A stretch of 57,890 nucleotides of DNA, taken from the NCBI GenBank assembly GCA_021784815.1, contig JAJYHK010000001.1, positions 1-57,890 on the forward strand, read 5' to 3'. The notes under the pieces were generated by a model. That model did not search any database, was not told where the DNA came from, and worked only from the letters and a program-made list of their open reading frames with translations. Positions 1 through 57,890 of the stretch are shown here, piece by piece. This DNA comes from a bacterium. GTDB lineage: Bacteria; Patescibacteriota; Minisyncoccia; Phycocordibacterales; Phycocordibacteraceae. Within the stretch, counting starts at the first letter, position 1. Each line of letters begins with the position of its first letter. A program made the position numbers and the translations under genes.

Positions 1-1
1 G

Positions 2-1003
2 CATAAGGTAATCGTGATATTCGAAAAGCACGGCGGCGAACGAGCGGATTACGCGATCCGTACCCTTCAATCGGAAGGAAAGCTGAAAATCCAAGTTACC
101 GTAAAGAACCCCGAGACCGGCGCATTTGAGGCGCAGACGATTGAAAAAGAAGGGCCCGCGGGATTCGTCACTACCACAACCGCCGCGCTGATCCACTCTG
201 AAAATGAGACACGGAATATATCGATGTTCCCCGACCAAAGTTCCGAGCAGACTAGCCGGGTATACGAGTCCGTTGACTCACGCTACCTGGGCGTGCCACG
301 AATCAGCGAGGACGAACTTAAGCCTTGGCATCACGCACAATCCATTCTGGAGGAGATGCAGGTGCACATTCCATTTGTTAGAAGCTTCAGGAAATACTTT
401 CCCAAACACATTATTCGTACGCGACGCGACTACAGCCACTTTCTCGCGATAGTGGAGACGGTGGCTTTTCTCCATCAGAAACAGCGAGAGAAGATTGAGA
501 TTAACGGCCAAATGCAGATCAGAGCTACCTTGGCCGATGCCTATGTGGCGAAGGTAATCGTCGAGGAGTCGCTCTCGAAATCTATCTACGAACTGCCTGA
601 AAAAACGGTCGAAGTTATTGAAGCCGCACGGGCACTCGTTAATGCTTCTAAAGGTGAGTTTGGCGAGAGTGACGGTGATGACGAAGCGACATTCACCATC
701 ACAAAACTAGCAAAATGGCTGAAGTGGGATCGCGACACGGTGGCGAAATGGCTGAAACCAGCCAGCAAGAAAGGATACGTGACAGAGATTATGGAGGGAA
801 AGGGATCAAGAGGAGCCGAATACAAGGTGGAAGAAAAAGATCTTCCGAGCGATTCATTTCTGCCCTCGCTAGAGGAGCTGGCGCAGGACAACCCCGAGGA
901 GAAGACTGGCGGAATATATGATCCGCTCACCGGGGAGGCAAAAATCGTAGAACAGGCAAGCACGATTTGTACCGATGCACCGATGCGTGTAAAGGCGGGG
1001 TAA
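2..1003 (+). CDS. 5'-truncated replication protein (SF3 helicase/primase-like C-terminal part with a winged-helix-like tail)
   Basis: The frame is open from nt 2 to the TAA at 1001-1003, so the track ORF 14..1003 starts at an internal GTG. GFVTTTTAALIHSENETRN resembles the SF3 helicase motif C region. KLAKWLKWDRDTVAKWL looks like a wHTH. The family call is from memory only. Confidence 0.4.
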   Translation, partial: HKVIVIFEKHGGERADYAIRTLQSEGKLKIQVTVKNPETGAFEAQTIEKEGPAGFVTTTTAALIHSENETRNISMFPDQSSEQTSRVYESVDSRYLGVPRISEDELKPWHHAQSILEEMQVHIPFVRSFRKYFPKHIIRTRRDYSHFLAIVETVAFLHQKQREKIEINGQMQIRATLADAYVAKVIVEESLSKSIYELPEKTVEVIEAARALVNASKGEFGESDGDDEATFTITKLAKWLKWDRDTVAKWLKPASKKGYVTEIMEGKGSRGAEYKVEEKDLPSDSFLPSLEELAQDNPEEKTGGIYDPLTGEAKIVEQASTICTDAPMRVKAG

Positions 1004-1091
1004 AAACACATGCCCCAGCATCTAACACGCGCATTTTATGGCCGTTTTAACTCTATCGGTGCATCGGTACAAATTAGCAGAATATAAACCT

Positions 1092-2393
1092 ATGAAGAAA
1101 ACCATGCAAAACGCATCAAAAACCCTCGCCTGGACACCCACCAGACGGAAGGTCGCCGACCTCCTCCCTGCCGGATACAACCCCCGCAAGATGACCGAGA
1201 GCGAGCGTCGCGACCTTGAGAACTCCGTCAAAGAATTCGGCACGGTCGTTCCGATCGTCCTCAATAGAGGCACGCGCGAGAACGTCCTCATCGGCGGCCA
1301 CCAGCGAGCTGCCATATACGCCGACCTCGGCATTGAAGAGATCGACGTAATGGTACCGAGCCGCGAGCTCAGCGAGAAAGAGGAGAAAACGCTGAATCTC
1401 CGCTTGAACAAGAATCTCGGCAGCTGGGACGACGACCTCCTCAAGGCCATGGATATGGATCTCCTGCTTGAAGTCGGCTTCGGGGACGAGGAGCTCCAAG
1501 CGCTCTTCGACGACGTGGACGTACTCGACGACGACTTCGACGTCGAGAAGGCGCTCAAAGAAACGAAGGTCGCCCGGGTGAAGCCGGGCGAGATATGGCA
1601 GATGGGCGAGCATCGCTTGCTCGTCGGCGATTCCACCGATGCCGAACAAGTGAAGAAACTAATGGGTACTGACCTCGCCGACATCGTGTATCAGGACCCT
1701 CCGTACAACATTGGCCTCGACTACTCAAAAGGCATCAGCACCTCCGGCAAGTACGAGGGCTCGTATACCGGCGCGAAGGACTCGAAAAAGGACGCGGCAT
1801 ACGGCGCCTTCCTCGACGCGAGCATCAAGGCAGCCCTTACCGTCTCTCGACCAAACGCCCACCTCTTCTATTGGTGCGATCAATCCTACATCTGGCTCCT
1901 CCAGACGCTGTACCGCGACAACGGCATCGACAACAAGCGCGTCTGCCTCTGGGTCAAGAATAACTTCAACATGACGCCTCAGGTCGCCTTCAACAAGGCA
2001 TACGAGCCCTGCGTGTATGGGACTCGCGGCAAGCCGATCCTCAACAAGGGGCTCACGAACACGAATGAGCTTCTGAACAAGGAGATCGGGAGCGGCAACC
2101 AGGTGCACGACGAGATTCTCGATATGATCGACCTCTGGCTTGAGAAGCGAGACAACGCGCAGTCATACGAGCACCCGACCCAGAAGCCCGTGACGCTGAA
2201 CGAGAAACCCTTGAAGCGGTGTAGCGCACCAGGGCATGTTGTCTTCAGTGGCTTCGCGGGGAGCGGGAGCGACCTCATCGCGTGCGAACAGCTCAAACGC
2301 ACATGGCGCGGCGTCGAACTTGATCCCATCTTCGCCACCGTGTGCCTCGACCGTTGGGAAGCCTATACCAACCAGAAAGCCACCCTGCTATGA
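1092..2393 (+). CDS. ParB-like nuclease domain fused to a beta-class DNA methyltransferase (DPPY; N6-adenine or N4-cytosine)
   Basis: The N-terminus has the ParB/Srx-type LIGGHQR motif. GEIWQMGEHRLLVGDS and QDPPYNIG form motif IV, followed by HPTQKP and FSGFAGSGS (motif I). The start could be 1038, 1092 or 1104. Confidence 0.8.
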   Translation: MKKTMQNASKTLAWTPTRRKVADLLPAGYNPRKMTESERRDLENSVKEFGTVVPIVLNRGTRENVLIGGHQRAAIYADLGIEEIDVMVPSRELSEKEEKTLNLRLNKNLGSWDDDLLKAMDMDLLLEVGFGDEELQALFDDVDVLDDDFDVEKALKETKVARVKPGEIWQMGEHRLLVGDSTDAEQVKKLMGTDLADIVYQDPPYNIGLDYSKGISTSGKYEGSYTGAKDSKKDAAYGAFLDASIKAALTVSRPNAHLFYWCDQSYIWLLQTLYRDNGIDNKRVCLWVKNNFNMTPQVAFNKAYEPCVYGTRGKPILNKGLTNTNELLNKEIGSGNQVHDEILDMIDLWLEKRDNAQSYEHPTQKPVTLNEKPLKRCSAPGHVVFSGFAGSGSDLIACEQLKRTWRGVELDPIFATVCLDRWEAYTNQKATLL

Positions 2394-3142
2394 ACCGCAC
2401 CATCCAACCGGGCGATATCTGGCAGATCGGCGAGCACACCATCGCGTGCGGCGACTCGCTCGACACTGCCTTCGTTGCGAGGGTCGTGGGCGGGAAGAAG
2501 GTACGTGCCATCCTCTCTGATCCTCCGTACGCCGTCGCGTACGTCGAAGGCAAGAAGTTCAACAAGCTCGGCGTGGGCACCGGGAAGGTCATCCTCGGCG
2601 ACCAGCTTCAATCGGACGAACAGTACGCCCGCTTCACGAAGACCTGGCTCGAGGCCGTCGTGCCGCACCTTGAGCCGTATAACGCCGCATACATCTTCAA
2701 CAGCGACCTCATGTATCCGGCCCTTCGGGATGGCATGAAGGAGGCCGATTTCTTCTATAGCCAGGGCCTCGTCTGGATCAAGAACACCTCGGTGCTCGGC
2801 CGCAAGGACTACCTCCTCCAGCATGAACTCATCGCGTACGGCTGGTATGGCCGCCACAAGATGGAACGGTCAAAGGCCAAGAGCGTAGTCTTCCACCCCA
2901 AGCCTGCCGCCTCGAAGCTCCACCCGACCCAGAAGCCCGTCGGCCTGCTGAGGAAGCTCATCCCGAACTCGACGAAGATACGCGAGCACGTATACGACCC
3001 CTTCCTCGGGAGCGGGAGTACCGCCATTGCGTGCGAGCATCTCGGTCGAAGGTGCATCGGGATAGAGCTTGATCCGGCGTACGTCGATACCGTACTCGCC
3101 CGCCTCGAGAAGCTAACGGGCGCACAAGCCAAAAAACTATGA
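2390..3142 (+). CDS. DNA methyltransferase (beta-class, DPPY)
   Basis: GDIWQIGEHTIACGDS, LSDPPYAV, HPTQKP and DPFLGSGST motifs. The ATG at 2390 overlaps the upstream TGA (ATGA). Confidence 0.85.
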   Translation: MNRTIQPGDIWQIGEHTIACGDSLDTAFVARVVGGKKVRAILSDPPYAVAYVEGKKFNKLGVGTGKVILGDQLQSDEQYARFTKTWLEAVVPHLEPYNAAYIFNSDLMYPALRDGMKEADFFYSQGLVWIKNTSVLGRKDYLLQHELIAYGWYGRHKMERSKAKSVVFHPKPAASKLHPTQKPVGLLRKLIPNSTKIREHVYDPFLGSGSTAIACEHLGRRCIGIELDPAYVDTVLARLEKLTGAQAKKL

Positions 3143-3528
3143 GCGAACGAATGCCAATTTATGCCAACACCCAGGGCGTGCGGAAAACGCAGGATTTCGA
3201 GACGTACGCCATGTGGAAGGCACTCCCATCCTTCCTCCGGGGCCAGCCACGCCAGGCGCTTGAGAAGCTCGGTCTCGACGAAGATATCACCCTTAGCCTG
3301 CTCGAGATACGGTCGCAGGCCGAGTTCGCCAAGCGATTCGACATTAAAGACCCTGCCACCCTCACGGACTGGAATAAGCGGCTCATGCAAGAAGGGCTTA
3401 TACCGAGGATGCATGAGTGGGCGCGCAAGCTCACGCCGAATGTCATATGGGCGCTATACCGCACCGCTACGAAGCAGGGGCGGGCGGCCGAGGTGAAAGC
3501 ATGGCTCGAGGTCGTGGAGGGGATGTAA
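3139..3528 (+). CDS. Hypothetical small protein, putative HTH DNA-binding (possibly terminase-small-subunit-like)
   Basis: ATGA overlap with the upstream gene. The RSQAEFAKRFDIKDPATLTDW segment looks like an HTH. No firm family assignment. Confidence 0.45.
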   Translation: MSERMPIYANTQGVRKTQDFETYAMWKALPSFLRGQPRQALEKLGLDEDITLSLLEIRSQAEFAKRFDIKDPATLTDWNKRLMQEGLIPRMHEWARKLTPNVIWALYRTATKQGRAAEVKAWLEVVEGM

Positions 3529-3537
3529 CGGAAGACT

Positions 3538-3756
3538 ATGGAACGCAATAACGAGACAGAAAAAACCATGAGCGCGGCGGAGGTGGCAGCACTGCTCTCG
3601 CAAACCATGCGCGACCTCACCGACCGAAAGATTACGCTCCGGCAGGCCGTGGCCGCATCAAGGATTGCGCTTGCGCTCGCGAAGGTCATCGAGGTTGCCG
3701 ACCTGAACGCTCGCGTCGAACTTCTTGAACACATATTTAAAAAGAAACCAAAATGA
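3538..3756 (+). CDS. Hypothetical protein (72 aa)
   Basis: ORF in the operon context. Its stop overlaps the next start (ATGA at 3753). Confidence 0.45.
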   Translation: MERNNETEKTMSAAEVAALLSQTMRDLTDRKITLRQAVAASRIALALAKVIEVADLNARVELLEHIFKKKPK

Positions 3757-5381
3757 GAAATCTCACCAATGTTTTCAGGACCGGGCTCCTGCGTCCCAAG
3801 GAGCGCGTCCTGATCCAAGTCCACAACATGGTCGCCAAAGACCGGACGGGCAAGGAGATGCTAAGCGAGGCCGACATACACGCGCTCGGCGAGGGCTGGC
3901 ACCCCTTATCAAGCGATGATGCGCGAGAATACAACCGATACATCGGGGGCTGGCGGCTCATCGACTCCGCAGCGCTTGATGCGCAGACAACCTATCTCGT
4001 GGCTACAGCCGCTCTCCTGCGGGCAAGCAGGCCTATCGACATGACCGTACTACGAGATGGAGAAAAGGCACTTACATACTGTAAAACGTTCAGCAAGGAA
4101 CATCTGGCGAGCGGAGAAAATGCGTTGGGGCTCATTCTGAAAAACAGTGGACTGGAACTCGACCAAGTCGTGCACCGATACGCCTTCGAGAGCTTGAGCG
4201 AGGACATGAAACAAGACGTTCTGGCGCTAGACCCCGACGCGGGAACCGAGAGCCAGTATCTCAATCAAGAGGAGGCGCTCGCCGACCTGTTCAATGGCAA
4301 GCGCGAGCTATCGAAAGAGGCGAAAGAAAAGCTCGCCGACTTGATCGTCACGAGCCTGCACAACAAATATGCCGATCTCTTTCGAAAACTGGATGCCGAC
4401 AGCGAGTTCGGTGAGGAGTACGTCTTCAGCAGCTACTACAGCGAACTACCCGCCCTCGAGATATTGATCAAGTGGGCCTTCTACAACGGCCAGATGCCAA
4501 AAGAAGCGGAGGACAAGGAGTACGCAAACGAAGGCGAGGAGGTGGCCGACCTGTTTAGCTCGATACGAAAAGAATTGACCCCGAGGCTCTCTGCGTACGC
4601 CGAGAAGTATCAAACGAGCACGGGCGAGCTCTTGCGAGAGACGCTTCTCCGGTGGCTCGACGACGGACTGTTCATCAAAGACTTTGCGCCGCTCTGCAAC
4701 AGCAAGAGCAAGGACACCTGTAACGGCGTCGCCACAAAGCGGCCGCACAAGGAAGTTCTGGAAGAGTGGCTCAAGGCGAAAAGAAGCGCCCGAGAGGCGA
4801 TACATGGACTCATAGACTCGGGCGAGCTGATGGTGGAGAACCGCGTGGAGACCATCAATCGATTCGTAAAAGCCAGAAAGGCCGGATTTGAGGGAGCCGA
4901 AGCAGAGGCCTACAGGAGAGACGTAAAGCTCATCACGGGCGAGAGCTTATATGCCCTCGAGGGCGATTACGCTTTCGCAAACGACTATAGAAAACAAGCA
5001 GACGATTTAGAGGGACTGGGCGGCATGATCCTGTTCCTTCGGGGACGAAGTTTTCTAAACGACTACGGCGTCCTGCTTGAGTTCATTGAGCTATTCAAGC
5101 GACTGTCAGAAATCTACGAAGTCGACCTGACATACCGGCTGACGAGTTGGCTCCCCATCTTCAAAGACGATGTAGAAATGCTGAATAGCGAGCTTATGAT
5201 GATCGCAGAAACGATACGTCAGGCGAGCCATGAGAAGCACGGTATCGCATACCCCATCGAGGTGTTCGTGGATGACATGCTGATCGAACTCGACCAAGTG
5301 GAACGGAGTCGAGGCCCCACGGAGCACTACTACAACGAGCTTGAACAGCAGTTTGGCGGCAGGTTTCAACTGTATGAATAA
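3753..5381 (+). CDS. Hypothetical protein (542 aa, acidic, predicted mostly helical), no recognisable motif
   Basis: Long ORF coupled to the upstream gene. Codon third-position GC is consistent with coding. I recognise no Walker or catalytic motifs. Confidence 0.6.
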   Translation: MRNLTNVFRTGLLRPKERVLIQVHNMVAKDRTGKEMLSEADIHALGEGWHPLSSDDAREYNRYIGGWRLIDSAALDAQTTYLVATAALLRASRPIDMTVLRDGEKALTYCKTFSKEHLASGENALGLILKNSGLELDQVVHRYAFESLSEDMKQDVLALDPDAGTESQYLNQEEALADLFNGKRELSKEAKEKLADLIVTSLHNKYADLFRKLDADSEFGEEYVFSSYYSELPALEILIKWAFYNGQMPKEAEDKEYANEGEEVADLFSSIRKELTPRLSAYAEKYQTSTGELLRETLLRWLDDGLFIKDFAPLCNSKSKDTCNGVATKRPHKEVLEEWLKAKRSAREAIHGLIDSGELMVENRVETINRFVKARKAGFEGAEAEAYRRDVKLITGESLYALEGDYAFANDYRKQADDLEGLGGMILFLRGRSFLNDYGVLLEFIELFKRLSEIYEVDLTYRLTSWLPIFKDDVEMLNSELMMIAETIRQASHEKHGIAYPIEVFVDDMLIELDQVERSRGPTEHYYNELEQQFGGRFQLYE

Positions 5382-5466
5382 CGAAGTAAATGCAAGGTTT
5401 TGTGGCGGCTGGGGACATCGCCCCACCAGCGCTGGACTTGTTAGAACCTGGCGATACCTTGTGGCC

Positions 5467-5479
5467 GTTATCCGATAAC
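5467..5479. promoter_or_regulatory. Palindrome GTTATC-C-GATAAC just upstream of the recombinase start (possible operator)
   Basis: 6+1+6 inverted repeat located 9 nt before the ATG at 5488. Confidence 0.25.
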
Positions 5480-5487
5480 CGACCGCT

Positions 5488-7185
5488 ATGAATCAACCCA
5501 TCGAAGTGCGATACGACATATACTTGCGCAAATCGAGCGAGGCCGAGGACAAGCAAGTCCAGTCCATCGACGATCAGCGACGCGAGATGCGCGAGTTTGC
5601 AACGCGCAACAACCTGACCGTTGTTGGAGAATTCGAAGAGTCGCAGAGCGCTCATCATCCGGGCAGGCCGGTTTTCGCCGAGGTGACGACGAGGATAGAA
5701 AAAGGCGAATCGAACGGTCTCCTCGTCTGGCACGCGAACCGCGTATCAAGAAACCCGATCGACAGCGGAGCCGTCGTCCACTTGATCGACGAAGGCAAGC
5801 TTATACACGTGAGAACACCCTCGCACATATACGGCAACACCTCGACGGAGAAAATGATGCTCGCACTTGAGTGCATGATCGCCAAAAAGGACTCGGACGA
5901 TAAGAGCGATGCGGTGAAGCGCGGTCTGCGCGGCCGATACAAGAAGGGGCTCCCCAACGGAGTCGCTCCCATCGGGTTCATCAACGATATGTCCGTCGAG
6001 AAGGGCAATCGCGGCTGGCTCCCGGATCCCGAGAAGCTCGCGCTCGTCGGCCAGCTTCTCGAGCTCTTCCACTCGGGCCGGTACTCGAGCCGGGCGCTTC
6101 TTAATATCGCCAACGATGACATGGGGCTCCTGACGCCCCAGCACAAGAAGCAGGGCGGCAAGAGGCTCGTGATGTCGCACCTCGCCGAGACGGTGCTGAA
6201 GAACCCGATATACGCTGGCTTCTTCTTCACCAAGGATGGCGAGCGGCATGAGTTGAACGAAAGCGTGCCGCGAGTCATCAGCGAGGAGACATACTGGGAG
6301 AATCAAAAAATACTCGGGAACAAGGGCCGACCGCGACCCTCGAAGAATAAGAAACTCTTCGCCTACACCGGGCCGACCACTTGCGGCGGATGCGGCGGGG
6401 CGGTGACGGCCGAGCACAAGCACCAGATTATCTGCGACTGCAGGCACAAATTCCCCCGTGCCCAGCGGACGCACTGCCCGAGCTGCAACCTAGCCATCAA
6501 CCGCATGAAAAATCCGACGCTCCTCCACTACATCTACTACCACTGCACGAGAACGAAGGACCCGAGCTGCCGGGAGGGCAGCGTGCAGGAGCTCCACATC
6601 GATGACACCCTCGCCACCTACTTCAAGGAGAACTTCAAGATATCGAAGTCGCTTCACGACTGGTGCATCGCGAACCTCGATACCTTAGATACTAAGGATG
6701 CTCGGGACGATTCCGAGAAGAAGGCCTCTCTCGAGGCCACTCTCGCCAAGAAGCGTGGCGAGTACAAAGAGCTGGTGCTCATGAAGACCAGAGGACTCAT
6801 CGGCGACGAGGAATTCCTCGAGCTGAAGGGCATCCAGAAGGCCGAAATCGAAGCCCTTGAGGGGACTTTGGGCAAGAAAGGGATCGTTGATCAGGTAAAG
6901 GTCGCGAAGGCAAAGAGAGCGTTCGAACTCTCGCTCGGAATTGAGGAAATATTCAAAAATGGGCAGCCAGAGGAGAAACGGGAGCTAATATCAGAGTTGC
7001 AATCGAACCTAGCGATTAAAGACAAAAAACTCAGTGTTTACAACACCGGAGTGTACAAGAAAATCATCGATGGGCTACTTCTGGCCAAGGAAGAAAATCC
7101 TGCGTTCGAACCTGAATTATGTGAGGCAGATACAAGACGGAATCCTGATTTTGCCTCGGTGTGTCCTACTCTGCTCCGCGGGTAG
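5488..7185 (+). CDS. Large serine recombinase (integrase)
   Basis: N-terminal resolvase domain with catalytic Ser context YLRKSSEAEDKQVQSIDDQ. Recombinase domain (PIGF). Cys-rich zinc ribbon (CGGCGG...CPSC...HC). C-terminal coiled coil. Confidence 0.9.
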   Translation: MNQPIEVRYDIYLRKSSEAEDKQVQSIDDQRREMREFATRNNLTVVGEFEESQSAHHPGRPVFAEVTTRIEKGESNGLLVWHANRVSRNPIDSGAVVHLIDEGKLIHVRTPSHIYGNTSTEKMMLALECMIAKKDSDDKSDAVKRGLRGRYKKGLPNGVAPIGFINDMSVEKGNRGWLPDPEKLALVGQLLELFHSGRYSSRALLNIANDDMGLLTPQHKKQGGKRLVMSHLAETVLKNPIYAGFFFTKDGERHELNESVPRVISEETYWENQKILGNKGRPRPSKNKKLFAYTGPTTCGGCGGAVTAEHKHQIICDCRHKFPRAQRTHCPSCNLAINRMKNPTLLHYIYYHCTRTKDPSCREGSVQELHIDDTLATYFKENFKISKSLHDWCIANLDTLDTKDARDDSEKKASLEATLAKKRGEYKELVLMKTRGLIGDEEFLELKGIQKAEIEALEGTLGKKGIVDQVKVAKAKRAFELSLGIEEIFKNGQPEEKRELISELQSNLAIKDKKLSVYNTGVYKKIIDGLLLAKEENPAFEPELCEADTRRNPDFASVCPTLLRG

Positions 7186-7245
7186 GATTCGAACCTACGA
7201 CCAATCGGTTAACAGCCGACCGCTCTACCACTGAGCTACCGCGGA
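7174..7245 (-). tRNA. tRNA-Asn (anticodon GTT)
   Basis: The reverse complement folds as a cloverleaf: acceptor TCCGCGG/CCGCGGA, D arm GCTC-AGTGGTA-GAGC, anticodon loop CTGTTAA, T arm GTAGG-TTCGAAT-CCTAC. CCA is not encoded. Confidence 0.9.
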
Positions 7246-7345
7246 ATATTTTTTGTGCGCCCGTGCTCGTCTTTCGCCGAGCACGGGCATTGTAGCGGAA
7301 AAAAGCAGTAACGCAAAGGGTGGGATGGTCTGTTATAATGCACAC

Positions 7346-7588
7346 ATGTATACGCTTTTTTATCGTCCAACCTGTCCGTATTGCCGGAAAGTGCTCGCCG
7401 CAGCGCAGGAACTTGGCATCGTGTTCGATTTGCGCGACATAGGTGAGGAAGTGTACCGGGCGGAGCTCGTCGAACGCGGCGGGAAGCAGCAGGTGCCGTA
7501 CTTGGTTGACAGGGAGAAGGGGGTCGAGATGTATGAATCCGACGACATCGTCGAGCATCTGAAAAACGCGAAAGCGGCCTTAAGGTAA
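7346..7588 (+). CDS. Glutaredoxin-like protein (CPYC)
   Basis: YRPTCPYCRKV active site and a thioredoxin-fold-like length. TATAAT at 7334-7339 lies 6 nt before the ATG. Confidence 0.8.
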   Translation: MYTLFYRPTCPYCRKVLAAAQELGIVFDLRDIGEEVYRAELVERGGKQQVPYLVDREKGVEMYESDDIVEHLKNAKAALR

Positions 7589-7591
7589 GCA

Positions 7592-7822
7592 ATGTATCTG
7601 AAAGTGTTTGTGGTGCCGGATGCGAAGCGCGAATCGGTTGCCGAGCGCAGCGGCGCGCTCGAGGTAACGGTGCGCGAGCCCGCACGGCAAAACAGGGCGA
7701 ATACCAGAGTCCGGGAGATCGTCGCGGAGCGGCACGGAGTGCCTCTTTCTCAAGTACGCATCATAAGCGGGCATCATTCGGGAGCGAAAATGCTCGCGCT
7801 TCCCGACAGAGCGCAAAAATGA
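7592..7822 (+). CDS. DUF167 (YggU-like) family protein
   Basis: Size and sequence pattern (LKVFVVPDAKRESV...VTVREPARQNRAN...VRIISGHHSGAK) are typical of UPF0235/DUF167. Confidence 0.6.
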   Translation: MYLKVFVVPDAKRESVAERSGALEVTVREPARQNRANTRVREIVAERHGVPLSQVRIISGHHSGAKMLALPDRAQK

Positions 7823-7853
7823 AATGCGCCGCGGCTTTGCCGCGGCGCATTTC
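7821..7853. terminator. Bidirectional stem-loop terminator between convergent genes
   Basis: GAAATGCGCCGCGGC-TTT-GCCGCGGCGCATTTC, a 15-bp perfect stem. Confidence 0.6.
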
Positions 7854-7866
7854 CGTCATCGCGATG

Positions 7867-8418
7867 TTATGCTCCAAGGCCTTTAAGGTACGCAAGCATG
7901 GTCTCCGCATCCGAAACTTCGAACGGATCATCCGGACAGTTGTCACTGAGGCCGGGCTCAATGAATAGCTTCTTAACCTCGCCGTCCTCAACATACATCG
8001 AGTACCGCCAAGACCGTTCGCCGAAGCCGAGATTCTCCTTTTTGACCAGCATGCCCATGCCTTTGGTAAACGCGGCATTGCCGTCCGGGAGCATTTTGAC
8101 CTTTGTGACGCCGAGCTTGTCGGCCCACTGCTTCATCACAAAAGCATCATTGACCGACACGCAATATAGTTCATCGATGCCGAGAGTCCTAAAATCGTCG
8201 TAGTGCTTTTCAAAACCCGGAAGGTGGGTCGACGAGCATGTCGGCGTGAATGCTCCAGGTAGACCGAACATGACGATTCGTTTGCCGTCGAACAATTCGC
8301 TTGAGGAGACGTCTTGCCAGCGATACGGATTTTCGCCGCCGACGGATTCATCTCGCACGCGCGTCTTGAAGACCACAGACGGTACTCGTGTTCCTTCGGG
8401 TTGCGGTTGTTGTGCCAT
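7867..8418 (-). CDS. Peroxiredoxin (Prx5-like, AhpC/TSA family)
   Basis: FGLPGAFTPTCSSTHLPGF peroxidatic Cys motif. Confidence 0.85.
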   Translation of the reverse strand: MAQQPQPEGTRVPSVVFKTRVRDESVGGENPYRWQDVSSSELFDGKRIVMFGLPGAFTPTCSSTHLPGFEKHYDDFRTLGIDELYCVSVNDAFVMKQWADKLGVTKVKMLPDGNAAFTKGMGMLVKKENLGFGERSWRYSMYVEDGEVKKLFIEPGLSDNCPDDPFEVSDAETMLAYLKGLGA

Positions 8419-8487
8419 ATATACTACGTGAGTGGTTACTTAAAGTAGGGAGCAGTATACACTACTGGCCTAATCGTTAGGTTTTCT

Positions 8488-8853
8488 ATGAACATCTCCT
8501 TCAATGTGAACCAGTTTGCCGATATCTCGGATGCGTCACGCGAATCGGTCGAAGAGAAGCTTCGGCCGATCGAGCGGCTCTTGGCGGATGATAAGGAGGT
8601 AGCGCTACTCGACATCGAGCTCGCGCATGCACCGGCGGAGGGCCGGTCCGCGACGCCGGCCCGGCTGACTGCGACGCTGCGCTTCAGAAACCATGTCCTC
8701 CATGCGGAAGCGGTGAAGCCAACGCCTGAGAGTGCGGCAGATCGGGTGCGCGCGACGCTCGAACACGAGATTCGCAATGTTCGCGGAAAGAGATATGGCT
8801 TGCTCAAGCGTGGCGCTTTGCGGCTCAAGCAGATGATTAGGTTTGAGGAGTAA
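8488..8853 (+). CDS. hpf: Ribosome hibernation factor (HPF/RaiA family)
   Basis: N-terminal pattern MNISFNVNQFADISDASRESVEEKL and the size match S30AE/RaiA-type proteins. Confidence 0.65.
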   Translation: MNISFNVNQFADISDASRESVEEKLRPIERLLADDKEVALLDIELAHAPAEGRSATPARLTATLRFRNHVLHAEAVKPTPESAADRVRATLEHEIRNVRGKRYGLLKRGALRLKQMIRFEE

Positions 8854-9673
8854 AGGGCATCTCCCTTTTCCCCTCGGGGATGACGCGCTCGATGACGAAT
8901 AACCCCTTCTGAAGCGAGGCTTTCGTTATCTTCACTCGTTTGCCTTGAGAGGTGAAAAAATGCGTCCCGATCGTGTCGGCATACGCGCGGTACTTATTCC
9001 AATTTTCCTGTGCGCTTGCCGCGAGGTCGAGACAGCCATCCTCTTTCTTGAATTTGCGCGCGTGGATCGCTTGGGAAGGGTCCTGGGGGACGGGCGTTAA
9101 TAAGTCCTGTTCAAAGTCCGGGAGGGTCGTCACGAGGAGCTGCGCGCCGGCCTCGACAAGCCGCGGGCGCAACTCGCGCGCCGTATCATCGGGGTCGATC
9201 GCGCGGCGCGCCTGTGCGATGATGTCGCCAGCATCGAGCTCGCGAACCATCTTCTGAATAGTGACGCCTGTTTCCGTTTCTCCATTAAGGAGCGCGCTTT
9301 CCAAGGGCGTCGCGCCGCGATACTTCGGGAGAAGGGAATAGTGGACATTGAGCACGCCCAGCGGGAACGCGTCAATGAGCGCCTCGGGGAAAATTTTGCC
9401 GTACGCGACGACGACCGCATACGAAGCGCCGAGGGCGGAAATGGTTCCCTGCGTCTCTTCGTCGAGGAGCGCGGGCGTGAGCACTGGTAGATGATGCGCG
9501 TCCGCAAGCACACGCACAGGCGAGGGCTTCAGTGCCAGACCGCGGCCCTGGGGCGCATCGGGGTTCGTCACGATCGCGGTTGGCGTAAAGCCCGCGGCGA
9601 GGAGTGCGGCGAGGGTGCGCGCCGCAACTTCCGGCGTGCCGAAAAATACGAACGGCTTATGGGGCTGCTTCAT
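8837..9673 (-). CDS. fmt: Methionyl-tRNA formyltransferase
   Basis: VFFGTPEVAA N-terminus, NVHYSLLPKYRGATP motif, and a position downstream of def. Confidence 0.9.
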   Translation of the reverse strand: MKQPHKPFVFFGTPEVAARTLAALLAAGFTPTAIVTNPDAPQGRGLALKPSPVRVLADAHHLPVLTPALLDEETQGTISALGASYAVVVAYGKIFPEALIDAFPLGVLNVHYSLLPKYRGATPLESALLNGETETGVTIQKMVRELDAGDIIAQARRAIDPDDTARELRPRLVEAGAQLLVTTLPDFEQDLLTPVPQDPSQAIHARKFKKEDGCLDLAASAQENWNKYRAYADTIGTHFFTSQGKRVKITKASLQKGLFVIERVIPEGKREMPFTPQT

Positions 9674-10211
9674 GCTCGCTGGCCGGTAGCGTCGCTTCTA
9701 CGAGCTGCTCTGCGTGGTCAACGAAGAGGATACCGTTCAAGTGGTCGATTTCATGTTCAAAAATCTGCGCGAGGAGGCCGCCGCCGCCGCGTTCGAAACG
9801 GACGCCGTTCGGCTTGCGCGCACGCACGGTGACGCGCTCGTGGCGGTGCGTGGTGCCGTATACGCCGCGGACCGAGAGGCAGCCTTCGTCTGCTGCTACA
9901 CGGCGGCGGGAAGTCTTCACGATTTCCGGGTTTACATACACGTCCACCTGCGGTGGCGGAAGCGTTCGGGGTTCTTCCTCGTTTCCATCGACGACTGGCG
10001 CAGGAAGTGTCCGATCGGCGCGCACAATGAAAATGCGGTAGGGGATCGCGATTTGCGGCGCGGCGAGCGCGACGCCATCGGGCTCTTTGTCGAGCGCTCC
10101 GGCCATGTCGCGGAGGATCGCGCCAAGCTCGGGAGACCCAAAGAGTGCCTCGGGCACGGGCTTGGCGATATCGCGCAACACGGACGCGCCCTCTTGCACG
10201 ATTCTTTTCAT
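9657..10211 (-). CDS. def: Peptide deformylase
   Basis: EGCLSV and QIFEHEIDHLNG motifs. The start is set at the ATG at 10211, preceded by TATATT 7 nt upstream. The track start at 10232 is a TTG. Confidence 0.9.
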   Translation of the reverse strand: MKRIVQEGASVLRDIAKPVPEALFGSPELGAILRDMAGALDKEPDGVALAAPQIAIPYRIFIVRADRTLPAPVVDGNEEEPRTLPPPQVDVYVNPEIVKTSRRRVAADEGCLSVRGVYGTTHRHERVTVRARKPNGVRFERGGGGLLAQIFEHEIDHLNGILFVDHAEQLVEATLPASEHEAAP

Positions 10212-10335
10212 ATTGCCGAATATAGCAAACAACGCGCCGGTATCCTACTGCCGTACAAAAAGGGCCGGACCAGCACCGTGCTGATGGTAGCGTGCTCTCC
10301 CGGCAAATACGGGCCGCATCCGGGCCCACGCCCGT

Positions 10336-10656
10336 TTAAAATGGCTGGTCGTTCTCGGCGATATGCTTCTTTGGGTCAACCTCCCACCAGAACTTTTTAC
10401 TGAAATGTTTCGCTTTCGAACAGACGCTCTGGAGGTAATAAAGGTCTTCGGTCGGAATGCCCTCGAGTATTTTACCCATACGCGGCATGGTGATTGGCAG
10501 GCGGCCGTCCTTCGTGCGGGCGACGTTGAGGTGCCGGCAGAAAAACCGCATGAGCTCGCCGCGCTCGGTGAGTCGGTGTCGCCCCTTGGGCGCTTCGGCG
10601 CGGCGTCGCTCGAGCTCTTCCCGCAGTTTCTTTGCGCGGTCGCCGATCGATTCCAT
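10336..10656 (-). CDS. Hypothetical protein (106 aa)
   Basis: ORF preceded by TATACT 6 nt upstream of the ATG (leaderless-type promoter). Confidence 0.5.
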   Translation of the reverse strand: MESIGDRAKKLREELERRRAEAPKGRHRLTERGELMRFFCRHLNVARTKDGRLPITMPRMGKILEGIPTEDLYYLQSVCSKAKHFSKKFWWEVDPKKHIAENDQPF

Positions 10657-10694
10657 GTGCGCAGTATATCGAACCGGGAGCGAGCGAGCCGCGC

Positions 10695-12050
10695 TTAAGA
10701 GCGGACGCGATCGGCGTCGAGCACGAGGCTCATGACGTTTTCCGCCTGGATCTCGTCTATGGCGGCGCCGAGCGCGCGCAGGCGCGGCACGAGGTTCTCA
10801 TAACCGCGATTGATCGTGTAGACATTGCGGAGCATCGAACGGCCCTTTGCGGCGAGCATGGCAATAACGAGCATGGCGCCAATCCGCAAGACGCTCGGAC
10901 AGACGACCTCGGCGCTCTTGAAGCGGGTGGGTCCCTCGATCGAGATGCGGTGCGGGTCATGCAAGAACGTGCGTGCGCCGAGGCGCTCAAGCTCGGTGTA
11001 GTAAATAGCGCGCTTGTCGTAGACCCAGTCGTGGAGCATGGTCGTACCTTCCGCCTGTGTGGCAATAACCGCGAAGAAAGGGAGATTATCCATATTAAGG
11101 CCGGGATAGGGCCGCGGGTGGATCTTTTCCGGAAAAGCGACAAGCGCTGAAGGGTGTACGGTGATGTCGGCAAGGCGGGTCACGCCGTTTTCGGACCGGC
11201 CCGTCTCGGCGACGGCGATCTTGAGACCCATTTTTTCGAGCACCGCAAGCTCGAGCTCTAAAAAGGAAAGAGGCGCACGGTGCACCGTGATTTCCGAGCG
11301 GGTCGTTGCCGCAAGCGCAAGGAAGAACATGCTGTCTATCGGATCCTCGGCGACGCTGTAGACGACGTCCAAATCGATCGCGGGCTTGCCGCGGACCGTG
11401 AGCGTCGTGGTACCGACACCCTCGATCTCGACGCCGAGCGCCCTGAGAAAACCGCAGAGCTCCTGCACCATATAATTTGCGGAGGCATAGGTAATGACGC
11501 TTGTCCCCGGGAGGCGCGCGGCGGCAAGGAGCGCGTTTTCGGTTGCCGTATCTCCTGATTCAAGCAATACGACTTCCGCAGAGCGAAGTCCATTGTGCTC
11601 GACGTGGAAGCGATCGGTGAGCGCGTCAATGCGCACGCCGAATTTCTCGAGCGCCCAAAGATGCGGACGCACGGTGCGCGTGCCGAGCGTGCAGCCACCT
11701 GACTGGGGAATATCGAAGTGCGCGCGTTCATGGATGAGCGAACCGATAAAAAGGATAATGCTGCGCGTTTTCGCCGCGGCTTCCGCGTCGATGGTGTCGA
11801 GGGAAAGCGACTGAGGAGGCGTGATCGAAACCGCGGCATCGTGCCATATAACTATGGCGCCAATGGAGCGAAGCACGTCGATGAGCCGGTTCACCTCCTC
11901 GATGCGCGGCATGTTCTTCAGCGTAGTCGTTCCGCGATTGAGCAGGGTAGCGGCAAGGAGCGCAACGGCGCCATTCTTCGAACGGCTCGTGGTGACCTCT
12001 CCCCCAAGCGCCCGACCGCCTTCGATAATGAAATTGGTGCCGCTGTGCAT
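10695..12050 (-). CDS. murA: UDP-N-acetylglucosamine 1-carboxyvinyltransferase
   Basis: MHSGTNFIIEGGRALGGEVTTSRSKNGAVALL N-terminus typical of MurA. Length is 451 aa. The track ORF 10695..12776 is an upstream extension antisense to mreB. Confidence 0.9.
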   Translation of the reverse strand: MHSGTNFIIEGGRALGGEVTTSRSKNGAVALLAATLLNRGTTTLKNMPRIEEVNRLIDVLRSIGAIVIWHDAAVSITPPQSLSLDTIDAEAAAKTRSIILFIGSLIHERAHFDIPQSGGCTLGTRTVRPHLWALEKFGVRIDALTDRFHVEHNGLRSAEVVLLESGDTATENALLAAARLPGTSVITYASANYMVQELCGFLRALGVEIEGVGTTTLTVRGKPAIDLDVVYSVAEDPIDSMFFLALAATTRSEITVHRAPLSFLELELAVLEKMGLKIAVAETGRSENGVTRLADITVHPSALVAFPEKIHPRPYPGLNMDNLPFFAVIATQAEGTTMLHDWVYDKRAIYYTELERLGARTFLHDPHRISIEGPTRFKSAEVVCPSVLRIGAMLVIAMLAAKGRSMLRNVYTINRGYENLVPRLRALGAAIDEIQAENVMSLVLDADRVRS

Positions 12051-12125
12051 TTGAGACGATTTTACCACTTCCCCGGTGGCACTCTTTTGCGCAACCGTGA
12101 GCCCGTGCGGTATGATGCGCGAAAC

Positions 12126-13169
12126 ATGGCGCTGTTTTCCTCTAAATTCGGCATCGACCTGGGCACCACGAACGTACTCGTTTTTGTCCCGGGGAAGGGT
12201 GTAGTCATTAACGAGCCGTCGGTAGTCGCGGTCGGTAAAGAGCGGGAGAAAACGAAGAAGGGTAAGCCGCGCGGCGGCAACAAGATTCTCGCTATCGGTG
12301 TGGAAGCAAAAAAGATGATCGGGCGTACGCCCGACGACATTGTTGCGTACCGCCCCATGAAAGACGGCGTCATTGCCGACTACCGGGTGACCGAAGCCAT
12401 GCTGCGCTACTTCATGCGTAAGGCGCTCAAGCACAATCCCTTCAAGCCGACCGTCCTCATTTCCGTACCGGCGGGCGTGACGAGCACGGAGAAACGCGCC
12501 GTAATCGAGGCGGCTATGAAAGCGGGCGCAAAGAACGCATACGTGGTGAAGGAGCCGATCCTCGCCGCGATCGGCGCGGGTATCCCGATCCACGAGCCCA
12601 TGGGCCGCATGATTGTCGATATCGGCGGGGGCACCATCGACGTCGCGGTGATTTCGCTTGGTGGCATCGTCGCCTCGACGAGCGTGAAGTGCGCGGGCGA
12701 TCGGCTCGATCGTGCGGTCGTGGACTATGTAAAGCGGCAATTCAACCTCGCCATCGGCGACAAAACTGCGGAGCATATCAAAATTGAAATCGGTGCTGCA
12801 GTGCCGCTCGGCGAAGAGCTCTCGATTTCCGTCAAGGGGCGCGACCTCGTGTCGGGGCTTCCGCGAACCATCGAGCTTTCAACCAACGACATCGTGCAAG
12901 CGATGGCGCGCGAGTTGCGCGAGATGACCCAGGCGATCCGCAAGGTGCTCCAGGAGACACCGCCCGAGCTCGCTGCCGATATCATCGACAATGGCATCAT
13001 GCTCACGGGTGGATCGTCGCAGCTGCGCCAAATGCCGGAACTCGTCTACCGTCGCACTGGCGTGATTGCCAAGCTCGCCAACGACCCGTATTTCTGCGTC
13101 GCGCGCGGCACGGGCGTTGCGCTCAAGCACCTGGATACGTACCAGAAGAGCATTATCGCGAAGAAGTAG
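12126..13169 (+). CDS. mreB: Rod shape-determining protein MreB (copy 1)
   Basis: FGIDLGTTNVLVFV, DIGGGTIDVAV and GIMLTGGSSQL actin-fold motifs. TATGAT lies 9 nt upstream of the ATG. Confidence 0.9.
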   Translation: MALFSSKFGIDLGTTNVLVFVPGKGVVINEPSVVAVGKEREKTKKGKPRGGNKILAIGVEAKKMIGRTPDDIVAYRPMKDGVIADYRVTEAMLRYFMRKALKHNPFKPTVLISVPAGVTSTEKRAVIEAAMKAGAKNAYVVKEPILAAIGAGIPIHEPMGRMIVDIGGGTIDVAVISLGGIVASTSVKCAGDRLDRAVVDYVKRQFNLAIGDKTAEHIKIEIGAAVPLGEELSISVKGRDLVSGLPRTIELSTNDIVQAMARELREMTQAIRKVLQETPPELAADIIDNGIMLTGGSSQLRQMPELVYRRTGVIAKLANDPYFCVARGTGVALKHLDTYQKSIIAKK

Positions 13170-13244
13170 GCTCGGGGAAGGCTGCGGCCTTTTTCGTCGT
13201 CGCTATGCATGCTTGCTGCGTCGCAAAACGGGTATACTGCTCGC

Positions 13245-13928
13245 ATGGCCCACGCTTTTGTGATCGAGGCGCCGAGGGAGGAAGGTGTTGCGGCGGCGCT
13301 TGCGCATATTGAGCGTGCGTACGGCTTGGCGGCGCATGATCCCGATGTAACGGTGCTCAGGTACGGGTTACTGTCTGTGGAGGATGCGCGGGATGTTGCG
13401 AACGTGGCGGCGCGCGCGCCCTTGGGCGCGCGCGGCACCGCGATCGTGCTTGCGGCTGATCGCGCGTACCATGAGGCGCAGAATGCCCTGCTGAAACTCT
13501 TTGAGGAACCACCCCCGGGCGCACACCTCTTTTTGACGCTGCCGAGCTTGGGGGGCTTGCTGCCGACCCTGCGTTCGCGCGTACAGGTGTTGTCGAGAGA
13601 GGACGAAGTGCATAGCGCCACACATGGGCAAATCGCGCCCGGCGCGGAGGAATTTTTGCAAGCGAAAAAAGAGAAGCGCAGCGCACTTATTAAAAAACTC
13701 GCGATCGGCAAAAATGACGATGAGCGCCGCGCGCATCGCGCGGAGGCAATCGCGATCATAAATGGCATCGAGGTGATCGCGTACGAGCGGTTCAAGAAAG
13801 GGGAGAACTGGGCCACGGAGCTGCTTTCGGATATTGCGACCGCGCGTGGATACCTGTACGACCGCAGCGCGCCCGTGCGGCTCATCCTTGAGCATGTGTC
13901 GCTCGCAGTCGATGCGGCGTGTTTGTAA
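13245..13928 (+). CDS. holB: DNA polymerase III delta-prime-like subunit
   Basis: HAFVIEAP, AQNALLKLFEEPPPGAHLFL and LPTLRSRVQ motifs. The P-loop is degenerate, as is typical for delta-prime. Confidence 0.75.
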   Translation: MAHAFVIEAPREEGVAAALAHIERAYGLAAHDPDVTVLRYGLLSVEDARDVANVAARAPLGARGTAIVLAADRAYHEAQNALLKLFEEPPPGAHLFLTLPSLGGLLPTLRSRVQVLSREDEVHSATHGQIAPGAEEFLQAKKEKRSALIKKLAIGKNDDERRAHRAEAIAIINGIEVIAYERFKKGENWATELLSDIATARGYLYDRSAPVRLILEHVSLAVDAACL

Positions 13929-14010
13929 CGCGAAGCCGCGGCTGGGCGGTTCCTAGTAGTGAAACCACGCGGTTCTTTATTCTTGGTTTTTTATTTTGTA
14001 TTCTTCGACC

Positions 14011-14562
14011 ATGGCATACGACTTTTCTAAACTCGATGGGCAGATACAGGAAACGCGCGAATGGCTTCAGCGGGAACTCTCTGGCGTGCGTACTGGCCGT
14101 GCTGCGCCAGCCATTCTTGATTCCGTGCGTGCGGAGGTCTACGGCGCGCGTACGCCGCTGCGCGAAGTGGCGAACATTTCGATTGAAGACGCGCGGACGC
14201 TGCGTGTCGCGCCGTGGGACGCTTCGACCATTAGGGCGGTAGAGAAGGGAATCGTCGACGCGGATTTGGGCGTCGGCGTCTCGGTTGATGACCGGGGCGT
14301 ACGCGTGCTTTTCCCCGAACTTACGAGCGAGCGCCGCACGCAGCTGCTCAAGATCGCCAGCGAGCGCACCGAGCAAGCCCGCGTGACGCTGCGCGGCCAT
14401 CGTACCGAGGCGATCAAAGAGCTCGAATCGGCCGAGAAAGACGGCGGCATGGGGAAAGACGAAGTGGTGCGTCTCAAGGGCGAGATTCAGAAGCATATCG
14501 ATGCGGGCAACGAATCGCTCGCGGAACTCCTTAAAAAGAAAGAGACGGAGATTTCGCAATAA
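14011..14562 (+). CDS. frr: Ribosome recycling factor
   Basis: RTGRAAPAILD..V.VYGA..PL and ERRTQLLKIA patterns. Length is 183 aa. Confidence 0.9.
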   Translation: MAYDFSKLDGQIQETREWLQRELSGVRTGRAAPAILDSVRAEVYGARTPLREVANISIEDARTLRVAPWDASTIRAVEKGIVDADLGVGVSVDDRGVRVLFPELTSERRTQLLKIASERTEQARVTLRGHRTEAIKELESAEKDGGMGKDEVVRLKGEIQKHIDAGNESLAELLKKKETEISQ

Positions 14563-14605
14563 TCTTCATCGCTCTTTCGCGCTGCGCCTGTAGTACACTG
14601 CACGC

Positions 14606-15736
14606 ATGCTTTCGCTTTTAGTAGTGCTCGAACAGATAGTCATAATCCTTGCGGCGCTTTGTGCGCTTATCCTCGTGCACGAGTTCGGGCATTTTGTCGT
14701 CGCCAAGCTTTCAAAAATGCGCGTGGATGAATTTGGACTTGGCTTTCCGCCACGCGCCCTCACGCTCGGGAAAATCGGCGAGACAACGTACACCCTCAAC
14801 TGGCTCCCGCTCGGCGGCTTCGTCAAGATTCACGGCGAAGATGGGAGCGACGTCGAGGATCCGCGCTCTTTTGCGGCGCGGCCGCGCGTGCTTCAAGGGC
14901 TCGTGCTCATAGCGGGCATCGCTATGAACCTGCTGTTTGCCTACGTGCTCATCGCCGGCGCGCTCGTGGTAGGGACGCCGCGTGCGCTCACACAGGGTGA
15001 GGCGGCCAGGGCGCGCCATCTCCATGTAGCCGTTGCCTCGGTGCTGCCAAACTCCCCAGCCGCGCAGGCCGGCTTAGAGCCGGGCGACGAGATTCTTTTG
15101 GCACGTGATGCGCGGGGCACCTGGGCAGCGACGAGTACCGCAAGCTTCTCGAGCTATGTGGCGGAGAGTCATGGGACTCCGATCAGCCTCGTGCTCGCGG
15201 AGGCGACCGGCGGTACGGGATACGCGACGGCGACGCCGGTTTCTGGTCTCTTCAAGAGCGATCCTTCTCGGTACGTGCTCGGCGTCGAAATCATGACGGT
15301 CGGCGTGGCGCCGGTGCCGCTCATTCCTGCGCTCAAAGAGGCAGGCACACTCACCTGGGGGGTTATCTCGCTCACCGCAACGAGCTTCGTACACCTCTTC
15401 GTGCAGCCGAGCCTCAAGCAGGTGCGCGGACCGATCGGCATTGTGGCCTATGCGGCGACGGGCGGCATCTCGAGTCTTGGCACCGGCATCGCCTTTGTTG
15501 CGGAGATCTCCATCGGGCTCGCGCTGCTCAATCTCGTACCGATCCCGGCGCTCGACGGCGGTCGGTTACTCATTGTCATCGTCGAGGGGCTCACACGCAG
15601 GCGCGTGAGCCCGAACCTGCTACAGACGATTGTCGGATTTGCCTTCATGGCGCTCATATTGCTCGTTGTCGTCGTCTCCGCACACGATATCGAGCGCCTC
15701 TGGGTAGCTAATCATCTGTCGTCTCTGTCGCTCTAG
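14606..15736 (+). CDS. rseP: Site-2 (RIP) zinc metalloprotease RseP-like
   Basis: HEFGHFVVAK HExxH motif in TM1, a central PDZ-like region and a C-terminal NLVPIPALDGG motif. Confidence 0.85.
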   Translation: MLSLLVVLEQIVIILAALCALILVHEFGHFVVAKLSKMRVDEFGLGFPPRALTLGKIGETTYTLNWLPLGGFVKIHGEDGSDVEDPRSFAARPRVLQGLVLIAGIAMNLLFAYVLIAGALVVGTPRALTQGEAARARHLHVAVASVLPNSPAAQAGLEPGDEILLARDARGTWAATSTASFSSYVAESHGTPISLVLAEATGGTGYATATPVSGLFKSDPSRYVLGVEIMTVGVAPVPLIPALKEAGTLTWGVISLTATSFVHLFVQPSLKQVRGPIGIVAYAATGGISSLGTGIAFVAEISIGLALLNLVPIPALDGGRLLIVIVEGLTRRRVSPNLLQTIVGFAFMALILLVVVVSAHDIERLWVANHLSSLSL

Positions 15737-15805
15737 GCGGCACGGCCAGGCGCCTCAATACTGAGTTTTGCGCTTCCAAGGCGCGCAGCTTATACTGAGC
15801 GAGCC

Positions 15806-17059
15806 ATGAAGCAGTCACAGCTCTTCGCGAAAGCCCGTCGTGAAGCACCGGCGGATGAAGTCTCTAAAAACGCGCAGCTCCTCATCCGCGCCGGGTACGT
15901 CCACAAAGAAATGGCGGGCGTGTATTCGTATCTGCCTCTCGGCAAGCGCGTGCTTGAGAAGATTGAGCGTATCGTGCGCGAAGAGATGGACGCCATCGGC
16001 GGCCAAGAGATCCGTATGGCCACGCTCCATCCAAGCGAGCCGTGGAAGCAGACCGGTGCATGGGACAAGGTCGATGTGGTGTTCAAGATCAACAGTCGCA
16101 CGGAAAAGGAATATACCATTGGTCAGAGCGAGGAGGAAATCGTGACGCCGATAGCCCAGGAGTACGTGAACTCGTATCGCGATTTGCCGCTCGCCGTGTA
16201 CCAGATCGGTCAGAAGTACCGCGACGAGCTGCGCGCGAAGAGCGGCATCATGCGGGGCCGAGAGTTCACCATGAAGGACATGTATTCCTTTCATGAGACG
16301 CAGGAAGACTTCGATCGTTTTTACGAAGGAGCAAAGCAGGCGTACCTGAGAGTGTACAGACGCGTCGGGCTCGTTGCTAAAGCAACCGAGGCGTCGGGAG
16401 GGTCGTTCACCAACAAGCTTTCATACGAGTTCATGGTGCTTACCGACGCGGGCGAGGACGATATTCTGTACTGCAGCGAATGCCCGTATTGCGTCAACGT
16501 CGAGATCAGCGACCAGAAGGAGGGCGACGCGTGCACGCGGTGCGGCAAGGGTACGCTCAGCCGCGCGAAGGCGTCGGAGGTGGGCAATATCTTCGATCTC
16601 GGCACGAAGTATCCGACGGACTTTTCCTTTACGTACAAGGACCGCGCGGGAAAGGACCAAAAGCCGATCATGGGATGCTTTGGTATCGGAATTACGCGGC
16701 TCATGGGCGTCGTCGTCGAGACGTTTGCGGATGATAAAGGCATCGTGTGGCCGGAGGGCGTGGCTCCCTTTGCGGCGCACCTCGTGTCGCTTGGGAAGCC
16801 AAGCGATGATGTGAGTAAGCTCGCCAGCGGGTTCTACACCGAGCTTTTGGAGAAAGGGATCGAGGTGCTCTATGACGACCGCGACCTGCGGCCCGGGGAG
16901 AAATTCGCTGAGAGCGATCTCCTGGGCATTCCTAAGCGCATCGTTGTTGGCAAGGACGCGACGGGCAGCGGGGTATTCGAACTGGTCGACCGCAAAACGG
17001 GCACAGTCGAAAAGATTGAGCGAGACGAACTCATAGCCCGCTTCGCACGCCATGGCTAG
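15806..17059 (+). CDS. proS: Prolyl-tRNA synthetase (short form without the INS editing domain)
   Basis: Class II motif 2 context RAKSGIMRGREFTMKDMYSFH. Cys-cluster insertion CSECPYC...CTRCGKG. Anticodon-binding C-terminus. Confidence 0.85.
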   Translation: MKQSQLFAKARREAPADEVSKNAQLLIRAGYVHKEMAGVYSYLPLGKRVLEKIERIVREEMDAIGGQEIRMATLHPSEPWKQTGAWDKVDVVFKINSRTEKEYTIGQSEEEIVTPIAQEYVNSYRDLPLAVYQIGQKYRDELRAKSGIMRGREFTMKDMYSFHETQEDFDRFYEGAKQAYLRVYRRVGLVAKATEASGGSFTNKLSYEFMVLTDAGEDDILYCSECPYCVNVEISDQKEGDACTRCGKGTLSRAKASEVGNIFDLGTKYPTDFSFTYKDRAGKDQKPIMGCFGIGITRLMGVVVETFADDKGIVWPEGVAPFAAHLVSLGKPSDDVSKLASGFYTELLEKGIEVLYDDRDLRPGEKFAESDLLGIPKRIVVGKDATGSGVFELVDRKTGTVEKIERDELIARFARHG

Positions 17060-18104
17060 ATTCTCGAGAAGCTCGCTCTTTTCGAGCGACATCGGCATTG
17101 ACCTCGGCACGAGTAATACGCTCGTGTATGTACGCGGGCGCGGTATCGTGCTCAATGAACCTTCGGTCGTTGCGGTGAACGATAAGACGGGTCAGGTCGT
17201 TGCGGTGGGGAAGGAGGCTAAGGCGATGCTCGGCAAAACGCCGCCCCATATCCGTGCCGTGCGACCGCTGTCGCACGGCGTCATTAGCGATTTCGAGGTT
17301 ACCGAGGAGCTTCTGACCTACCTTATCCGCAAGGCGGACAACGGCCGCATGCGGCTCTTCGGCCCGCGCGTTGTCGTTGGCGTTCCAACGGGCGTCACGA
17401 ACGTTCAGAGCCGCGCGGTGCGCGATGCGGCACTCAACGCCGGTGCCCGCGAGGCGATCATTCTCGAGGAACCGGTCGCGGGAGCGATTGGGGCAAAGTT
17501 GCCGGTAGCTGAAGCGTTTGGCACGATGGTACTCGATATCGGCGGCGGTACGACCGACATTGCTGTGATTGCGCTCAAGGGGACCGTTGCCGCAAAGAGT
17601 TCGCAGGTTGCGGGCGATCGTTTCAACGATAACGTCATTGATTTCGTGCGGAGCGAATTTAAGCTCGGTATCGGCGAGCGCACCGCGGAGGAAGTGAAGA
17701 TAGCGATAGGGTCAGTCGTGCCGCTTGAGGAGCCGCTCTCGCATAGCGTGCGCGGGCGCGACCTTGCGACCGGGCTCCCGCGCGAGATCGTGCTGACCGA
17801 CGGCCATGTGCGCGAAGCGCTTGCGCCGTCGCTTGATGCGCTCATGGACGCAATGAAGGAAGTCATCGAATCGACGCCGCCCGAGCTACTTTCGGACGTG
17901 CTCGAACGAGGGGTAACCGTCTTTGGCGGTGGTGCGCTCCTGCGCGGGCTCCCGCAGCTCTTGGCGAAAATGCTCGGCGTGCCCGTCGCGGTCGCGTCCG
18001 AACCGCTCACGGCGGTCGTCCGCGGTGCAGGCATCGTCACCGAGTCGCCCGCGCCGTATGCGGATTTTTTCATAAATGAGGAAGACCTACTTAGCGAGAC
18101 GTAA
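17052..18104 (+). CDS. mreB: Rod shape-determining protein MreB (copy 2, heads mreBCD-pbp2)
   Basis: IGIDLGTSNTLVYV, DIGGGTTDIAV and VTVFGGGALLRG motifs. Confidence 0.9.
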   Translation: MARFSRSSLFSSDIGIDLGTSNTLVYVRGRGIVLNEPSVVAVNDKTGQVVAVGKEAKAMLGKTPPHIRAVRPLSHGVISDFEVTEELLTYLIRKADNGRMRLFGPRVVVGVPTGVTNVQSRAVRDAALNAGAREAIILEEPVAGAIGAKLPVAEAFGTMVLDIGGGTTDIAVIALKGTVAAKSSQVAGDRFNDNVIDFVRSEFKLGIGERTAEEVKIAIGSVVPLEEPLSHSVRGRDLATGLPREIVLTDGHVREALAPSLDALMDAMKEVIESTPPELLSDVLERGVTVFGGGALLRGLPQLLAKMLGVPVAVASEPLTAVVRGAGIVTESPAPYADFFINEEDLLSET

Positions 18105-18909
18105 TGCGCTCCTGTCGCGCACGCGTTTTACCTGGGGCGCTTCCGCGCTTTTGTTCGCGCTTTTTGCGGTCGCACTGCGAGTAGCCGCGCCTAACGTGTT
18201 TTTCGCTGCGGTTGCGCCGCTTGAGCGTTCGGCTGCTGCGGCAACGCGTTCGGTGCGCGCGGCTATGCCCCGGAGTGCTGCCGGTCTCCTCGCACAGAAC
18301 GATGTGCTCGTGCGCGAGAACGCGGCGCTCGCTGCGGAGAACCGAGCGCTCGTTCAGAAGAGTGTCGATCTGCTTGCGCTTCTCGACGCAACGTCGTCAG
18401 CGCCGACGGTGCCCGGTATCGTGGCGGGCGTGCTCGCGGCGCCGCCCGAAGACCCGTACGGATCGCTCATGCTCGCCGTGGGATCGCGCTCGGGTGTGTC
18501 GGAGGGTATGGAGGTATTCGGCGATAAGGATATTCCGGTTGGCACGGTGACGACGGTGCTCGCGGCACAATCCCGGGTCGCACTCTTCTCCGCACCCGGG
18601 CAAAAAATGAACGCGTGGGTAGGGCAGCAGCAGTTGCCGATCGTGCTTGTGGGGGCTGGAGGGGGAGCCTTTTCTGCTTCGATCCCGTCGACCGCAAGCG
18701 TCGCGATCGGCGATGCAGTCTACGTGCCAGGACCAGGCGCGCTGCCGATCGGTCAGGTGACGCGCGTTGATCGCAGCCCGTCCTCGCCGAGCGCCGAGCT
18801 GCGCATTGCGCCGGCAGCGAATCCGTTCGCCCTCGCGTGGGTGGTACTGCGTCCAGGAACGCAAGTTCTTCAGAGCGCGCTCTCATGTGCGACGACGACA
18901 CGGCCATGA
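18076..18909 (+). CDS. mreC: Rod shape-determining protein MreC
   Basis: N-terminal TM segment, a coiled LVRENAALAAENRAL segment and a beta-rich C-terminus. Positioned after mreB. Confidence 0.75.
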   Translation: MRKTYLARRNALLSRTRFTWGASALLFALFAVALRVAAPNVFFAAVAPLERSAAAATRSVRAAMPRSAAGLLAQNDVLVRENAALAAENRALVQKSVDLLALLDATSSAPTVPGIVAGVLAAPPEDPYGSLMLAVGSRSGVSEGMEVFGDKDIPVGTVTTVLAAQSRVALFSAPGQKMNAWVGQQQLPIVLVGAGGGAFSASIPSTASVAIGDAVYVPGPGALPIGQVTRVDRSPSSPSAELRIAPAANPFALAWVVLRPGTQVLQSALSCATTTRP

Positions 18910-19157
18910 TTCGGGGTGTACTAACGATATTCGCGCTCGTCGCTGTCATCGCGCTTCCCTGGCAACTCGCAGCCGTTCTTGCGCTCCTCGCTGGCACGCT
19001 GGTGCCGCCCGTGCCTCTTGCATGCGGTCTTCTTGCTGAAGCGCTCTATTGGGCGCCGAATATCTCGGCGGTGCCCGTGTTCGCGCTCTCGGGAGCGATT
19101 GCGACGTCCGGGCTCTATATCGTGCGCGGACGAATCAAAGCGAGTATCATCGAGTAA
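18906..19157 (+). CDS. mreD: MreD-like small membrane protein
   Basis: ATGA overlap with mreC. Hydrophobic 83-aa protein located between mreC and pbp2. Confidence 0.55.
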   Translation: MIRGVLTIFALVAVIALPWQLAAVLALLAGTLVPPVPLACGLLAEALYWAPNISAVPVFALSGAIATSGLYIVRGRIKASIIE

Positions 19158-20884
19158 TGCTTTGGCAACGCAAGCGGCGACGGAATCCGGAAATAGAGCC
19201 GGATGAAATCTTTCTCGACGCAGCAACGACCGCTTCCTTTAACCGGAACCAATTCGAAGGCCGACTCGAGAAGCCGCTTTCGCGCAGCACTTTTTTTTTC
19301 TTATCGGCCATACTGGGCGGGCTTTTTTGCGTGCTGCTTGCGCGTTCGGCGCAGCTTGAGCTCGTGCAGGGAACGGCCTTTGCTCAAGAAAGCGCGAACA
19401 ACAGCCTTTCAGCGACGACGCTCTTCGCGCCGCGCGGCGCCATTGTCGACGTCAATGGAGTGCCGCTTGCGCAAAACGTCGCCCAGTCCGACGGATCGGT
19501 GCAACGGTACTATGCGCTCCCGTCCATGGGGCAGATTATCGGTTACGTATCGTATCCAAAAAAAGATTCTCATGGCGTGTACTACGACACCAAGGAGAGC
19601 GGGGTTGCCGGCCTCGAAGCCGAGTACAACGCCATGCTTTCGGGGAAGAACGGCCAGCTTCTCGCCGAGCGGGATGCGCTCGGCCGTATCCTTTCGGAGG
19701 GTGATATTGTGCCAGCGCAGCCGGGGCAGACCTTGCACCTCTCGATTAATGCGAACCTTGAACAGCTGTTTGCACGGGCGCTCAAGAACGTCACCATCCA
19801 GCAGCACTTCGTGGCCGCGGCGGGCGTCATTATGGACGTGCATAGCGGCGCGGTACAGGCCATCGTGTCTTACCCAAGCTACGACCCCAACGTCATGAGC
19901 AGCGGTGGTCCGGTAAGCGCGATTGCCGCGTACAGCACCGACCCCGGACACCCCTTCCTCGACCATGCGGTACAAGGCGTGTACACGCCGGGATCGATTG
20001 TGAAGCCTTTTGAGGCCTCTGGCGCGCTTACCGACGGGGTCATTACGTCCAGTACGACGATAGACGATACGGGGCTCCTTACCGTCCCTGACCCTTATCA
20101 CCCCGGGGAAGTGTTTCGATACACCGGCTGGAAGGCACTTGGTGTGATTACGGTACGACAGGCGATTGCCTGGTCATCGGACGTGTTCTTCTACACGGTT
20201 GGCGGCGGGTACGGGCCCATTAAGGGTCTCGGTATCAATCGCCTTGATTATTGGTATCGCCGGTTCGGTATGGGGACGACGACAGGTATTGATCTGCCTG
20301 GGGAAGCTACTGGCCTCGTACCGGGTCCAGCGTGGAAGCGAAAGACGTTCAATCAGGCCTGGTACCTTGGCGACACATACTTCACCGCGATCGGCCAATA
20401 CGGCATGCAGGTGACCCCGATCCAGATGGCACGCGCGACAGCGGCCATCGCGAATGGCGGGACGCTCTATACGCCGACGCTCCTTGCGGGGGACAAGACG
20501 TCAAGCATTCCAGTGCCGGTATCTTCCGCTGCGCTCCAGGTGGTGCGCGAGGGTATGCGTTTGGGCGTTACGGGCACGACGCTCATCGATCGTATCAATT
20601 TGCCGTACCTCGCTGTCGCGGCGAAAACCGGTACGGCGCAGGTGGGTAGCCACAACCAGTACGACAATACCTGGGTAGAAGGGTTCTTCCCGTATGATCA
20701 TCCGGAGTACGCCTTCGCGGTCGTGCTCGAACGAGGGCCTTCGGGCGAAGGTGAAGATGCGGTGTGGGTCATGCAGCAACTCTTTGGCGCGCTTCACGCA
20801 GAAAATTCGCCCTATGTGGGCGGAACCGCGCTACATACGGATGTATTAGCAACGTCGACCCCCGCGCTGCCCCCGGGCGGCTAG
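19157..20884 (+). CDS. mrdA: Penicillin-binding protein 2 (elongation transpeptidase)
   Basis: SIVKP (SxxK) and KTGTA motifs. TAATG overlap with mreD. Confidence 0.85.
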   Translation: MLWQRKRRRNPEIEPDEIFLDAATTASFNRNQFEGRLEKPLSRSTFFFLSAILGGLFCVLLARSAQLELVQGTAFAQESANNSLSATTLFAPRGAIVDVNGVPLAQNVAQSDGSVQRYYALPSMGQIIGYVSYPKKDSHGVYYDTKESGVAGLEAEYNAMLSGKNGQLLAERDALGRILSEGDIVPAQPGQTLHLSINANLEQLFARALKNVTIQQHFVAAAGVIMDVHSGAVQAIVSYPSYDPNVMSSGGPVSAIAAYSTDPGHPFLDHAVQGVYTPGSIVKPFEASGALTDGVITSSTTIDDTGLLTVPDPYHPGEVFRYTGWKALGVITVRQAIAWSSDVFFYTVGGGYGPIKGLGINRLDYWYRRFGMGTTTGIDLPGEATGLVPGPAWKRKTFNQAWYLGDTYFTAIGQYGMQVTPIQMARATAAIANGGTLYTPTLLAGDKTSSIPVPVSSAALQVVREGMRLGVTGTTLIDRINLPYLAVAAKTGTAQVGSHNQYDNTWVEGFFPYDHPEYAFAVVLERGPSGEGEDAVWVMQQLFGALHAENSPYVGGTALHTDVLATSTPALPPGG

Positions 20885-20954
20885 GCGATCTCGATGGTCT
20901 TGCTTGCGCTTCTGCGTACCTCGCGTACAATTACGCAAAAATAACCAATTCCAT

Positions 20955-21428
20955 ATGCCTGACGCAACGGACAGCTACGTCTCGCAAGAGAAGTTCGACG
21001 AGATAGTGAAGGAGCTCGAGCACTTAAAGACCGTCCGTAGAACGGAAATCGCAAAGAGCCTCGAGTACGCTCGCTCGCTGGGCGATTTATCCGAGAATGC
21101 CGAGTATCAGGAAGCACGCGACCTGCAGGCGGCGACCGAGGAGCGCATCAAGAAGCTTGAGGAGTTCGTCAAGCACGCGAAGATCGCATCGAGCGGCGCG
21201 AAAAAGAACGAGGTTGGATTCAACTCCAAAGTATGGATCCGTAAGGACGGTAGTACTGACGTGCACGAGTACACCATCGTGGGCAGCGAGGAGGCCGACA
21301 TGCGCGTGAAGAAGCTCTCGCACGTCTCGCCGCTCGGCGCTGCGCTCATGGGGAAGAAAAAAGGGGACGTATTCACTTTCGAGACGCCGGCAGGGAAGCA
21401 GACGTACGTCGTCGAGAAGATCGTGTAG
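20955..21428 (+). CDS. greA: Transcription elongation factor GreA
   Basis: GDLSENAEYQEARD motif. Length is 157 aa. Confidence 0.9.
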   Translation: MPDATDSYVSQEKFDEIVKELEHLKTVRRTEIAKSLEYARSLGDLSENAEYQEARDLQAATEERIKKLEEFVKHAKIASSGAKKNEVGFNSKVWIRKDGSTDVHEYTIVGSEEADMRVKKLSHVSPLGAALMGKKKGDVFTFETPAGKQTYVVEKIV

Positions 21429-21450
21429 CTTTTCACGGCGAGCATTCGTT

Positions 21451-21480
21451 CGAGAAGTCGGCAGAGCCGGCTTCTCGTTT
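21451..21480 (+). terminator. Stem-loop after greA
   Basis: CGAGAAGTCGG-CAGAG-CCGGCTTCTCG followed by TTT. Confidence 0.5.
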
Positions 21481-21509
21481 CCTAGGCGGCTCGTGGTAGC
21501 CATGCGCCC

Positions 21510-23027
21510 ATGGCTCTCGACGAGATACGCTCGCAGCGGCTCGAAAAGCTGCATCGTTTGGAAGAAGCGGGTATGGACCCGTATCCGGTTACCAGCAACC
21601 GGACGCACAATATCGCCGCTTTCCTCGATGGCTACGATCGTCTTGAGGAAACGAAGTCGCCAGTGGTGATTGCGGGGCGCATCACCTCTTTCCGCGAGCA
21701 TGGCGGTGCAATGTTTATCGATGTGTATGACGGGTCGGGAAAGCTTCAAGCCTATTTGCAAAAGGACGTGCTCGGCGCCGACTCGTTTGATTTTTTCCAA
21801 AAAAACGTCGACACGGGCGATTTTGTGGAACTTGCCGGACATGCCTATACCACAAAGCGCGGCATGCGTTCGGTGCATACGGAGTCGTGGCGCATGCTTG
21901 CGAAGTCGCTCTTGCCTGTGCCGGATCGATGGTTCGGTCTCAAAGACGAGGACGAGCGGTATCGCAAGCGGTATCTCGATATATTGCTCTCGGATGAAAC
22001 GACAAACAGGATTCGTCGTCGATCAAAATTTTGGAACGTGATTCGCAGCTATTTGCTCGAGCGCGGGTATGTTGAAGTCGAGACTCCGGTGCTTGAGACT
22101 ACAACCGGCGGGGCGGAGGCTGCGCCGTTTGTGACGCACCACAATGCGCTCGATATAGACGTCTACCTGCGCATTAGCGCGGGTGAGCTATGGCAGAAAC
22201 GGCTCATGGTGGCGGGCATGCCAAAGGTGTTCGAGATCGGACGCATCTTCCGTAATGAGGGCATGAGCGCCGAACATGCACAGGACTACACGCAGCTCGA
22301 ATTCTACGAAGCGTACAAAGACTACCGAGAGGGCATGGAGATGATTTGTGAGCTGTACCGCCGTATTGCGGATGAGGTATATAGCACGCGCGTGTTTGCG
22401 GTAAAGGGCGTTCAGGTTGATTTTGATAAAGACTGGGTACACTATGACTTCAGCGCGCTCATGCAGGAGGCATATGGCTTCGATCCGCGCGAAGCGCAGA
22501 AGCTGTCTCTTGCGGAGCTTCGGAGTCACCTCGCGAAGGCAGGCATCCCTTCGGAAGGAGCCCAGGACGTGGGTCGTGCAGTCGATCTGCTTTGGAAGAA
22601 AATCCGCAAAGACCTCGTAGGTCCGGGATTCCTGATAAACGTGCCGATCTACCTGGAGCCGCTCGCCAAGAAGAACCCGAAGGACAAACGAGTCGTGGAA
22701 CGTTTCCAGGTGATGCTTGCAGGCAGCGAAATGGGTAAGGGGTTTAGCGAACTCAATGATCCGATCGATCAAGCCGAGCGCTTTAAGCGCCAGGGCGATC
22801 TACGCGAAGCGGGCGATGACGAAGCGCAAATGCCTGACGCGGAGTACGTGGAGGCGCTCGAGTTCGGTATGCCGCCGGCGTTTGGCTTTGGCGTCTCCGA
22901 GCGGCTCTTCAGCACGCTCGAGGGGGTGCCGATTCGCGAAGCGCAAATATTCCCGCTTATGCGCCCGCGCGTCTCGGACGTTGGCGTACCAGACGGCACG
23001 GATGTGTCGACTGAAAGAGAAAGTTAA
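21510..23027 (+). CDS. lysS: Lysyl-tRNA synthetase (class II)
   Basis: OB-fold N-terminus, class II motifs (FEIGRIFRNEG) and a GMPPAFGFGVSERL C-terminal motif. Confidence 0.9.
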   Translation: MALDEIRSQRLEKLHRLEEAGMDPYPVTSNRTHNIAAFLDGYDRLEETKSPVVIAGRITSFREHGGAMFIDVYDGSGKLQAYLQKDVLGADSFDFFQKNVDTGDFVELAGHAYTTKRGMRSVHTESWRMLAKSLLPVPDRWFGLKDEDERYRKRYLDILLSDETTNRIRRRSKFWNVIRSYLLERGYVEVETPVLETTTGGAEAAPFVTHHNALDIDVYLRISAGELWQKRLMVAGMPKVFEIGRIFRNEGMSAEHAQDYTQLEFYEAYKDYREGMEMICELYRRIADEVYSTRVFAVKGVQVDFDKDWVHYDFSALMQEAYGFDPREAQKLSLAELRSHLAKAGIPSEGAQDVGRAVDLLWKKIRKDLVGPGFLINVPIYLEPLAKKNPKDKRVVERFQVMLAGSEMGKGFSELNDPIDQAERFKRQGDLREAGDDEAQMPDAEYVEALEFGMPPAFGFGVSERLFSTLEGVPIREAQIFPLMRPRVSDVGVPDGTDVSTERES

Positions 23028-23052
23028 GTTAGTTTAGTGTCGATAGGAATGG

Positions 23053-23080
23053 ATAAGGCGGCCAAATATGGCCGCCTTAT
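23053..23080. terminator. Perfect 12-bp stem-loop after lysS
   Basis: ATAAGGCGGCCA-AATA-TGGCCGCCTTAT. Confidence 0.55.
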
Positions 23081-23563
23081 GCGCTTCGGTGCTTGCTTGC
23101 GCTAGGGTGTGATTTGCCGCCTTTCGCGCTCACGGAGTCTCCGCGGTAGGGGACGTACGAGTCGAATTCGTCGAGGCTGCTTGAGTAAGTGCTCGGCGGT
23201 AAGTCGTGCGTGAAGGTGCAGGAGCGAATCACGGAACCGATCGTGTAGTGCGCCCCGGATTTCTGCGGGCTCGCGGCGTACCAGAGCGATTCGATTGGTA
23301 GCGTTGTACGCGAAGCTTGGGATGATGAACCCGCGCTCCACCACATCCGCGAGTGTCACAAGCCGGGAGAACTTCGTCCGATTATGGAATCGGCCTTCAG
23401 ACGTGAAGATTGGCAGGATATCTAGTCCACAAGCGTCACTCGAAGTAAGGCACAACGTGGAGATCCCTTCCTTTGATAGGATGTACAATGCGAGGCACGC
23501 AAGTGGATCGTCGCGTTGTGCAGCGTACACGGATTTTTTGCAAGGCATGTCGCTCATAGGCAT
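23077..23563 (-). pseudogene. Frameshifted hypothetical gene
   Basis: Coding-like frame MSDMPCKK...FAYNATNRIAL (23563 to about 23290) continues in another frame as WYAASPQKSGAHYTIGS... to 23077. High third-position GC follows the frame switch. Confidence 0.4.
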
Positions 23564-23960
23564 GCTCCTCCGAGAGCGTGTTTAAACGTGTTGTGTGAAG
23601 GTGCAGACTCGTTCTTGGAAACGAGCGAACCCCCGCCGTTCGGTCGGGGGCTCGCTTCAATTTTCTTCTGGTTAGGCCCTGTGGGAAGAAAGCTCAAGCG
23701 AAACCCCGATTGCGGTAAGGACGAGGGTAATGAACGCAAAAAGGATGAATGCCGCATCCGCGAGAGCTTGCATAGGCGAAAGCCTACTGCAGGCTTGCGC
23801 AGGAGTCAAACGCCGGCCGGCCGAGCCTGGGGATAGCGGTGTAGAGCGTACGTGCGGCAAAAGGCCACATGCAGAAGATTCTGATGCTTCAATCGCGGCC
23901 GAATGCCGACCTTTGGGCGAGCGAATAGCGCAATTTCGCGCGGCTCGTGCCGGAAGCTGA

Positions 23961-24477
23961 GTGGGCTTTGTGAGCACGCTCGACAAGCGGCTCCCGTGGC
24001 AGGAACCGGAACAAATCGCGGGAGGTCTGGATGCGCTCATTATTGGCGGATCAGGAGAGTTCGATTTCGACGGCGGCCGAGACGAGTATGACGAGGTGCG
24101 GCTCATGTTGCGGAGGCTCGCGAAGCGGTTGAAACCGGTCGAGGAGTTATGTCTTAGATACGGGGTTCCCGATGCTTGGGATTTGCTTCGATCAATCTTT
24201 GTCGCGCAGTACGGACATAAGACAGCCTTTCGACGTTGCCAAAAGGCGCCGCGCTACTGGCGCAAGGCGACCGGTGCCATTTCAGCATGCTCAGGTATAC
24301 GCTAGCCTCGTATACATTCCCGTTCCATCCCGAACTGTCGGAGTAGGACATGAAGCGGCGTCTCCTCCATTCACTCGAGTATCTCTGCCGGGTGGCGTCG
24401 ATGTCGATCAGATCATCAAGGCGTTTCCGGAAACTTTCGAACTCATCCTTCGATTCGTTACGAGATTCGTCGCTTGA
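23961..24477 (+). pseudogene. Possible decayed class-I glutamine amidotransferase-like gene
   Basis: LDALIIGGSGEFDFD (frame of 23961) and VPMLGICFDQ (frame of 24172) resemble GATase1 segments but lie in different frames. The GHQ His position is lost. Confidence 0.3.
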
Positions 24478-24582
24478 ATCTGTTTTATTCTCGGTGCCGC
24501 GAGGGCCATCCTGGGAACAGGTCTAAGGCCCCATGTCATCCAACTAAGAAAAAATGCTCTATATTCTGGTGTTTCCTCGTTT

Positions 24583-24654
24583 AAGTGGGGATAACTTCAT
24601 GTAGTAATCACGTGTGGAGTGTCATATAATCCCATCAAGTGGGATGAAGTGGGA
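24583..24654 (+). promoter_or_regulatory. mraZ promoter/operator: TATAAT (24625-24630) plus AAGTGGG(A/G) repeats
   Basis: AAGTGGGG at 24583-24590 and AAGTGGGA at 24637-24644 and 24647-24654 (10-bp phasing). GTGGG-type direct repeats are the known MraZ box type. Confidence 0.55.
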
Positions 24655-24697
24655 AGCAGAAAGGTGGTCCGCTTCTCACTCCAGCCCACGACTACCT

Positions 24698-25120
24698 ATG
24701 TTTATCGGCGAATACACCCACACGCTCGACCCGAAGAATCGGATTTCACTGCCGGCTAAGTTCCGCAAGGACCTTGGCCGGTCGGTCGTTATCACGCGCG
24801 GGCTCGACCACTGCTTGTTCGTGTATTCGAAAAAGGAATGGGCGAAAGAGGCGGAGACCCGCGCCGCGCATGCGGGCGGCAATGCGGCCGGTCGTGGCCT
24901 TGCTCGTCTCTTTCTTGCGGGCGCGATGGAAGCAGACGTCGATAGCGCGGGCCGTATTCTCATCCCCGATCACCTGCGCGCCTATGCAGCTCTGAGTTCC
25001 AAGGCCGTCATTGCCGGGGTTGCGAGCCGGATTGAAATCTGGGACGAGGAGGCATGGAATACCTACACCGCCTCGATTGAGCGCGATGCCGACACGCTCG
25101 CGGAATCGCTTAACGCATAG
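24698..25120 (+). CDS. mraZ: Transcriptional regulator MraZ
   Basis: MFIGEYTHTLDPKNRISLPAKFR and a second SpoVT/AbrB-like repeat GRILIPDHLR. Confidence 0.9.
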   Translation: MFIGEYTHTLDPKNRISLPAKFRKDLGRSVVITRGLDHCLFVYSKKEWAKEAETRAAHAGGNAAGRGLARLFLAGAMEADVDSAGRILIPDHLRAYAALSSKAVIAGVASRIEIWDEEAWNTYTASIERDADTLAESLNA

Positions 25121-25126
25121 GCAGTT

Positions 25127-26083
25127 ATGGAGGCAAAACACGAAAGCGTATTGCTCACGGAGGCGGTGGAGGCGCTTGTGCTATGCGGGGGCGACACGGT
25201 CGTCGATGCGACCTTGGGCGGGGCGGGGCACTTTGCGGCGTTGCTTGCGCAGCTGAGCAGCGACGGCATCATAGTCGGTATCGACGCTGATCCAGAGGCG
25301 GTCGAGCGCGGACGCGCGGCATGTGCCGCCGACCATCGCCCTGCGCGGCCGACGGCGCACCTCGTGAACGACAATTTTCGCAACCTTGCGCACATCCTCG
25401 AAAGGCTCGGCATTGGCTCGATTAACGGTGCGCTCTTCGATCTCGGGTGGAGCGGGTACCAGATCGCCGCACCGCGCGGTTTTTCGTTCCAACGCGACGA
25501 ACCGCTCCTTATGGCGTACGGGCAGGGCGGAGAGACAGCGGCCGATCTGGTGAATACGGCGACGGAAGTGGAGCTTGCCGACCTTATCCACGGCTACGGC
25601 GAGGAACGGTTCGCTCGCGGTATTGCGCGCGCGATCGTGGCCGCTCGTTCGAAGGAACGCATCCTCACCGCGGGCGCGCTCGTAGATGCGGTAAAAGCAG
25701 GCACTCCACGCTGGTATCATAATCGCCGCATTCATCCGGCAACGAAAACCTTTCAGGCGTTACGGATCGCGGTAAATGATGAGCTTGGTGCGCTGCGCGA
25801 GGGGCTTTCGGCAGCTCTCTCAGCGCTCGTTGAAGGCGGACGACTTGCCGTTATTTCTTTCCATAGTATTGAAGACCGCGTCGTGAAAGATCTCTTGCGC
25901 GGTGCTGTCGCTGCAGGACTTGGGTCGTTTGTGCCGAAGAAACCCATCGTGCCTACTCGCGCCGAGCTGCTCGCTAATCCGCGTGCGCGGAGCGCCAAGC
26001 TCCGCGTCTTTGAGCGCTCGACACAACCGGCAGACAACAGATCGTCCTTTACTCCCTCAACTCGTTACCTCACGTATGCGTAA
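25127..26083 (+). CDS. rsmH: 16S rRNA (cytosine1402-N4)-methyltransferase RsmH
   Basis: DATLGGAGH, DLGWSGYQ and ISFHSIEDR motifs. Confidence 0.9.
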   Translation: MEAKHESVLLTEAVEALVLCGGDTVVDATLGGAGHFAALLAQLSSDGIIVGIDADPEAVERGRAACAADHRPARPTAHLVNDNFRNLAHILERLGIGSINGALFDLGWSGYQIAAPRGFSFQRDEPLLMAYGQGGETAADLVNTATEVELADLIHGYGEERFARGIARAIVAARSKERILTAGALVDAVKAGTPRWYHNRRIHPATKTFQALRIAVNDELGALREGLSAALSALVEGGRLAVISFHSIEDRVVKDLLRGAVAAGLGSFVPKKPIVPTRAELLANPRARSAKLRVFERSTQPADNRSSFTPSTRYLTYA

Positions 26084-26387
26084 ATTTGCAACAGTACCGG
26101 CATCCAGTACGCGGCCAACTTTCTCGGCAGTGCCGGTTCTTGCTGGTTTTGTCGCGACGTTCGGTGTCGCCTATGTGGCGCTCATGGCGGTGGTTATGAC
26201 CTATGCGGCGCTTACCGTCGAATTTTCGCAGTCGGTTCGTTCGAGTGAGGCACAGGTCGCAACGCTTGAATCCCAGTATCTATCCGCGATAGCAAACGTC
26301 AACAGCACCAACTACGCGGCTGAAGGTTATGCAAAGCCGATTGCCGAGGTCTACGTGCCGGGTTCTCGCGCCACGGCGTTGCGCTAA
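26076..26387 (+). CDS. FtsL-like small bitopic division protein
   Basis: 103 aa with a single TM followed by a helical segment. Positioned between rsmH and ftsI. Confidence 0.5.
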   Translation: MRKFATVPASSTRPTFSAVPVLAGFVATFGVAYVALMAVVMTYAALTVEFSQSVRSSEAQVATLESQYLSAIANVNSTNYAAEGYAKPIAEVYVPGSRATALR

Positions 26388-26396
26388 ACTGCCCCC

Positions 26397-28127
26397 ATGC
26401 GGGCCATTTTTAAATTTCGCGTTCGCGTCGTCCTGATGGTCGTGGTCGGCATTGCGGTGCTCATTGCCGGCCGGCTCTATGTAGTGCAGGTGGTTCATGG
26501 CACCCGCTACAGCGAGCGAGCCAAACAGCAATTCTCGGCGGCAGGGCAGAGCGGCTTATTCGATCGAGGTTCTATCTATTTCACTACAAAAGACGGCACA
26601 CACGTGAGCGCGGCCACGCTTGCGACCGGGTATCTTGTCGCAATCAACCCGCGTTTGCTAGCCGATCCAACGGCGGCGTATGACGCTATTAGTGCCGTGG
26701 CAACCACGACGCTGTCAAAGTCGGCTTTTCTTGCCGCTGCCGCAAATAAGAATCTAGTCTACGTCGAGGTTGCGCATGAACTCTCGACCGCTGCCGGGCA
26801 GAGGCTCGCGGCGGAAAATATCACCGGCGTCGAAGTGCTGCCCGAACGGTGGCGGTGGTATCCAGGTGGATCGCTTGCGACCAAGACGATCGGTGTCGTT
26901 GGGTACGGTACAGGTTCGACGCTCATTGGACAATCGGGCCTCGAAGAGGAGTACGATCCAGTTCTTGAGCGCTCGGGAGGCGATTTGCTAGGGAACTTTT
27001 TCGCGATGTTGTTTTCCGGAGCGGGGAGCACGCTCGTGAGCGCGCAGGGCGCGCGCGAGGGCGATGTGGTCACCACGATCGAACCGGAGGTTGAGTCGCG
27101 TCTCATGGATGACGTCGCGGCAATGAACGCGAAGCATTCGAGCCACAGCAGCGGCGGCATCATTATGGACCCGAAAACGGGCGCCATCATTGCGCTTGCG
27201 ACATACCCTACGTACAACCCTAACAACCTGTCGAACGTCAATCCGCAGCTGCTTGAAAATCCGCTCGTATCGCACGTCTACGAATTCGGCTCCATCATGA
27301 AAGCCGTCACCATGGCCTCGGGCCTGTCATCGGGGGCGATTAGTGCGACCTCGACCTACGACGATACCGGCTGCTTCCATGTGGATGGCGATCGGATCTG
27401 TAACTGGAACTACCACGCGTACGGCGTCATTCCGATGAAAGTGATCATTATGCAGTCGCTCAACCTCGGTGCGTCGTGGATCGCCGAGCAGCTCGGGCAT
27501 ACGCGTATGCGCGACTATTTCACCAAGCTGTTCGGTACGAAGACCGGTATCGATCTTCCCAATGAAGCAACCGCGCTCTTGGGCAATCTCTCCAAGCCGC
27601 AGCAAATTTACTACGACACAGCCTCTTTCGGTGAGGGTGTCGCGGTGACGCCGATCGAGATGATTCGCGCCGAAGCGGCGATCGCTAACGGCGGGGTGCT
27701 TGTGACTCCGCACGTGGTTTCGAGCATCGTGTCGCAGTCCGGACAGACGAAAGAACTCACCTGGGCGAGCGGTACGCGCGTGTTTACGCGGCAAGCAACG
27801 CGCGAGACGGCGTCCATGATGAATGACCTGTTTAGCCAGGTGCTCTATAACGGCAAATACAATATCCCCGGGATTCCCGTCTCGATGAAAACCGGTACGG
27901 CGCAGCTGCCGACTCCCACGGGCACGTACTACAACAACCGGTTCTTCGACGACGAGGTGGTATTCTTCCCCTCATACAATCCGCGTTTCATCATTTTGCT
28001 CTATACCGAAGACCCGAAGAACGCCATTTATGGCACCGATACCATCACCCCGCCCATGATTGACCTAATCCACTTTTTGATTAACTATTACGGCATTACG
28101 CCCGCCATGGCGGGGACGGCATCATGA
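26397..28127 (+). CDS. ftsI: Penicillin-binding protein (FtsI/PBP3-like transpeptidase)
   Basis: N-terminal TM, SIMK (SxxK) and KTGTA motifs, and dcw-cluster position. Confidence 0.85.
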   Translation: MRAIFKFRVRVVLMVVVGIAVLIAGRLYVVQVVHGTRYSERAKQQFSAAGQSGLFDRGSIYFTTKDGTHVSAATLATGYLVAINPRLLADPTAAYDAISAVATTTLSKSAFLAAAANKNLVYVEVAHELSTAAGQRLAAENITGVEVLPERWRWYPGGSLATKTIGVVGYGTGSTLIGQSGLEEEYDPVLERSGGDLLGNFFAMLFSGAGSTLVSAQGAREGDVVTTIEPEVESRLMDDVAAMNAKHSSHSSGGIIMDPKTGAIIALATYPTYNPNNLSNVNPQLLENPLVSHVYEFGSIMKAVTMASGLSSGAISATSTYDDTGCFHVDGDRICNWNYHAYGVIPMKVIIMQSLNLGASWIAEQLGHTRMRDYFTKLFGTKTGIDLPNEATALLGNLSKPQQIYYDTASFGEGVAVTPIEMIRAEAAIANGGVLVTPHVVSSIVSQSGQTKELTWASGTRVFTRQATRETASMMNDLFSQVLYNGKYNIPGIPVSMKTGTAQLPTPTGTYYNNRFFDDEVVFFPSYNPRFIILLYTEDPKNAIYGTDTITPPMIDLIHFLINYYGITPAMAGTAS

Positions 28128-29404
28128 AGCGGATACTTAAAGCGATCAGCGGAAGTTTCCTCGCTTTTGCCGCGCGGCTCGCTATCCGGCGCTATAAGCC
28201 GAAGATCGTGATGGTGACCGGCTCGGTGGGAAAAACGTCAACGAAGGATGCGGTCGCGGCAGTGCTTGCCGCGCGTTTTTTTGTCCGGAAGAGTGAGAAG
28301 AGTTTTAATAGCGAATTCGGGGTACCGTTTACTATTTTGGGCGTGGGGAATCCCTGGGAGAAGCCCTTGGCGTGGCTCGCGGTATTTAAAAGCGCTTTTA
28401 CGCTTCTCGTGCTGCCGAATCACTATCCCGCAATGCTTGTACTCGAGGTGGGGGCAGATAAGCCGGGCGACCTTGAACGTATTCTGCACATTGTGACGCC
28501 AGACGCGGTCGTGGTCACGCGTTTACCTGAGATTCCGGTGCACGTGGAGGCGTATGCCTCGCCTGAAGAGGTACGCGAAGAGGAGTCGTTGCCCGCGTAT
28601 GCGCTACCGCCGGCGGCACCGCTCGTCGTTAGTGCCGATGACGGATACGCGCTCGAGGTGGCGGCGCGTACGAGTGCACGGGTGCTTACGTACGGTACGA
28701 GCGAGGAAGCGCGCGTGCGCGTAAACGAGTCGGATTTCTACGCTGAAGACGGGGTCATCGTCGGCATGCGCGCGCAAGCGCAGGTCGGCGCCGAACGTAT
28801 GGTCGTAACCGTGCGCGGTTCGGTGGGGCAGACACAGGTACTACCGGCTGCCGCCGCGCTGGCCGTGGCGACCGCGTTCGATATTCCGCTTCCGGAAGCG
28901 CTCGCAGCCCTCGATTCATACGAGCCTCCGCCGGGCCGCGGCCGACTGTTCCAAGGCAAGCACGGCAGCATCATTATTGACGACTCATACAATGCGTCGC
29001 CGGCGGCGGTTGAAGAGGCGCTCTCGACCTTGCGCGGCTTCCCTAATGCGGCGCGGCGGATCGCGGTGCTCGGCGACATGCTCGAGCTTGGTCGGTATTC
29101 GGTTATGGAGCATGAACGGATCGGCGCGCTTGCCGCAAAGAGCGCGGACATGGTGGTAAGCGTGGGTATCCGCGCGCGTGGCCTCGCCGCGGCCGCAGCC
29201 AAAGGGGGAGCTCAAGCAGAGATATTTGACGACGCGCGCCATGCCGCGCTTGCGCTCGCCGACATGGTGCGGGAAGGCGATGTCGTGCTGGTGAAAGGTT
29301 CGCAAGGGGTCCGCACGGAACGCGTTGTCGAGCAGCTGCTCGGCGATCCAAACGATCGCCCCCGCCTCGTACGGCAGGAAAGGGAATGGTTGCGCAAACG
29401 CTAA
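28124..29404 (+). CDS. murF: UDP-N-acetylmuramoyl-tripeptide--D-alanyl-D-alanine ligase
   Basis: VTGSVGKTSTKD P-loop and DDSYNASP motif. ATGA overlap with ftsI. Confidence 0.85.
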   Translation: MKRILKAISGSFLAFAARLAIRRYKPKIVMVTGSVGKTSTKDAVAAVLAARFFVRKSEKSFNSEFGVPFTILGVGNPWEKPLAWLAVFKSAFTLLVLPNHYPAMLVLEVGADKPGDLERILHIVTPDAVVVTRLPEIPVHVEAYASPEEVREEESLPAYALPPAAPLVVSADDGYALEVAARTSARVLTYGTSEEARVRVNESDFYAEDGVIVGMRAQAQVGAERMVVTVRGSVGQTQVLPAAAALAVATAFDIPLPEALAALDSYEPPPGRGRLFQGKHGSIIIDDSYNASPAAVEEALSTLRGFPNAARRIAVLGDMLELGRYSVMEHERIGALAAKSADMVVSVGIRARGLAAAAAKGGAQAEIFDDARHAALALADMVREGDVVLVKGSQGVRTERVVEQLLGDPNDRPRLVRQEREWLRKR

Positions 29405-30211
29405 AATAGCTATCGCTTCATCTCAAGCCTTCCGTATAGGGTGTGATGTGTCCGCAAGTTGGATTGTCCGAAACCTGCCGGCCGGTCAGCTTGTGGACTT
29501 ACAGGTAAAAAGCCCCGCTACAAATGTAGGGAAGTTCTTTGCGGGTCTTCCGGGAGATTCTACTCAGTTATATTGAGCTTTCACTCCTGGAACCTACGTT
29601 TTCAGTCTCTTTAGTGATAACAATGGTAACAAAGGTGCTCAAATTGGCACTACTGCAGCAATGGCAGTGTGTCCCCCCGGATACTCTCTTGATGCGTCGA
29701 ACCCTCTAAATGAGAAATGTGTCGCGCCTTTGCCGCATGCTACACATCGCCGGGTACAAACAGATTCAGTACCGGTTCAGGATCTCCGGTGAGTTCGCCT
29801 GTAAGTGGTATTTCGACAGGTCCGTTGAATACCGATACGAGTTTCAGCATCACATGTACCGGTCCAGGCGGCAGTCAATCTGCTGCCACAAAAGTGACGG
29901 TACTTCAGCCGACAGTGAACATAACGGCAACGCCATCTCGGGTTCTTTCTGGTGGTTCGACCATAGTGAGTTGGCAGGGTACGAATGTAAATACTTGCGA
30001 TATATCAAAGGATGGTACGCCGTGGCCTTCGGGAAGTTCGCATGTGGTTGCAAGCGCAACACATACTGTGCAAGGATCTGCGCAGGACTCGAACATTACG
30101 AGCCAAACCGTATATACTATAACTTGTACTGCACCCTCGGCTACTGCTACTGCTACCACTGTGTCATCAAACGTGATTGTGAACCTCATAACGAAATACG
30201 CCATCTTCTGA
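29405..30211 (+). pseudogene. Remnant of a secreted Ig-like-repeat surface protein (no start, in-frame TGA, frameshift)
   Basis: The frame is open directly after the murF stop. An in-frame TGA sits at 29574-29576 and a frame switch near 29720-29740. Repeats of the type TSFSITCTGPGGS / TVYTITCTAPSAT are present. The GC content is lower than in the flanks. Confidence 0.5.
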
Positions 30212-30325
30212 TTAACTCTCAGGAGTTTTGAGCGATACCTGGAGATAGGGGAAGTGGCGGTCTTGTTTTGAAGGTATCAGTACCAAGAGTGCATTTTGAT
30301 GCCAGGTATGCTTTCATGTTTCCAC

Positions 30326-30400
30326 GGCCCTATCGTCTAATGGTTAGGACAGCGCCCTCTCACGGCGTAAATCGGGGTTCGACTCCCCGTAGGGTCACCA
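30326..30400 (+). tRNA. tRNA-Glu (anticodon CTC), CCA encoded
   Basis: Acceptor GGCCCTA/TAGGGTC, anticodon stem GCGCC/GGCGT with loop CTCTCAC, T arm CGGGG-TTCGACT-CCCCG, 3' ACCA. Confidence 0.9.
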
Positions 30401-30536
30401 GCGGGGTTTTATCGCACTTGAATTCCTCAGAAAGCCTGAAAAGGAGCTGTAGTTTTGGTGTTCCACCAACAATTTCATTGTAGTGCGGAGTAACGTGCCG
30501 TTAACGGTATCAGAAACGAGGGCTACTGGGTGTTGC

Positions 30537-30731
30537 ATGGAGAAAACAGGTGAACTGGTAAAGAATCTCTTCCATAGAACCACCATGCGCGTATTTCTGG
30601 ATACCTGCGATTCAATGCTACTGCTACGTGTTCCCAATCTGAGCAAAAAGAGTACCGTATGGTTGGTTCGTCTGATGCGCGAGAGCAGGCTCCCGCTCGA
30701 TGATCCCAGGTGGACGGCAGATTGGATTTAA
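30537..30731 (+). CDS. Hypothetical small protein (64 aa) in the low-GC islet
   Basis: ORF followed by an intrinsic terminator. No family recognised. Confidence 0.3.
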   Translation: MEKTGELVKNLFHRTTMRVFLDTCDSMLLLRVPNLSKKSTVWLVRLMRESRLPLDDPRWTADWI

Positions 30732-30751
30732 TCCGCTAGCTACATCAACCA

Positions 30752-30790
30752 CCGAACGGAAACCGTCCGTTCGGGCGGTTTCTGTTTTTT
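30752..30790 (+). terminator. Rho-independent terminator
   Basis: GAAACCG...CGGTTTC stem (alternative stem CCGAACGGA/TCCGTTCGG) followed by TGTTTTTT. Confidence 0.65.
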
Positions 30791-30824
30791 GGAGTTGGCT
30801 TGTGCGCGCATTTGGCGGGTCGTC

Positions 30825-31280
30825 CTACAGGAGAAGCGCATCGACGACCGCCTTGACGTCGTTGCCGTCCGCAACGCCTCTAAAGTCTTTCATGAGCGCG
30901 CTCATAAGCTTGCTGCCGTCCGCTTTATTGGTCGCACCGAGTTCAGTGGCTTTCGCTTTCGCCAGGGGTTCAATTTCGGCACGGCTCATCTGCTTAGGCA
31001 AATAGGATTCGATGATGACGAGCTCTTCCTTTTCAGACTCGGCAAGGTCGGTACGGCTCGCTCCCTCAAACTGTTCGATCGAGTCTTTGCGCTGGTTTGC
31101 GGCGCGCTTAAGCACCGCGATGGCCTCGGTGTCGGTCAAGAATTCGTCGGGCTTGCGCTTTTTTGCGACGATTTCGTTCGTCATCGCCGTCACAAGCGAG
31201 CGCAGCGTGCGCAGATGCGCCTCATCGCGGGCGCGCAGTGCGTCAGGAATGGCTTTCTTGAGCGTTTCGTGGATGGTCAT
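30825..31280 (-). CDS. GatB/YqeY domain protein
   Basis: LRARDEAHLRTLRSL...AVLKRAANQRKDSIEQF...EIEPLAKAK pattern typical of YqeY. TATGCT lies 6 nt upstream of the ATG. Confidence 0.75.
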   Translation of the reverse strand: MTIHETLKKAIPDALRARDEAHLRTLRSLVTAMTNEIVAKKRKPDEFLTDTEAIAVLKRAANQRKDSIEQFEGASRTDLAESEKEELVIIESYLPKQMSRAEIEPLAKAKATELGATNKADGSKLMSALMKDFRGVADGNDVKAVVDALLL

Positions 31281-31334
31281 GCGCGCAGCATAGCACAGAC
31301 CTGCGCCTCGTTCGTGATGGCGTATACTACCAGC

Positions 31335-32405
31335 ATGAGCACGCTCACGATACTGCTTCTCATTGCCGGCATTTTGGTCGCGCAGATCGTCGGCCTGGCG
31401 GTTGTGTTCGGCTGGCTCAAAAATCGCGAACCGGAAAAGCAGGAGGATGCGGGCGAGAACCAAGGTTTCGTGCTCCTGCAGCAGCAGCTCCAGGATCTTT
31501 CGCGCACTATCGATACGCGGGTCGCGGAATCGTCAAGGGCGCTCCAAGAGAGCGCGCATCGGCAGTTTTCCGAGTCGGCCCGGCTCATTAAGGAGATTAC
31601 CGAGGAGGTCACGAGTGTGAAGGAGATCGGGAGGCAGACTCAGGGCTTCGCCGAGCAGCTCAAGGGGCTGCAGGACATACTCAAGAACCCCAAGCAGCGC
31701 GGGATCCTGGGCGAGTACTATCTCGAGACTGTGCTCAAGAACGTGCTGCCGCCGAATCTGTACCAAATGCAGTACGGGTTTGAGAACGGCGAGATTGTTG
31801 ACGCGGTGGTATTCGTAAACGACAAGATCATCCCGATCGATTCGAAGTTTTCCCTCGAGAATTACAACCGGCTCGTAAACGCTGGCGAGGGCGAGCGCGC
31901 ACCGCTCGAGAAAGCCTTCGTAAACGACCTTAAGCTGCGCATCCAGGAAACGGCTAAGTATATCCGGCCGGAAGAGAAGACGACCGACTTCGCCTTCATG
32001 TTCATTCCCAGCGAAGCTATTTATTATGACCTCCTCACGAACCAGGTGGGCGGTGGCGAAGACGAAAACCTCGTCCAGAGGGCGGCAGGGAAGCATAGGG
32101 TGATTATTGTCTCTCCAACCTCATTCCTTGCGTATCTGCAGACGGTCATGCAGGGCCTCAAGGCGATGGAGATTGAGAAGCGTGCCGAGGAAATCCAGAA
32201 GCGGGTAGGCGAGCTCGGTAAGCACTTGGGTGCCTATGAGTCCTTTTACAAAAAGCTCGGCGTATCGCTTAGTACGGCCGTTTCGCACTACAATAGCGGC
32301 TACAAGGAGCTCGGGAAGATCGATAAAGACGTCTACCGTATCGCGAGCGAGAAGATCGGCATCGAGGCCGACCTACTCGAGAAGCCGGCCTTGGACCAGG
32401 ATTAG
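31335..32405 (+). CDS. rmuC: DNA recombination protein RmuC
   Basis: N-terminal TM, coiled coil and C-terminal RmuC nuclease-like region (IVDAVVFVNDKIIPIDSKF, FMFIPSE). The start is set by TATACT 6 nt upstream; 31317 is an alternative start. Confidence 0.8.
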   Translation: MSTLTILLLIAGILVAQIVGLAVVFGWLKNREPEKQEDAGENQGFVLLQQQLQDLSRTIDTRVAESSRALQESAHRQFSESARLIKEITEEVTSVKEIGRQTQGFAEQLKGLQDILKNPKQRGILGEYYLETVLKNVLPPNLYQMQYGFENGEIVDAVVFVNDKIIPIDSKFSLENYNRLVNAGEGERAPLEKAFVNDLKLRIQETAKYIRPEEKTTDFAFMFIPSEAIYYDLLTNQVGGGEDENLVQRAAGKHRVIIVSPTSFLAYLQTVMQGLKAMEIEKRAEEIQKRVGELGKHLGAYESFYKKLGVSLSTAVSHYNSGYKELGKIDKDVYRIASEKIGIEADLLEKPALDQD

Positions 32406-32435
32406 ACGAGGATTCCCCGGCCCTTGTCTTTTTTT
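32405..32435 (+). terminator. Rho-independent terminator after rmuC
   Basis: GACGAGG...CCTTGTC stem followed by TTTTTTT. Confidence 0.55.
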
Positions 32436-32461
32436 GGCATAAATGCTATATTCAAGCCACT

Positions 32462-32779
32462 ATGGAAGTGGCCGTAATTAAGACCGGCGGGAAGCAGTAT
32501 GTCGTCTCAAAGGGCGACACGATCTCTATCGAGAAGCTTCCAGGCGATCTCAAAAAGGGTGACACGGTCGTTTTCAACGAGGTACTCCTCGTGGACAACG
32601 GCAAGGACACGACCATCGGCGCGCCTACGATCAAGGGCGCGGAGGTCAAGGGTATCGTCGCGGCAGTCGGCCGCGCGAAAAAGGTTGACGTAGTGCGCTA
32701 CAAAGCGAAAAGCAATTACTTCAAGCGCTACGGTCACAAGCAGCCCCTCCTCAAAGTCACTATCGATTCGATAGTTTAA
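32462..32779 (+). CDS. rplU: 50S ribosomal protein L21
   Basis: VIKTGGKQYVVSKGD...VVRYKAKSNYFKRYGHKQ. Confidence 0.9.
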   Translation: MEVAVIKTGGKQYVVSKGDTISIEKLPGDLKKGDTVVFNEVLLVDNGKDTTIGAPTIKGAEVKGIVAAVGRAKKVDVVRYKAKSNYFKRYGHKQPLLKVTIDSIV

Positions 32780-32840
32780 TTCGCAGCGCGTTGATCTAGC
32801 GCTGCAACAGCCGCTCACGCGGCTCTAATGTCAATATTCA

Positions 32841-34196
32841 ATGCAAGTAGGACGATGGATTCACCAGGCAACTGGTGGCAATGATTACCGCCCGGCAACG
32901 GACGGTACGGAAACGTTTTCGTATAGAACACCGCGCGGCGGCTCCTTTGGCGGCAACCGCCGACGCCGCAGTGGACCGGGCGGATTTGACCGCCGGAGCC
33001 CCTCGCGTCCCGGCTTCTCGGGCGGACCAGTGCGCCGCGGGCATCGTAAGAGCGGTATCGGTTCCTTCGGCGAGACTGAGGCGGAGATCGCGAAATTCAT
33101 TAACAAGGCGGTTGTCACAACGGAAGAAGAGCCGACCTTTGTGCCTGAGCACAAATTCGCGGACTTTCCGATCGACCCGCGCCTCAAAAAGAATATCGAA
33201 GCGAAGGGGTACGCGTTCCCGAGCCCGATCCAGGACAAGGCTATCTCGCATGTGCTCGTCGGCCGCGATGTTGTCGGTCTTGCAGAGACCGGTACCGGCA
33301 AGACCGCGGCCTTCCTTATTCCGCTCATCGACAAGGTAGTCAAGCATCTCGCGCTCGGAAAGCGTGAGCGCGTCCTCGTGATGGCGCCGACGCGCGAGCT
33401 CGCGGTGCAAATCGAGCAAGAGCTCGCAGGCTTCGCGAAGGGCCTGGGTTTCCGCGGCATGGTCGCGGTCGGCGGTGCGAACATCAACCCGCAGATCGCG
33501 GCGCTGCGGCACGATCCGGAGTTTGTCATCGGCACGCCGGGACGCCTCAAGGATCTCATGGAGCGCAAGGTGCTCGTTCTCTCGAGCTTCTACTCGGTCG
33601 TGCTCGACGAAGCCGACCGAATGCTCGACATGGGCTTTATCGACGACATGCGTTTCATTTTGAGCAAGATGCCTAAAGAGCGCCATACGCTCTTCTTCTC
33701 AGCGACCATGAGCCGCGAGATCGAGCAGCTCATCGGCGACTTTCTCGTCGATCCGGTAATCATCTCGGTGAAAACGCGCGATACGTCGAGAAATATCGAC
33801 CAGGATGTGCTACGCATTCCGCCCGATGCGGATAAGTTCGAGATCCTCGTTGATCTCCTTCAGGATCGCGATTTCAGCAAGGTGCTCGTCTTTGGCCGTA
33901 CGAAGTACGGCGTCGAGAAGCTTGCGAAGGCGCTCTCGCGCAAGCATATCTACGCGGAGAGCATCCACGGCGATAAGACATACCGCGCACGTCTTAAGGC
34001 GCTCGATGCCTTCAAGCGCGGGCAGGTGACCGTGCTCGTAGCGACCGATGTCGCCGCGCGAGGACTCGATATTCCGGCGGTCTCGCACGTGATCAACTAC
34101 GACTTGCCCTCGACATACGAGGACTATGTCCACCGCATCGGCCGCACCGGCCGCGCGGCGCTGAAAGGGAAGGCGCTCACCTTCGTGCAGGGGTAA
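32841..34196 (+). CDS. DEAD-box ATP-dependent RNA helicase with an N-terminal RG-rich extension
   Basis: Q motif region, AETGTGKT, DEAD, SAT and HRIGRTGR motifs. The first 90 aa or so are Arg/Gly/Ser-rich. The start position is uncertain. Confidence 0.85.
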   Translation: MQVGRWIHQATGGNDYRPATDGTETFSYRTPRGGSFGGNRRRRSGPGGFDRRSPSRPGFSGGPVRRGHRKSGIGSFGETEAEIAKFINKAVVTTEEEPTFVPEHKFADFPIDPRLKKNIEAKGYAFPSPIQDKAISHVLVGRDVVGLAETGTGKTAAFLIPLIDKVVKHLALGKRERVLVMAPTRELAVQIEQELAGFAKGLGFRGMVAVGGANINPQIAALRHDPEFVIGTPGRLKDLMERKVLVLSSFYSVVLDEADRMLDMGFIDDMRFILSKMPKERHTLFFSATMSREIEQLIGDFLVDPVIISVKTRDTSRNIDQDVLRIPPDADKFEILVDLLQDRDFSKVLVFGRTKYGVEKLAKALSRKHIYAESIHGDKTYRARLKALDAFKRGQVTVLVATDVAARGLDIPAVSHVINYDLPSTYEDYVHRIGRTGRAALKGKALTFVQG

Positions 34197-34217
34197 GGCT
34201 GACACGCGCATTATGCG

Positions 34218-34252
34218 AAACTGCGCGGCGCCGTACGGCGCCGCGCAGTTTT
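34218..34252. terminator. Bidirectional stem-loop terminator
   Basis: AAACTGCGCGGCGCC-GTAC-GGCGCCGCGCAGTTTT. Confidence 0.65.
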
Positions 34253-34275
34253 GCGTGTTATTGTGCTACTCATTG

Positions 34276-34875
34276 CTACTTCCGTCCGGCGAACGCTGCT
34301 CGGACGGTCTCCGCGTCGGCGTACTCGAGTTCACTCCCGGTCGCAAGGCCGCGACCGAGCGCTGAGATGGTGAGATGATCGCGATAGGGTGCGAGGAGCT
34401 CGCGGATGCGATCGGTCGTGTGTTCGCCCTCGCTTGTGGCGGAGAGCGCGAGTACCACCTCCTGTAACCCGTTGTCGAGGCGTCTTTTAATCGCGGCGAT
34501 GAGGTCAGCCTCGCGGATCGCGCCTTTCCCTGAGAGGGTGAGGACACCGCCGAGCACGAAGTAGCGGCCCTTATAGGTACCGGCGCGCTCAACCACCGCA
34601 AGATCCTGATCTTTTTCAACGAGCATAAGCAGCGAGTCGTCGCGGATCGAGCCCGAGCAGTAATTGCAGGGGCCGCGGTGGGCGCCCGTGAAAAAGCGCC
34701 GGCACTCCGGGCACTGGTGCACCTCGCTTCCAAGTTGCTCGATTAGCTGCGCGAGGCGCAGCCGCTCAGTCGCCGGGGCGCCGAGTAAATGAAATACGAA
34801 CCGCTTGCCCTGGCGCGGGCCAATACCCGGTAGGCGCGCAAATGCATTTGCAAGCTCGTCAATGCGATCGCTCAT
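34276..34875 (-). CDS. recR: Recombination protein RecR
   Basis: LPGIGPRQGKRFVFHLL HhH motif, CPECRRF zinc finger and a Toprim region. The track ORF to 35352 is an upstream extension. Confidence 0.9.
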   Translation of the reverse strand: MSDRIDELANAFARLPGIGPRQGKRFVFHLLGAPATERLRLAQLIEQLGSEVHQCPECRRFFTGAHRGPCNYCSGSIRDDSLLMLVEKDQDLAVVERAGTYKGRYFVLGGVLTLSGKGAIREADLIAAIKRRLDNGLQEVVLALSATSEGEHTTDRIRELLAPYRDHLTISALGRGLATGSELEYADAETVRAAFAGRK

Positions 34876-35120
34876 ATGGCCCGAACGATATTCACGATTG
34901 CGAGAAGCGCAATGACCGCCCACACAAGGTTGAGCCAGAAGGGCTGGTAGTCCTTGCGGTACCAGGTTTCGATAGTAATGCCGGCTGCGCCGGTGAAATT
35001 GAGGCCCTGGTAGATCAGCGAGCTGGGAAGAAGAACCGCGAAACTCACGAGGACGTACGCGGCAATCGTTGCGGCGACGCCGTACCAGCCGAGCCACTCG
35101 ATTGCCATACCGCGAGTCAT
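34872..35120 (-). CDS. Small integral membrane protein
   Basis: 82 aa with three hydrophobic segments. ATGA overlap with recR. Confidence 0.5.
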   Translation of the reverse strand: MTRGMAIEWLGWYGVAATIAAYVLVSFAVLLPSSLIYQGLNFTGAAGITIETWYRKDYQPFWLNLVWAVIALLAIVNIVRAI

Positions 35121-35131
35121 AGGGTCGCAGA

Positions 35132-36505
35132 TCAAAACTCGGCTGCGAGTTCGCCGTAATCGACCGCTGACTCGATTGGCTGGAAGGAGGCGCGCTTTGC
35201 ATCGAAGTAGAGGTCAATCTTTCCGGTTGGCCCGTTGCGATGCTTTTCGACAAGGATTTCAGCAAGGTAGCCGTTGCGGCTGCCCGCAGCACCCTCGTCC
35301 GTCTGGCTCTCGCCGCGATGAATGAACATGACGACATCGGCGTCTTGTTCAATCGAGCCCGAATCGCGCAGGTCCGAAAGGCGGGGTTTGCCGCCGCGCT
35401 GCTCGACCGCGCGCGAGAGCTGGGAGAGCGCTATGACCGGGACGTTAAGCTCGCGCGCGAGCGCCTTGAGTGAGCGGGAAATCTCGGTCACCTGCTGCAC
35501 GACCGAGTCGGAGGCCTTTGTATTGGTCGGCATCATGAGCTGGAGATAGTCCACCACAATGAGCCCGATGCCGCGCTCCCGCTTCAGCCGCCGCGCTACG
35601 GCACGCATCGAAAGGATGTTGTTCGCGGGCTTGTCGTCGATAAAGATGGGCGCTTTCGAGAGCGCTTCGAGCGCGTCGCGGATGCGCGAGAAATCTTCTT
35701 CGTCTTTCATTTGGCCGGTACGCAGCTTCCAGGAGTTGACGAATGATTCGGCCGCGAGCATGCGGTCGATGATTTGTTCGGTGCTCATTTCAAGAGAAAA
35801 GATGCCGACGGGAATATTGTGGCGCACGGCGGCGTTGCGGGCGATGTCGAGCGCGAACGAGGTTTTGCCGACCGAGGGACGCGCGGCGAGGATGACGAGG
35901 TCAGACGGGTGAAAGCCTGAAAGGAGATTGTCGAGTGCCGGGAAGCCGCTCGACACGCCGCGAATGCCGTCTTCGCGCTTGGAGAGCGCTTCAATGCGGT
36001 CCCACGCCTCGTGAACCTTGTCGCCAATGGCCGTAAATTTGTGGGAGGAGGATTGATCGCCGATCGCGTAGATGGCTTTCTCGGCATCGTCGAGGACCGC
36101 CATGGGTTCGCGCGATTCGTCATAGGCGCTCTCGGTGATGGCGTAGGAGGCATCGATGAGCGAGCGCATGAGGTGCTTGCGCGAGACAAGGTCCGCGTAA
36201 TGGGCATAGTTGCCTGGTGCGGGCGCTGAATCGGCGAGCTCGGCAAGGTAGCTTCGACCGCCAGCACGCTCAAGGAGACCCTGGTCGACGAGCCGTTGGG
36301 AAAGGGTGAGGAGGTCGATCGGATCGCCGTGCTCGGCGAGCTCGCGCATTGCAGCGAAGATCAGGCGGTGCTTTTCCGCGTAGAAAGAATCCTGATGAAT
36401 GGTGTCCGAGACGTCATGAATCACGTCTGGTTTGAGCAAGAGCGCGCCGAGGAGCGCGCGCTCGGATTCGAGCGATTGCGGCGGGACACGGTTGGCTGTA
36501 GCCAT
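35132..36505 (-). CDS. dnaB: Replicative DNA helicase DnaB
   Basis: PPQSLESERALLGALLL N-terminus, ARPSVGKTSFALD Walker A, and the IVVDYLQLM and SRxxK regions. TACCAT lies 7 nt upstream of the ATG. Confidence 0.9.
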   Translation of the reverse strand: MATANRVPPQSLESERALLGALLLKPDVIHDVSDTIHQDSFYAEKHRLIFAAMRELAEHGDPIDLLTLSQRLVDQGLLERAGGRSYLAELADSAPAPGNYAHYADLVSRKHLMRSLIDASYAITESAYDESREPMAVLDDAEKAIYAIGDQSSSHKFTAIGDKVHEAWDRIEALSKREDGIRGVSSGFPALDNLLSGFHPSDLVILAARPSVGKTSFALDIARNAAVRHNIPVGIFSLEMSTEQIIDRMLAAESFVNSWKLRTGQMKDEEDFSRIRDALEALSKAPIFIDDKPANNILSMRAVARRLKRERGIGLIVVDYLQLMMPTNTKASDSVVQQVTEISRSLKALARELNVPVIALSQLSRAVEQRGGKPRLSDLRDSGSIEQDADVVMFIHRGESQTDEGAAGSRNGYLAEILVEKHRNGPTGKIDLYFDAKRASFQPIESAVDYGELAAEF

Positions 36506-36579
36506 CCTTGGAATGGTACCACGCGTGTCCAGCGGATCCTTCTGCGTAACTGGAGGCTTCCGATGAGGCGCTCTATTTC

Positions 36580-38046
36580 TCACTTTTTTCGGAGTGCGCG
36601 GGATAGTTGGGGGCCCTCAGGACGGTCCTCGACCAGATAGCCGGCTGATTCTAGGGCGGCACGCAGTTCGTCGGCACGTGCGTAATCTTTCACAGCGCGC
36701 GCGGCTTCGCGCTCTTCGAGCAGCGCGCGTACGGTATTCGGCACATCGGCGAGGGCAATATGGTCGCCGACAAGCGGTACGTCGAGCGTCAGCCCGAGAT
36801 GCAACTGCGCATCGCGGACGAGACCCCATTTTTCACGGGGAGCGTATTCATCGCTCTTGAGTGACTCCCAGAGGATGCCAAGCGCTTGAGGAGTCGCAAG
36901 GTCGTCGCGCATGGCGGCGAGGAATCGCTCGCGCGCTTCGGAGGGTGCGGTGCGTTTGCCGGACTCGTCTGCAAGCTCGAAGGAAATCTTCCGCAAGCCC
37001 GCAAGCGCACTCTGGGCACCTTCGAGCGCGGCCCAGGAGAAAGAGAGGGGAGTGCGGTAGTGCGCTTGGAGGAAAAAGTAGCGTAGGGCAAGCGGATCGA
37101 ACCCTTTCTCGATGATGTCGGAGAGGTAGACGACGTTGCCGAGTGACTTCGAGGCTTTTTCGCCGCCCATAGTGAGGAAGGCGTTATGCATCCAGTAACG
37201 GACGAAGCGTCGACCGCTCGCGCCTTCGGATTGAGCGATTTCGTTGTTGTGGTGGACTTGGATGTGATCTTCGCCGCCCGTGTGGATGTCGATCTCGGTG
37301 CCCAGGAGCGATCGGCTCATAGCTGAGCATTCAAGATGCCACCCCGGGTTACCCTTACCCCACGGGCTCTCCCACCGTTGAAGGTCGTTCGGTTTTGCGG
37401 CGCGCCAGAGTGCAAAGTCGGTCGGGTGACGCTTGCCGTATGCAACCGCTACCCGCGCACCAGCTTCGAGATCGGCTTTTGAAAAATTTCCTAGCTTGCC
37501 GTAGCCGGGAAATTTCTCCGTATCGAAGTAGAGTCCGTCAGCGATCCGATAGGTGAAGCCTTTCTGCTCGAGCGTTTGCGCGAGCGCGATCTGCTCGCGA
37601 ATGTACTGGGTCGCGTGCGGAAACCGGATCGCCTCGGCGTCGATGTTGAGTGAGCGAAGGTCTTCAAGGAAGCGCTTGCTATATCGGTCAGCAATGACTT
37701 CGGGAGTCGCGTGCTCGCGGGTGGCGCCCACGGCCATCTTGTCTTCGCCCTCATCCGCGTCGCTCACGAGATGGCCGACATCAGTGATGTTGATCACCCG
37801 TTGTGCCCGATATCCGGCAGCTTCGAGGGTCCGCGCGATGGTATCGGAGAACACGTAGGAGCGCAAATTACCGATGTGCGCAGGGCCGTACACGGTCGGC
37901 CCGCAGGAATACATGAGCACCTGACCTGCCTTGAGCGGCACGAAAAGCTCCTTTTTGCCCGAGAGGGTATTCGTAAAAAAGACCTGCGGAGTGCTCCGCC
38001 CAGCTTTTGTTGCCTCGCTTGAAAAGAGACGACGCAAGAAGGACAT
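36580..38046 (-). CDS. cysS: Cysteinyl-tRNA synthetase
   Basis: CGPTVYGPAHIGNLRSY (HIGH) and KASKSLGN (KMSKS-like) motifs. Confidence 0.9.
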   Translation of the reverse strand: MSFLRRLFSSEATKAGRSTPQVFFTNTLSGKKELFVPLKAGQVLMYSCGPTVYGPAHIGNLRSYVFSDTIARTLEAAGYRAQRVINITDVGHLVSDADEGEDKMAVGATREHATPEVIADRYSKRFLEDLRSLNIDAEAIRFPHATQYIREQIALAQTLEQKGFTYRIADGLYFDTEKFPGYGKLGNFSKADLEAGARVAVAYGKRHPTDFALWRAAKPNDLQRWESPWGKGNPGWHLECSAMSRSLLGTEIDIHTGGEDHIQVHHNNEIAQSEGASGRRFVRYWMHNAFLTMGGEKASKSLGNVVYLSDIIEKGFDPLALRYFFLQAHYRTPLSFSWAALEGAQSALAGLRKISFELADESGKRTAPSEARERFLAAMRDDLATPQALGILWESLKSDEYAPREKWGLVRDAQLHLGLTLDVPLVGDHIALADVPNTVRALLEEREAARAVKDYARADELRAALESAGYLVEDRPEGPQLSRALRKK

Positions 38047-38055
38047 GAATCAATT

Positions 38056-38976
38056 CTAGAAAATCCAGCGCTTGCGTGCAAAGAACGAGGCCAAAAGCCC
38101 GAGCACGACCGCCATGATGCCCAGTACGATCCAGAAGGCGTGCGGGTTGTCCTCGAGCGGTGTGCCGGGCAGGTGCATTGCAAACATGAAGGTGAGAAGC
38201 TCGAGCGGGAGCATAAGGAAGGTAATGACAGTGAGCGTCTTCATGATCTCATTCTGGCGTGCCTCGAGGAGCGCGGCGTTCGTCTCTCGTAGCTCGGTGG
38301 AAACGGCGCGGTGGGTACGAATGACGTGTTCAACGTGCTGCCGGTCGGCAAGAATGCGCGCACAGCGCTCGGTGAAGGAGGAGCCGAAGTATGCAGGATC
38401 TGAGAGCTGTCGCAAGAAACGCGTGAGCGGACCCTCTTGATTCGCAAGTGCCGCCTCAAGATGGAGGAATTCGCGACTCACGACCGAGATCGCGCGCACG
38501 GTGCGGCGCTCCTGGCCGCTGAACATCTGTTCCTCGACGCGACCGAGGCGATTGGCGACGTGGTTCGTATGCTCGCGAACCGCAGCGTAAAGGTGCGCGA
38601 AGAGAATCTCAACGAGTACGTCTGTCGAGAGCGCAAGGTCGGCGCTCATGAGTTTCTGGGTCTCGAGCAGTTTCTGAAGATGGTAGAGCGGTGCAATGAC
38701 TTCATAGCGAATGGTCGCAACGAAATGCTTGCCGACCACGAAGTCCACTTCCTGGTCCTTGTCCTCGCCATCTTCGTGGCCATGTGCAGGGAAGTGGACG
38801 ACGAGAAGCGCCACTTCGTCATCATTCGCAAAGAGGGAACTTGGCGTCGGAGCGAGGAGTTCCGACTCGATCCGCTCGCTGATATCGAATTCTTGGGCGA
38901 ACTCGCGCACTTCCCGTTGGCTGGGCTGTTCGAGGTCAATCCAGACGCCGCCAGGGTAGCTGTGTCGGGAAAGCAT
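38056..38976 (-). CDS. CorA-family divalent cation transporter with AMH in place of GMN
   Basis: CorA-like architecture with two C-terminal TMs. The signature position reads FAMHLPG (AMH codons at 38173-38181). Confidence 0.6.
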   Translation of the reverse strand: MLSRHSYPGGVWIDLEQPSQREVREFAQEFDISERIESELLAPTPSSLFANDDEVALLVVHFPAHGHEDGEDKDQEVDFVVGKHFVATIRYEVIAPLYHLQKLLETQKLMSADLALSTDVLVEILFAHLYAAVREHTNHVANRLGRVEEQMFSGQERRTVRAISVVSREFLHLEAALANQEGPLTRFLRQLSDPAYFGSSFTERCARILADRQHVEHVIRTHRAVSTELRETNAALLEARQNEIMKTLTVITFLMLPLELLTFMFAMHLPGTPLEDNPHAFWIVLGIMAVVLGLLASFFARKRWIF

Positions 38977-39042
38977 TTGTCCGAAGGATAGCACGCATTG
39001 CGAACATGTTGCGATCATGCGGTGCGTGGTATGCTAGGCCTT

Positions 39043-40320
39043 ATGGACGATGATATCGCCACCGTCGCCGCTGCTCATGTCCCGCGGTTTCTGCGGCGCT
39101 CGTTCGTGCTCCATGCAGCGGCGTATCTTGTCGTCGCAGCAGTCTTCTTTAGTATCGGAGTCGGGCTTGCGGATAACGGTTCGGTTGCCGCAGCAGTCGC
39201 GCAGGTGCCCATTATCGGCAATGGTCTTAATCCGACTCCAGACCCGAGTGCAGATCTCACCGATTTTTGGGAAGCATGGAACGCGCTGCAATCGAATTAC
39301 GTCATCACCCACGCCTCTTCCACGCTCCCGAGTGTTCAGGCGCGCATCTACGGAGCAATTCAAGGACTTGCCGCGTCCTATGGCGATCCATATACGGTTT
39401 TTTTCCCGCCAACGCAAGCCAAGGCGTTTTCAGAAAACATTTCAGGCAGCTTTGCTGGTGTCGGCATGGAAATCGACCTTAAGAACAATATCCTAACGGT
39501 TGTCGCGCCGCTCAAGGGCTCGCCAGCAGAGAAAGCGGGCGTCAAGGCGGGCGACCAAATCGCCGCGATTAACAGCCGATCGACCCAGGGGATGTCCCTC
39601 GATGCGGCTGTGAACGCGATCCGTGGTGCGGTCGGGACGACCGTGAACCTCTCCGTTGTGCGCGACGGCACGCCGATAAGTATCAAGGTAACGCGCGAAA
39701 CCATTCAAGTCCCGGAAACGAGCGATGGCTACGATGCGAAGACGGGCGTGTACCACATCGCACTCTACGAGTTTACGTCCAACTCCGCACAGCTTTTCGA
39801 TCAGGCGTTCAATCGCTTCAAGGCGACCGGTAGCAAGAAGCTCGTCATCGACCTGCGCGGCAACCCAGGCGGATACCTTGATGCTGCGGTTGATATCGCG
39901 AGCCATTTCCTTCCTAAGGGCGCGACTATTGTTACTGAAGACTTCGGTGGCAAACAATCCAAGCAGATCTACACAAGCCTCGGGTACGACGATGTCCCGC
40001 CCGGGACCAAGATAGTCGTGCTGGTCGATGGCGGGTCAGCGTCCGCAGCAGAGATCCTCTCGGGTGCGCTCAAGGACCACCATGTCGCAACGCTTATCGG
40101 CGAGAAAACCTTCGGCAAAGGATCGGTGCAGACACTTATTCCGATCGGCGGAGGCGAACTGAAGGTGACGATCGCGCGCTGGCTTACGCCCAACGGCACC
40201 TGGATCATGGGCAACGGCATCACGCCGGACATTACGGTGCCGTACACCGCGGCCGACGCAAAGGCGGGTACGGATCCGCAGATGCAGCGTGCAATCCAAT
40301 TTCTCACAACTGGCAAGTAA
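39043..40320 (+). CDS. ctpA: Carboxy-terminal processing protease (S41)
   Basis: PDZ region (GSPAEKAGVKAGDQI), GNPGGYL, and the GGSASAAEI catalytic Ser and KGSVQ Lys regions. The start is set by TATGCT 7 nt upstream. Confidence 0.85.
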   Translation: MDDDIATVAAAHVPRFLRRSFVLHAAAYLVVAAVFFSIGVGLADNGSVAAAVAQVPIIGNGLNPTPDPSADLTDFWEAWNALQSNYVITHASSTLPSVQARIYGAIQGLAASYGDPYTVFFPPTQAKAFSENISGSFAGVGMEIDLKNNILTVVAPLKGSPAEKAGVKAGDQIAAINSRSTQGMSLDAAVNAIRGAVGTTVNLSVVRDGTPISIKVTRETIQVPETSDGYDAKTGVYHIALYEFTSNSAQLFDQAFNRFKATGSKKLVIDLRGNPGGYLDAAVDIASHFLPKGATIVTEDFGGKQSKQIYTSLGYDDVPPGTKIVVLVDGGSASAAEILSGALKDHHVATLIGEKTFGKGSVQTLIPIGGGELKVTIARWLTPNGTWIMGNGITPDITVPYTAADAKAGTDPQMQRAIQFLTTGK

Positions 40321-40324
40321 GGTT

Positions 40325-40597
40325 ATGGCGCACGCGACTTTCGGAGTGCTTGTCCGCAAGCTTCCAGAGGAGGCGAAGCACGTCGAGGCGGGGGTGTTCT
40401 GCACGCACTACAAACACCCGGAGCAAAATTATGAAGCAGTCGAGCTTGCAATTTTCGAAGCGACCGAAGAGGTTGCGGTCGTGTATCGAGCGCTCTATAG
40501 CGGAAGGCTCACTTTTTCGGCCGCTTGCAAATTGGCTCGAGATGGTAGCGGTAGAGAACGGGAAAGGGAGGCCGTCCCGCGCTTTAGTAGAGTCTAA
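40325..40597 (+). CDS. Hypothetical protein (90 aa)
   Basis: ORF between ctpA and rplI. No family recognised. Confidence 0.35.
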   Translation: MAHATFGVLVRKLPEEAKHVEAGVFCTHYKHPEQNYEAVELAIFEATEEVAVVYRALYSGRLTFSAACKLARDGSGREREREAVPRFSRV

Positions 40598-40655
40598 AAG
40601 GCCATATTTTGAGCCGGATATTGCGCGAAGCGCGCTCGACTGGTATCATCGCCGC

Positions 40656-41099
40656 ATGAAGGTACTCTTGCTTAAGGACACGAAGGGCATTGGCCGCGCG
40701 CACGAGATTATCGAGGCGGCTGATGGATTCGCTCTCAATTATCTGATTCCCAAGAAAATAGCGGTCGTTGTGACTGCGGGAGCGCTCAAGGTGGCGGCCG
40801 TGCGCAAGGTACGCACCGACGAGCGCCGCGCGCTCGACGCGCAGCTCGTTGCCCAGAATTTCGCTGCTCTTGCCGAGGCGCGCGTGGTCGTGAAGGTGAG
40901 GGCGAACGAGAAAGGACACCTCTACGATGCTGTCGGCGAGTCCGATATTGCTGCTGCGGTCAAGGAAAAAACTCACATCGATCTGCCGGCGGGCGCAATT
41001 CGTCTCGAGAAGCCGTTTAAGCAGCTCGGTGAATTCCGCGTACCTATTGCCGCCGGGAATACCTTCGGTGAATTTACTCTCGTTATTGATGCTATGTAG
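40656..41099 (+). CDS. rplI: 50S ribosomal protein L9
   Basis: MKVLLLKDTKGIGRAHEIIEAADGFALNYLIPKK. TGGTATCAT ends 6 nt upstream of the ATG. Confidence 0.9.
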   Translation: MKVLLLKDTKGIGRAHEIIEAADGFALNYLIPKKIAVVVTAGALKVAAVRKVRTDERRALDAQLVAQNFAALAEARVVVKVRANEKGHLYDAVGESDIAAAVKEKTHIDLPAGAIRLEKPFKQLGEFRVPIAAGNTFGEFTLVIDAM

Positions 41100-41129
41100 A
41101 AAGTTTTTGCCCTTCCTTAACGGTGAGCA

Positions 41130-41163
41130 AAAAGCACAGCCGGTCATACCGGCTGTGCTTTTT
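41130..41163. terminator. Bidirectional rho-independent terminator between rplI and rpmA
   Basis: AAAAGCACAGCCGG-TCATA-CCGGCTGTGCTTTTT. Confidence 0.75.
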
Positions 41164-41177
41164 GTCATCAGTGGCGC

Positions 41178-41450
41178 TTAGAAAACGTTTGCTACTCGTT
41201 TTCGTACGACCGTACCGTCAAAATTGCGCTTGCGGCGATTCGTGAAGGATACGCGGCCTTTCGTCATTGCAAAAAGAGTATGGTCACGGCCGACGCGCAC
41301 GTTCGTGCCGGCCTCTATTTTGGTGCCGCGCTGGCGCACGATCACCATACCAGGGCGTGCCTGAGCACCATCGGCGAGCTTCACGCCGAGGTATTTCGGC
41401 TGCGAATCGCGTAGGTTTCTGGTTGATCCAGCGGCTTTTGTTGATGCCAT
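41178..41450 (-). CDS. rpmA: 50S ribosomal protein L27
   Basis: [24 protein letters not shown]...IVRQRGTK. Confidence 0.9.
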
Positions 41451-41472
41451 GGTGGTATAGTTTTACCACCGT

Positions 41473-41817
41473 ATGATACCAGACTTGCGGGAAAAGTGCA
41501 AAGCACGGCTTGGGCGGATACCGCGCGACGTGCTTATTGTCGTGGTCCTCGCCTTGGTGGCCTTCGCGAGTTTTGGCCTGGGCTATTTGACAGGGGAGGG
41601 TGCCGCAGCGCAGCGCGCTGTCGGGATTGGTATAGCGCCAGATATTGCGACAAGCTCCGCGAGAGCCGTTGTTGCGTCCCGTAACGGCGCTACCTACTAC
41701 TTGCCCTGGTGTGCTGGAGGGGCACGCATACGCGCGGCAAACCAACGGTGGTTCAGGACCGAGAGCGAAGCACGCGCTCGAGGATATGCACCAGCGCGCA
41801 ACTGCGACGGATTGTAG
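41473..41817 (+). CDS. Membrane-anchored hypothetical protein with a small C-terminal Cys-containing domain
   Basis: N-terminal TM. The C-terminus YYLPWC...RWFRTESEARARGYAPARNC resembles small Ada-like/metal-binding tails. The assignment is weak. Confidence 0.45.
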   Translation: MIPDLREKCKARLGRIPRDVLIVVVLALVAFASFGLGYLTGEGAAAQRAVGIGIAPDIATSSARAVVASRNGATYYLPWCAGGARIRAANQRWFRTESEARARGYAPARNCDGL

Positions 41818-41856
41818 TGCAGCGTGGTTTGCTACACTAGCGGTATCTCTCCGCGC

Positions 41857-42639
41857 ATGGATAACACCAAAGATAACTCAAACACCGGGTCGTCGGATTC
41901 TATGGAAGATCGGGCGGAAGCGCTCGATGCGCATGCGCGGAAGCTGGTTGCTGTGGTACACGAAGGACGCGGAACCATACCGGAGGATCAGCCGCTCCTC
42001 GTCTGTAAGCCGAAAAAGGTCGAATCGTGGCGCGTCTTTAAGATAATGTCGGAATTTATCGAGGGGTTCGATACGATTCGTCGATACGGGCTTGCGGCGA
42101 CGTTTTTCGGAAGCGCGCGCGCAAGCCTTGGTGATTCGGTTTATGAAGAGGCAACCCAACTCGCCGCAAAGCTCGCAAAAAAAGGATTCGCGATTATCAC
42201 GGGCGGCGGCGGCGGCGTCATGGAGGCTGCGAACAAGGGTGCGTTCGAGGCGGGCGGCTCATCTGTGGGCCTCAACATTCGATTGCCGCACGAGCAGCAC
42301 TACAATCCGTATCTGACTGATAAACTCGAATTCAACCACTTCTTCGTGCGGAAGGTCATGCTCACGTATGCGTCCGAGGTTTATATTTATTTCCCCGGAG
42401 GCTTTGGTACGCTCGATGAATTTTTCGAAATCATAACGCTCATTCAAACAGGGAAAATTCGCAAAGTGCCCGTCGTCTGCGTACACAAATCGTACTGGGA
42501 GCCGCTTGCTGCGACCATTGACCAGACCCTCTACCGAGAGAATCATACGATAGATGAGCGCGACGAAGATCTCTTCCATATCGTCGATTCGGTCGACGAA
42601 GCGTTCGAGTACATTCTCGAGAAAGTTCGATTCCTCTAG
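41857..42639 (+). CDS. LOG family (TIGR00730-type) nucleotide phosphoribohydrolase-like protein
   Basis: ITGGGGGVMEAANKGA and PGGFGTLDEFFE motifs. Confidence 0.8.
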   Translation: MDNTKDNSNTGSSDSMEDRAEALDAHARKLVAVVHEGRGTIPEDQPLLVCKPKKVESWRVFKIMSEFIEGFDTIRRYGLAATFFGSARASLGDSVYEEATQLAAKLAKKGFAIITGGGGGVMEAANKGAFEAGGSSVGLNIRLPHEQHYNPYLTDKLEFNHFFVRKVMLTYASEVYIYFPGGFGTLDEFFEIITLIQTGKIRKVPVVCVHKSYWEPLAATIDQTLYRENHTIDERDEDLFHIVDSVDEAFEYILEKVRFL

Positions 42640-42872
42640 GTATTGGGTATTATATAGGATAAGGAGGTGCCACGCTGGAGTGGTTTAACCACGACTCGGT
42701 CAGTAAAGAAAAGAGGGGCAAGTGGGCGTGGATCCGGCTGAGCTAAGATTACGCACAATATATCTTTTGCGAACATTATCTTGCATTGAATTGCCGCTGT
42801 CAGCCTACGGCTCATGGCCATTGCTGATTCCAGACGCATTATTTAAATTAATTAACATTTAAATTATTTAAC

Positions 42873-44228
42873 TTACGACTTAAAACAATCGAGCGCGGTT
42901 TGGATGCGCCGCACGGACTCCTGCGTGCCAAGTATTGAGATAAGCGTAAACGGATCCGGCGAACGCTCCTGGCCTGAGAGTGCGTAGCGCAGCGGCCAAA
43001 GCATGGCTCCGCGGCTGCCTTTGCTTTTCGCTTCCTGCGCATCGGCAAGCGGCATGATGAGCGCTTTGACTTCGTCTGGAGACGCGTTCTCGGTTAGGCC
43101 GGCGAGGGCAGCTTCTACCGCTCTAAGCATTTCGGCAGTGATGCCAAGGCGGTCGGACGGCTCCTTGGCCGTGAGCGTTGCTGTTTTAAGCTCGGGTGCC
43201 ACAGCGACACAGCGCAACTCCCCTTCGAGAAGTTCTTTCGCTTCTGTGAACGTGCGCGCTCGCTCTTTAAGCAGCGGGACGGCGAGCTCGAGTTGCCGTG
43301 AGGGCCAACTCGCTTTGAAACGCGGCGGCTCGAGCTGCTGCAGGAAATCTTTGTCGGAGAGTTTGCGCATCCAGCGCTGGTTGACGGAGAGTAATTTCTC
43401 ACGATTCCAAATCGCGGCGCTCTTCTGCACGCCTTCAATCGAGAAGACTTTTATAAGCTCTTCGAGCGAAAAGTCTTCCCGCTCGCCACCCGGGCTCCAT
43501 CCGAGGAGTACAAGGTAATTCACGAGCCCTTCGGGCAAGAAACCTTCGTCGCGGTAATCCATTATGGCAACGGCGTAACCACTGCGCTTCGACATTTTCG
43601 CCCGCCTTTCGTCGAGAATGAGCGGCAGGTGTGCGTAGATCGGGCGCGGGGCGCCGAGTGCTTCCTGGATGAGGATCTGGCGCGGCGTGTTCGAGATGTG
43701 ATCTTCGCCGCGGATTACATGCGTCACGCCGCTGTCAAGATCGTCTACCACAACAGCAAAGTGATACACGGCGTCGGTGCGCGAGCGCGCTATGACGAAA
43801 TCGCCGAGCTCGGTTGTGTCGAAGGTGATATCGCCGCGAATTTCGTCGCGAAACATGATCGAACGGCCGGCGTTCTTCAGCCGGACGACTTCGACCTCGC
43901 GCATTGGGTCGTCTTTAGCGGGTTCTCTCGAGACGTATGCTTTCCCTTCCTCAACTAGCTGCGCGAGAAGCGCGGTGTAGCGCGCGCTATTTTCGCTCTG
44001 GCGGGAGAACGAGTCCCAGGACAGGCCGAGCCAGCGGAGGCCATTCACGATTTCTTGTTCGAATTCGGGCGTGCTGCGTGTGCGATCGGTATCCTCGCTG
44101 CGGAAAACGATCCGGCCTCCGTGGTGGCGCGCGAAGAGGTAGTTGAAGAGCGCCGTACGTGCGGTGCCGATGTGAAGCCGGCCGGTCGGCGACGGCGGGA
44201 TACGGGTTACGACACGAGCGCCATTCAT
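42873..44228 (-). CDS. gltX: Glutamyl-tRNA synthetase
   Basis: PSPTGRLHIGTARTALFNY (HIGH) and KMSKRS motifs. Confidence 0.9.
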   Translation of the reverse strand: MNGARVVTRIPPSPTGRLHIGTARTALFNYLFARHHGGRIVFRSEDTDRTRSTPEFEQEIVNGLRWLGLSWDSFSRQSENSARYTALLAQLVEEGKAYVSREPAKDDPMREVEVVRLKNAGRSIMFRDEIRGDITFDTTELGDFVIARSRTDAVYHFAVVVDDLDSGVTHVIRGEDHISNTPRQILIQEALGAPRPIYAHLPLILDERRAKMSKRSGYAVAIMDYRDEGFLPEGLVNYLVLLGWSPGGEREDFSLEELIKVFSIEGVQKSAAIWNREKLLSVNQRWMRKLSDKDFLQQLEPPRFKASWPSRQLELAVPLLKERARTFTEAKELLEGELRCVAVAPELKTATLTAKEPSDRLGITAEMLRAVEAALAGLTENASPDEVKALIMPLADAQEAKSKGSRGAMLWPLRYALSGQERSPDPFTLISILGTQESVRRIQTALDCFKS

Positions 44229-44247
44229 GAGTATGAGTTCTGTGATA

Positions 44248-45387
44248 TCACGACTCGTGCGAAAGCGCGATACCGAGGATCTCCTTGGCGAGAATGCGCG
44301 CCGCATCCGGATCGGTAAATCCTGCCGAAGCGGCTGCCATCCTTTGCGCGATCTCAGGGGTGATCAATACGCGGTGAATCTCGGAGACGAGAAGGTGCGG
44401 CGTAAGGTTCTCCTCTTCAATAACTGTGGCGGCTCCCGTACGGGCAAACGCGTAGGCGTTGGTCTTCTGGTCGTGGCTGACCGATTCGGGTATCGGAATG
44501 AGAATAGCCGGCTTGTGCCAGAGGCTTATTTCGGAAATAGAGGTGGCACCGGCGCGCGACACGATGATATCCGCAGCGCCAGCGGCGCGCTGCATAGCAA
44601 CCTCGGTCAAGTACCCGAAAGCGTGGTAGCGGCCAGCGTGCTCATTCGCATTGAGTACTACTTTGGCGAGGGATTCGATGTTCTCAATATGGGCGGGACC
44701 GGTTTGGTGGATGATGTTCGCGAGCGCGACCAGCTCCGGGAGTGCGGAGAGGATAGCGTTGTTGATGCGCATTGAGCCAAGGGAGCCGCCAATGATAAAA
44801 ACGGTCGGAACGCCCGCTTCGAGCTGCAGGAACTGGCGCGCACCCTCCGGCTCGATGCGCGTGAGCGCCTTGCGGATAGGGATGCCGGTGCGAGCGATGC
44901 GATTTTGGGCCTGTTGCGGGAAATATTTTGCAGCGCTCTCGAATGAAATCGCGATTTTTTTCGCGAACGGCGCGGCGAGCAGGTTAGCACGGCCAGGCTT
45001 CGCATCAGACTCGTGAATGATAACTGGGATACGCAGAACGCGTGCAGCGAGTACCACAGGCACGCTCGCATAGCCGCCTTTGCTTACTACAACATCGGGA
45101 TACAGCCGAAACAGTGTCAAGAGCGCGTGGAGCGTACCGCTCGCGGTTGCAAAGAGATCGATAATATTCTGAATCGATACATACCGGCGCATCTTCCCTG
45201 CCTCGATTTTGATATAGCCGATGCCATTGTCAAAGAGCGCCTGTTCATCAAATGGTGCGGGAGCAAGGTAGTACAGTTGCGGGTCGAGAAGCCGCTCTTC
45301 CCGAACCACATCGTGAATAGCTTCCGCAATGGCAATAATCGGATAAAAATGGCCGCCCGACCCTCCACCTGTGAACACGATTTTCAT
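44248..45387 (-). CDS. murG: UDP-N-acetylglucosamine--N-acetylmuramyl-(pentapeptide) pyrophosphoryl-undecaprenol GlcNAc transferase
   Basis: MKIVFTGGGSGGHFYP N-terminus and GT28 C-terminal region. Confidence 0.9.
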   Translation of the reverse strand: MKIVFTGGGSGGHFYPIIAIAEAIHDVVREERLLDPQLYYLAPAPFDEQALFDNGIGYIKIEAGKMRRYVSIQNIIDLFATASGTLHALLTLFRLYPDVVVSKGGYASVPVVLAARVLRIPVIIHESDAKPGRANLLAAPFAKKIAISFESAAKYFPQQAQNRIARTGIPIRKALTRIEPEGARQFLQLEAGVPTVFIIGGSLGSMRINNAILSALPELVALANIIHQTGPAHIENIESLAKVVLNANEHAGRYHAFGYLTEVAMQRAAGAADIIVSRAGATSISEISLWHKPAILIPIPESVSHDQKTNAYAFARTGAATVIEEENLTPHLLVSEIHRVLITPEIAQRMAAASAGFTDPDAARILAKEILGIALSHES

Positions 45388-45394
45388 ACTGGTA

Positions 45395-46504
45395 CTATAC
45401 CAGCTTCGCGGCCTGCTGCCGGGAGGCGACGTTGAGAATGAATCCGCACATGAGTAGTATCGCCACGAGCGCGGTACCGCCGTGCGAGACGAACGGGAGC
45501 GGGATGCCGGTGAGCGGAATGATGCCGAGCATGGCGGATATATTGACAAACGCTTGGATGATAATCATAAACGAAAACCCAAAAGCGATGAGGCCGCCGA
45601 ACAGGTCGCGCGAGTTGCTTGAAATGACGAGCCCGCGCGCGGCGAGTCCGACGAAGAGCGTGAGGAGGAGAAGCGCGCCGATAAACCCGGTCTCCTCGGC
45701 GTAGACCGCAAACACTGAGTCGCCGTCTGGTTCTGGAAGGTAGTCAAACTTCTCCGCTCCCTGCCCGAAGCCGGTGCCGATCAGTCCCCCGGATCCGATG
45801 GCGATGAGCGATTGCTGGATTTGATAGCTCGCGCCGAGCGAATGCGCGCTCGGATTGAAGAACGTGTCGATGCGCTGGAGCACGTACGGACGGAAGAGCA
45901 CGACCGCTCCGAAGACGAGCACGGCAAGGGACGCCAGAACGGCAAAGTCTCGCCAGGGCGCACCGGAGACGAAGTACATAGCGGCGCCTGTTGCGAGAAT
46001 CACGAGCGTGGTGGAAGTATTTGGCTGCGCAAGGAGGAGGAGCGCGGGAATGCCGCCAATCGTAAGGAAAGGCCCGAGCCCTTTTTTAGGATCCTTAAGC
46101 GCCCGCGCATGCGCCGCGAGCCACCAGGCGAGCATAAATACGAAACCTATTTTGAGGAATTCGGCAGGCTGGATCGTGGTAAAGCCCACGTTGATCCAGC
46201 GGGTCGCGCCGTTGGCGTGGAGGCCTATGCCGGGAATGAATACAAGCGCGGTGAAAAAAAGCGTTGCACCGAATAGGTACGGCGCATAGGCGCGCACGAG
46301 TGAGAGCGGAAGGAGCCGCGCAACGACGAGTCCGACATAGCCGAGTCCAAGTCCCAGAATGATTTGGAGTAAAATTTCATGGGAGACAGAGGTATTTGAA
46401 CGCGCGAGCAGGCCGAGCGCCGCAGATGAGAAAATCGCAATGCCTGCGAGCGAGAGCGCGAGGACGAGGAGAAAAAATATCCGGTCGCCGGCGGCGAACT
46501 TCAT
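45395..46504 (-). CDS. ftsW: SEDS family peptidoglycan polymerase (FtsW-like)
   Basis: Polytopic membrane protein with PAEFLKI and PLPFVSHGGT motifs. Located between mraY and murG. Confidence 0.85.
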   Translation of the reverse strand: MKFAAGDRIFFLLVLALSLAGIAIFSSAALGLLARSNTSVSHEILLQIILGLGLGYVGLVVARLLPLSLVRAYAPYLFGATLFFTALVFIPGIGLHANGATRWINVGFTTIQPAEFLKIGFVFMLAWWLAAHARALKDPKKGLGPFLTIGGIPALLLLAQPNTSTTLVILATGAAMYFVSGAPWRDFAVLASLAVLVFGAVVLFRPYVLQRIDTFFNPSAHSLGASYQIQQSLIAIGSGGLIGTGFGQGAEKFDYLPEPDGDSVFAVYAEETGFIGALLLLTLFVGLAARGLVISSNSRDLFGGLIAFGFSFMIIIQAFVNISAMLGIIPLTGIPLPFVSHGGTALVAILLMCGFILNVASRQQAAKLV

Positions 46505-47568
46505 GGCAAGCGTGCTGCGAGCGCGGCCACCAGGCCGAGTACGCCAGCAATGATCGTGATGACCCAGTAGCGCATGGTTACCTTTGCTGCAGGCCACCCT
46601 AAAGCTTCGAAATGGTGGTGGATGGGAGCGACCCGGAAGAGCTTTTTATGGAATATCTTTTTCCAGAACACCTGGAGCAACGTAGTCGCGACGGTTGCAG
46701 TGAGCGGCAGGGCCACGAGCGGAAGAATGAACACTCCGACGCCGTGCGCTATAGTGTCGGAGGCGAAAGCGGTCATAGTGAGCGCGAGCGTGAGCGCCAT
46801 ACTGCCCGTCTCCGACATATAGAAGCGCGCGGGCGGGATGTTAAACCACAAAAACGCGAGCGTCGCGCCGGCTGCAGTTGCGGCAAACGCAGCAAGCTGT
46901 GTTTGGCCTTCGCCAAAGGCAATGCCGGCATAGGCGAGGAAGATAATGGAAAAAACGCCTCCGGCAAGGCCGTCTATGCCGTCGATGGTGCCGCCGGCAT
47001 AGACCGTGAGCGTCACGAGCGCAAAAAACGGTATAAAAAACCACCCAAGCGGCAGCGGCGCCGCAAACGGGATACCAATGCTCGAGACGCCGAGTTTCGT
47101 ATAGAACCACCACCCGCCCACGAGTCCGATCGTACCGACAATGGCAAGGCGCCGAATGAGCGGGAGGCCGTCGCGCCCCTCGGTGATTTCGAGAAAATCA
47201 TCGACGAGCCCGGCTGCAGCGCCAGACGCGAGCGCGAAGATCGGCAGCCAGGTCTCGCGCCGGTCAACGAAATTGAGGAGCGGCCAATAGGAGCCGAGCG
47301 TGCGCGCGAGTACCCAGAACAGGAACGCGGTCGCGAGTATCGATGCCCAAATGAGCATGCCGCCCATGCGCGGGGTTGAAACCTCACGTTCCCTGTGGAG
47401 AGCATTAAAGATAGGTGTCCCTCCCCCGCCGATACCGCTCTCCTTTCCGGACTTTTTCTTCCAGGCTTTGGCGCGATAGAGGGTGCCGGCGAGAAATGGC
47501 GCGAAACCGATACCGAGGATGAAGGCGGTCGCAGAAGGGATTAAGACTCGTGCGGCGGTGCTCAACAT
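46501..47568 (-). CDS. mraY: Phospho-N-acetylmuramoyl-pentapeptide transferase
   Basis: Polytopic protein with DDFLEI, NIPPARFYMSETGS and PIHHHFE motifs. Confidence 0.9.
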   Translation of the reverse strand: MLSTAARVLIPSATAFILGIGFAPFLAGTLYRAKAWKKKSGKESGIGGGGTPIFNALHREREVSTPRMGGMLIWASILATAFLFWVLARTLGSYWPLLNFVDRRETWLPIFALASGAAAGLVDDFLEITEGRDGLPLIRRLAIVGTIGLVGGWWFYTKLGVSSIGIPFAAPLPLGWFFIPFFALVTLTVYAGGTIDGIDGLAGGVFSIIFLAYAGIAFGEGQTQLAAFAATAAGATLAFLWFNIPPARFYMSETGSMALTLALTMTAFASDTIAHGVGVFILPLVALPLTATVATTLLQVFWKKIFHKKLFRVAPIHHHFEALGWPAAKVTMRYWVITIIAGVLGLVAALAARLP

Positions 47569-47570
47569 GG

Positions 47571-48521
47571 CTAGAGGGATTTGACGCCCGCAAAATGCGC
47601 AAAGGTCGCATCGACAAGGGTCATAGCATCGGTGAAGCGCGCGTCTAGTGTCGATCCGAGTATGACCACGGCAACCGGATGCTGCACGCCGATATCGAAA
47701 ACAAGCGCAAGGTTACCGCCCGCAAGGTCAGTGTAGCCGGTCTTGGAAAGAATGAGCCCCGGCACATTTCTTACGATGCGGTCCGTGTTCTTGATGGTGA
47801 ACTGCTGACCCTCAAGATCGGTCCCGACAGCATACGGATGCGTGGTCGCCGAAGCCACTTCCGGTGCAAGCGCCGCGAATGCTCCGGCAAGCACCGCAAC
47901 ATCGCGCGCCGACCCGTACCCTCCCGAAATCATAGTTGTGAGGTCGAGGCCGTTGCCATTGAGCGCATACGTTTGATTGAGGTGCAGAGATGCGGCAACT
48001 GACGCATCCATCGATTGGATGTTTGTTGCTTTCTGGGCCGCGGTCGCTTCGGCTATTGCCGCCGCGCCGTCGTTAAGTGAACCGGTGAGGGTGAGCCGCG
48101 CGAGTGTCGCAAGCGGCAGCACCTGCCCAGGCGTGAACGCGTGCGGTTCCGATAAGCCCATGACGTTTTGCGGGATGGTAATTGGCGTTGTCGGCGAGAA
48201 CTCCTTGAACGCCGCGTACATGGTGAGGAGTTTCGTGAGTGACGCGAGCGGCAGCTGGGCTCGGTCGTTTTTTGCGTAAAGGATCTTGCGAGTCGTGAGG
48301 TCGTAGACCACGGCTGCCTTTGCGGTGATCGGCAGATTCGCAAATGCATCCGGCGTGCTTGACGCAACAAAGGCTACTGGTGCCCTTTGAACAAGCTTTG
48401 GTGAGGTTCTCGGTATGAGAACAAAAAGCCCGAGTACCGCAGCGGCAAGCAGGAATGCGGTGCTCGCTTCTCGCATGAGGCGGTTGTCCTGGGATATTTT
48501 GCGCAGTTCCGAAATTTCCAT
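47571..48521 (-). CDS. D-alanyl-D-alanine carboxypeptidase (S11 family)
   Basis: N-terminal TM/signal, LASLTKLLT (SxxK) and KTGYT motifs. Confidence 0.8.
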   Translation of the reverse strand: MEISELRKISQDNRLMREASTAFLLAAAVLGLFVLIPRTSPKLVQRAPVAFVASSTPDAFANLPITAKAAVVYDLTTRKILYAKNDRAQLPLASLTKLLTMYAAFKEFSPTTPITIPQNVMGLSEPHAFTPGQVLPLATLARLTLTGSLNDGAAAIAEATAAQKATNIQSMDASVAASLHLNQTYALNGNGLDLTTMISGGYGSARDVAVLAGAFAALAPEVASATTHPYAVGTDLEGQQFTIKNTDRIVRNVPGLILSKTGYTDLAGGNLALVFDIGVQHPVAVVILGSTLDARFTDAMTLVDATFAHFAGVKSL

Positions 48522-48531
48522 AAGTTTACCC

Positions 48532-49071
48532 TTACGTTCCTTGAAGCGCCTCGACGAGCGTCTCTGTTTTGGGAACGAGTTCTTCTCGGCGCGGCAATTC
48601 ATCGAGGGTGTGCAGCCCCAGGTAGCCGAGCGCCTCGGTGGTGATCGTGTAGCGCATACGTCGCTTATCGACGGCATCTTCTTTCTTCTCGATGAGACCG
48701 CGCATGAGCAGAGTGCGGACCGAAGCGGCTGAGTTCACGCCGCGCACCCAGTCTATTTCACTTCTCGTCGCACCGTCGCGGTAGGCGATCACTGCAAGCG
48801 TCTCCAGACCCGCCTTCCCCAAGTCGCGGCTGAGCTCGCTTTCGCGCAATGCCTTCACCGCCGCAAATGCCTCAGGCGCGGTTCGTAGCTCCGCCTCCTC
48901 GTCTGAGATAACGAGCGACACACCGCGTCCTACAAGCGCTTCAGAGAGTTCCTTGAGAGCTTCGGCCAGGTCCATGTCAGAGAATGCAAGAAGCGCGGAA
49001 AGGCGCTTCTTGGCAAGCGGACCGCCTGCAGCGAAAAGAATGGCCTCAAGTGCGGCGCTGCGGCTAATCAT
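48532..49071 (-). CDS. scpB: Segregation and condensation protein B
   Basis: LEAILFAAGGPL N-terminus, tandem wHTH pattern. Downstream of scpA. Confidence 0.85.
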   Translation of the reverse strand: MISRSAALEAILFAAGGPLAKKRLSALLAFSDMDLAEALKELSEALVGRGVSLVISDEEAELRTAPEAFAAVKALRESELSRDLGKAGLETLAVIAYRDGATRSEIDWVRGVNSAASVRTLLMRGLIEKKEDAVDKRRMRYTITTEALGYLGLHTLDELPRREELVPKTETLVEALQGT

Positions 49072-49149
49072 TGTCTCGTATGATACCGCTTTGTATAGCG
49101 GAGAGGCAACGATGCGTTTTGGGCATAAAACGGGCCCCTGTTCCTGCGA

Positions 49150-49896
49150 CTACTCGTAGCGCGGAGTGAGGGTCTGCGGGGCGGCATGGGAGATTTTAAT
49201 ATCGCCGTGCGCCTCCCCCTGCTCTGCCGCCACCGCGCCCTGCTTCACGAGTTCGAGAAGTGCAAGGAATGAGACAATGACGTCCGGTTTCTGGCTTGCG
49301 GACCCGGTAAACTCGCGAAAGGAGAGCGTGAGCGCCCGTTGGACTCGGTGCGCGAGGCGGTCCATCATCTCTTCGATCGAGATGGTTGATCGGACATGCG
49401 CTTCCGGCAGATCCTCCGCCTCGGCACGTGCAGCGAGCATTCGTTCGAGCGCCTCTTCGAGGCTGGCAACGGAGAGATCGCGAGAGGGCGCAAAGAACGC
49501 GTCCGGCACCCGCTCTCCCGCCGGGAGCAGGGGCATGAGACCAAAGATGCGCCCAAGTTCGCGCGCTGCGTCGCGGACTTTTCCGTAAGCGGCAAGGCGG
49601 CGCGTAAGGTCGTCGACGTCCTCCTTTTCTTCCTCGGTGAGCGGTAAGTCTGGAATAAGCGATTTCGACTTGATGAGGAGTATGGTCGCCGCAATCTGGA
49701 TGAAGTTCGCGGTCTCCTCCACCGGAAAGGATTCTTGCATGCGGACATGCGCGATGAAGTCGTCGGTGATTTGTGCAAGCGCAAGCTCGTTCACGAGCAG
49801 TTTGCGTGCTTCGATGAGCTCGAGCGCGAGCTCGAACGGACCCCGGTAGCTCTCCGTCTGGATGTGAAAGCCGGTCTTGAGTGCGCTCGGTTCCAT
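49150..49896 (-). CDS. scpA: Segregation and condensation protein A
   Basis: YRGPFELALELIEARKL and ITDDFIAH kleisin N-terminal motifs. FLALLELVK C-terminal motif. Confidence 0.85.
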   Translation of the reverse strand: MEPSALKTGFHIQTESYRGPFELALELIEARKLLVNELALAQITDDFIAHVRMQESFPVEETANFIQIAATILLIKSKSLIPDLPLTEEEKEDVDDLTRRLAAYGKVRDAARELGRIFGLMPLLPAGERVPDAFFAPSRDLSVASLEEALERMLAARAEAEDLPEAHVRSTISIEEMMDRLAHRVQRALTLSFREFTGSASQKPDVIVSFLALLELVKQGAVAAEQGEAHGDIKISHAAPQTLTPRYE

Positions 49897-49915
49897 GCGC
49901 GCAGTATAGCAGGGC

Positions 49916-51300
49916 CTATTTTGCTTTCGCTGACGGCAAATCGAGCTTTATCGAGAGTTCCTTAAGCTGCTGGTCGCTTATGGGTGCAGGCGCACCTGCC
50001 ATAAGATCCTTTCCTTCTCCTGTTTTCGGAAAGGCGATGACCTCACGGATATTTGGCTGATTTTCGAGCAGCATGACAATGCGGTCAATGCCTGGCGCAA
50101 ATCCTCCGTGCGGCGGCGTGCCGTAGGTGAAAGCGTCGAGCATGTGACCAAAGCGTGCCTGCTGCTCTTCTTCGCTGATGTTGAGCAGCTTGAACACCTG
50201 CGCCTGCTCCGCGCGCTTATGGATACGAATCGAACCAGAAGAAAGCTCGTAGCCGTTGAGTACGAGATCGTAGGAGTTTGCGCGGATAGAGAACAGATCC
50301 TTGCCATTGAGGAATTTTTCGCGATCCTCCGGCTTTACTGAGCAGAAGGGGTGGTGCGCGGCTTGGATGGTTCCATCCTCAAGCTGCTCGAACATCGGGA
50401 AATCGACCACCCAGGCAAAAGCGAGCTCATTAGGATCGTTTTTGTTTTTGCGCAGATCGGGCTTGTCGTTCCCGTGCTTTTCCATCGATTCTGCGCAGGT
50501 AAGGCGCGGGAATGGGATCTGCGTTACATGCTTTTCCGGATAGAGCTGCTTTACAAGCTCGATGAACATCGCTTCGGTATAGGAAAGCACATCCTCCTGC
50601 TCGACAAACGACATTTCAAAGTCGAGCTGGGTGAATTCCGGCTGGCGGTCGCCGCGGGTATCCTCGTCGCGCATGCAACGGGCGATTTGGAAGTACCGCT
50701 CAATTTGAACTGCTGGGGCGATTGCGGAAGCACGTAGAACGTGCCAGGCTCAAGCCGGCTCGGCACCACGTATTCGCGGCTGCCTTCGGGCGTGCCCTTC
50801 ATCATAAGCGGCGTCTCGACCTCTACGAAGCCGTGCTCGTGCATATAGTTGCGGAAGAAGGTAATGATCTTGTCGCGCATGCGGATATTTCGTTGCATGC
50901 GAGCGTTGCGCAGATCGAGGTAGCGATATTTGAGCCGAACGCTTTCGTCTACTGGCAAAGTATCGCCGGTGATGTCGTACGGCATCGGTTCAGATTCGTT
51001 GAGGACTTCAATACTCATGATCTCAAGCTCGATGTCCCCGTTTTGCTTCTCGGGTTGGGCGTTCTTTTCGGGGCGCTTGTTCACCTTCCCTGCAATGCGT
51101 ACGACGTATTCGTTGCGGATATCCTTGGCGATCTCCATGGCCGGCGAGCCCGGGAGCACGACGCCCTGGACGTAGCCGGAGGCATCGCGGAAATCAAAAA
51201 AGACGAGCTTGCCCTGGTCGCGGCGGACGTCGACCCAGCCGGAAATACTCACATCCTGCCCTACCCTGTCGCCCAGTTCTCCTATCCATGTTCTCTCCAT
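49916..51300 (-). pseudogene. aspS: Aspartyl-tRNA synthetase interrupted by a frame-breaking deletion at about 50702
   Basis: The N-terminal frame (OB fold, motif 1, ...LPQSPQQFK) and the C-terminal frame (ERYFQIARCMRDEDTRGDRQPEFTQ..., motifs 2 and 3) are offset. Only 2 nt lie between the K and E codons, where canonical AspRS has about 8 residues. Confidence 0.8.
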
Positions 51301-51311
51301 ACGGCTTCAGT

Positions 51312-52268
51312 TTACCGCACGCCGATGGTATTGCGCACCTGCTCCATTTTGGCTTCAGAAACGGCACAGGCTTCTCTTTTTCCGGCTTCAAGCACCTCGT
51401 CAACCACGCTAGGCTGGCTCGCCAGTTCTTCGTATTTGGCGCGCAAGGGACCGAGATACCGCTCGAGATCGGCGTAGAGTAGCTCCTTGAGCTCTTTGTA
51501 GCTGCTCTTGTGCTCTTCGTAGAGCGGCTTGAGCTCTTTTTCGCTCCTCACGAGTTTGTGGATGGCATAGACATTTTTTGGCAGCTCGCCAGATGAATCG
51601 GTCACGATGCTCATGACGCGCTTCTTGAGTTCTTCGCTCGAGCCGAAGAGCGGAATAACGTTGCCGTAGCTCTTGCTCATTTTCTGGCCGTCGGTGCCGG
51701 GGACGACCGCGACTTCGGGCGTGATGTATGCTTCAGGCAGCTTGAACACTTCTTTATTGAAGATGCGGTTGAACTTCTCGGCCGTGTCGCGCGCGAATTC
51801 CACGTGCTGCTTCTGATCCTGCCCCACCGGCACGACTGCCGTGTCGTAGAGGAGGATGTCGGCGGCCATAAGCATCGGGTAGTTGAAGGTACCCACACTG
51901 ATATCCTTGCTTTTTGCTTCGGCATCCTTGAAAGCGTGTGCGCGCATGAGGTAGGGCATCGTCGTGATGCTATCGAAAATCCAGCAGAGCTCGGTGTGTG
52001 CGGACACATCCGACTGGCGGAAAAGCACGACCTCCTTGGGGTCGAGGCCGGCCGCAAGGTACGCCGTGACGAGCTCGCGCGTGCGTCGGTGCATCTCCTC
52101 GGCATTCTGCACCGAGTTAAGGGCGTGATAGTCGGCCACAAAGATGAAAGGCTTGTACTCCCCTCCCTTCGTGAGCTCGACCTGCTGGCGCATGGCGCCA
52201 AAGTAGTTGCCGATATGGAGGTCTCCGGTCGGCTTGATGCCGGAAACAAGAACGGGCTTGTCGGTCAT
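51312..52268 (-). CDS. trpS: Tryptophanyl-tRNA synthetase
   Basis: IKPTGDLHIGNYFGA (HIGH) and QKMSKS motifs. TGGTATCTT ends 6 nt upstream of the ATG. Confidence 0.9.
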   Translation of the reverse strand: MTDKPVLVSGIKPTGDLHIGNYFGAMRQQVELTKGGEYKPFIFVADYHALNSVQNAEEMHRRTRELVTAYLAAGLDPKEVVLFRQSDVSAHTELCWIFDSITTMPYLMRAHAFKDAEAKSKDISVGTFNYPMLMAADILLYDTAVVPVGQDQKQHVEFARDTAEKFNRIFNKEVFKLPEAYITPEVAVVPGTDGQKMSKSYGNVIPLFGSSEELKKRVMSIVTDSSGELPKNVYAIHKLVRSEKELKPLYEEHKSSYKELKELLYADLERYLGPLRAKYEELASQPSVVDEVLEAGKREACAVSEAKMEQVRNTIGVR

Positions 52269-52690
52269 GGGGAAAAGATACCACAATTCTCAGGTTTTTC
52301 GCTTGATTCGTCGGCGTAGACCAGTACGCTCTTCACGCTCGTGAGCGGCTCGAAAGTGAGCTCCAGGCGCTCGTGACGGCCGAATCGCTCCTCACGGACC
52401 AGATGGCCGCTCAAGTGCTCGGCCGTGAGCTCTACCAGGAGAAGATGCGTCGGGCGGCAGACCGACGGGTTGAGATCAAGAACCAGCTTGCTCAGATGGG
52501 CACACAGGGCCACCAACCGGTTGCTTCTTTCGAACGCCTCGCTCCAAAACGGAAATGTGGCGCAGTATCTATTCAGAAGCCCCTATGACATACTCGCCCG
52601 CACTCCTAAAAATGTGGATATTTCAGTAATGTGCGCCCTCTGGAACGAGATCAGAACGGTATTAGTTTAACTGGCGAGGGCTTGCTGGCT

Positions 52691-52711
52691 GTCTGGGACG
52701 ATGCTGGAACC
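52691..52711 (+). repeat. Island direct repeat copy 1: GTCTGGGACGATGCTGGAACC
   Basis: One of three same-orientation copies. 20/21 identical to copy 2 and 19/21 to copy 3. Confidence 0.85.
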
Positions 52712-52757
52712 TTCTTAGCTAGGGTCTGTGTTTCTTACAGTGGGTCCCGAACCCATT

Positions 52758-53603
52758 TTAGTACCGAAACGTAGCAATTGAGGCATTGAATATCGGCAAA
52801 TCAGTAGCCCAGGACTGCTCAAGGGAGGATACAAAAATCGCATATCCAGTTCCATCACTCAGAGCAATGAGTTCTATTCCATGAAATGGATATGCCTGTC
52901 CGTTAACTATGTAAGCGTAGGTAAATTCATACTCATACGCCGGCTTACCATTAAGTTCTGTCGTTCCGGAGTCCAGTATCCGCAGGTTTGATCCGCCCGG
53001 TGAGTGCTCTACGTTGTAGAGAACGCCACGGGAGTAGGTCTCAAGTGTATAGGAACCGGCGGGACCTGCCGAAATGGTCATCGCGCCGACGGTGTCTTGT
53101 GCTGGATCTTCAAAGTCGACATTTGAGCCGTCTGGATAGTGATTTATTGTCCAATCCTTCGGATACTGCGTACTAAATCCAGCTTTCTGGTCGATATACG
53201 GAGTGCCACTGAGACTAGAGGTAGTTGTATCTGAAGTTGAACTACTCACAAAGGGTTGGTCATTGTACGGAATTTGCGAGAGCGTACCCGATAGTGCCGC
53301 GTTTGGCCATTCTTTTATGACTGTTCGGACAACAAGGGAGCGCACGAAAAGGACGGCAAGTATTCCGATAATTAAGAGCGCGATTGATGAAATCCATTTC
53401 CACCTTTTTGAATGCTCACTTCCTTGGATATATTGAATGCCTCCGATTATGAGCACGGCGCCCACGGCTCCAATGAGACCTGCTAGCTGGGCTCCCATAA
53501 CAATTAGGGCAATGTATAGAACAAAAAGTCCGTATTTTTTCTGCCTATATACCTCTCTTATCGGATTCGGTTTCGGCGATGCTGACGGTTTGCTGTAGGA
53601 CAT
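52758..53603 (-). CDS. Membrane protein with a C-terminal PsbP/DcrB-like (DUF1795-like) domain
   Basis: Three hydrophobic helices, a Ser/Thr linker and a beta-rich C-terminus (FSTQYPKDWTI...GKPAYEYEFTY). The fold call is tentative. Confidence 0.5.
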   Translation of the reverse strand: MSYSKPSASPKPNPIREVYRQKKYGLFVLYIALIVMGAQLAGLIGAVGAVLIIGGIQYIQGSEHSKRWKWISSIALLIIGILAVLFVRSLVVRTVIKEWPNAALSGTLSQIPYNDQPFVSSSTSDTTTSSLSGTPYIDQKAGFSTQYPKDWTINHYPDGSNVDFEDPAQDTVGAMTISAGPAGSYTLETYSRGVLYNVEHSPGGSNLRILDSGTTELNGKPAYEYEFTYAYIVNGQAYPFHGIELIALSDGTGYAIFVSSLEQSWATDLPIFNASIATFRY

Positions 53604-53639
53604 AGGTAAGTTACTTATAAGGCTATCATAGCTTCCGCT

Positions 53640-53660
53640 GTCTGGGACGATGTTGGAACC
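53640..53660 (+). repeat. Island direct repeat copy 2: GTCTGGGACGATGTTGGAACC
   Basis: Lies between the divergent genes 52758..53603(-) and 53707..54030(+). Confidence 0.85.
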
Positions 53661-53706
53661 TTGATTCGGTTAGCAGCCCTATGTTGGGCGGTATACGCTT
53701 AGGTCT

Positions 53707-54030
53707 ATGAAGCCGCCCATTACCCCCTATCTTCTAGTCCCGTTCCTAATCCTTTGTGTCTGTTTATTTGATTTCAATAATTGGGGGATTCCTTTTGCAG
53801 CGCTTTCCATATTAAGTTTTCTTATAGAAATCAAGATTCGGTACGGCTCTTTATCTAGAGAGAGCATTGGGAAATTTTTTTACACCCCGATCAAGAAGTA
53901 CGACCTCATGGGCAATGAAATTATTGATACCAGCCCGAAGTTCTCCATGGCTTCTGGGGTGCTGATAATAGTTTTTGGCGGATTTGCCGTTATGGCACTT
54001 ATGGTTCTCTACTTTGCGTTTGTTAAATAG
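53707..54030 (+). CDS. Small integral membrane protein (107 aa)
   Basis: Three hydrophobic segments. Low GC. Confidence 0.45.
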   Translation: MKPPITPYLLVPFLILCVCLFDFNNWGIPFAALSILSFLIEIKIRYGSLSRESIGKFFYTPIKKYDLMGNEIIDTSPKFSMASGVLIIVFGGFAVMALMVLYFAFVK

Positions 54031-54057
54031 CGGCTGTCTGCTCACAGTTGAGTCTCG

Positions 54058-54345
54058 TCAGATGACTCTTGTCTCAAACATTAGAGCGACAATGACCATC
54101 CCCAGCAGAAAAATTCCTGCGATCACGTTCCCAATTATTGTGAGGCGTACGGCAATGCTTTCGCGCCAGTTAGTTTTGTCTCCATACCAACCGCTATATT
54201 GCTTAGCAAGCCACGGCCACCATCTCTGAATTAAGGGCATGCCAGTAGCCCGGTATTGAAGATAGGCAATTTCTTTTCTGTACAAAATAAGGCACGTCCC
54301 TAGGATGGCAAGGAGGCCAAGAACACAAATATCTTGCAAAGGCAT
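54058..54345 (-). CDS. Small integral membrane protein (95 aa)
   Basis: Two hydrophobic segments. CATAAT lies 7 nt upstream of the ATG. Confidence 0.45.
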   Translation of the reverse strand: MPLQDICVLGLLAILGTCLILYRKEIAYLQYRATGMPLIQRWWPWLAKQYSGWYGDKTNWRESIAVRLTIIGNVIAGIFLLGMVIVALMFETRVI

Positions 54346-54380
54346 TATCGTGATTATGACACGAAAACGATTGGCTGGCC

Positions 54381-54401
54381 GTCTGGGACGCTGTTGGAAC
54401 C
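54381..54401 (+). repeat. Island direct repeat copy 3: GTCTGGGACGCTGTTGGAACC
   Basis: Lies between the HEPN-like gene stop (54424) and the 95-aa gene start (54345). Confidence 0.85.
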
Positions 54402-54423
54402 ATAATCGGAGATGGCACGACTA

Positions 54424-55434
54424 TTACTCCTCGATTTCCTTAACGTCTTTTCTTGGCCCGTATTCCCTTGGGAACACGTGCTTTCGTTTCGGCACTACTG
54501 CGATATCGAGACTTGAATCAATTTTGAGATGCTCTTGTGAATATGCGACCTTTCTTGAAAGGCTGTCTGTTGCAATATCTTTTGCTTTAATCATACCAAC
54601 GCCCTTCTTCACTTGTCGGTGTTCCAATTTAACGATCCTTTCGAGAGTAGATGATCGAAGTCGCTCAAATCGTTCTAGATATTTTGGCAGGTCTTTGTAT
54701 TGAAGGTCTGAAATGAAGTACCGATGTACAGCTTTATTCCTGAATTCGTAGAGGGTGGATAGCTCTGCAAATTGCTTTTTTGATATAAATTTCTCATCAA
54801 GAGCTTTTTGATGAATTGCGCGCTCGCTTATGTATGTTTTTCCACTCTGGAATACCATGCTCTTTTCGTAATTTGGACTCTTATCGCGCAGTTGCTTGGA
54901 GAGTATGATCCCATATCTTAAATGCGCGTCTATGGTGGACGCGTAAAGAACCAGGCCTTCTAGTAAGCTGCCGTCTTCTCTCGCTTTTAATAGCAAGACA
55001 TTCGTGGCAAGGAAAGTGCGGAGAAAATTGCGAAGAGGATCTTGATGAAGTTCCTCCCTCAAATCTCGTTCCCTGATCTTTGGATATTTAGTAGAGGCCT
55101 TTTCCAAAGCATCCTTAAATTCTCGCGCCTCTGTTTTGAGAGCTTCTGTGATTTCGCCAGTGCCTGCAATAGAGGTCCCACCCTTAAAGTCATACACGCA
55201 CAATATCCCGTGGTCTGTTTCAAAAAATCTATGCCAAGTAACCTTATCATCTACCCATTTAAAGTCTTTAAACAGGTCGTCGTACGGACCGAAGACGACT
55301 TCCAGTATTTCAAAAATTAGCGCCGGTTTCACTGAGACTTTCTCAACTAACGAACCGCCTGATGGAGGGAGTTCCTTCACGACTTTGTAGTGCTTTGGGA
55401 ATGCACGTGCGAATCGTTTTGTGTGTCCGTACAT
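54424..55434 (-). CDS. HEPN-like protein (RNxxxH motif), candidate abortive-infection/toxin RNase
   Basis: ELSTLYEFRNKAVHRYF carries an R-N-x3-H (Rx4H) motif at the start of a predicted helix. It is preceded by helical segments (LLEGLVLYASTIDAHLRYGIIL). The N-terminal 130 aa or so are unassigned. Confidence 0.5.
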   Translation of the reverse strand: MYGHTKRFARAFPKHYKVVKELPPSGGSLVEKVSVKPALIFEILEVVFGPYDDLFKDFKWVDDKVTWHRFFETDHGILCVYDFKGGTSIAGTGEITEALKTEAREFKDALEKASTKYPKIRERDLREELHQDPLRNFLRTFLATNVLLLKAREDGSLLEGLVLYASTIDAHLRYGIILSKQLRDKSPNYEKSMVFQSGKTYISERAIHQKALDEKFISKKQFAELSTLYEFRNKAVHRYFISDLQYKDLPKYLERFERLRSSTLERIVKLEHRQVKKGVGMIKAKDIATDSLSRKVAYSQEHLKIDSSLDIAVVPKRKHVFPREYGPRKDVKEIEE

Positions 55435-55436
55435 TT

Positions 55437-55925
55437 TTAGTCAGGATCGGCATTTATGGCGAACCGCAGATATTTTCTAAAAAGTGCTTCGACGCTTTCG
55501 TCTTGATTAGCTAGCCATTCCTCGAGCGTCTCCATCTCTTTGGCAAGTCTTTCTCGCTCCTCGTCATTCGAAGGTCCTTTTTCAAGTTTATTGTGAATCA
55601 ATCTTAGGCGCAGTAAATTGTCTATAATTTTTTGTCTATAAGCGACAACTTCTTTCCCAAACAGGAATTCTGTATCGAGAGTATCAAATGTAAACTTAGA
55701 GAACTTTGTTAGATCAACTTTTGCCGTAATTGAAAAATCGACAAGTAAAGTCCTAAATGCATCGAATACTTTATAACGGCGATCAAATAAGCTGAGACGG
55801 AGTTGGTCTTTGTTTAGATAGTAGCCCGACCGGTTGATTTTGTAGTTTTGCCATGCGACATATGCGACCGAGGCCGCTATTCCTATTTGCGCGATAGCCG
55901 ATACAATATCAACCCATATTTTCAT
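55437..55925 (-). CDS. Hypothetical protein with an N-terminal TM helix (162 aa), coupled to the HEPN-like gene
   Basis: Its stop lies 2 nt before the downstream ATG. TATAAT lies 9 nt upstream of its own ATG. Confidence 0.5.
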   Translation of the reverse strand: MKIWVDIVSAIAQIGIAASVAYVAWQNYKINRSGYYLNKDQLRLSLFDRRYKVFDAFRTLLVDFSITAKVDLTKFSKFTFDTLDTEFLFGKEVVAYRQKIIDNLLRLRLIHNKLEKGPSNDEERERLAKEMETLEEWLANQDESVEALFRKYLRFAINADPD

Positions 55926-56019
55926 AACGTATAAATTATACGCCTAACCGGCTAGATTGGTTTTAGTGGGGCGAGGGCGTTATCATGTAATAGTTCGGAC
56001 ATATGAATAAAAGACCTAA

Positions 56020-56181
56020 ACCACTGGCTTTGGCCGCTGGCATGGTCGCAAATCGTCAGACATAGCAACCCCGTCATCAGGGCGTGTCTGACGTTGCGTA
56101 GGGAAACTTACGTAGGCCCGCAAGGGCTCCTGGTGGCGGGTTTTCTGTACCCGCTGCTAGGGATAATCACACTTCCCTACC
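56020..56181 (+). other. Hairpin-dense non-coding stretch (candidate structured RNA or 5' leader)
   Basis: 9-bp stem 56054-56062/56085-56093. GNRA hairpins CGTAGG-GAAA-CTTACG (56097-56112) and GCCC-GCAA-GGGC (56116-56127). GCGGG/CCCGC (56136-56154). TAGGG/CCCTA (56158-56179), which ends 2 nt before the ATG. Confidence 0.3.
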
Positions 56182-56505
56182 ATGCCTAAGAAAGTCCCCA
56201 CCGAGCAGACCGCAAAGCTCGCTGACGCCCTCCGGGCTCGGAATGTCCGCATTGCGGTCGAGCATTGGGATGGTCACAAGCATATAGATATTTTCGTGCC
56301 GGATGCCCGTCTCTATATCGAGGTGGATGGCCTCCAACATTTCGTAGACCCTGATCAGATACTTACGGACCTACGCCGCGACCACTTTTCAGACGGCGAC
56401 GACTTTTCCACCCTTCGTATCACGAATCAGCTCATAGACACGCACCTCGACGAGATAGCAGACGCGATTGCTGGGGTAGTAGCAAAGGAAAATCGCGCAG
56501 ATTGA
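56182..56505 (+). CDS. DUF559/Vsr-like (PD-(D/E)xK fold) endonuclease domain protein
   Basis: HIDIFVPDARLYIEVDGLQH...RRDHF...TLRITN matches the DUF559 core pattern (D...E-V-D-G..H). Confidence 0.6.
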   Translation: MPKKVPTEQTAKLADALRARNVRIAVEHWDGHKHIDIFVPDARLYIEVDGLQHFVDPDQILTDLRRDHFSDGDDFSTLRITNQLIDTHLDEIADAIAGVVAKENRAD

Positions 56506-56536
56506 CGCATTATTGAGACAGTGGTTCAATCCCGCC

Positions 56537-57412
56537 ATGACGCCGGGAGACAAGGGCATGCTTGATACGGTTAACCTCCTCGTGTTGCTTTTCCGTGCCC
56601 GGAAGCATGCTCCGGAGTTCGATGAAAAACAGCAGCACACTCTCACCGTTACAAAAGAACACCTTGCAAGCGCAGGTCTCACCATCCCCGTCTTCTCAAA
56701 TACGCTCAATATTCTAGCCGACAAAGGATATCTAACCGGCGTCGTGGTCTTCGAAGACTCCTACCACGCGAAGATTCGAGATGCCGTGACTGAGAAGAAC
56801 TTCAACGCACTGCTTGAGAGGTTCGACAGTACTGAGGCGGAGGTACTCGCGCAAAGGCTACAAGAAGCAGCTGTAGTTAATGTTGCAAAGGTTGCACCAC
56901 CGAATCTTCCAATGAGCAGAGAAATGCAGGAGGCGTTGGCGCAAGAGAGTCGCACACTCAGAGAGATGCTCAACGATAGCAGAGAGATGCTCGTGCGTCA
57001 TTCTGATCAGGATATTGCCATAGCAGTACTGCTGCCATTTCGTAGCATTGACCGGCTGCTTGAAAAGATGAATTCCGGTCTATCCTTCGAGGAAGTGCAG
57101 GACACGGGTATCTGGTACGATGCCCAGCGGTATGAATTTCATTTTGAGGACGAGGTTATGAGCACCGCGAATCGTGGAACTGCCACACTCGTACACCCCA
57201 TTCTCAATGCCCTCTTTAACACTGGTATCGACTACGTAGCGGAGTATTCAGACCTGCCTGACTTTGACGACAATGACCGTGCAAAAGAAAACAAACGATA
57301 TGCTGATGCCGTTCGACATTTCATTACAAAGTACGCTTCTCTGGCAGAGGTTTTCAAAGTCTACTCAGACCGCGTGGAGCTTCTAGAGCCATACCGCAGC
57401 GAGATTCACTAA
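56537..57412 (+). CDS. Hypothetical protein (about 290 aa)
   Basis: Long ORF. The track start at 56513 is a TTG, and ATGs occur at 56537 and 56558. No family recognised. Confidence 0.5.
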   Translation: MTPGDKGMLDTVNLLVLLFRARKHAPEFDEKQQHTLTVTKEHLASAGLTIPVFSNTLNILADKGYLTGVVVFEDSYHAKIRDAVTEKNFNALLERFDSTEAEVLAQRLQEAAVVNVAKVAPPNLPMSREMQEALAQESRTLREMLNDSREMLVRHSDQDIAIAVLLPFRSIDRLLEKMNSGLSFEEVQDTGIWYDAQRYEFHFEDEVMSTANRGTATLVHPILNALFNTGIDYVAEYSDLPDFDDNDRAKENKRYADAVRHFITKYASLAEVFKVYSDRVELLEPYRSEIH

Positions 57413-57454
57413 ACCGTTCACCGGCGTTCACCTCCCGGGTTCTATCGTGGTTGC

Positions 57455-57700
57455 GTGGATACCGAACAGGAGTACTTCCAATTCTCCAAACCGCTTAAAC
57501 TGCGGTTGATTGAGTATTTCCGCAAGGAATACGACCTCGACATTAACGACGAGGAGGCTGATCTGTTCCTTGCTTCCCTTGCTGCCCTGTATGACGCGCT
57601 CTCGAAGGCGCCCGCCACCGTGGACGCGGCGGCGGCGCGTGAGCGGGACGCGCGGCCCGGTGCGGGCGGCTCTGACTTGATATCCCCTCATAGTTGTTAA
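57455..57700 (+). CDS. Hypothetical protein (81 aa)
   Basis: ORF with a GTG start. Acidic N-terminal half and Ala/Arg-rich tail. Confidence 0.35.
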   Translation: MDTEQEYFQFSKPLKLRLIEYFRKEYDLDINDEEADLFLASLAALYDALSKAPATVDAAAARERDARPGAGGSDLISPHSC

Positions 57701-57730
57701 GGAAGCGTATGCCTTTCGTATATCGACAAA

Positions 57731-57890
57731 ATGGAAACCTCGTCGAAATTACCGAGACAGAAAAAGCCCCGACTAAAGTACGGGTACGTCCCGATCATAT
57801 ACGACGAAGGGTACGTCCTCTACACCGGGCTCGGCGACGCGATAACCTTGTCCGCACCAGGCAAATTTGTGTGCGGCGCGCGCCCGGAAA
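57731..57890 (+). CDS. 3'-truncated hypothetical ORF running off the window
   Basis: The frame from the ATG at 57731 reads ...KYGYVPIIYDEGYVLYTGLGDAITLSAPGKFVCGARPE with high GC3. An alternative ATG at 57709 is in another frame. Confidence 0.2.
   Translation, partial: METSSKLPRQKKPRLKYGYVPIIYDEGYVLYTGLGDAITLSAPGKFVCGARPE

Follow-up and report, generated by a model that had tools for sequence, protein, structure and literature searches.

Three near-identical repeats lie close to one end of a 57.9-kb stretch of DNA from an ultra-small (CPR) bacterium (the window, 57,890 nucleotides in all), and raise the question of whether they are remnants of cassette insertion, regulatory elements or a generic dispersed repeat. 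Searching the window for GTCTGGGACGMTGYTGGAACC with up to three mismatches returned exactly three matches, all on the + strand (52691-52711, 53640-53660 and 54381-54401), and 100 dinucleotide-preserving shuffles gave 0 occurrences of the motif. A profile built from 150 family members recovered the same three sites only, with 0 copies in the window's 52 kb of core genes. These searches bear out the preliminary description of three same-strand, near-identical repeats, and the copies are indeed all intergenic and spaced 949 and 741 bp apart. The site itself is ~36 nt long, not 21. Copy 1 (52682..52717, +; TTGCTGGCT GTCTGGGACGATGCTGGAACC TTCTTA; nhmmer E=1e-10), copy 2 (53637..53666, +) and copy 3 (54371..54406, +; TTGGCTGGCC GTCTGGGACGCTGTTGGAACC ATAAT) all belong to a class that we call type B. 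An upstream extension had been suspected, and proved to be a family-wide TTGCTGGCn that is present in copies 1 and 3; copy 2 has an intact arm and a degenerate core-side flank, in which GCTTCCGCT replaces TTGCTGGCn. The suspected downstream likeness of copies 2 and 3 ('WTnATTCGG') is no family feature, and only a T-rich TTTnT is conserved there.

As originally reported, the repeats bracket one gene and then a convergent pair. Cassette 1 (52718..53636) carries a single gene, 52758-53603 (-), whose product is PsbP-like (PF01789, E=2e-9) with an N-terminal membrane segment; a homologue search with this protein returned only itself. A -10-like TATGAT is found at 53625-53630 (-), just inside site 2. 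Cassette 2 (53667..54370) holds convergent genes for two small membrane proteins: 53707-54030 (+), preceded by a promoter-like TTAGCA-16-TATACG at 53670-53697, and 54058-54345 (-), with a CATAAT -10 at 54353-54358, 7 nt before the ATG (leaderless-type). Copy 3 does adjoin the TM-HEPN operon, being situated 22 nt past the stop codon of 54424-55434 (-). This operon fills the segment beyond the last site (54407..55925, -) and encodes a 162-aa membrane/coiled-coil protein (55437-55925) and a 336-aa HEPN-like protein (54424-55434), which has an RNKAVH motif and a HepT-like match (E=7e-4) below the Pfam cut-off. Between this segment and the contig end there is neither a further site nor a tRNA-Gln-like end.

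The site is far from private to this contig. On the F strand it reads TTGCTGGCnGTCTGGGACGATGTTGGAACCTTTnT, with hundreds of occurrences in Paceibacterota/Parcubacteria genomes and metagenomes, and the matches listed include >118 genome blocks and >120 metagenome contigs, nearly all from Patescibacteria. Frequent as it is in other genomes, it always occurs in a cassette context, and the cassette family is spread throughout one clade of Paceibacterota (Parcubacteria). An exact match to the motif was the criterion for choosing loci, which in part accounts for the conservation of the 21-nt core; flanks outside the search pattern are 76-94% conserved. Similarity is confined to ~36 nt, and this sequence hardly varies between hosts, although their GC content spans 34-60% and their core DNA shares only 63-75% identity.

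Arrays of these sites are highly ordered. Copy orientation is uniform in 127 of 128 multi-copy loci (64/65 GTDB, 63/63 metagenome), and copy-to-copy distances range from 160 to 2400 bp (median ~470; 156 inter-site segments), mostly with one ORF each. By crude longest-ORF calls, single-gene cassettes are R-directed in 69 cases and F-directed in 66, with start and stop distances sharply peaked in each class. Cargo families include HAD, NUDIX, GNAT, PIG-L, cupin, SDR and similar proteins, and most cassette proteins have no Pfam hit. Among hosts above 52% GC, arrays average 49% GC against 54.5% for the host. Of 114 loci, 84 have a C-rich F strand, and the window is in the minority; we considered replication strand as the cause of the polarity and rejected it, as 84/114 is a bias and no rule.

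A second kind of site, type A, stands at one pole of most arrays. Of 77 determinable arrays, 56 terminate in the 3' end of a genuine tRNA-Gln or in a mimic of 25-30 nt, 142-1530 nt away and always at the same pole. The type A end is absent in the other 21, including the window, where no tRNA-Gln-like end was found at up to 8 mismatches. The array head is a real tRNA-Gln in ~13 loci and a mimic of its 3' end in >60, and the tRNA-Gln-3'-like matches share one pole and polarity in 44/44 GTDB and 29/29 metagenome cases. On the R strand the mimic reads TAGGTTCGATmCCTAGTCTGCCAGCAAT; core genes often have their stop codon fused to it, the ORF ending in its TAG, and the A site contains a T-arm hairpin. 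The type B site on the same strand is AnAAAGGTTCCAACATCGTCCCAGAC nGCCAGCAAT. Common to A and B are GGTTC and the right-hand core AG.CT.CCAGCAAT, and the two align with 12 invariant and 6 near-invariant columns and a 5-nt indel. Judged by this alignment, the B repeat is homologous to the tRNA-Gln 3' end or its mimic, and the repeats within and at the end of arrays have diverged from that source and are no tRNA copies.

Comparisons between arrays show where the units begin and end. Cassettes 97-99% identical are found in different arrays, and homology is lost within a stretch of 2-4 nt located between CCCAGAC and CCAGCAA. A cassette that is 99% identical in loci L045 and L179 diverges after ...ATTGCTGG, where one continues with CAGACTAGG (type A) and the other with GTGTCTGGGACG (type B plus further cassettes). 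Another (L162 and L248, 97-98% identical) is preceded by a genuine tRNA-Gln in one of its two contigs and by a further site in the second, and identity stops at CCCAGAC; further common cassettes, at 82-88% identity, also have sites as their boundaries. Array length varies as well, with 1 site in L018 and 6 sites in CAMTWI010000004 between flanks that are 92-94% identical. Strain comparisons therefore do reveal cassette-level differences. No cassette duplication was detected within a genome; only sites and promoter modules recur. In a histogram of HSP ends, break-points were blurred by the conservation of the site itself. Neither circles nor excised forms turned up among assembled contigs (as distinct from reads), and the Logan contigs of the window's own samples yielded no joints at the repeats. 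Joints at the Hainich locus were cross-matches of other motif-bearing contigs (motif bin at 15x depth) and are thus uninformative.

We propose, with a probability of roughly 0.6, that the B sites are attC-like sites of mobile, self-expressed cassettes inserted site-specifically at tRNA-Gln-like docking sites. Read on the R strand, an array would consist of type A, cassette, B, cassette, B and so on, followed by core DNA. A circular cassette with one B site would recombine with A or with another B, with the crossover in the short interval that separates the arm (…CCCAGAC / …CCTAGTC) from CCAGCAAT. A crossover at this position would leave A at the array head and let each cassette retain its own B arm; the repeats would thus be direct and of one polarity, and gene orientation would be irrelevant. 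The core of the preliminary description, which saw att-like sites from serial cassette insertion, is supported by the polarity, the tRNA-Gln-derived site at a fixed end, the shared cassettes and the variation in copy number. Its word 'scars' does not hold in the sense of inert remnants, given the strong conservation of the sites across hosts of 34-60% GC.

The layout of the arrays, their polarity, the homology to tRNA-Gln, the modular boundaries and the cassette differences between strains are directly observed. Neither a recombinase nor a circular intermediate was found, so we infer rather than show the recombination itself, the circular intermediate and a trans-acting recombinase, which is probably of the tyrosine type. 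Clustering of 835 neighbouring ORFs gave no recurrent family beside the arrays, and no recombinase Pfam family was among the best 25 of the 57 families in 150 cassette ORFs. With approximate XerD and Hin sequences as phmmer queries, which give a lead more than a test, only 3 orthologous Xer genes were recovered in ~197 loci. All three are housekeeping-type and none is at the type A end; in four further genomes no site follows the Xer gene. Adjacency of Xer gene and site occurs in 2/7 genomes and is not general. A phage or plasmid attP was also considered and rejected: viral contigs gave 38 matches, of which 34 share one high-GC context (GTCTGGGACGATGTTGGAACCTTCGACGG) and 4 are weak profile matches. 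The GTCTGGGACGATGTTGGAACCTTCGACGG context recurs in Rhodobacterales genome matches, and we read it as conserved coding sequence and a coincidence.

We rate at about even odds the wider reading that Paceibacterota possess a gene-capture system of their own, parallel to integrons, which combines tRNA-Gln-derived 36-bp sites, docking mimics at stop codons, cassette-borne promoters and terminators, and an unlinked recombinase. This reading would further involve many arrays per genome of ~1 Mb or less, and possibly carriage on a rolling-circle replicon. The highly conserved Xer-type enzyme may be the unlinked recombinase.

The alternative that survives best, although we consider it improbable, is that the site is a boundary and expression module (a terminator end plus a -35), and that cassettes move by RecA-dependent exchange between the ~36-bp repeats after DNA uptake. 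Competence-like machinery is present in CPR bacteria. The arrays have no linked recombinase, and no dyad symmetry, inverted repeat or hairpin was found in the site, which sets it apart from attC and is uncommon among the cores of tyrosine or serine recombinases; a manual check of the consensus gave 8/17 complementary pairs, and the half-sites are direct repeats. Moreover, the site provides a -35 and adjoins -10 elements on both sides, within-genome repetition is limited to sites and promoter modules, and break-points inside conserved repeats are expected from homologous exchange too. However, exchange of this kind does not explain the tRNA-Gln-derived site at a fixed pole (56/77 arrays; polarity 73/73), the homology of the repeat to the tRNA-Gln 3' end, its near-invariance across 34-60% GC hosts or the independence of site and gene orientation. 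Additionally, 36 bp is close to the lower limit of efficient RecA exchange, which counts against it. A lineage-specific DNA-binding protein may perhaps bind the site.

The expression signals deserve consideration in their own right. Promoter elements beside the sites are enriched ~4-5-fold over shifted controls, and the site supplies the -35 in ~25% of cases. In F-strand genes the -35 is the TTGGAA of the site, and downstream of it come an extended -10, a Shine-Dalgarno sequence, the ORF and finally a hairpin terminator. R-strand genes have the core, then an extended -10 and a near-leaderless ATG, and their ORFs stop in the TAA of the B arm. From these predicted signals, each cassette is an autonomous expression unit. 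The earlier view that the repeats are not promoter elements mainly stands, but for many cassette genes TTGGAA of the site is the -35. Sigma-54 (-24/-12) and ECF (GGAAC...CGTC) promoters were rejected, as spacing or the -12/-10 elements misfit and the downstream sequence is unconserved. Copies 2 and 3 as R-strand promoters, 36-37 nt upstream of minus-strand ATGs, were also rejected, because locus L010 is arranged oppositely and gene orientation is 50:50.

Co-regulation of small accessory genes as the sole function of the site, whether it acts as an operator, as an activator site or as a promoter recognised by a special sigma factor or RNA polymerase, is unlikely on this evidence. The site does contain three TGG half-sites (CTGGCAG / CTGGGAC / TTGGAAC) spaced 8 and 11 nt, like tandem winged-helix sites, and its centre falls near -40 of predicted promoters in both directions. 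Neither a promoter nor an operator fits the occurrence of both site-to-gene orientations, or the many sites flanked on both sides by gene 3' ends or terminators (L011; window copy 1, F side). Uniform polarity throughout an array alongside 50:50 gene orientation, the tRNA-Gln link, the modularity of the cassettes and the lack of any copy among the window's core genes would all be left unexplained.

Very unlikely, in our estimate, is an RNA element on R-strand transcripts, that is, a tRNA-like 'punctuation' or a processing or stability signal right after stop codons. R-directed ORFs do stop 0-4 nt before the B site, and the TAG stops and T-arm hairpin of the A site would suit such a role. However, the B site has no predicted structure (the folding energy of the consensus, -1.0 to -4.1 kcal/mol, is weaker than for shuffles, z about +0.9 to +1.0), the repeats have no match in Rfam 15 even at E<=10, and half the cassettes are read from the opposite strand and have terminators of their own; modular cassette exchange is also left unexplained. 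A generic REP/MITE-like or chance repeat would account for many intergenic copies per genome. It can be dismissed: no copies are expected by chance, neither a palindrome nor terminal inverted repeats nor target duplications were found, similarity ends at ~36 nt, the boundaries are modular, and context and polarity are strictly ordered.

Cassette insertion at B sites resembles integrons in several respects. In both, cassettes with mostly one ORF each are strung together in a single direction; the array is headed by a primary site of a different kind, and every cassette is followed by a site that it carries itself. In both, too, stop codons run into the site, and the cargo comprises small accessory enzymes (such as GNAT and NUDIX proteins) together with many orphan proteins. 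The extra cassettes that distinguish L045 from L179 are on the type A side, as head insertion would give. In contrast, attC is a structure-conserved hairpin (R''-L''/L'-R'), whereas B is a sequence-conserved, unstructured 36 bp; intI adjoins attI, whereas no integrase gene is found beside these arrays. Integron cassettes are promoterless and co-oriented under Pc, whereas these have their own promoters and terminators and face either direction, in many arrays per small genome headed by tRNA-Gln ends or mimics.

Prochlorococcus tycheposons also dock at tRNA 3' ends, with repeated insertion pushing older DNA outward, partial-tRNA repeats at boundaries and islands of flexible genes in streamlined genomes (bioRxiv 10.1101/2020.12.28.424599). 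Tycheposons are kilobases long with their own tyrosine recombinase and replication module (bioRxiv 10.1101/2020.12.28.424599), whereas the cassettes here are single genes of ~0.3-1 kb with no integrase. The internal repeats here also differ in being a distinct conserved derivative with a 5-nt insertion, not tRNA-end copies, and many core genes have docking mimics at their stop codons as well. Xer-dependent modules (IMEX, Acinetobacter pdif) share small size, short conserved sites and a recombinase encoded elsewhere (host Xer). However, a dif-like site (28-31 bp) pairs two 11-bp arms in inverted orientation across a spacer of 6 bp (6-8 bp for the class as a whole), a symmetry that B lacks, and pdif sites alternate in orientation, whereas B copies are all direct.

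The conserved site and the one-directional arrays point to an undescribed integron-like gene collection in ultra-small (CPR) bacteria. CPR/Patescibacteria have, to our knowledge, very small genomes in which few mobile elements can be recognised, and no genetics in culture is available for them; full-text literature searches of incomplete coverage found no paper that describes this sequence or such arrays in CPR bacteria. A searchable 36-bp site offers a handle on a flexible gene pool of small enzymes, membrane proteins and many orphans. It is also a candidate site-specific recombination system with defined A x B substrates, testable in vitro or in E. coli, and the sites may provide docking points and promoters for genetic tools in these organisms. 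If our reading is true, integron-like gene capture evolved independently from a tRNA-att system.

The window's own array is located at the margin of an island, at least 5.8 kb long, that varies between strains. The left edge of the island (52630..52637) reads GGCGCACA on the minus strand, corresponding to a displaced tRNA 3' end, and copy 1, the terminal site of the array, is 44 nt from it. In an island-free strain the assembly contig runs from 52637 into GGGTTGGATTCGAACCAACGTA, the reverse complement of a tRNA T-arm. A contig loose end coincides with 52637, and depth is 18-35x in the core vs 4-9x in the island. The array of three sites makes up the distal end of the island, which is inserted in the 3' end of another tRNA.

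The same low-coverage island contains the start of a rolling-circle replication initiator gene (57709..57890, +; PF23343, 50.5 bits, cut-off 27.8), which runs off the window and encodes 245 aa in the full 58,454-bp contig; it also has a weak RepSA match. Since this Rep is part of the island, an array may be carried along on a replicon. The right end of the island is beyond the contig, and no integrase or transfer genes can be seen in the 5.8 kb that is covered. The larger island, though not the cassettes, is comparable to pSAM2-type elements in its position at a tRNA 3' end and its rolling-circle Rep, and differs from them in having no visible integrase or transfer genes. When the LOOT RNA and the island proteins were sought in other arrays, only the DUF559 protein had a homologue, in L100. 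The array in the window has a GC content of 46%, vs 58% for the host.

The three repeats of this island belong to a family of short sites that are ordered in arrays of gene cassettes in Patescibacteria, and both architecture and comparative genomics support the att-like reading of the preliminary description. We suggest that the cassettes are probably exchanged by site-specific recombination, to which we assign a probability of roughly 0.6.

In the window, GTCTGGGACGMTGYTGGAACC with up to 3 mismatches has three matches (52691, 53640 and 54381), all on the + strand as originally claimed, and none in 100 shuffles of the window. A repeat finder returned the same spacings of 949 and 741 bp and extended the block shared by the three copies to 26 nt, past which their flanks do not align. 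Thus, the repeat is a short site and not a transposon-like element. All copies are intergenic and, in agreement with the layout first described, enclose a PsbP-like gene with a membrane anchor (52758-53603, minus strand), then, from copy 2 to copy 3, two convergent genes for small membrane proteins, with a TM plus HEPN-like operon past copy 3. From about 52.6 kb on, GC content is 42-46%, versus about 58% elsewhere in the window.

A scan for the exact pattern, with each species represented by one genome, placed the site in more than 118 blocks among the matches listed. Nearly all of these belong to MAGs of Paceibacterota/Parcubacteria or other Patescibacteria, and an 8-kb block often contains 2-5 copies. 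The proposed search of other genomes finds the site widespread in Patescibacteria and ordered in arrays. Taking F as the window's + strand orientation and R as its complement, the R-strand site is AnAAA GGTTCCAACATCGTCCCAGAC nGCCAGCAA(T) over 145 CPR occurrences, in which positions outside the searched 21-mer are likewise conserved (flanks 76-94%). A 41-nt site profile recovered 257 sites in 96 CPR blocks and the window, where it found the three known copies and no others, and an independent metagenome scan added at least 100 further CPR-like contigs with 223 sites. The site has no Rfam match, and its sequence was absent from papers in a full-text literature search. Single matches in Rhodobacterales and 34 of 38 viral-contig matches share one high-GC context, read as conserved coding sequence, and were set aside as coincidence; the other 4 of 38 are weak. 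In this context, GTCTGGGACGATGTTGGAACCTTCGACGG, apparently coding, the exact 21-mer recurs in viral contigs L121-L157 and Rhodobacterales blocks (for example L004, L024 and L031), and these alphaproteobacterial and prophage-like contigs would contaminate naive motif counts.

Among multi-copy loci, all copies share one orientation at 64 of 65 from GTDB and at 63 of 63 from metagenomes. The 156 inter-site segments span 161-2367 bp (median about 470) and usually carry one ORF, running in either direction relative to the site (69 R versus 66 F). F genes start 45-53 nt past GGAACC and end 55-77 nt ahead of the next core with a hairpin terminator and T-run; R genes start 25-32 nt past the core flank and stop 0-4 nt ahead of GGTTCC, via the TAA within AnAAAGGTTCC. 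Because each orientation class has sharply peaked geometry, we conclude that both are real. Uniform site polarity with both gene directions thus indicates that site orientation belongs to the array, not to the genes.

Arrays are also linked to tRNA-Gln, genes for which adjoin arrays in 13 blocks (ARAGORN), always on the F-downstream side and the opposite strand. The tRNA-Gln 3' end, AGGTTCGATCCCTAGTCTCCCAGCaat, is similar to the R-strand site. When up to 4 mismatches are allowed, this 23-mer has 44 matches in GTDB blocks, 10 in real tRNA-Gln genes and 34 as isolated fragments. All 44 lie at one pole in one polarity and are separated from the last site by a single cassette length (143-1531 nt), and 29 of 29 metagenome matches are consistent in both respects. 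This end (type A; the cassette-borne repeat is type B) was present in 56 of 77 arrays with the end inside the fetched block. The window is among the 21 of 77 lacking it, and no tRNA-Gln-like end was found there. Aligned with MAFFT, A and B differ by a single 5-nt indel and have 12 invariant and 6 near-invariant columns. At 34 of the 76 type A sites, the TAG of TAGGTTC is the stop codon of a long core ORF, and A sites occupy the same place in homologous core genes of several species while the arrays behind them differ. Thus, these docking sites are old and stable. Three blocks (L003 6285-6593, L038 7040-7194, L160 7822-7943) additionally carry, about 30-60 nt past a tRNA-Gln gene, one or two partial copies of it spanning anticodon arm to 3' end, with a conserved spacer (acagcacatttcactc...) between; these suggest a second, different integration system using the anticodon-loop region of tRNA-Gln.

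Cassettes recur in different contexts as discrete units. Blocks L045 and L179 have in common a 485-bp cassette (99% identity) that abuts type A in L045 and runs into type B and at least three more cassettes in L179, diverging at ...TTTGATTGCTGG|CAGACTAGG versus |GTGTCTGGGACG. A cassette common to L162 and L248 (97-98% identity) directly follows a genuine tRNA-Gln in L162 and another site in L248; its far ends are identical through GGTTCCAACATCGTCCCAGAC, then read GGCC versus CCCC, with unrelated neighbours. These break-points place unit boundaries within 2-4 nt between the arm (…CCCAGAC in B, …CCTAGTC in A) and CCAGCAA. Different genomes have cassettes in common at 82-88% identity, site-bounded on both sides (for example L009/L081, L028/L062, L037/L103 and L056/L090), and L032 and L118 have the same first cassette adjoining type A, each at a different chromosomal locus. 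The suggestion that relatives would differ by cassettes at the repeats was borne out by L018 and CAMTWI010000004, with 1 and 6 sites, respectively, between flanks 92-94% identical. In L018 (1397-1537), a 141-nt 'empty' cassette between B and A sites still has a promoter-like element and a terminator hairpin around an ORF of only 8 codons, and appears to have lost its gene by deletion.

Homologous exchange, with conserved boundary modules as partners, is the main rival to site-specific recombination. Within a genome, only sites and the adjacent promoter module are repeated, not cassettes, and no recombinase family is recurrent near arrays. E. coli XerD and Hin probes, which give a lead only, matched solely three Xer genes, orthologues of one another at 70-77% identity (Pfam Phage_integrase). 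A B site lies 7-13 nt past the stop codon in 2 of the 3, and four other genomes with the same gene in rpsO-xer-xthA synteny have no site after it, though the gap is variable. Among listed homologues, the Xer-type recombinase gene is 78-100% identical. The xer-xthA gap (L017, L238, L280-L283) holds 0-3 different small genes by genome, with type B sites in only two. Among assembled contigs, apparent joints at the Hainich locus were cross-matches from other motif-bearing contigs.

The preliminary description had also denied the sites a promoter role, which was too strong given the predicted promoter elements beside them. A TAnnnT -10 element lies 16-19 nt past TTGGAA at 104 of 422 sites (about a quarter), 75 of these 104 with a TG extension (about 15-25 in shifted controls, 54 at one nearest offset), and a ...TGnTAnGnTCTGTCTAGA module followed by Shine-Dalgarno and ATG is conserved at 62 sites. 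On the R side, a -10 element with ATG within 3-14 nt occurs at 131 sites, peaking 15-16 nt past CCCAGAC. Copy 2 of the window is followed by TTAGCA-16-TATACG and an ATG at 53707, and on the R side of copies 2 and 3 TATGAT and CATAAT precede the ATGs at 53603 and 54345, respectively. Promoter function, however, cannot account for polarity, type A end or modularity, and the att-like part of the earlier reading remains supported.

In the way it works, the cassette system resembles integrons and tRNA-att tandem islands. Yet it falls outside the defining membership of both, because the B site has no hairpin attC (no hairpin or dyad is predicted), the arrays have no adjacent or element-borne integrase, and the cassettes are predicted to be self-expressed and face both ways. 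Most of 150 cassette ORFs had no Pfam match; the best 25 of 57 families include HAD, NUDIX, GNAT, PIG-L, cupin, SDR, histidine phosphatase and RidA, and no recombinase family. A simple hydropathy-window heuristic marked a hydrophobic segment in 41 of 164 ORFs. Arrays average 49% GC in hosts above 52% GC (host 54.5%) and equal host GC in hosts below 48%.

The mine-drainage run holding the 58,454-bp source contig covers the core beside the island at about 18-35x versus about 4-9x for the island (52610-57890). A variant contig matches the window to 52637 and continues into GGGTTGGATTCGAACCAACGTA, which is a tRNA T-arm in reverse complement. In the window, this tRNA is reduced to its last bases, GGCGCACA (minus strand). 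Thus, the depth drop and the variant contig identify a stretch of at least 5.8 kb, inserted into the 3' end of a tRNA, as strain-variable. This stretch holds the three-site array, with the terminal site 44 nt from the edge, alongside the TM-HEPN pair, a LOOT RNA, an endonuclease-like gene of the DUF559 type, two uncharacterized genes and a rolling-circle Rep. We infer that a larger integrative element, possibly also replicative, carries the array here.

The TM-HEPN operon (54424-55925, minus strand) is reminiscent of abortive-infection or toxin-like gene pairs: its 162-aa protein has an N-terminal membrane/coiled-coil region and a faint Abi_alpha match, and its 336-aa protein has an RNKAVH (Rx4H) HEPN-type motif and a HepT-like match below cut-off (E=7e-4). 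Between this operon and the DUF559 gene lies the LOOT RNA (56013-56128, + strand; full-length Rfam RF03000, 70.2 bits versus a gathering score of 46.4), which has no sequence-level homologue in other array loci. The replication initiator gene begins at 57709 and continues past 57890 on the contig (L119 13-750; PF23343, 50.5 bits; phrog_3419), and the island could represent a rolling-circle plasmid or phage-like element that has integrated. Upstream of this gene are 81-aa and 291-aa ORFs of no known function and a 107-aa DUF559/HNH-like ORF. The last ~10 bases of the window (57879-57890, …gcgcgcccggaaa) are unlike the ENA contig there (…gcgtgtctgctgg). Outside the island, the aspartyl-tRNA synthetase gene (49916-51300, minus strand) is broken into an ORF at 50551-51300 (called as 249 aa) and a second, overlapping one at 49916-50674 (called as 224 aa); a pseudogene, a frameshift or misassembly could account for this.

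Follow-up and report, generated by a model that had tools for sequence, protein, structure and literature searches.

A predicted HEPN family with an optional membrane-protein partner on mobile DNA of CPR bacteria

The stretch of DNA analyzed here (57,890 nucleotides of contig JAJYHK010000001.1, hereafter the window) carries two closely spaced genes, A and B. Judged from its sequence, B appears to represent a new HEPN family whose membrane partner is optional and which is carried on mobile DNA of CPR bacteria. As pairing with A is optional, the two genes would not form a classical toxin-antitoxin pair. In the explanation that we favor, and hold as a whole with moderate confidence, B is an HEPN RNase cargo gene of this new family and A its facultative accessory. 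If this is correct, an unannotated HEPN family of ~312 clusters, with no model in Pfam, NCBIfam or PADLOC, is added to the RNase effectors, and it brings with it a new N-terminal domain and travels on the mobile DNA of CPR/Patescibacteria. The immune and addiction systems of these tiny, uncultured bacteria are poorly known. A tight two-gene unit around an HEPN motif would then not have to mean toxin-antitoxin, as the same effector is mostly solo and at times follows a membrane protein.

The HEPN protein and its family

Gene B (55434..54424, reverse strand) starts with ATG and encodes 336 aa. Residues 132-300 (54535..55041, reverse strand) form the predicted HEPN domain, delimited from an AF2 model, Foldseek, Pfam and PDB profiles and a family of ~312 representative clusters at 50% identity that were matched through this segment. 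HEPN proteins are defined by an Rx4-6H motif with a polar N, D or H right after the R, located at the end of helix 3, by an insert between helices 2 and 3, and by a second conserved acidic residue in helix 2, typically within Ex3[KR] (Anantharaman et al., 2013; PMC3710099). The initial annotation had singled out RNKAVH in B as such a motif. It is present in the segment ELSTLYEFRNKAVHRYF as R232 to H237 (54741..54724, reverse strand), an Rx4H motif with N following the R, and R238-Y239 come directly after H237 to give the Rx4HxY form. R232, N233 and H237 are invariant in nine orthologs and in 50 diverse members of the 312-representative family, so that both the motif and its expected conservation held. 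The second acidic motif is represented in the alignment by D169-A-H-L-R173 in helix 2 (54916..54930, reverse strand), with D in place of the usual E; D169, L172 and R173 are invariant across the 50 diverse members.

The four-helix HEPN fold that had been proposed around RNKAVH is also predicted. In the AF2 model, helix 1 covers residues 135-154, helix 2 157-184, helix 3 219-237 and helix 4 246-277, with an insert (185-218, containing a helix at 204-213) between helices 2 and 3. The Rx4H motif closes helix 3, and the acidic motif falls within helix 157-184. The model was built on nine sequences with a pLDDT of 76, and the loop at 239-241 is of low confidence. Nearly all high-probability Foldseek matches to it are HEPN proteins (HepT, YutE, sacsin HEPN and AF_0298), with probabilities up to 0.98, target TM-scores of 0.42-0.67 and E-values of 0.09 or worse.

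Profile searches point in the same direction, with all HEPN matches (Pfam, Foldseek and PDB profile) falling under curated or conventional significance thresholds. B scores 19.7 bits against Pfam HepT/DUF86 (PF01934; cut-off 23.5), covering profile positions 61-99 of 120, and 14.2 bits against NCBIfam HepT_toxin (NF047751; cut-off 60), and thus reaches neither curated HepT/DUF86 cut-off. HepT-like is nonetheless the top Pfam match, below threshold, in eight of nine orthologs and the top match in 21 of the 50 family members, with a best E-value among the relatives of 3.3e-5. Other members match RiboL-PSP HEPN (7/50, weakly) or NTase_sub_bind (5/50). When the family profile was compared with the PDB, the sole match with E<1 was HepT SO_3166 (E=0.034), in which RNkvvHRY aligned on RNIAVHDY. 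The family is covered by no model in these two collections or in PADLOC. Together, the invariant motifs, the sub-threshold profile matches and the fold matches mark B as a predicted HEPN protein of an undescribed family, distantly similar to HepT/DUF86.

Does this domain cleave RNA? A non-catalytic HEPN domain, acting as a ligand- or RNA-binding regulatory module with a housekeeping role in the manner of NTase-attached HEPN domains, would accord with the NTase_sub_bind matches, with the existence of inactive HEPN clades (PMC3710099) and with the housekeeping genes (Obg, dnaX) that neighbor B at some loci. However, inactive clades lose Rx4-6H (PMC3710099), whereas R, N, H and Dx3R are invariant family-wide here, and the patchy distribution, the low-GC islands and the mobile-element contexts likewise speak against such a role, which we regard as highly improbable. 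B is more readily seen as an effector, a predicted metal-independent HEPN ribonuclease which, by analogy with other HEPN enzymes, would dimerize to form a composite active site.

The nine close homologs of B are full-length with matching N-termini, and one of these orthologs is fused to ASCH/DUF3850 and YunG domains. The ~130 residues at the N-terminus, a putative sensor in the initial annotation, were originally left without family assignment, and this still applies: no match was found in Pfam, NCBIfam or the PDB. From the AF2 model and the invariant columns, residues 1-131 (55042..55434, reverse strand) make up an α/β domain and linker helix, with strands at 27-33, 68-73, 76-83 and 86-92, helices at 3-11 and 37-48 and a long linker helix at 97-131. 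W67, Y81, D82, G85 and S88 are invariant. A domain of this type occurs in only ~25 of the representatives examined and is lineage-specific. It was also considered as a fused MNT-like nucleotidyltransferase; this was rejected, as inspection of the sequence and alignment gave no GSx10-20DxD pattern and there is no nucleotidyltransferase among the fold matches of B. At the other end lies a basic tail (residues 301-336; 54427..54534, reverse strand), modeled at low confidence (pLDDT <50 for 302-336) yet retaining the motifs (K/R)IDS and PKRKxxFP, with D306, S307 and F321 invariant. B has no TM segment, its most hydrophobic 19-residue window scoring 1.33 and lying in the N-terminal domain.

The membrane protein and the probable shared transcript

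Gene A (55925..55437, reverse strand) is the first cistron, assigned from its open reading frame and homologs, and encodes 162 aa from an ATG start. It has 31 homologs in databases plus more than 80 metagenomic loci, and the family conserves the motifs LRLxLFDRR, EFLFG, W..Q and YLxF. With homologs on this scale for A and full-length ones for B, both reading frames are genuine genes. Its product had been described as a single N-terminal TM helix with a helical body, and this description stands: the Kyte-Doolittle maximum of 1.8 lies at residues 3-21, the flank YVAWQNYKINRSGYY... comes next, and the AF2 model (pLDDT 91.6) has helices at 2-67, 72-81, 91-116, 121-139 and 141-150. The hydrophobic anchor, taken as residues ~3-24 (55854..55919, reverse strand), is conserved in the family alignment as IAxxxAYxAWQNYKI. 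A is thus modeled as a four-helix bundle behind an N-terminal membrane anchor, and because a basic flank lies C-terminal of the anchor, an N-out/C-in topology with a cytoplasmic bundle is predicted. Foldseek searches of the PDB and BFVD returned only generic helical bundles or uncharacterized phage proteins; no DNA-binding or nucleotidyltransferase features were seen in A, and it has no nucleotidyltransferase match.

The spacing first reported for the two genes was verified in the sequence, where the TAA stop of A is followed by two nucleotides (AA) and then the ATG of B. The TATAAT box said to lie 9 nt before the first ATG is likewise in place (55940..55935, reverse strand); however, a sigma-70 scan found no matching -35 hexamer and called no promoter, and taken alone the box is weak evidence. 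Similar -10-like boxes stand 8-10 nt 5' of the ATG in A homologs (L015, L017) and in solo B homologs (L002, L112), which is consistent with leaderless transcripts, and the TATAAT before A probably serves as the -10 element for an A-B transcript with little or no leader. In the window, B has neither a -10-like box nor a Shine-Dalgarno sequence of its own. The near-ATG box present in solo B genes is absent from both paired ones (the window and L111), and its loss there implies that expression of B depends on A. The shared transcription originally proposed is upheld, with A and B almost certainly forming one transcript.

Pairing of A and B and their mobile context

If A and B are transcribed together in the window, are they partners? 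The initial annotation took them for a toxin-antitoxin or abortive-infection pair, in which A would neutralize, or sense for, the HEPN toxin B. The small upstream gene with an HEPN gene 2 nt further on, the recurrence of this arrangement in a second locus and the common pairing of HEPN toxins with small partners, e.g., HepT-MntA, all fit that view. The distribution of the two families does not. Judged on the DNA available around each, eight B lineages were informative; A lies next to B in two of these (the window and L111) and is absent from the other six (L001, L002-4, L005, L006, L007, L113/4). A profile search with a wider HEPN alignment, yielding 10 proteins, added one further HEPN-relative context (L115), also without A. 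Conversely, ~80 A loci lack B: among the 84 A-family loci surveyed, only L024 has a B-family neighbor, and no RNxxxH-containing neighbor was found at the other A loci. No protein matches both the A and HEPN profiles, so no A-B fusion is seen. PADLOC-DB v2 gave no matches to A or B, and the 29- and 50-member family alignments gave only scattered ones (E 3e-4 or worse). The membrane anchorage of A and its lack of DNA-binding or nucleotidyltransferase features also tell against an antitoxin. Absence of A from most B lineages, and of B from most A loci, means that this is not an obligate toxin-antitoxin/Abi pair, and on these sequence comparisons A does not appear to be an obligate antitoxin of B; we consider an obligate module quite improbable, and the initial claim of a dedicated pair finds no support.

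Nor was a substitute partner found. A conserved alternative partner of solo B was rejected because the up- and downstream neighbors are not homologous to one another, and no non-homologous equivalent of A was found beside the B genes that lack it. Among the 84 A loci there is likewise no recurrent partner family. The neighbors of A are mixed and often tightly spaced, and include gyrB, an IS1 transposase, a methyltransferase with a PD-(D/E)XK nuclease, an ion channel and an apparent RNase H (recognized by eye from its translation). Direct searches gave no match to A or B in GenBank phage records and none to B in plasmids; the one plasmid match to A is a 24%-identical hypothetical protein of Paraburkholderia, situated between a RelBE pair, an ATP-binding protein and an IS701 element.

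The survey of co-occurrence gave a divided answer, in that the pairing is missing elsewhere but recurs in L111, with A again ahead of B on the same strand and a 3-nt gap against 2 nt in the window, and, with another HEPN architecture and the gene order reversed, in L024, where a related HEPN gene precedes A. This recurrence leaves room for a facultative link. Alternatively, A and B may be functionally unrelated cargo, brought together by shared hotspots or cargo slots and drawn close by genome compaction. Both families occur independently 3' of tRNA-Gln(UUG), which is directly 5' of B in L001 and L002-4 and of A in L008, L011 and L019, and the HEPN gene of L024 sits precisely in the interval that separates tRNA-Gln from A, the layout that an insertion beside a resident A would be expected to leave. 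The mixed, tightly spaced neighbors of A suit this reading too, as do the closest homologs of A (65%, L008) and of B (72%, L002), both of which are unpaired, and the incongruent identities between the window and L111 (42% for A, 69% for B). Yet the same order, strand and 2-3 nt gap are shared by two loci that are not at tRNA-Gln and whose A genes come from different sub-branches, and both paired B genes have lost the near-ATG box and depend on A for expression. Both families are also rare, and three adjacencies among ~11 B-family loci far exceed a random neighbor model (a rough estimate from counts). We judge unrelated cargo to be somewhat unlikely and keep to A as a facultative accessory of B.

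The setting of the pair is that of mobile DNA. A and B lie in a low-GC island of ~3.4 kb (52500..55950; GC 0.40-0.47 vs. 0.58 in the rest of the window) together with two small membrane-protein ORFs and a gene for a TM segment plus PsbP-like domain, and the island is probably horizontally acquired cargo. Homology between the window and L002 begins 1 nt before the ATG of B and stops at its stop codon. Overall, the genes of the A and B families are cargo, with tRNA-Gln(UUG) on their 5' side or with LOOT RNA or a serine recombinase as a neighbor; there is no tRNA-Gln fragment beside A in the window. The 3' flank of tRNA-Gln(UUG) is itself a recurrent cargo hotspot. A defense role for B is suggested by its gene neighborhood, in which Mrr_cat (twice), NYN, T5orf172, Fic, an AAA_15/21 ATPase, NOV_C and a possible SIR2-like gene are found; in L120, B adjoins a serine recombinase and two genes that, judged from their translations, appear to encode DNA methyltransferases.

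A 26-nt direct repeat, whose matches number zero in chance expectation, has its third copy 21 nt past the stop of B (54378..54403, forward strand), the others being at 52688 and 53637. A shared operator/promoter element and a cassette boundary inside the island are possible readings of this repeat, which is absent from all loci retrieved. A structured RNA was rejected, as the fold z-scores were not significant.

At the right edge of the island, 88 nt away from the ATG of A and oriented divergently to that gene, is a LOOT RNA gene (Rfam RF03000; 56013..56128, forward strand; 70.2 bits vs. a gathering threshold of 46.4). LOOT, an orphan Rfam family, sits by large serine recombinases in CPR mobile elements; a literature search for it found nothing in the main text of papers. 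Could this RNA be the partner of B, as an RNA antitoxin of the type III kind or as a substrate or regulator? It does lie within 0.1-2.7 kb of a B-family gene in three of ~11 B loci (the window, L120 and L014), and in related loci it is beside a serine recombinase or a B ortholog; in L120 it follows the stop of B by 107 nt on the same strand. Against this, L014 and L120 are related elements and not independent, LOOT and B are not oriented to each other in L120 as they are in the window, and eight B loci have no LOOT. Seven further candidate LOOT loci from a pattern scan (five reaching the Rfam gathering threshold) all lack A and B. The genes conserved around LOOT encode a serine recombinase, an HTH protein and a methyltransferase, which places it in the mobile-element backbone or attachment region and makes a partnership with B scarcely probable at all.

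How, then, might B act? In the favored explanation, with B as RNase cargo and A as facultative accessory, the N-terminal α/β domain, and perhaps the basic tail, would hold B inactive until a trigger arrives; B would then cleave cellular or invader RNA and arrest growth, and the outcome would be defense, or an addiction function of the carrier mobile DNA. In most genomes B would be self-sufficient as single-gene cargo with its own near-ATG -10 box, and it lies 3' of tRNA-Gln(UUG), beside Mrr-type nucleases or a probable SIR2-like gene, or with a large serine recombinase on one side and LOOT on the other. In the window and one other metagenome, it appears to have lost its own start signals and become fused 2-3 nt behind A, which implies that it is made from the leaderless transcript of A by translational coupling. 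A itself would be a small, promiscuous protein of the inner membrane, its four-helix bundle in the cytoplasm, and would normally stand alone; within the operon its role, speculatively, would go no further than that of a facultative accessory, holding B at the membrane or modulating it there. A bolder version, which we think unlikely, would have A proteins as facultative membrane docking or regulatory subunits recruited at least twice independently by HEPN RNases of the B family. This would give a split, modular membrane-associated HEPN system, its leaderless bicistronic mRNA delivering the RNase to the anchor, and a new kind of two-component RNase system confined to the ultra-small CPR bacteria and the mobile elements they carry.

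Relation to known HEPN systems

The best sequence and fold matches of B are to HepT (DUF86, PF01934) of the HepT-MntA type VII toxin-antitoxin system, e.g., Shewanella SO_3166 (PDB 5yep, 6m6u, 7bxo). Like HepT, B is predicted to have a four-helix HEPN bundle with RNxxxHxY at the end of helix 3 (RNKAVHRY vs. RNIAVHDY). Unlike HepT, it is 336 aa long, has an additional α/β domain of ~130 residues at its N-terminus, carries 35 residues inserted between helices 2 and 3 and ends in the basic tail; it is also mostly solo and scores beneath the Pfam and NCBIfam cut-offs. No MntA-type nucleotidyltransferase appears in the gene and domain tables returned for the B loci, and A itself consists of a TM segment and a helical bundle.

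Bacterial TM-HEPN fusions form three groups, for which a role in linking stimuli at the membrane to RNA degradation has been put forward (Anantharaman et al., 2013; PMC3710099). As in these fusions, the window brings together a predicted cytoplasmic HEPN RNase domain and a single-pass membrane segment, but this segment is on a separate and optional protein, A, whose family mostly occurs without HEPN. A TM helix and an HEPN domain were not found in one polypeptide here, since B has no TM segment and there is no fusion. A subset of Cas13b loci encode small membrane proteins, Csx27 and Csx28, that modulate the response of the HEPN RNase effector. The facultative pairing of the putative RNase B with A is similar. 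Unlike Cas13b, B is a small, single-HEPN protein and no CRISPR array or cas genes are present; A has no detected similarity to Csx27/Csx28 and no PADLOC match. Finally, although no member of the B family reaches the AbiD/F, AbiU2, AbiV, RnlA or RiboL-PSP models and its N-terminal domain is new, it resembles these HEPN proteins of abortive infection, solo or modular, in that its genes are putative effector genes on mobile DNA or in defense islands.

Gene order and start signals of the A–B unit

The two-gene unit lies on the minus strand of the window, where A (55925..55437), encoding a 162-aa membrane-anchored helical-bundle protein, precedes B (55434..54424), encoding a 336-aa HEPN-type protein. 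The initial annotation had delimited the same two ORFs, and the window sequence agrees: the TAA stop of A is followed by AA, a 2-nt spacer, and then by the ATG of B. Judged by homology both are real genes, since full-length homologues have the same N-termini. The TATAAT hexamer previously described 9 nt before the ATG of A is also present (55940..55935, minus strand); a consensus promoter scan at this site found no −35 partner and called no promoter.

Solo B genes at other loci have a −10-like box 8-10 nt ahead of their ATG (TACAAT at L002, TATAAT at L112, and also at L006 and L007/L120), as do A genes (window, L015, L017), whereas the B genes paired with A (window, L111) have none near the ATG. 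No Shine-Dalgarno sequence was found in the A and B start regions compared (window, L111, L002, L112, L006, L007/L120, L015 and L017). Because the paired B lacks its own −10-like box and a Shine-Dalgarno sequence, these sequence features imply that the window B must be expressed from the apparently leaderless transcript of A, by reinitiation. In the start regions at window 55926-55940, L015, L017, L009, L002, L112, L006 and L007/L120, a Shine-Dalgarno sequence is generally lacking and a TATAAT-like box precedes the ATG by 7-10 nt, which suggests that leaderless transcripts are widespread in these organisms or elements.

B as a HEPN protein

The HEPN reading first made from the motif in segment ELSTLYEFRNKAVHRYF, encoded in the window with R232 to H237 at 54741..54724 (minus strand), is upheld by sequence, profile and fold searches. 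The best Pfam match of B is HepT-like (PF01934; 19.7 bits, under the cut-off of 23.5), and this top match recurs in 8/9 orthologues and 21/50 relatives, with occasional RiboL-PSP-HEPN, NTase_sub_bind or Csm6-HEPN matches in other family members. Against the PDB, the only match of the B-family profile under E=1 is the HepT toxin SO_3166 (E=0.034), whose RNIAVHDY aligns with the family's RNkvvHRY. The AF2 model (pLDDT 76) comprises an α/β domain (1-95), a long linker helix (97-131), helices at 135-154, 157-184, 204-213, 219-237 and 246-277, and a disordered tail. Its high-probability Foldseek matches are nearly all HEPN (HepT, YutE, sacsin HEPN, AF_0298 and 1wwp), with probabilities up to 0.98, yet E-values of only about 0.1-1. 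In the definition of HEPN domains by Anantharaman et al. (2013; PMC3710099), the motif ends helix 3, its R is followed by a polar residue, helices 2 and 3 are separated by an insert, and helix 2 contains an acidic Ex3[KR] motif; B has all four features, the last in the form Dx3R. B is therefore assigned to the HEPN proteins with high confidence, and it is likely to be catalytically competent.

Close homologues are rare: nine occur in an index of 5.8 billion proteins, the named sources being CPR MAGs (e.g., Candidatus Wolfebacteria), and a set of 185,579 species genomes contains only three B loci, which are labelled Wolfebacteria, Paceibacterota and unclassified bacterium. Searched with the family profile, 1.84 billion cluster representatives yielded 312 relatives, about two dozen with the full architecture; in most, residues 130-300 are the sole matched part. 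Among classified representatives, 84 are stand-alone proteins of ~190 aa, 39 have a different N-terminal region and nine a C-terminal extension. Residues D169, L172, R173, E204, R232, N233 and H237 are invariant over 50 diverse members. The N-terminal domain has no match in Pfam, NCBIfam, PDB or fold searches, and the family is without any existing model.

ASCH is a predicted RNA-binding domain. In one B orthologue of 557 aa (P0008; L006 758-2431), ASCH/DUF3850 and YunG domains are appended at the C-terminus, a fusion consistent with an RNA-directed function. At L002 (2069-2746), just downstream of a solo B and in the same low-GC patch, a 225-aa gene with the Rx4H-type motif IRSQVVHLH may encode a second, unrelated HEPN-like protein.

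The membrane protein A and its association with B

Members of the A family conserve a hydrophobic N-terminus and the motifs LRLxLFDRR, EFLFG, W..Q and YLxF, and in the AF2 model (pLDDT 91.6) the anchor helix continues straight into a four-helix bundle, in keeping with the N-terminal TM helix and helical body initially proposed. From the basic residues after the anchor, the bundle is predicted to be cytoplasmic. A matched no Pfam, NCBIfam, PHROG or PADLOC family, and fold searches with the model gave generic bundles only. The family is widespread: soil, peat, freshwater and marine metagenomes yield >80 loci, and members also occur on 16 IMG/VR contigs and on one Paraburkholderia plasmid.

The pair had been likened to toxin-antitoxin or Abi designs, and a survey of co-occurrence bears on this. 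A is absent at the B loci L001/L013 (Wolfebacteria), L002-4 (whose B is 72% identical to that of the window), L005, L006, L007 and L113/4. At 84 A-family loci the neighbours are heterogeneous (gyrB, IS1 transposase, ion channel, Sel1 protein and, identified by eye, apparent RNase H and hemC), and only L024 has a B-family HEPN gene, upstream of A with a 24-nt gap and with HEPN at the N-terminus, an architecture unlike that of B. No A–HEPN fusion protein was found. With such a distribution, A and B cannot be an obligate toxin-antitoxin or Abi pair. The A–B arrangement does recur at L111, where an A homologue of 164 aa (42% identity, E=3e-39) is followed after 3 nt by a 69%-identical B; with the HEPN–A pair of L024 this gives three adjacencies between two rare families, more than chance would produce. 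The window A is 65% identical to the unpaired A of L008 and only 42% to that of L111, and the A and B trees are incongruent. At L021 (14-3679), A has the gene for an 824-aa N6/N4 DNA methyltransferase 2 nt away on one side and, on the other, a PD-(D/E)XK nuclease gene overlapping it by 11 nt; here A is part of a restriction-modification-like operon.

One explanation of the adjacencies is juxtaposition in a shared hotspot. Six independent loci have a same-strand tRNA-Gln(UUG) immediately 5' of B-family genes (L001 1948-2019; L002 817-890, and so throughout L002-4), A-family genes (L008 2222-2295; L011 2811-2882; L019 176-248) or the HEPN–A pair (L024 447-519), which suggests a cargo hotspot on the 3' side of this tRNA. 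At L008 and L019 the ATG of A follows the tRNA by only 7-10 nt, so A is possibly co-transcribed with it. L024 is therefore most simply read as a HEPN gene inserted next to an A that was already resident beside the tRNA. The competing explanation, genuine facultative coupling, draws on the window and L111 pairs, which are not at tRNA-Gln, share gene order and 2-3 nt spacing, and have B genes without the solo-type box. We regard a real functional link as a tentative reading, a little short of an even chance, and mere juxtaposition as rather unlikely; what weight is left is spread over minor rivals and undecided cases. That A and B form a modular, split membrane–HEPN system is improbable.

Mobile surroundings, LOOT RNA and comparison with known systems

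A and B sit in a 3.4-kb island (window 52.5-55.95 kb; GC 0.40-0.47 vs 0.58) that also carries two ORFs for small membrane proteins and a gene with TM and PsbP-like parts. L002 and L003 likewise have a low-GC B gene inside a contig of 55-64% GC, their homology to the window running from 1 nt before the B ATG to the B stop. Elsewhere B neighbours Mrr_cat (twice), NYN, T5orf172, Fic, AAA_15/21 ATPase, XRE-type HTH, NOV_C and, with weak support, a probable SIR2-like gene; L120, an IMG/VR contig, adds a large serine recombinase and two apparent DNA methyltransferases. Neighbours of this kind are usual in defence islands and on mobile DNA.

Within the island, a 26-nt direct repeat, GCTGTCTGGGACGATG(C/T)TGGAACCTT, occurs in three same-orientation, intergenic copies (52688-52713, 53637-53662 and 54378-54403; 0 matches expected by chance); the second and third precede minus-strand start codons by 34 and 33 nt. 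It has no significant RNA structure, is missing from all compared loci and may be an operator, promoter element or cassette boundary. Farther left, the gene for a class II aminoacyl-tRNA synthetase with an anticodon-binding OB fold and a tRNA-synt_2 domain (49916-51300, minus strand) is broken into two ORFs that overlap (50551..51300 and 49916..50674), which indicates a frameshift: assembly error, pseudogene or recoding.

At the island's right edge, divergent from A, lies a LOOT RNA (RF03000; 56013-56128, plus strand; 70 bits), an orphan sRNA family that occurs in contigs of CPR type, among them one from a Paceibacterota MAG. A terminator-like hairpin and U-run just past the Rfam model end are suggested by the alignment. 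The plus-strand stretch 56182-57412 holds a DUF559 (Vsr-like endonuclease-related) gene, which starts 54 nt past LOOT, and, 8 nt farther on, an unassigned 299-aa gene; at 0.50-0.54, their GC is higher than that of the island and lower than that of the remaining window. At L120 a LOOT RNA (5232-5345, minus strand) follows B at a distance of 107 nt, and in the MAG another (L014 9084-9197, plus strand) is 2.7 kb away from a truncated copy of B. A specific RNA partnership with B is very improbable: a pattern scan of viral contigs gave seven more candidates, five of them reaching the Rfam gathering score, and none has A or B. Besides the window, L120 and L014, LOOT is recorded at L123, L124, L125, L126 and L128. 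Conserved LOOT neighbours are a large serine recombinase on the 5' side and an HTH protein and ParB/DNA-methyltransferase gene on the 3' side; LOOT may therefore be a backbone part or integration target of a CPR mobile-element family, with a variable 5' slot filled by B in L120 and by A–B in the window. The truncated B (L014 5986-6339), its C-terminal third only, adjoins a UvrD-like helicase and, read from translations, an apparent DpnII/Dam-type restriction-modification cluster, a sign that this cargo gene decays and turns over.

B combines HEPN fold features and catalytic motifs with a cargo-type distribution and, in the window, operon fusion with A. By analogy with the HEPN literature, B would dimerise into a composite active site and cleave RNA metal-independently, and growth arrest would follow as a defence or addiction function. 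More speculatively, its N-terminal domain or tail might gate it, and A might tether it to the membrane or modulate it.

Mobile DNA is well known to carry HEPN effectors, and in kind B is therefore familiar. With HepT (PF01934), B shares the RNxxxH-type motif alignment and the HEPN fold match; however, its score under the family cut-off, lack of an MntA neighbour and different architecture rule out membership of HepT proper. What is new in B is the N-terminal domain, a family without a model and an optional membrane partner on a separate gene.
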